16,709 nt of DNA from an uncultured bacterium (GCA_964573245.1 CAZNJA010000027.1:1-16709); one strand, 5' to 3'. Shown: positions 1-16,709, counted from the first letter of the stretch. The notes: generated from the sequence alone by a model not told the origin. Translations and numbers: made by a program.

Positions 1-1
1 T

Positions 2-610
2 ATTTTAGCCGCCGCTTACAGAAACGCAATTCCTGTTTTCACGTCTTCGCCGGGTGATTCGACAATAGGAATGAATGTTGCAGGGCTGGAACTTCTGAGT
101 GAAGCGAAAGACTTAAAAAATAAATTCAAGTTAAAAATAAACCCGAGTATTGATGTAAATGATTCTACGGCTATTGTATTAAACGCTAAAAGATACGAAA
201 AAGGCAAAACAGGTGTTATCTTAATCGGCGGCGGAAGCCCAAAAAACTTTATGCTCCAAACCGAACCGCAAATCCAGGAAGTATTGATGATACCTGAACT
301 GGGGCAAGATTATGACATTAACATAACAGACGCAAGGCCCGACACGGGCGGTCTATCAGGCGCGCCCCCGAGCGAAGCCGCAAGCTGGGGGAAAATCGAC
401 CCGAAACAATTGGAAGAAACCGTAACTGCATATCTTGACGTGACATTGGCATTCCCGATATTGGTAGCTTATACAATACAATCTACAAACGTGAAAAAAC
501 AAAAAAGATTGTATGACAGGGGCGAAGAACTTCGCAAAAAGTTAATAGAATCATATCTTGAAAATAATAAGGAAGTGGAACAGTTAAAAACTCTTATAAA
601 AAAACTGTGA
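2..610 (+). CDS. Deoxyhypusine synthase-like protein (probable homospermidine synthase type), 5'-truncated by the window
   Basis: The frame is open from nt 2 ([23 protein letters not shown]) into the 71..610 ORF. DHS-family motifs: SPGDSx[33 protein letters not shown] (catalytic Lys in WGK). Confidence 0.9.
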
Positions 611-646
611 GTAGGTAAGCAAAAAACATAAGAATAAAGGGTAATA

Positions 647-1543
647 ATGACTAACATACAAACACCTTGGAATGAAGTAAGAGCCAATAATTTTGAAAAG
701 CTAAATACATTCATAGGAATGATTGAAAATAAAGTCCATTTGAATATATATGATATTACTCAGATATTTAGAGGACAAGCTAAATCGGCATGGACTCTTA
801 AACCAACCCTACTAAGATCCCTTATAGAACCTGATAAACTTAAGTTCAAGGATATAGTCGACTTAGAATTTAAAGCACTTGGAAATTTTAAAAAACGGGC
901 ACACCTCTTTCACAAAACATCTTTGATTAGAAAAGAAGATACAGAATTGGATTGGTGGACATTAATGCAACATTATGGGGCACCTACAAGAATGCTGGAT
1001 TGGACTACATCACCTTATGTTGCCCTATATTACGCTGTCTCAGGAGAATTCGACACAGATGGAGCAATTTGGTTTTTTTTAGTCGGGGATCTTATTGAGA
1101 AGACGGCACAACTTTATGGTAAGTCTGCCAATCCTCCAAAAGAAGATTATGAAAAAATAGCACGAGATCCAAATGTGAACCCTATAATAGACGTTTATGC
1201 TAGAGATCTACTTACAGATAGGATGATTAATCAGCAGGGATTATTTACATTTTGTCATAATGTCTTAGAAGACCATGCGTACGCAATAGGAAATGTGTTG
1301 AGTAAATTTGAAGAACCAGGTAGACGGCTCTGGAAAGTTGTTATTCCGAAAGAACTTAAAATACAATTCCTTGCAAAGCTCCATACTATGAACATTACAG
1401 GAGCATCGCTATTTCTGGGAGCAGATGGAATTGGAAAGTATCTAAATGAATTAATGTACATTGAGTCTGGTCATAACATCCCCGGAATAAAAGCATTTCT
1501 GGAAAAAGAGAAAAACATAACCCATGAAAGAGAAACTACTTAA
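647..1543 (+). CDS. FRG domain-containing protein
   Basis: IFRGQ, LKPTLLR, LMQHYGAPTRMLDWTTSPYVALYYA, RMINQQGLF, and C-terminal L..MNITGASLF.G.DG are typical FRG-family motifs. The 3' end overlaps the next gene by 20 nt. Confidence 0.92.
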   Translation: MTNIQTPWNEVRANNFEKLNTFIGMIENKVHLNIYDITQIFRGQAKSAWTLKPTLLRSLIEPDKLKFKDIVDLEFKALGNFKKRAHLFHKTSLIRKEDTELDWWTLMQHYGAPTRMLDWTTSPYVALYYAVSGEFDTDGAIWFFLVGDLIEKTAQLYGKSANPPKEDYEKIARDPNVNPIIDVYARDLLTDRMINQQGLFTFCHNVLEDHAYAIGNVLSKFEEPGRRLWKVVIPKELKIQFLAKLHTMNITGASLFLGADGIGKYLNELMYIESGHNIPGIKAFLEKEKNITHERETT

Positions 1544-2657
1544 ACTAGCGAAAAAACACGGGACTCCCCTATTCATAATAGACCACGACAAAATAAGGGA
1601 AAACTTCCGAATCTTCAGTAAAAACCTGCCCGATGTGCAGGTATATTACGCGGTAAAAGCAAACTCCAATCAGGAAATAATCAGAACGTTATTTAATGAA
1701 GGTTCCAGTTTCGATGTTGCTTCCTACAACGAGTTCATACAAATTTACGAACAGCTCAAAAGTTTCAGAAAAAAAGAAAAAGATTTCTTTATCTGGGACA
1801 AAATAATTTTCTCCAATACCATAAAAGACATTCCGACTTTAAAAAAGATAAAAAAATATAGACCTCTTGTAACATACGATAACAGCGACGAGATTAAAAA
1901 AATAAAACAGCATTGTCCGACAGCAGGGTTAGTGTTACGTTTGAAAGTTCCTGATAACGGCTCGCAGGTGGAAATGGGTTCGAAATTCGGCGCAGAGCCG
2001 AGTGAAGCGGCTGATTTGATACAACAGGCATTTGATTTGGGCTTAAATGTAGAAGGTTTGAGTTTCCACGTAGGAAGCCAATGCACGAACTTTGATAATT
2101 ACAGCTCGGCGCTGCATATAATATCCGATATCTTCAACGATTCAAGGAAAAAAGGTTATGGTTTGAGAATAGTAGATATAGGCGGCGGATTCCCTGTGCC
2201 TTATGATAAGCAAGTTCCAAAATTCGAAAAATTGGCAAACATAATCCACAGCGAATGTAAAAGATTATTTCCAAAAGATATAGAACTCATAGCCGAGCCC
2301 GGTAGATTTATGGTAGCAACAGCCGCAATACTAGTTTCGGAGATAATAGGAAAAGCGAGAAGAGACGGTAAAATCTTCTATCATATAAACGACGGCGTAT
2401 ATCATACATTTTCAGGTATAGTTTATGACCATTGGATCCCGAATTTTCAAGCATTCAAACGCGGTAAAAACGAGGTCTGCGCAGTCGTAGGGCCAACCTG
2501 CGACAGTTTCGATAAAGTATCCGTCTCCGAACATTTGCCGGGCAATCTGGAAATCGGCGACTATCTTTATACAAAAAATATAGGCGCATACAGCACCGCT
2601 TCTTCGACAAAATTCAACGGTTTCGACGGCGCCGGGATTTTACATATTAATAAATAA
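1524..2657 (+). CDS. Fold-type III PLP-dependent ornithine/lysine/arginine decarboxylase (ODC-like)
   Basis: YYAVKAN (PLP Lys), FDVAS, SKFGA, SFHVGSQ, DIGGGF, EPGR, GPTCD, GAY. Substrate cannot be determined by eye. Confidence 0.92.
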   Translation: MKEKLLKLAKKHGTPLFIIDHDKIRENFRIFSKNLPDVQVYYAVKANSNQEIIRTLFNEGSSFDVASYNEFIQIYEQLKSFRKKEKDFFIWDKIIFSNTIKDIPTLKKIKKYRPLVTYDNSDEIKKIKQHCPTAGLVLRLKVPDNGSQVEMGSKFGAEPSEAADLIQQAFDLGLNVEGLSFHVGSQCTNFDNYSSALHIISDIFNDSRKKGYGLRIVDIGGGFPVPYDKQVPKFEKLANIIHSECKRLFPKDIELIAEPGRFMVATAAILVSEIIGKARRDGKIFYHINDGVYHTFSGIVYDHWIPNFQAFKRGKNEVCAVVGPTCDSFDKVSVSEHLPGNLEIGDYLYTKNIGAYSTASSTKFNGFDGAGILHINK

Positions 2658-2672
2658 AAAAAAGGAGGAGAT

Positions 2673-2915
2673 ATGGAAAACGAAGCATTAGCAGCAGGAG
2701 CAGCAATTGGCACTTTTATGGTTGCAGGGATATTTGCTCTTTTCGTTACAATATTGATGGTGGTTGCCTACTGGAAGATTTGTGAAAAAGCAGGTTTTCC
2801 GGGGCCATTATCTTTACTTATGCTCATTCCTGTCGCAAATTTTATCTTAGTCTTATACATCGCATTTGCAGAATGGCCCGCACTGAAACAAAATAAACCG
2901 CAACAACTCCAATAG
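2673..2915 (+). CDS. Small membrane protein (WKIxxKAGxPG...LIPxxN type)
   Basis: Strong AGGAGG RBS just upstream, 2-3 hydrophobic segments, conserved-looking WKICEKAGFPG and LIPVAN motifs. Confidence 0.8.
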   Translation: MENEALAAGAAIGTFMVAGIFALFVTILMVVAYWKICEKAGFPGPLSLLMLIPVANFILVLYIAFAEWPALKQNKPQQLQ

Positions 2916-2928
2916 ATATATATCACCG

Positions 2929-3681
2929 ATGCGGAAATCTTACGAAGCACATGATAACGAATATAAGAAGATGAAGTCCCGCGGAATTAAATCCTGGGAA
3001 CAAAGAAACTATCCTTGGTCAATCTTTCCTCCGGATAAACATTTTATAGAGGATATTTTCATGCTGGGATGGGCTCTGCAAAAAGGACAGGCAATCGAAT
3101 TGGGCTGCGGTACTGGAACAATAAGCAGATGGCTAACCAAGAAGGGTTTTAAGGTCACGGGTATAGACATCAGCAAAACCGCAATACAAATGGCAAAAGC
3201 CCAATCAAAAGGGTTTAAAATAAAATATATAAAGGACGATTTCTGTTCAATGGACATAAAACCTTTGGGTAAATATGACCTTTGCATAGACGGACATTTC
3301 TTGCATTGTATTACCGATAAAAAAGATAGAAAAACAGTCCTGCGCAAAATTCGGCGAATTTTAAATCCGGGCGGTATTTTCATCGTAATGAGCATGTGCT
3401 CCCCTATCAGCCACAAAATTTTTGCAAAGGTATATACAAATCAGAGAATATTGGGCAATATAATTTATGTCGAAGCGAAAAAATATGGCACATTCCAGGG
3501 CATAAGAACAATACAAGGCAAAAAATATATTCCTACACGATATATCTCGCATTGGAAAGCTCTTCTATCCGAACTAGAAGAATCCGGTTTTGCCCCGATG
3601 ATTACCCAAATTATCAGATACGACAAAAATAACCCGGAAGAACCCACAGGGCTTCTTAGTGTAGCAGCGATAAGAAAGTGA
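2929..3681 (+). CDS. Class I SAM-dependent methyltransferase
   Basis: Motif I IELGCGTG, VTGIDIS, YDLCID, RILNPGG. Confidence 0.9.
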   Translation: MRKSYEAHDNEYKKMKSRGIKSWEQRNYPWSIFPPDKHFIEDIFMLGWALQKGQAIELGCGTGTISRWLTKKGFKVTGIDISKTAIQMAKAQSKGFKIKYIKDDFCSMDIKPLGKYDLCIDGHFLHCITDKKDRKTVLRKIRRILNPGGIFIVMSMCSPISHKIFAKVYTNQRILGNIIYVEAKKYGTFQGIRTIQGKKYIPTRYISHWKALLSELEESGFAPMITQIIRYDKNNPEEPTGLLSVAAIRK

Positions 3682-3760
3682 TTGGAATTTGGAGATTGAA
3701 ATTTGTTTGGTTATTGTTTCTTGCCGCCTGCCAATCTTTGCGGGCAGGTATCTTGGTTAT
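3682..3760 (+). repeat. Degenerate heptamer tandem array (TTGnnnn) with a GC-rich palindrome inserted at 3724-3748
   Basis: TTGGAAT TTGGAGA TTGAAAT TTGT TTGGTTA TTGTTTC TTG[CCGCCTGCCAATCTTTGCGGGCAGG]TATC TTGGTTA; arms CCTGCC 3727-3732 and GGCAGG 3743-3748. Confidence 0.7.
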
Positions 3761-3774
3761 TCGACAAAGAATAT

Positions 3775-3803
3775 TTGACATATTATTTGACGAAGAAGAT
3801 AAT
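3775..3803 (+). promoter_or_regulatory. Sigma70-type promoter for the 3845 gene
   Basis: TTGACA (3775-3780), 17-nt spacer, GATAAT (3798-3803); GGAGG RBS at 3833-3837. Confidence 0.65.
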
Positions 3804-3844
3804 AATCCAATAAATTAATATAGTTGAACGCTGGAGGTTAACTC

Positions 3845-4252
3845 ATGAATAACATGGTGCTTACAGTTGTTCTGTCGATTTTGGGAAGCATTTTTATTAC
3901 ATGGGCTCTTACTAAACACCACTGCCGAAAATCATCCAAAACTCTCACCAAACTGGTCAAAGAATTAGCGCCTTACAAGGAAATTGCACTTGAGAAAGGA
4001 TCAGCACAGCTCCTGCTGGAACTTATCTATGCTTTAGAGAATAATAAAATCTACTGGCGAGAGTTCACTGTCTTTATACAGACAATGATACAAGCCGGCA
4101 ATATAGCAAACGAAACCATAGAACATATTTCCTTAGTAGAGGCCCAAAGATTAACCATGTCAAGTAGAATTTCACCTCGCGAGGCTCAAAGCGTCCGTAA
4201 AATAGAAATCTTCAAACTCAGGCAGACTTTGGAAGAACAACTGAAAAAGTAA
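3845..4252 (+). CDS. Hypothetical protein with N-terminal TM anchor
   Basis: 135-aa ORF with GGAGG RBS and upstream promoter; hydrophobic N-terminus; no recognised motif. Confidence 0.7.
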   Translation: MNNMVLTVVLSILGSIFITWALTKHHCRKSSKTLTKLVKELAPYKEIALEKGSAQLLLELIYALENNKIYWREFTVFIQTMIQAGNIANETIEHISLVEAQRLTMSSRISPREAQSVRKIEIFKLRQTLEEQLKK

Positions 4253-4352
4253 CTATAAATCAAAGAAATCAAATTTATGAGATATGTATTCCCATACCAA
4301 AGTTTTAGTGTGCAAGTGACAATATAATTTTAGTTGAAGAAGGGAGATAGAA

Positions 4353-4751
4353 ATGGATGAAGAGAAAAATCATTTACAGTTGCTTTCAATATTCCATTAC
4401 ATAGTAGGAGGAATTACGTGGCTTTTTGCGTGTTTTCCACTAATACACCTCGTGATGGGACTAATAATGGTGTTTCGACCTGAAACATTCGGGACAAATG
4501 CAAATAATCAACCACCTGTATTTGTAGGATGGTTCTTTATTTTAATGGGCAGTATATTTATTCTATCCGGATGGGCAATGGCTCTCTGTATGATTTTTGC
4601 GGGCAGATTTCTTGTGCGGCACAGAAAATATATTTTTTGTATGGTAATTGCAGCAATCGAATGTATGTTCGTGCCATTCGGGACAATACTTGGAGTATTC
4701 ACAATTGTTATTCTGCAAAAAGATACGGTGAAGAAATTGTTTGAGGGTTGA
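4353..4751 (+). CDS. Hypothetical multi-pass membrane protein
   Basis: GGGAG RBS, 3-4 TM segments, HLxLLSIFHY...PFGTILGVFTIVIL pattern resembling a conserved hypothetical family. Confidence 0.8.
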   Translation: MDEEKNHLQLLSIFHYIVGGITWLFACFPLIHLVMGLIMVFRPETFGTNANNQPPVFVGWFFILMGSIFILSGWAMALCMIFAGRFLVRHRKYIFCMVIAAIECMFVPFGTILGVFTIVILQKDTVKKLFEG

Positions 4752-4765
4752 TATATTCGTTGGTA

Positions 4766-4801
4766 TTGACAAATAAATTACTCTGTATTACAATGTATAC
4801 A
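4766..4801 (+). promoter_or_regulatory. TA operon promoter with probable RHH operator palindromes
   Basis: TTGACA 4766-4771, 17-nt spacer, TACAAT 4789-4794; palindromes TGTA-T-TACA (4784-4792) and TGTATACA (4794-4801) overlap the -10. Confidence 0.75.
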
Positions 4802-4822
4802 AATTAATACAGGAGAGTGAAT

Positions 4823-5041
4823 ATGAGTACAACAGTATCAATTAGATTACCTGCTGATTTAGCAAAACAGTTAGAAGACGTTGCGCGCGAGACCGAAAGG
4901 TCAAAAGCATTCCACATCCAAAAAGCGCTTGAAACTTACATGGAAGATTATGTTGACCTGCAGATTGCTTTGGATAGATTACACGATAGAACCGATGTTG
5001 TAATATCAAGTAAAGATATGAGGAAAACCCTTGGCATTTAA
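4823..5041 (+). CDS. Ribbon-helix-helix (CopG/RelB-like) antitoxin
   Basis: TVSIRLPADLAKQLEDVARETERSKAFHIQKAL RHH signature and acidic C-terminus. ATG 4823 is preferred over GTG 4817 because of its spacing from AGGAG (4811-4815). Overlaps the toxin start. Confidence 0.88.
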   Translation: MSTTVSIRLPADLAKQLEDVARETERSKAFHIQKALETYMEDYVDLQIALDRLHDRTDVVISSKDMRKTLGI

Positions 5042-5282
5042 TGTCGTCTACAAAAAATCTGTCTATCGCGACCTCAAAAAACTTTCAAAATCTGAAGCTA
5101 AAAGAGTGGTGGATAAGATTGAAAAAGAACTTTCCCAAAACGCCGATAAATATCCCGTATTAAAAGCAGAGTTTACGGGATTAAGAAAATACCGAGTAGG
5201 CGACTACAGAGTAGTTTACGCACTTATTGCTAAGGAAGTTACTATTTTACGCATACGCCACCGTAAAGATGTTTATAAATAA
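5031..5282 (+). CDS. relE: Type II toxin, RelE/ParE superfamily (RelE-like mRNA interferase)
   Basis: 83 aa, basic; LRKYRVGDYRVVY...ILRIRHRKDVYK typical of RelE; TTG start overlapping the antitoxin. Confidence 0.88.
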   Translation: MAFNVVYKKSVYRDLKKLSKSEAKRVVDKIEKELSQNADKYPVLKAEFTGLRKYRVGDYRVVYALIAKEVTILRIRHRKDVYK

Positions 5283-5362
5283 ATCAGAGGGGGGAGTAAA
5301 TCTGGTAGAGGTGGGATGAGATTGTTCCGGAAACAGTATTTCTTTCTACAACTTCACTTTCT

Positions 5363-5689
5363 ATGAATTCAATATTTTGGGTATACGTTGCGTTTTTGGT
5401 AATAGTTATAGTAAATGCCATTCTACGCAGGTTCTATTCAACCTTTTTGCTCTTTGTAGCTTTCAGTCTCTTTCTGTTTTTAGTGGGAAATCCTTACCTT
5501 ACAATAATAGTGGGAATTTCGTTAATGACTACATCATTAATTGATTTATTAAGTATAATCAAAATAATTAAGTCTCAAGCTTACAAGCAACTACCAAAAG
5601 CTTCACAGTTAAAATTTTTCAAGAAGAAGGCAAATGAAGAAGAAATACTCTATAAAGTGTTACACAGAATCAGGAATAATATAATTTGA
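5363..5689 (+). CDS. Hypothetical membrane protein
   Basis: 108 aa, three hydrophobic segments and a basic tail; no obvious RBS, so the start is uncertain. Confidence 0.55.
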   Translation: MNSIFWVYVAFLVIVIVNAILRRFYSTFLLFVAFSLFLFLVGNPYLTIIVGISLMTTSLIDLLSIIKIIKSQAYKQLPKASQLKFFKKKANEEEILYKVLHRIRNNII

Positions 5690-5714
5690 CATATTTGCTG
5701 AGGAGGCAGATAAT
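5686..5714 (+). promoter_or_regulatory. Sigma70-type promoter for the 5733 gene (sister copy of 3775-3803)
   Basis: TTGACA 5686-5691, 17-nt spacer, GATAAT 5709-5714; AAGGAG RBS follows. Confidence 0.65.
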
Positions 5715-5732
5715 TTTTGAAAGGAGAAAATT

Positions 5733-6362
5733 ATGGAAAAAATAAAAGATATTCTCGAGATATTATATTTTGCGAGTGGTCCCATTATAGCCATAGCGGC
5801 TTCTATAGGACTATACCAGTTAATAATTACTAAAAGAAATGCAATAATTTCTTCCAAAAGAGATGCATATCGACTAGCAGCAGAGCAATGTAGGTTCTAT
5901 AATGAAAAAATAATACCACTCGTGGATGCTTTGGATGAACAAATTGAAAAGAAGAGTATTGCTATGTTTGAAAAATCAAAAGTTACGATTAAAGCAGAAA
6001 GTTTTGAAGTGAAATTTCACATAGCTCCTGACGATAAGCCAAAGGTAATTTCAATTTTACCTGAAATTGTTTATGTTCTTAATGCTATGGAGAGTTTCTC
6101 AATGTTTTTTACATCTGGACTTGCAGATGAAAAGATCGCATATTCTGTTATTGGTAAAACATTCCGTAGCACTGTGAAAAAATTTTTACCTTTTTTAGAG
6201 CTAACTTTTAACCCATCAGAAGATTTTAAACCTATGCTTGAACTGTTTTTTCTTTGGAATAACCGTGCTCAACATGAAGCATTGTTGAAAGATAAAAAAA
6301 CTATAGAGGAACGACTTGGAAACATTGATAATAATTCAATAAATCCTGTCGGAACTGCCTAA
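5733..6362 (+). CDS. Hypothetical protein with N-terminal TM, possibly DUF4760-like
   Basis: AAGGAG RBS, TM near residues 10-30; VLNAMESFSMFFTSGLADEKI recalls the LNxxE...GxxDE pattern of DUF4760 (family call tentative). Confidence 0.65.
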   Translation: MEKIKDILEILYFASGPIIAIAASIGLYQLIITKRNAIISSKRDAYRLAAEQCRFYNEKIIPLVDALDEQIEKKSIAMFEKSKVTIKAESFEVKFHIAPDDKPKVISILPEIVYVLNAMESFSMFFTSGLADEKIAYSVIGKTFRSTVKKFLPFLELTFNPSEDFKPMLELFFLWNNRAQHEALLKDKKTIEERLGNIDNNSINPVGTA

Positions 6363-6416
6363 ATATTAGTACATATTATGTTTTTTCCCTCGTCTTCTCT
6401 AATCTGTCCCCCACTA

Positions 6417-6458
6417 TTAACCCCCGACGCGAAGTCGGAGTGGGTTTATCAACCCACT
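6417..6458. repeat. Overlapping palindromes at the M48 gene stop; REP-like and/or bidirectional terminator between convergent genes
   Basis: CCGAC-GCGAA-GTCGG hairpin (6424-6438) inside AACCC...GGGTT; AGTGGGTT-TATC-AACCCACT (6439-6458) spans the stop codon. Confidence 0.55.
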
Positions 6459-8254
6459 TCCATCTTTCTAATCTGCTCTAGTCTGTTGAACTCCTGTCGT
6501 ATTTGTTCAGCGCTTCGAGAATCGGGGGCGTATTTGAGGATTTGGCGGTAGATTGTGACTGTTTTATACCAGTTGCCTGATAAACTTTGCGCTCTTGCTT
6601 CAATATATAATTCTTTGGCTAATTTACCTTTTCTTTGGTCAATAAGAACTTTGTGTTGGCTATCAGGGAATTCTTTTTCAAATTTGTCCAGTTTTCCTAG
6701 ACCCGTTAGAAGTAAGTCGTCAGAGGCAACTGCCGCATCTTTAGTGCAGACTTCTAACGGGTTAAACTCTTTTACTTGAGGTATGGTTTCTTTAAGTCGT
6801 GTGTTTATTTTGTCTTTTACTGCTACGGGAAAATCTATATTAAGTAATCTACCCAAGAGAACTATATCGGTTGATTTATTTATTATGGGGATAATTTCTT
6901 CTTTTGCTTTCTCGTTCCATCCCTCGTCTTTAGAATCTTTCGCCAGAGTTACAAGTTCGTTTAAGCCATTATCGTAATCTTTAGCAGAGATATATTCTTT
7001 AGCGAGAAAATACCGTGCCTTTGGGACTAAGGGGCTTTCGGGATAAAATTCTATGAAGTTTATGTAATAATCCAGTGACATGTCGGTTCCAGCCTGTCCG
7101 CTGTCTTTTGAGCGGATATGTTCCTCATACCATTTGTAAACTTCGTCTCTTTCTTGTTTTAATGTGCTTAGCCTGTTCTCAACATCTTCCTGCAAAGATG
7201 AATCAGGGTATGCTTTTAAAATCTTTTCGTAATTTTTTATCAGAAAATTCCAATCAGCCAACAGTTTATTTTTCTTCCGTTCGAATTCTTCCCTGTTTTT
7301 TACCAGCTCGTATAAAGCCTTATCTGCCTGGGTGCCTCCGGGATATAGAAAATATGTGTTTCTGTATAAGAGTAAAGAGACGTCTTTTTTGTCTTTGGTT
7401 TCATAATTTTCCGCTTCTTTTAGAAGATAGTCCTGGATAAAATTGCCTGCTTGTTCGGTTTTTTCTTTGATGAATATGTCTTTCGAAAAAGTTATTGGGG
7501 TTTCTTCGGCTTGATTTAATCTATCTAAAATATACGGATGTGTCATAAGAAGACTTGAAAAGAGGTCGGGACGCTGCCTTTTCATAATATCTATTTTTTC
7601 CAGAGCTGTCCTTGAACCTGCCAAATCAAAACCCGCTTTTGCAAGATATACTCTGCCCCAAAAATCCGCTTCTTTCTCGAACTCGCGCGAATAGCCACTT
7701 GCTATCATTGCGCCCGAAAGCGAATATGCCAGGGAGCGCGCAGCGGATTCCGCCTGAATCTCTCTTGCGTCTTTGGAAGGGGATGTATGGGTAAGCGCAA
7801 AGATTTCAATACCCACCATAAGCACAGAGAGTAAGTCCATCTTATTTTTTATTTTAAATATATGGTCGCATTCGTTATGAGCGATTTCGTGCCCAAGAAT
7901 AAAAGCAAGTTCCGAATCTTCCAATCCCAAATCAAGAAGTCCCTTTGTCACATATACAAATCCGCCGGGCAGGGCAAAAGCATTTGCGTCTTCCATTTCT
8001 TCAACACAGAAACTGTATGGGTATTTCAGGTCTTTAATCTGGCTTATGATGCGTAGACCTATGCGATTAACGCGTAAAAAGTCTTCTTCGTCTTTGGAAA
8101 CGGGATATTTTTCTTCCACTTTTTGCGCCACCATCAACCCCACCTTGAAACGCCTGTCCTCATTGGTTCCCGCGAAGCAGTAGGTGAAAGAGAAAAGGAT
8201 AAAGAATATCAGGATAAATATTTTTCGTAGCATTTGTTTATAATATCTTATCAT
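6449..8254 (-). CDS. M48-family zinc metallopeptidase with C-terminal TPR-like repeats (BepA-like N-domain), exported
   Basis: Signal peptide; NAFALPGG, ELAFILGHEIAH (HExxH), YSREFEKEAD, THP; repeated Y..(I/L)...YP.S helical repeats. True start may be the second Met at 8233. Confidence 0.88.
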   Translation of the reverse strand: MIRYYKQMLRKIFILIFFILFSFTYCFAGTNEDRRFKVGLMVAQKVEEKYPVSKDEEDFLRVNRIGLRIISQIKDLKYPYSFCVEEMEDANAFALPGGFVYVTKGLLDLGLEDSELAFILGHEIAHNECDHIFKIKNKMDLLSVLMVGIEIFALTHTSPSKDAREIQAESAARSLAYSLSGAMIASGYSREFEKEADFWGRVYLAKAGFDLAGSRTALEKIDIMKRQRPDLFSSLLMTHPYILDRLNQAEETPITFSKDIFIKEKTEQAGNFIQDYLLKEAENYETKDKKDVSLLLYRNTYFLYPGGTQADKALYELVKNREEFERKKNKLLADWNFLIKNYEKILKAYPDSSLQEDVENRLSTLKQERDEVYKWYEEHIRSKDSGQAGTDMSLDYYINFIEFYPESPLVPKARYFLAKEYISAKDYDNGLNELVTLAKDSKDEGWNEKAKEEIIPIINKSTDIVLLGRLLNIDFPVAVKDKINTRLKETIPQVKEFNPLEVCTKDAAVASDDLLLTGLGKLDKFEKEFPDSQHKVLIDQRKGKLAKELYIEARAQSLSGNWYKTVTIYRQILKYAPDSRSAEQIRQEFNRLEQIRKMEVG

Positions 8255-8257
8255 AGT

Positions 8258-8410
8258 AAAATTCTAATATCTAAATTCGGAGCACGAAACAAAATGGTAA
8301 CGGCAAAGGTAAAGAAGCCCGTATCGGTTACGGTAAAAGGTTACATCAGGAAAATAAAAACGATTAACGTAACCGATTGACGAAACGGGCATCGTAACCC
8401 TAACCGAATA
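8258..8410. repeat. Divergent intergenic region with heptamer/hexamer repeats and a long imperfect inverted repeat
   Basis: 7-nt period 8258-8292 (AAAATTC TAATATC TAAATTC GGAGCAC GAAACAA); GCCCGTATCGGTTACG 8317-8332 pairs with CGTAACCGAT(tgacgaa)ACGGGC 8368-8390. Confidence 0.6.
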
Positions 8411-8421
8411 ACACTACTTAG

Positions 8422-10227
8422 ATGCAAATAAAAAGTATAGTCCTCACAATTTTTGTAACTTTATTCTTAGCTATAGCCCATTCTTCTGCCGACGACTTCT
8501 TCCCTAAAGATACATGGAAAGACCAACCCAATCCCTTAGTAAGTCCCGATGCAAAAGTCGGCGGGGAAATATCCACTTATGTAGGCCAGTATCCAAAGAG
8601 TTTAAATTACTATATTGAGAATAGCAGTTTTGCATCCCAAGTGTTTGCAGCTATGTATGACTCTCTTCTTGGTAAGAATTCAATTACGGCTGAATACGAG
8701 CCGATGCTCGCTAAAAAGTGGAGCATATCGGACGATAAAAAAACATTTACCTTCTGGCTTGATGAACGCGCAAAATGGAGCGACAGCAAACCGATTACCG
8801 CATACGATGTTGCGTGGACATTTCAAGCTGTAATGGATCCAAAAAATTTAACCGGAACTCATAAAGTAATACTGGAGAATTTTTTCCCGCCCGAAGTAAT
8901 AGACGAACAAACAATCCAATTTCAGGCAAAAGAAGTGCACTGGAAAAATCTGCTGGCATTGGGCGGGTTTAATATATTGCCTAAGCATATTTTCGAAAAA
9001 CAGGATTTTAATAAACTCAATTTTGAATTTCCTGTAGTATCCGGTCCGTATAAACTCGGTGAAATCAAAGAAGGGCTTTTTATCAAGATCCAGCGCAGAA
9101 ATAACTGGTGGTTAGCTTCAGCAAAACTTTTCCGGAATACCGATAATTTTCAAACTATCATTTTTAAATTCTTCGAAGAGAGGGAAAATGCATTTGAAGC
9201 GTTCAAGAAAGGGTTAATAGATATCTATCCTGTTTCTACATCACGCCTTTGGATAAACGAGACAAAGGGCGAAAAATTCGATAAGAATTGGATTATCAAA
9301 CAAAAAATATATAACTATCAACCTGCGTCTTTTCAGGGTTTTGCTATGAATATGAGACGCCCGCCGTTTGATGATATACAGGTAAGAAAAGCGATGGCTT
9401 ATATGCTTGACAGAGAAAAGATGAACCGCACGCTTATGTATAACCAGTACAGTATGCATCGTTCATATTTCGAAGACCTTTATTCCAAAGAAAACCCCTG
9501 TAAGAATGTATTTTTTGATTTTAATAAGGAAAAAGCGAGGGCATTACTTAAAGAGGCGGGTTGGCAGGTAAATCCCCAGACAGGATTACTTGAGAAAGAC
9601 GGAAAACGTTTTTCCTTTAAATTTCTTACGCGCGATGCTTCCACAGAAAAATTTGTTAACATCTATGCCGAAGACCTAAAAGACATGGGGATTGAGCTAA
9701 CAATAGACAAGAAAGATTGGGCAACATGGGTAAAGGATATGGACGAATTCAATTTTGACATGACTTGGGCGGCATGGGGCTCGCTTATATTTAAAGACCC
9801 TGAAGGAATGTGGGCTTCCAAAGAAGCAGACAGGAATTCGGGAAATAATATTACGGGATTCAAAGACCCTCAGGTTGATGCTCTTATAGAAAAACAAAAA
9901 ACGATTTTTAATGTGAATGAGAGAAATGCCATCTGCTGTGAGATTGATGCTATTATTACCAGCCAGTGTCCGTATGTTTTACTATGGAGAATAAATTATA
10001 TACGTTTGCTTTACTGGAATAAATTCGGCACTCCGCCAACAATATTATCCAGATACGGCGATGAAAGGTCTGCTTACAGCTATTGGTGGTATGACGAGGA
10101 TTCGGCTGAAGATTTGACTGATGCCATGGAAAACGGCAGGTATCTGCCAGGGGAAAAATCTTCGGTTTATTTTGACGCGGAATTTACGAGATTAGAACAA
10201 TCAAGAAAAAATGATGGAAATAATTGA
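8422..10227 (+). CDS. Peptide ABC transporter substrate-binding protein, family 5 (YejA-like)
   Basis: Signal peptide; P.A..GG, LAKKWSISDDKKTFTFWL...AKWSDSKPITAYDV, SGPYK, NMRRPPFDDIQVRKAM, W..D C-terminus typical of YejA. Confidence 0.9.
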   Translation: MQIKSIVLTIFVTLFLAIAHSSADDFFPKDTWKDQPNPLVSPDAKVGGEISTYVGQYPKSLNYYIENSSFASQVFAAMYDSLLGKNSITAEYEPMLAKKWSISDDKKTFTFWLDERAKWSDSKPITAYDVAWTFQAVMDPKNLTGTHKVILENFFPPEVIDEQTIQFQAKEVHWKNLLALGGFNILPKHIFEKQDFNKLNFEFPVVSGPYKLGEIKEGLFIKIQRRNNWWLASAKLFRNTDNFQTIIFKFFEERENAFEAFKKGLIDIYPVSTSRLWINETKGEKFDKNWIIKQKIYNYQPASFQGFAMNMRRPPFDDIQVRKAMAYMLDREKMNRTLMYNQYSMHRSYFEDLYSKENPCKNVFFDFNKEKARALLKEAGWQVNPQTGLLEKDGKRFSFKFLTRDASTEKFVNIYAEDLKDMGIELTIDKKDWATWVKDMDEFNFDMTWAAWGSLIFKDPEGMWASKEADRNSGNNITGFKDPQVDALIEKQKTIFNVNERNAICCEIDAIITSQCPYVLLWRINYIRLLYWNKFGTPPTILSRYGDERSAYSYWWYDEDSAEDLTDAMENGRYLPGEKSSVYFDAEFTRLEQSRKNDGNN

Positions 10228-10331
10228 GCCCCCATATCCTGTTTTGCGCAGCAAAACAATGGGGGGAGGAATAATTTTTATCCGCCACTCCCGCCACTAA
10301 AGATTAGGCGGGCAAGAAAACTTTGGCGGAT
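10226..10331. repeat. Cluster of REP-like palindromes between the SBP and permease genes
   Basis: GAG[CCCCCAT..TGTTTTGC-GCA-GCAAAACA-ATGGGGG]GAG at 10226-10268; ATCCGCCA (10280-10287) and TGGCGGAT (10324-10331) enclose CCCGCC (10290-10295) and GGCGGG (10307-10312). Confidence 0.7.
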
Positions 10332-10358
10332 GTCGCATAAAATAAGGGATAGAGCTCC

Positions 10359-11399
10359 ATGGAAAGAACGGAATATTTTATAAGGCGGCTTCTATTAATA
10401 GTTCCTACTTTTATAGGAATAACTATTATATGTTTCGCTCTTATCCAATTTGTTCCCGGCGGACCCGTTGAACAGAAAATAATGCAGATGAGGGCTGCTG
10501 CAGAAGGTGAAGCGGGAAAAGGCGCTTCTTCAACAACATCTATAACATCCGAATACCGTAAACAACTGGAAATCCATTTCGGTTTTGATAAGCCTTTTTA
10601 CAAACGGTATTTTAAATGGCTTATCAATGATCGTATCGGCCTGAGGATGGAATCATACAAGTTTCCCAACAAAACTGCCTGGCAGCTTATACGTGAAAGG
10701 TTGCCCGTATCTTTAATCTTCGGGATCACCGGGTTTTTACTTAGTTATCTGATATGTATTCCTCTGGGAATTGCCAAAGCATTACGACACGGAAGTAAAT
10801 TCGACTTTGCTTCAAGTGTAATTATATTTATCGGATACGCTATCCCTGGGTTTGCATTCGGTATGATTTTAAAAATGCTTTTATGCGGAACAGTGGAAGG
10901 TCTGTGGGATATATTCCCCGTTACCGGGTTTCATTCATATAATTTTGCATTGCTTTCTTTTCCCGTAAAGGTAAAAGACATTTTTATGCATATGTTTCTG
11001 CCCGTACTGTGTTATGTAATCGGTAATTTTGCGGTTTTGACTTTACTAATGAAAAATTCTCTTTTGGAACAGATAGGAAAGGACTATATCCGCACCGTGC
11101 TTGCAAAAGGAGGCAGTTCCAAAAGGGCAATATGGGCTCATGCCTTGAGGAATTCTTTAATACCTATTGCGACAGGTTTCGGCGGCATTCTTATGGTTAT
11201 GTTTGCGGGCTCCGTGATAATAGAACAAATTTTTGAGATACCGGGGATGGGACGATTAAGTTTAGAAGCCATAATGGGACGGGATTATGCGGTATTCATG
11301 GCTATTTTAGCCCTCACTTCAATACTTACACTTTTAGGCAATATTCTTTCGGATTTCTGTTATGTCTTAATAGACCCGAGAATAACTTTTAACAAATGA
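10359..11399 (+). CDS. yejB: Peptide ABC transporter permease (YejB/OppB-like)
   Basis: YFIRRLLLIVPT, IQFVPGGPVEQ, FGFDKP, PLGIAKALRHGSKFD, EAA loop DYIRTVLAKG, HALRNSLIP, DPRI. Confidence 0.88.
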   Translation: MERTEYFIRRLLLIVPTFIGITIICFALIQFVPGGPVEQKIMQMRAAAEGEAGKGASSTTSITSEYRKQLEIHFGFDKPFYKRYFKWLINDRIGLRMESYKFPNKTAWQLIRERLPVSLIFGITGFLLSYLICIPLGIAKALRHGSKFDFASSVIIFIGYAIPGFAFGMILKMLLCGTVEGLWDIFPVTGFHSYNFALLSFPVKVKDIFMHMFLPVLCYVIGNFAVLTLLMKNSLLEQIGKDYIRTVLAKGGSSKRAIWAHALRNSLIPIATGFGGILMVMFAGSVIIEQIFEIPGMGRLSLEAIMGRDYAVFMAILALTSILTLLGNILSDFCYVLIDPRITFNK

Positions 11400-11721
11400 C
11401 CCCACACCTTTATATTCATAATGCGTATTTTAAAAGATGCGGGATTTAAAAATGTATTACGTTTACCTTTTGAAAAGTAAAAAGAATGGTTCCCTCTATA
11501 TAGGATATACAAAAAATATTAAAAAAAGGTTAAAAGAACATAATAGCGGAGTTGTTGGATATACAAGTAAACATAAACCTTGGAAGTTAATATATTACGA
11601 AAGTTTCCTTTCGTTAGAAGATGCTAAGAAACGAGAGAAAAGCCTTAAATATTTTGGTAAAGCATATAGTCAATTGAAAAACAGGATTAAAAATAGTTTA
11701 AATATAGGAGAAGGTGCGGGG
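11400..11721 (+). mobile_element. Putative palindrome-bounded element carrying a GIY-YIG gene (unit 1)
   Basis: Ends CCCCACACCTT (11400-11410) and AAGGTGCGGGG (11711-11721) are 10/11 inverted; flanked by TGA (11397-11399) and TGA (11722-11724). Confidence 0.6.
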
Positions 11722-11724
11722 TGA
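11452..11724 (+). CDS. Small stand-alone GIY-YIG endonuclease (UPF0213/YhbQ-like size)
   Basis: MYYVYLLKS...LYIGYT...RLKEHN...YT...PWKLIYYE...AKKREKSLK with catalytic Tyr/Arg/His/Glu positions present. The last codons (EGAG) are encoded by the repeat. An alternative in-frame ATG at 11437 lies in a repeat arm. Confidence 0.92.
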   Translation: MYYVYLLKSKKNGSLYIGYTKNIKKRLKEHNSGVVGYTSKHKPWKLIYYESFLSLEDAKKREKSLKYFGKAYSQLKNRIKNSLNIGEGAG

Positions 11725-11725
11725 A

Positions 11726-11855
11726 CCCCGCACCTTCTAAAATTCAATATGTTAAGGGTGTGGAATGTTCAGATATTAAGAGACGTAGAGGATTAAAACA
11801 AATGAATCCCGCATCTTTGAAAAGGCGCGGGATGAATAACAAAGAAGGTGCGGGG
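11726..11855. mobile_element. Non-coding MITE/REP-like element (unit 2) with a nested 26-bp mini-element at 11807-11832
   Basis: Perfect 13-bp terminal inverted repeats CCCCGCACCTTCT (11726-11738) and AGAAGGTGCGGGG (11843-11855), flanked by TGAA/TGAA; inner TGAA[TCCCGCATCTTT-GA-AAAGGCGCGGGA]TGAA. Confidence 0.7.
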
Positions 11856-13438
11856 TGAATACCATAACACAAAAACGGATTCGCAGGTTCAAGGAGAAAA
11901 AAAGAGCATATTGGGCATTATTATTGCTCATCATACTTTACATATTGAGTTTGGCTTCGGAATTAATCTGCAATGATAAACCGTTATACATAAGATATAA
12001 CGATAAGTCGTATTTCCCTATCTTTAAATATTACCCGGAGGATACTTTCCTTCGAAACGGTAAACAAACGCGACCTAATTATAAGCAAGTCAATCAAAAT
12101 TCTATATTTGCGGCTAATCCGCAAAACTTTATGGTATTCCCGCTTATACCCTATGGCCCCTATGAAAATATTGACCCCGAATCATTACGCTCTGAAGAGA
12201 GAGTCACACTGACTTTTACACCTATTCCGAGAGTTGGTAATGTAAATATACGTCCGGATTTCAGCATAGCCCGCTCAAGAACTTGCGGTTTCTTTTTTAA
12301 CATTGAAGACGACTTAGTAAAAGGACTGACACTAAGCGACTATTGGGACGTTAACCCCAAATTAACAAGCGCTATAAAAGACAGGTTTCTTAATAAAAAT
12401 TCGGTGTCTTTATCGGCTGTTCTGACAAGCAAGATAAAACCGCAAATTAAAGCGGAAATTTCGCTATCGGAATTCTCAAGACGGGATAGCCTACCCGATA
12501 CAATACGCATAAGTTTTAGGGAACCACTCGGGGAAATTTTAAAGGCCGAAACTGTAGTTTTTAACAGGGAAATGAAAACAACGGGAAGGATACCAAAATT
12601 ATGGGAAGCAATAAACATTGACAAACACAGCCATCTGACCGATTTGGCAAACAAACGTTTCAGTGAATACATAGAACCTTTTACAACAACTATATTAAAC
12701 GGAGTATATAAAATCCGCATAGAAAAAAATGATATAACCTGGCCGCATTCTCCTATCCGCGGGCATTGGCTCGGTATCGACAGCAACGGACGCGATGTTT
12801 TGGCGCGCATCATTTACGGTCTGCGCATTTCTATGACGTTTGGGTTTCTGCTGGTTGCAGTATCAATGTTCATAGGCATTTTTGTTGGCGCAATCCAGGG
12901 ATATTTCGGAGGCAAATTGGATATTACCGGACAGCGTTTAATAGAAATATGGAGCGCTCTTCCGTTTTTATATGTAATGATATTATTGGGCTCTATTTAC
13001 GGCAGAAGTTTTGCCCTATTGCTTTTCTGTTACGGTATTTTCAACTGGATAGGAATCTCGTATTATATGCGCGGCGAATTCCTTCGCCTTCGAAAACAAC
13101 CGTTTGTTGATGCCGCAAAATGTATAGGAATATCCCCTTTCAAAATTATAATTAGACATATTCTTCCAAACGCCCTTACGCCCATCATCACATTTTTCCC
13201 TTTTTATCTTGTGGGTGCAATAGGCGCATTGGCGGCATTGGACTTTTTGGGATTCGGGCTGCCCCCGCCTACTCCCAGCTGGGGCGAACTTTTACACCAG
13301 GCGCAACAGTTCCGTTGGGCGTGGTGGCTTATACTTTATCCTTCACTTGCTCTTTTTGTGGTTATGCTTTTGGGGATTTTTATAGGAGAAGGCGTGAGGG
13401 ACGCTTTTGACCCGCGCCCTTACAGCAGGATGGAATAA
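11855..13438 (+). CDS. yejE: Peptide ABC transporter permease (YejE/OppC-like) with an enlarged extracytoplasmic domain
   Basis: RRFK..KRAYW, SELICNDKPL, HWLGIDSNGRDVLARIIYGLRIS, GAIQGYFGG, RGEFLRLR, LDFLGFGLPPPTPSWGELL, GEGVRDAFDPR. The GTG start is formed at the repeat end. Confidence 0.88.
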   Translation: MNTITQKRIRRFKEKKRAYWALLLLIILYILSLASELICNDKPLYIRYNDKSYFPIFKYYPEDTFLRNGKQTRPNYKQVNQNSIFAANPQNFMVFPLIPYGPYENIDPESLRSEERVTLTFTPIPRVGNVNIRPDFSIARSRTCGFFFNIEDDLVKGLTLSDYWDVNPKLTSAIKDRFLNKNSVSLSAVLTSKIKPQIKAEISLSEFSRRDSLPDTIRISFREPLGEILKAETVVFNREMKTTGRIPKLWEAINIDKHSHLTDLANKRFSEYIEPFTTTILNGVYKIRIEKNDITWPHSPIRGHWLGIDSNGRDVLARIIYGLRISMTFGFLLVAVSMFIGIFVGAIQGYFGGKLDITGQRLIEIWSALPFLYVMILLGSIYGRSFALLLFCYGIFNWIGISYYMRGEFLRLRKQPFVDAAKCIGISPFKIIIRHILPNALTPIITFFPFYLVGAIGALAALDFLGFGLPPPTPSWGELLHQAQQFRWAWWLILYPSLALFVVMLLGIFIGEGVRDAFDPRPYSRME

Positions 13439-13439
13439 A

Positions 13440-13537
13440 CCCCGCTCCCCGTGCTAAAGCACGGGGCTTTGGGGAAAACTTAATAATACAAACCCTCCAT
13501 CTCCGCTCTAAAGAACGGGGCTTTTTTGGGGGCGGGG
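13440..13537. mobile_element. 98-bp MITE/REP-like element between the permease and ATPase genes
   Basis: TAAA[CCCCGCTCCC ... GGGGGCGGGG]TAAA (ends 9/10 inverted); internal hairpin CCCCGTGCT-AA-AGCACGGGG (13447-13466) with a degenerate second copy at 13501-13520. Confidence 0.65.
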
Positions 13538-13542
13538 TAAAT

Positions 13543-14532
13543 ATGGAAAATTTATTAGATATTCGTAACTTGTCGATTTCTTTTAAAACCGACGAAGGAA
13601 CCGTGCGCGCAGTTGACGGATTATCGCTTGCAATTAATAAAGGAGAAGTATTGGGATTGGTTGGCGAATCCGGCTGCGGAAAATCGGTAACAGCAATGAG
13701 CACTTTACGATTGATAGCATCACCACCGGGCAGCATAGATTCAGGCCGGATAATTTTCGATAATAAGGACTTGTTATCTGTTTCGATAGAAGAACTTAGA
13801 AAAATAAGGGGGAAATCCATAAGTATGATTTTTCAGGAACCTATGACTGCCTTATCGCCTCTTCATTGCGTAGGAAAGCAGTTAGTCGAAACGCTTCAAT
13901 TTCACAGTGATATTAGGTACAAAGAGGCATGGGAAACAGGAGAACAATGGCTTTATAAAACCGGAATCAGCGACCCGAAGAAAAATATGTATGCTTATCC
14001 CTTTCAGTTGTCGGGAGGAATGTGCCAGAGAATTATGATTGCTATGGCTCTCATGCTTGACCCGAAAATTATCATTGCCGACGAACCCACTACAGCGCTT
14101 GACGTTACAATACAGGCGCAAATATTCGACCTTATGCGCGAAATGAAAAAGAAAGATACATCTCTGCTGCTCATAACACATAATATGGGTATTATCCGGG
14201 AAATGTGCGACAGAGTTGCCGTAATGTATGCAGGAGAAATAGTTGAAGTCGGGACAGTTAAAAGAATTTTCGATAAACCATTGCATCCGTATACAAAAGC
14301 TCTGATGAATTCGATTCCTTCAATCTCCGCGACAAAAGGAAAATTAGAATCGATTCCGGGACAAGTTCCTTCGCCTTTTAATTATCCTAAAGGATGCAGA
14401 TTCCATGACAGGTGCAAGTATACTTTTGATAAATGCCGCAAGGAGCACCCCGAACTTGAAAAAATTAATGATAGGCAGGCAAGATGTTTCCTGGCAAAAA
14501 ACAGACAAAAAAATGGTGAATTTAAAAGCTGA
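13543..14532 (+). CDS. oppD: Oligopeptide/dipeptide ABC transporter ATP-binding protein (OppD/DppD-like)
   Basis: Walker A GESGCGKS, Q-loop IFQEP, LSGGMCQR, IIADEPTTALD, HPYT, C-terminal GCRFHDRC..C..C. Confidence 0.9.
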   Translation: MENLLDIRNLSISFKTDEGTVRAVDGLSLAINKGEVLGLVGESGCGKSVTAMSTLRLIASPPGSIDSGRIIFDNKDLLSVSIEELRKIRGKSISMIFQEPMTALSPLHCVGKQLVETLQFHSDIRYKEAWETGEQWLYKTGISDPKKNMYAYPFQLSGGMCQRIMIAMALMLDPKIIIADEPTTALDVTIQAQIFDLMREMKKKDTSLLLITHNMGIIREMCDRVAVMYAGEIVEVGTVKRIFDKPLHPYTKALMNSIPSISATKGKLESIPGQVPSPFNYPKGCRFHDRCKYTFDKCRKEHPELEKINDRQARCFLAKNRQKNGEFKS

Positions 14533-15490
14533 TTTACCAATCCTTAATATTAGCGACCTTAGGACTTGGTTTACAATACGCCGTGGGGTTCTATCCCGCA
14601 CAGTCGGATATATACGTGCTATAGACGGAGTAAGCCTTAAAATTAATCAGGGTGAAACATTGGGGCTGGTCGGCGAATCCGGTTGCGGCAAAACTACTCT
14701 TGCCAGAACAATTGTAAAACTGGATCCGGCAAAATCAGGTTCCATATTATTTGAAGAGAACGATATTCTAAGCACAAACGAAAAAAATATGCGTTTTCTT
14801 AGACAGCAAATACAAATAATATTCCAGGACCCTTTTTCATCTTTGAATCCCAGAATGACCGTAATAGATATCCTGACTGAAGGACTGATTGAACACAGAA
14901 TGATTCATAATCGGCAAAAAAAAGAGAAAGCGCTCCAATTGCTAAATGATGTAGCTATGGATAGCAATTCACTGCACCGTTATCCACACGAATTTTCAGG
15001 CGGACAAAGGCAGAGAATAAGTATTGCGCGTGCTATTGCAATGAAGCCAAAATTGGTTATATGCGATGAAGCAGTAAGCGCTTTAGATGTATCTATTCAG
15101 GCGCAGGTTATTAATTTACTTATAAACCTTAAGAATGAATACGGCTTATCTTATTTGTTTATTTCGCACGATTTGAGCGCCGTAAGCCATATTGCTGACA
15201 GAATAGCGGTAATGTATCTGGGGCAGATTGTAGAACATGCGGATACGGCCGATATAATAAACAACCCTCTTCATCCTTACACTAAAGCTCTTATTTCGGC
15301 TATACCCCATGCATGGAAAAATAAAGGTGAAAGAACCGTTCTAAAGGGAGATGTTCCTTCTCCTTCAAATCCTCCATCCGGATGCCGGTTCCATACAAGA
15401 TGCCCCATAGGTGTACAAAAATGTACAACCGACGTGCCTAGACTTGAAGAAAAGGATAAAAATCACTTTGTGGCATGCCATCTGGTTTAA
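14513..15490 (+). CDS. oppF: Oligopeptide/dipeptide ABC transporter ATP-binding protein (OppF/DppF-like)
   Basis: GESGCGKT, FQDPFSSLNPR, YPHEFSGGQRQR, CDEAVSALD, HPYT, GCRFHTRCP, VACHL. Start placed at ATG 14513 rather than 14405 to limit overlap with oppD. Confidence 0.9.
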   Translation: MVNLKADLPILNISDLRTWFTIRRGVLSRTVGYIRAIDGVSLKINQGETLGLVGESGCGKTTLARTIVKLDPAKSGSILFEENDILSTNEKNMRFLRQQIQIIFQDPFSSLNPRMTVIDILTEGLIEHRMIHNRQKKEKALQLLNDVAMDSNSLHRYPHEFSGGQRQRISIARAIAMKPKLVICDEAVSALDVSIQAQVINLLINLKNEYGLSYLFISHDLSAVSHIADRIAVMYLGQIVEHADTADIINNPLHPYTKALISAIPHAWKNKGERTVLKGDVPSPSNPPSGCRFHTRCPIGVQKCTTDVPRLEEKDKNHFVACHLV

Positions 15491-15523
15491 GTAAAATCTT
15501 GGTCTTGTAAAAAGTTAACAAAT

Positions 15524-16708
15524 TTATTCAGTCTTTTGTAATAGAGACTTGTTTAGCGTTTTTAATCTTAACCAAAGTAAACCAGCAAAACCGGCAGTTA
15601 GAATAAAAGGAATAAGGATACCATATCCCCAATTTTCATGAAATGCTTTATCGCATACGAAAGCACCCGAAAAGTAAAAGCCGGAAGTCGGATTGAAAAG
15701 CAAGAAAAACTCCATTTGAGAAAAAGCAGCCATCAGGAATGGAAGTATATATAAAACTACAACAAATCCAGTGCCAAAGGTAAGGCCTTTATCTTTAGAG
15801 ATTAAAACACCAAACTGAGCCAATACGATATAAGCCAAAAGATATCCCAACAACATCCCTAATCCCAACGTAAATCTGGCTATTGTATTTAGCGTAAAAG
15901 TGAATGGTGAAGTCAAATATGCAAACATAGATAAACCGACTGCAATCATTATGAGGAAACAAATAATAGATGTCATAAAAATAGGACTACTCTGGTTATT
16001 ATATGCTAACCTTTTTTTGCTCTTTAACCAGGCAAAAATGGAAGCATAATTAGGAGTGAGCATCAAACTTAATGCAATTAATACAAACCAGCTGATCTGG
16101 AAAAAAGCACTAAATGAACTTAAGAAATGTAAATCTTTAATTCTGAATACATCTCTCATAAAACCTATAAGAATCAACTCAAATATTAAAAATAGAAAAG
16201 GGACTTTTGTACGGGAAAAAAGTGCAGCAGTTTCATCCTTAAGCTTCCTGAATATACCAGCCAAGAAGGTCATACTAAGACAAATGTAAATAAAACAGGT
16301 GTATACAAGGGTGGGAATCTTTATATTGAAGAATGAAATATAAGCATTCATCTTATCGCTATGATAAGGGCTTAAGTATTGTAAAAATAATGGTATTGGT
16401 GAAAGCAAACTGACAAAATTAGCCGGATAATCATGGTAAATTTCCATACCAATACATGGTACACCGATTATTAACCCAATGGTACAAAGAATAACAAGAT
16501 TCAATGATGTTTGTTTATCAATAATTGAGGACATTAACAGTCCCAAAGCATTTAGAAAGAAAACACCAAAGAGCAATAAAAGATATAATTTTGCTGTTAA
16601 AAGAATAGGTATGCCAGCCATTAAGCCGGTTATAAGTGTTATGGGAACAGTAATTAACTGCAGATAGTGAACAGTAAGCGTAGGACCTACCATCTCCCCG
16701 ATGATTAT
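15524..16708 (-). CDS. Polytopic membrane protein, possibly ABC-2-type exporter permease; 5'-truncated by the window
   Basis: The frame stays open to the window edge (IIIGEMVGP..., resembling the 'IxxGK' segment of ABC-2 permeases); about 10 hydrophobic segments. Confidence 0.6.
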   Translation of the reverse strand: MIIGEMVGPTLTVHYLQLITVPITLITGLMAGIPILLTAKLYLLLLFGVFFLNALGLLMSSIIDKQTSLNLVILCTIGLIIGVPCIGMEIYHDYPANFVSLLSPIPLFLQYLSPYHSDKMNAYISFFNIKIPTLVYTCFIYICLSMTFLAGIFRKLKDETAALFSRTKVPFLFLIFELILIGFMRDVFRIKDLHFLSSFSAFFQISWFVLIALSLMLTPNYASIFAWLKSKKRLAYNNQSSPIFMTSIICFLIMIAVGLSMFAYLTSPFTFTLNTIARFTLGLGMLLGYLLAYIVLAQFGVLISKDKGLTFGTGFVVVLYILPFLMAAFSQMEFFLLFNPTSGFYFSGAFVCDKAFHENWGYGILIPFILTAGFAGLLWLRLKTLNKSLLQKTE

Positions 16709-16709
16709 A

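Follow-up and report, generated by a model that had tools for sequence, protein, structure and literature searches.

A GIY-YIG nuclease gene between inverted-repeat arms at a yejB–yejE junction points to a family of miniature mobile elements

Introduction

Phage T4 carries the Seg proteins, GIY-YIG homing endonucleases whose genes stand free between host genes, with SegB in the tRNA region. Among repeat-bearing mobile DNA, the Correia/NEMIS elements of Neisseria are an example of the insertion sequences (IS) with terminal inverted repeats and their MITEs, and IS200/IS605-type elements carry subterminal hairpins at each end and are not known to have terminal inverted repeats or target duplications.

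The nearest published system to the locus described here is that of the Ssn nucleases, which are assigned to CDD family cd10448 and have hairpin repeats termed NTS/SRM (Chenal et al., Nat Commun 2025; PMC11893778). According to the parts of that account available to us, SsnA is a 94-aa single-domain GIY-YIG protein that binds its CCCGC-core hairpin as ssDNA only, with the cut falling a few bases to the 5′ side; cleavage depends on the three bases that precede the palindrome, and the stem can be split over two strands (PMC11893778). The authors call the NTS-ssnA-NTS layout identical to that of an insertion sequence, and the same parts cover enzyme activity and a role in transformation (PMC11893778). 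Empty sites, duplications, boundaries of an element and its derivatives, which are what the present locus offers, do not feature in them. Small GIY-YIG genes are also described in insertions within CPR rRNA genes that are neither group I nor group II introns and lie at scattered sites (PMC11270868, J Bacteriol 2024, in the parts available).

Here we analyse a 16,709-nt stretch of DNA from an uncultured bacterium (GCA_964573245.1, CAZNJA010000027.1:1-16709), referred to as the window, in which a GIY-YIG gene and a set of palindromic arms separate two transporter genes. An initial annotation had proposed a new mobile system. The observation is confirmed, and the overall reading as mobile elements is supported, with caveats on target, abundance and novelty, the last because small GIY-YIG genes with flanking hairpin repeats and an IS-like layout are already in print (PMC11893778, in the parts available).

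Results

Layout of the yejB–yejE junction

The yejB-like ABC transporter permease gene is an ORF at 10359-11399 (+ strand; Pfam BPD_transp_1, E 4e-34), and its product is 96% identical at the C-terminus to those of two same-genus genomes, G001 and G002. The yejB stop, TGA at 11397-11399, forms the left flank copy for the insertion, and the arm CCCCACACCTT (11400-11410, +) abuts it directly. This arm, located by inverted-repeat and arm searches like its right-hand counterpart AAGGTGCGGGG (11711-11721, +), is the left terminal inverted repeat of element A, a full form of 322 nt (11400-11721, +) that is bounded by the arms and holds an intact GIY-YIG nuclease gene of 90 aa (11452-11724, +; ATG at 11452, TGA at 11722-11724; Pfam PF01541). 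The ends of element A are 11-nt terminal inverted repeats, CCCCGCACCTT and AAGGTGCGGGG; the left arm departs from the family consensus at a single position, 11404, where a variant contig in run X4 has G, the consensus base. The final codons of the nuclease, GGA GAA GGT GCG GGG TGA, lie within the right arm AAGGTGCGGGG and its flank. The yejB stop, the abutting repeat, the intact gene and its arm-encoded C-terminus are thus all where the initial annotation had placed them.

The next four nucleotides, TGAA at 11722-11725 (+), are the shared flank of two insertions: TGA is at once the GIY-YIG stop and the right flank copy of element A, and all four nucleotides together serve as the left duplication for unit B, which follows; the empty site in G001 has a single TGAA. 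Unit B (11726-11855, +) is a gene-less element of 130 nt whose 13-nt arms, CCCCGCACCTTCT at 11726-11738 and AGAAGGTGCGGGG at 11843-11855, are 100% complementary. Nested in it is an arms-only mini-element (11802-11837, +), recognised by its inverted and direct repeats and missing from the G002 copy; the 24-nt core CCCGCATCTTTGAAAAGGCGCGGG (11808-11831) has the direct repeat ATGAAT on either side (11802-11807 and 11832-11837). A decayed hairpin nested in the leader of element A (11413-11446, no strand assigned) is 34 nt long and 82% complementary to 11805-11838. It resembles the 30-nt mini-element in reverse, contains an arm at 11434-11443 and is preceded by TATTCAT, the reverse complement of ATGAATA; one homologous locus, L023, read by eye, has an insert at the matching leader position.

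The yejE-like permease gene (11855-13438, +; ORF, Pfam BPD_transp_1) begins with a GTG made up, as had been noticed, of the last G of unit B and the TG of the duplicated TGAA (11856-11859), with the arm's AAGGTG 4 nt upstream of the start; the G001 counterpart starts at the corresponding ATG of an ATGA overlap. A further gene-less inverted-repeat element of 98 nt, found by the arm-pair search (13440-13537, no strand assigned; arms CCCCGCTCCC and GGGGGCGGGG), sits at the yejE stop, before the ATG of the next gene (13543), with TAAA duplications on either side. Within the element interior the GIY-YIG gene is the sole ORF of at least 60 aa, and ORF and Pfam scans detected no known transposase domain; the Pfam scan of the window likewise found no Y1/HUH transposase.

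Arms in the window and in its genome

Searching with CCCGCACCTT at up to one mismatch returned seven matches (11401+, 11434-, 11711-, 11727+, 11808+, 11822- and 11845-), all within 11401-11854 and none in the rest of the window. Seven was never reached in 200 shuffles (mean 0.50, maximum 3). At up to two mismatches there is a weak excess, 15 against 7.9 expected. The initial annotation had counted at least eight arms, of which these seven stand; the candidate eighth near 11754, TAAGGGTGTGG, is weaker, merely an 11-nt, 91% inverted match to 11402-11412. Pairing extends across the arms: 11709-11722 makes a perfect 14-nt palindrome with 11725-11738, the latter is also 100% complementary to 11843-11856 over 14 nt, and 11399-11410 is 92% complementary to 11711-11722 over 12 nt.

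The exact 11-mer CCCCGCACCTT has three copies in the entire 1.46-Mb genome (an assembly 93% complete), every one at the yejB–yejE locus, and it is not a genome-wide repeat there. Family 1, to which element A belongs, is confined in this genome to the yejB–yejE locus and one gene-less copy of 118 nt with a TGAA duplication (C28:635-752), and so gives no sign of recent activity in it.

Empty and half-filled sites

The corresponding junction in G001 is an empty site, TTTAATAAATGAATATAAGC, with a plain ATGA overlap, and in G002 the gene-less unit B is the sole insert and, leaving aside the nested 30 nt (the mini-element, extra in the window's unit B), agrees with the window's copy at 88 of 100 bases; relatives' junctions of this kind were what the initial annotation had looked to. 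Removing 11400-11858 in silico yields AACAAATGAATACC, the canonical stop/start overlap it had derived. Comparison of the junctions shows that the original site was an ATGA stop/start overlap, that unit B, common to the sister species, came first and the mini-hairpin and element A later, that every insertion has TGA or TGAA at its flanks, and that the right arm gives the element's last codons and stop and rebuilds the yejE GTG start. The first 23 and last 24 nt of unit B match the full elements L030 and L029 as contiguous blocks; judged from sequence, unit B and the 24-nt core hairpin are gene-less forms with element A's ends. No orthologue of the nuclease was found in the same-genus genomes, the best matches there being 49-53% identical and located elsewhere.

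Run X4 yielded a divergent contig, with 22 differences over 458 nt, that crosses both the yejB/A and the A/B junctions, so the insertion is no single-sample assembly artefact. That members of a mobile element family really inserted at this site is very likely, and 11400-11855 is probably a nest of three or four insertions belonging to one miniature mobile element family.

The GIY-YIG protein

Against Pfam PF01541 the 90-aa protein scores 65.3 bits (cut-off 22.6), over residues 6-71 of the 95-aa frame. Its Pfam matches are GIY-YIG-type families alone, PF01541 with the weaker T5orf172 and MUG113; the NCBIfam profiles gave nothing above their cut-offs, and in the Pfam scan no DNA-binding domain is added to the catalytic core of 90 aa. 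Across the 14 aligned sequences Y16, R26, H30 and E62 never vary, and Y5 is present in 13; judged by position, the catalytic residues are equated with Y6, Y17 and E64 of SsnA, which were mutated in the published study (PMC11893778, in the parts available). The closest solved structures by sequence are 1zg2 (E 2e-8) and 1ywl (2e-6) of UPF0213, followed by SLX1 (6seh, 3e-4). Ten comparisons (L023-L032) gave pN/pS of 0.15-0.27 with silent sites differing at 67-90%, and by this sequence measure the nuclease is under purifying selection. The exact arm 10-mer is kept in all 20 arms of these loci (20/20) while silent sites are saturated.

Homologues, targets and sister families

In all 13 closest homologues from other genomes (67-77% identical) the gene lies between the same arms, at unrelated host loci, which bears out the prediction of small GIY-YIG genes with flanking arms at variable sites; three of the 13 end in (R/K)EGAG*, like the 90-aa protein. 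They come from Omnitrophota-, Planctomycetota-, Saccharibacteria- and Uhrbacteria-labelled and unclassified MAGs, and their host contexts include the starts of gpsA, nrdR and leuD, a gcvPA/PB overlap, a TTGACA box and an RNase P-like site. Across 80 homologue loci, a flanking inverted repeat scoring at least 10 was present at 51, compared with 6 of 80 in a control window shifted by 400 nt; the other 29 had no flanking repeat in the windows searched. The arm sequence varies across the 80 loci, both arms of a locus changing in step.

Among 31 loci with family-type ends, the flanking 4-mers are identical at 11, the right flank is TGA at 12 and TTGA at 2, and a start codon is rebuilt for an ORF of at least 50 codons at 11. 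Target duplications of 3-4 nt, which the initial annotation had proposed, are seen as TGA, TGAA, TGAG, TTGA and TCAA, in both orientations (TTGA and TCAA) and with lengths that differ between element A (3 nt, TGA) and unit B (4 nt, TGAA); this holds for part of the copies, not for those in genome G042 or for 27 of 40 gene-less pairs described below. At least ten distinct host sites have just 3-4 nt in common. Codon targeting, also proposed, fits the stop/start sites, yejB–yejE included, but not further family copies, whose sites include a TTGACA promoter box, the 5′ ends of tRNAs and positions at RNase P RNA genes; on these sequences the target is a short motif and not codon function, and the stop/start bias may partly be survivorship.

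G042 holds a sister family with CCCCGTTAGAG arms and a GIY-YIG gene, in three copies that are 93.2-97.8% identical over 278-279 nt and have sharp ends; their flanks share no more identity than chance would give (27-37%), and no target duplication was seen at the three. In the window's genome the CCCCGTTAGA family comprises 40 gene-less arm pairs, 29-151 nt apart, with identical 4-mer flanks in 13 (all T-N-N-A) and none in 27. Exact CCCCGTTAGAG arms number 50 in G000, 33 in G001, 71 in G002 and 29 in G003, and among these four genomes G003 alone encodes a nuclease 71% identical to the one inside the CCCCGTTAGAG family; G001 (92% complete, 10 contigs) has no match to the latter at E 1e-6. Repeat abundance does not track the cognate nuclease, and the suggested correlation of copy number with nuclease presence is not seen in these genomes, G001 having its 33 arms and no close nuclease.

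Two further kinds of paralogue were seen. A YhbQ-like one occupies a single conserved locus in G001 and G004, is armless in all four copies read (C1:26102, L015, L016 and L018), and looks like a housekeeping gene rather than a mobile one. Others in the genus lie at tRNA genes of which the 5′ part is duplicated.

Discussion

Like the Ssn system, element A combines a GIY-YIG protein of one domain and some 90 residues with G+C-rich CCCGC/GCGGG inverted repeats on both sides, and both have gene-less repeat copies elsewhere in the genome. The trinucleotide beside the repeat also counts, the NTS reading GTCAT-TCCCGCG (that is, CGCGGGA-ATGAC) and the elements GCGGGG-TGA and GCGGGA-TGAAT. They differ in that each Ssn flank is a complete local hairpin of 20-50 nt, whereas element A has single arms that pair across the gene. 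The published SRM search pattern gave 0 matches in the window's contig and 2 in the genome, against 0-5 in five shuffles; it matched the mini-hairpin, on the minus strand, only with a relaxed foot and a longer loop. The CPR rRNA-gene insertions share small GIY-YIG genes inside insertions, but no ends, duplications or protein-gene targets are described for them in the parts of that report available (PMC11270868).

With IS and MITEs such as Correia/NEMIS the elements share terminal inverted repeats, full and gene-less forms, and nesting, and short duplications are seen at part of the copies. Multiple near-identical copies, typical of IS, are found in the G042 sister family and not for family 1 in the window's genome. 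Unlike IS, the elements have a GIY-YIG nuclease as their only protein, with no DDE, HUH, serine, tyrosine or Cas1 enzyme, are far smaller than usual (a full element is about 280-330 bp), and have ends that rebuild host stop and start codons. G+C-rich hairpin repeats, insertion beside a short specific oligonucleotide and, in the mechanism proposed below, a small nuclease acting on single-stranded hairpins recall IS200/IS605 and REP/RAYT systems, which the Ssn study takes up as well (PMC11893778), yet no HUH/Y1 enzyme is encoded, the ends are true mutual inverted repeats, and duplications occur in both orientations. The free-standing and intron-borne homing endonucleases, T4 Seg and I-TevI, share the GIY-YIG core and the selfish gene between host genes, and element relatives lie at tRNA genes, as SegB does; in contrast, the elements have no DNA-binding domain or long recognition site, use many targets, and have inverted ends and arms-only derivatives. 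UPF0213/YhbQ and SLX1 are closest in structure by sequence, but the YhbQ-like paralogue is armless at a fixed locus.

The sequence associations suggest that the nuclease is probably the elements' own mobilising enzyme. It would recognise its own arms and make the cuts that move the element. After the example of SsnA, we speculate that the two arms might pair as a stem in single-stranded DNA and that the enzyme might cut at the stem foot, beside the flanking TGA; this single-strand stem mechanism, an analogy, is a tentative proposal. Given the symmetric ends, a cut on each strand is proposed, and host replication or repair would finish the insertion at short T-N-N-A sites, leaving the 3-4-nt duplication. 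Against this, GIY-YIG nucleases are hydrolytic and are not known for strand-transfer chemistry, so the DNA-rejoining step must come from the host. Other points against the nuclease as mobiliser are repeat numbers that do not follow the cognate enzyme, the confinement of family 1 in the window's genome, the uneven duplications, the lack of an SRM match in the window and the 29 homologue loci with no flanking repeat.

Purifying selection on the 90-aa protein would also suit a domesticated Ssn-type system with a host function, such as limiting recombination of incoming ssDNA at hairpin sites, in which the repeats are recognition sites and the insertions old. SsnA modulates natural transformation in Neisseria via its repeats and its authors propose domestication (PMC11893778, in the parts available); moreover, no excision or empty-site contig appeared in four runs, a weak point drawn from contigs only. 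This reading is unlikely: the gene is absent from the corresponding site in two same-genus species, its nearest relatives lie at unrelated loci in other phyla, G042 has three copies that are 93-98% identical, and the seven family-1 arms of the genome, all beside the gene, are too few for a genome-wide recognition system.

Could the arms and gene-less copies instead be moved in trans, by a REP-associated Y1/HUH transposase or an unassembled IS, with the GIY-YIG gene as a selfish passenger or mere passive cargo? Genomes without the cognate nuclease often hold gene-less copies, the assembly is 93% complete, a separate abundant REP-like family (CCTGCCCGCC...GGCGGGCAGG) is present in the genome, and Pfam, which found no Y1/HUH transposase in the window, gave one weak Y1_Tnp domain elsewhere (PF01797, C12:23931-24167, 32.7 bits against a cut-off of 23). 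However, that domain is the N-terminus of a 436-aa protein with Y-I-T where H-U-H is expected (by eye, position judged), and IS200/IS605 ends are unlike the true terminal inverted repeats of the element. The arms are linked in cis to the GIY-YIG gene at 13/13 close and 51/80 wider loci in several phyla, and no other cargo was seen between arms at any locus read, which makes movement in trans rather improbable.

A free-standing homing endonuclease gene, which would cut the empty allele and be copied in by double-strand-break repair with the arms incidental, has precedent in the GIY-YIG genes between host genes in phage T4 (Seg), and genus paralogues do lie at tRNA genes with a duplicated 5′ part. 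This is very unlikely here, as the protein has 90 aa in a single domain with no added DNA-binding domain, the 3-4 nt common to at least ten host sites are too little for homing, and the conserved inverted ends and arms-only derivatives are left unexplained. That the palindromes are ordinary operon regulatory RNA (terminators or attenuators) and nothing is mobile has next to no chance of being right, since the palindrome at 11709-11738 was flagged terminator-like on the minus strand only, no T-run follows it on the coding strand, and the reading is already contradicted by the empty site in G001, which lacks the entire block, and by copies elsewhere, where a gene lies between these arms at loci unrelated to this one.

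As mobile elements with their own nuclease, the copies compared here would form a widespread family whose mobility has previously been suspected in print. At the yejB–yejE junction, the AAGGTG supplied by the right arm is Shine-Dalgarno-like and possibly a ribosome-binding site, so the operon would remain translatable.

Results

Two inverted-repeat units between yejB and yejE

The window belongs to a 1.46-Mb genome (G000; 38% G+C, 93% complete, 110 contigs) and, by ORF calls and Pfam, carries an oligopeptide-type ABC transporter operon with genes for a solute-binding protein (8422–10227), a yejB-like permease (10359–11399), a yejE-like permease (11855–13438) and two ATPases. The yejB–yejE gap is 455 bases and contains an intact 90-codon GIY-YIG gene (ATG at 11452, stop at 11722–11724; PF01541, 65.3 bits against a cut-off of 22.6). 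Seven CCCGCACCTT arms with at most one mismatch lie within 11401–11854 and none was found in the rest of the window, against an expectation of 0.50 and a maximum of 3 in 200 shuffles. The arms at 11399–11410 and 11711–11722 (92%) enclose the nuclease gene, forming element A (11400–11721), and those at 11725–11738 and 11843–11856 (100%) enclose a gene-less unit, unit B (11726–11855); a further pair, 11806–11818 with 11821–11833 (85%), forms a mini-hairpin. The first unit's right arm and the second unit's left arm, 2 nt apart, make a perfect 14-nt palindrome. The initial annotation had counted at least eight arms, one of which (about 11754) proved to be a weaker, indel-bearing match. It was correct in placing the nuclease C-terminus, G-E-G-A-G-stop, inside the right arm, in composing the GTG start of yejE from the second unit's last G plus TG, and in finding that AACAAATGAATACC remains once 11400–11858 is deleted.

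Reading the palindromes as terminators was rejected on the basis of the empty junction of the same-genus genome G001 and a terminator scan. A promoter-like site at 11389–11416 (TTAACA, 16 nt, TATATT; 10/12) covers the end of yejB, the left arm and the first leader bases, and could drive the nuclease gene; the window scan gave 8 such sites against 10.1 expected from shuffles, which is not above chance. A distinct REP-like hairpin family, CCTGCCCGCC-loop-GGCGGGCAGG with variants, is abundant in G000 (dozens of copies), and one copy lies at about 10275–10325, between the binding-protein gene and yejB.

Junctions in relatives

The yejE N-terminus was searched in 41 genomes (G000 and 40 relatives), of which six matched, G000 included; the lineage is sparsely sampled, and readable junctions came from three close relatives. 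Nothing separates the two genes in G001, where the yejB stop simply overlaps the yejE start as ATGA (...TTTAATAAATGAATATAAGC...), the empty form that the initial annotation had named as support for insertion. G002, of the same genus, has one 100-nt gene-less unit between TGAA copies and no nuclease gene; this unit is identical to unit B at 88 of 100 bases, ungapped, after the removal of 30 nt. No yejE match is present in G003 (same genus, 81% complete). In G004, from another genus of the family, the gap (L010, reverse complement of 2015–2410) holds an unrelated hydrophobic ORF of ~95 aa, judged by eye, with no repeat element; its end abuts ATAAATAAATGAATACA.

These comparisons show that element A and unit B are insertions at yejB/yejE, and their order follows from the junctions of G001, G002 and G000. 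The original junction was the ATGA overlap, and unit B, common to G000 and G002, inserted next. In the G000 lineage, a 30-nt arms-only hairpin landed on ATGAAT within unit B, and element A inserted at the TGA on unit B's left side. The leader of element A holds a decayed hairpin (11413–11446) that looks like a further nested copy. Unit B was compared with full elements by global alignment with cheap gaps. Its origin by internal deletion of a full element is unproven, as contiguous matches cover only the first 23 and last 24 nt (L030, L029). The middle ~53 nt is not confidently derivable from the gene, so we call unit B gene-less, with shared ends that reach beyond the arms.

Contigs of four sequencing runs, with depths of about 2–11, were compared over 11000–12300. 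A contig of run X4 crosses both the yejB/A and A/B junctions, has 22 differences over 458 positions and carries the consensus G at the left arm's single mismatched base. As the junctions are covered by contigs of other runs, the structure is not an artefact of one assembly. No contig of the four runs joins across the element as an empty-site or excised form would, although contigs drop rare variants and so are a weak test for such forms. The X4 sequence also varies at 11707–11733, with paired changes (11714 G>A and 11733 C>T) at mirror positions of the junction palindrome and the central TGAA replaced by its reverse complement TTCA, which would abolish the nuclease stop codon; this variant is one contig of depth 4.5 and may be an assembly error.

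The nuclease gene and its ends form a conserved unit

No orthologue of the window nuclease was found in the same-genus genomes, whose best matches (49–53% identical) lie at other loci. At an E-value of at most 0.001, G001 gave one match, G002 six, G003 two and G004 one, and five small genes of G000 matched at E 0.01 or better. NCBIfam gave sub-threshold matches only for the window protein. A GTDB search with one genome per species returned 198 stretches encoding relatives, of which the best 80 were kept. The closest of these 80 (67–77% identity) come from metagenome-assembled genomes labelled Omnitrophota, Planctomycetota, Saccharibacteria or Uhrbacteria, or unclassified. In all 13 closest relatives the gene is bounded by CCCCGCACCTT(C/T)T on the left and A(A/G)AAGGTGCGGG(G/A) on the right, and the host contexts are all different: the starts of gpsA, nrdR and leuD, the gcvPA/gcvPB ATGA overlap, the inside of a TTGACA promoter box, and a position next to an RNase P-like AGGAAAGTCCG, among others. 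This bears out the expectation that homologues would carry flanking arms at variable host loci. An automated scan of the best 80 of the 198 found a flanking inverted repeat with a score of at least 10 at 51 loci and none in the scanned windows of the other 29; control windows shifted 400 nt upstream had one at 6 of 80 (median scores 13 for loci vs 7 for controls). The arm sequence varies among loci with both arms in step, as CCCCACACC, CCCAGCACC, CCCCGCCCTTTC, CCCGTTAGAGATA and others.

Across the ten closest comparisons, silent sites differ by 67–90%, which is saturated, and replacement sites by 13–19%, giving a pN/pS of 0.15–0.27; Y16, R26, H30 and E62 are invariant in all 14 sequences. Over the same divergence the exact 10-mer is kept in 20 of 20 arms. 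A constrained protein together with unchanged arms means that nuclease gene and arms have been conserved as a single unit. Among 22 candidate stretches from viral contigs there was one weak relative (42% over 30 residues), and by this close-relative method we saw no sign of phage carriage.

Target sites

Target sites were analyzed at the 31 of the best 80 loci (of 198 relatives) with family-type ends 250–520 nt apart. Identical 4-mers flank the element at 11 of the 31, and the right flank is TGA at 12 and TTGA at two. An ATG or GTG opening an ORF of at least 50 codons is rebuilt at 11 loci, and at eight an upstream ORF of at least 50 codons ends in the flank's stop. In the closest clade (L023–L032), nine of ten loci have a TGA site and L031 has TTGA; at two of the nine the left copy has decayed to TAA, still a stop. 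TCAA at L035, the reverse complement of TTGA, implies that the duplication is found in either orientation. We rejected a rule of strictly 4-nt duplication, since 3 nt suits element A and L032, 4 nt suits several loci and no such length suits the copies in genome G042. Likewise, a strict stop/start-overlap rule is contradicted by the promoter box at L033, by L034 and L035, and by tRNA and RNase P sites. The initial annotation had described codon-targeting elements with 3–4-bp duplications; short duplications are indeed seen, if irregular, but the flanks point to a 3–4-nt T-N-N-A or TGA motif as the target rather than to the codon as such. The prominence of stop/start sites can reflect a real (A/G/T)TGA(A/G) preference or the survival of only those insertions that spare compact operons, and the two are inseparable here.

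The right arm ends in G or A before TGA, so that a start codon is made, and we infer that AAGGTG in the same arm, 4 nt upstream, is a Shine-Dalgarno-like sequence. In the window and at L023–L025 the final residues of the nuclease are encoded by the right arm, with the duplicated TGA as its stop codon. The element ends look fitted to stop/start junctions.

Other GIY-YIG paralogues occupy other sites. Small paralogues (38–53% identical) lie at tRNA genes for Gln, Val, Ser and Pro, both in G000 (C1:9818–10616, L002; C14:13003–13756, L004; C23:1–737, L003) and in G002 (L017, L019, L020, L022). By eye, the other side of the nuclease gene carries a second copy of the tRNA's first 20–35 nt or of a 22-nt stretch, an insertion style different from that of the window element. 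At L057 (1482–2104) and L069 (1474–2251), elements whose arms are of the CCCCGCAC or CCCCACACC type adjoin or overlap bacterial RNase P RNA genes at their 5' ends (Rfam RF00010, 230.6 and 108 bits), and the start of the model falls within the right end of the element; the same AGGAAAGT flank is present at L034, with no Rfam match at gathering score. A YhbQ/UPF0213-like paralogue occupies one conserved locus in G001 and G004, upstream of a miaB/rimO-like gene (by eye). None of its four copies (G000 C1:26102–26344; L015, L016, L018) has arms, and the G000 copy has a TAA inside the match.

Multiplication and gene-less copies

A sister family, with arms CCCCGTTAGAG / CTCTAACGGGG around a GIY-YIG gene 46–47% identical to the window's, is present in G042 as three copies that are 93.2–97.8% identical over 278–279 nt. 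Their identity is bounded exactly by the arms, and the flanks are 27–37% identical, which is chance level. One copy sits in the last codons of a pgk-like gene and the others just before the stops of two further genes (one M23-peptidase-like; by eye), and the arm now supplies the upstream proteins with a terminal P-R-stop. G000 holds 55 left and 53 right sister-family arms, forming 40 pairs spaced 29–151 nt, and 13 of these pairs have identical 4-mer flanks (TTTA 7, TGAA 2, TCAA 2, TTCA 1, TTGA 1). The window element's own family has a single full copy in G000 and another gene-less copy at C28:635–752, on a gene start, with a TGAA duplication.

Smaller gene-less families also occur in G000. One is in the window at 13440–13537, a 98-nt inverted-repeat element with arms CCCCGCTCCC / GGGGGCGGGG and flanking TAAA duplications. 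The yejE stop falls within the left TAAA, and a single nucleotide separates the right TAAA from the next gene's start codon (ATG, 13543); with the element between TAAA copies at the yejE stop, a second junction of the same operon has been hit.

The initial annotation had proposed correlating repeat copy number with the nuclease clade, and in these genomes the two did not go together. Exact sister-family arms number 50 in G000, 33 in G001, 71 in G002, 29 in G003 and 2 in G004, independently of the cognate nuclease: a nuclease 71% identical to that family's is present in G003 and absent from G000 (best 48%) and G002 (best 49%), and G001 and G004 have no match at E 1e-6. With arms abundant where the cognate nuclease is absent, most gene-less copies are orphans, relics, or copies that a more distant enzyme mobilises in trans.

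At one locus in G003 (L014; C13:10570–10821), a prepilin-like gene is interrupted in the 5' part of its coding sequence by a sister-family element, with K-G-F-T on one side and F-L-E-I-S-L-V-I-L-V-I-G on the other. In-frame fusion of the nuclease ORF with the remainder of that gene gives a 245-aa open frame, and the arm encodes ...S-L-T-G directly before F-T-F-L-E, which by eye looks like a rebuilt prepilin cleavage site.

Discussion

Sequence comparison shows insertion, shared ends, a conserved gene-plus-ends unit, gene-less forms and multiplication, and our analysis suggests that the nuclease is the enzyme that moves the element. The best published guide is SsnA, a 94-aa single-domain GIY-YIG enzyme whose binding to a CCCGC-core hairpin requires single-stranded DNA and which cleaves a few bases upstream of it (PMC11893778). 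Cutting depends on the three bases preceding the palindrome, and stem halves on separate strands or an extended loop are tolerated (PMC11893778). The paper establishes the enzyme family and its association with flanking hairpin repeats, its Discussion calls the layout 'identical' to that of an insertion sequence, and the authors leave open the function of Ssn enzymes outside Neisseria (PMC11893778). The foot of the NTS repeat reads GCGGGAATGAC on the other strand, to be compared with GCGGGGTGA and GCGGGATGAAT at the window ends, and the published SRM pattern of the Ssn system has no match in the window. A GIY-YIG paralogue in G002 (L021; C104:1746–1961) lies amid GTCATTCCCG...CGGGAATC hairpins that match the published NTS/SRM consensus by eye, and the window's genus seems also to hold a canonical Ssn-type gene.

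With SsnA as the guide, we propose a mechanism based on a single-stranded stem. The two arms would pair in single-stranded DNA, leaving the gene as the loop, and the nuclease would cut at the foot of the stem, beside the TGA; since the ends are symmetric, the other strand could be cut likewise. Rejoining at a new short site would be left to host replication or repair. This is the weakest link, as we know of no strand-transfer chemistry for the GIY-YIG fold.

A domesticated, Ssn-type host function for the nuclease is possible and would not exclude mobility. It fits poorly with the nuclease's patchy distribution within the genus and with the presence of only seven arms of the window element's family in G000. 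Movement of the arms in trans by another transposase could draw on a weak Y1_Tnp domain at the N-terminus of a 436-aa G000 protein, in a genome that also carries the unrelated, abundant REP-like family. However, this protein has no H-U-H motif by eye, and the arms and gene are linked in cis across phyla, which disfavours such a transposase; a RAYT as mobiliser was rejected, the single weak Y1_Tnp domain being all that G000 offers. Classical homing is argued against by a nuclease that lacks a DNA-binding domain and by targets that are many and unrelated.

Movement by the element's own nuclease would be new among transposons: to our knowledge, no described bacterial insertion-sequence family uses a GIY-YIG nuclease. 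A search of full-text literature, with subscription journals outside its coverage, found no description of a GIY-YIG element that combines terminal inverted repeats and duplications with empty sites and gene-less derivatives. The general kind is already known from the nearest publications, PMC11893778 and a report of GIY-YIG genes within non-intron insertions in rRNA genes of CPR bacteria (J Bacteriol 2024, PMC11270868). As far as we found, the new features are single arms that act as true terminal repeats, insertion that rebuilds stop and start codons, and nests of full and gene-less forms in Omnitrophota- and Patescibacteria-type genomes. The interpretation first offered is upheld in its main lines, with the caveats of a short-motif target, orphan repeats and partial anticipation in print.

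Our broadest reading, which is tentative and to which we give a little under an even chance, is that these elements form a superfamily of the smallest self-contained prokaryotic DNA transposons (about 280–330 bp), in which a ~90-residue GIY-YIG 'transposase' acts on the single-stranded stem of its own inverted ends. The ends would have evolved for stop/start junctions, rebuilding the stop, the ribosome-binding site and the start, and so allow persistence in the most compact genomes (Omnitrophota, Patescibacteria). For annotation, the inserts add short tails to upstream proteins, fuse reading frames and create GTG or ATG starts, and gene callers will misread them. As matched pairs of enzyme and site, the nuclease clades and their respective arm sequences are candidates for single-stranded DNA tools. 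Self-mobilisation by the nuclease, if true, would add a sixth or seventh enzyme class to the transposases and bring the minimal autonomous mobile element down to about 300 bp. It would also give the newly described site-specific single-strand nucleases (Ssn-type) a natural biological role, and would account for many of the small inverted-repeat insertions that ultra-small uncultured bacteria carry at the starts and ends of genes and at tRNA and RNase P RNA genes.
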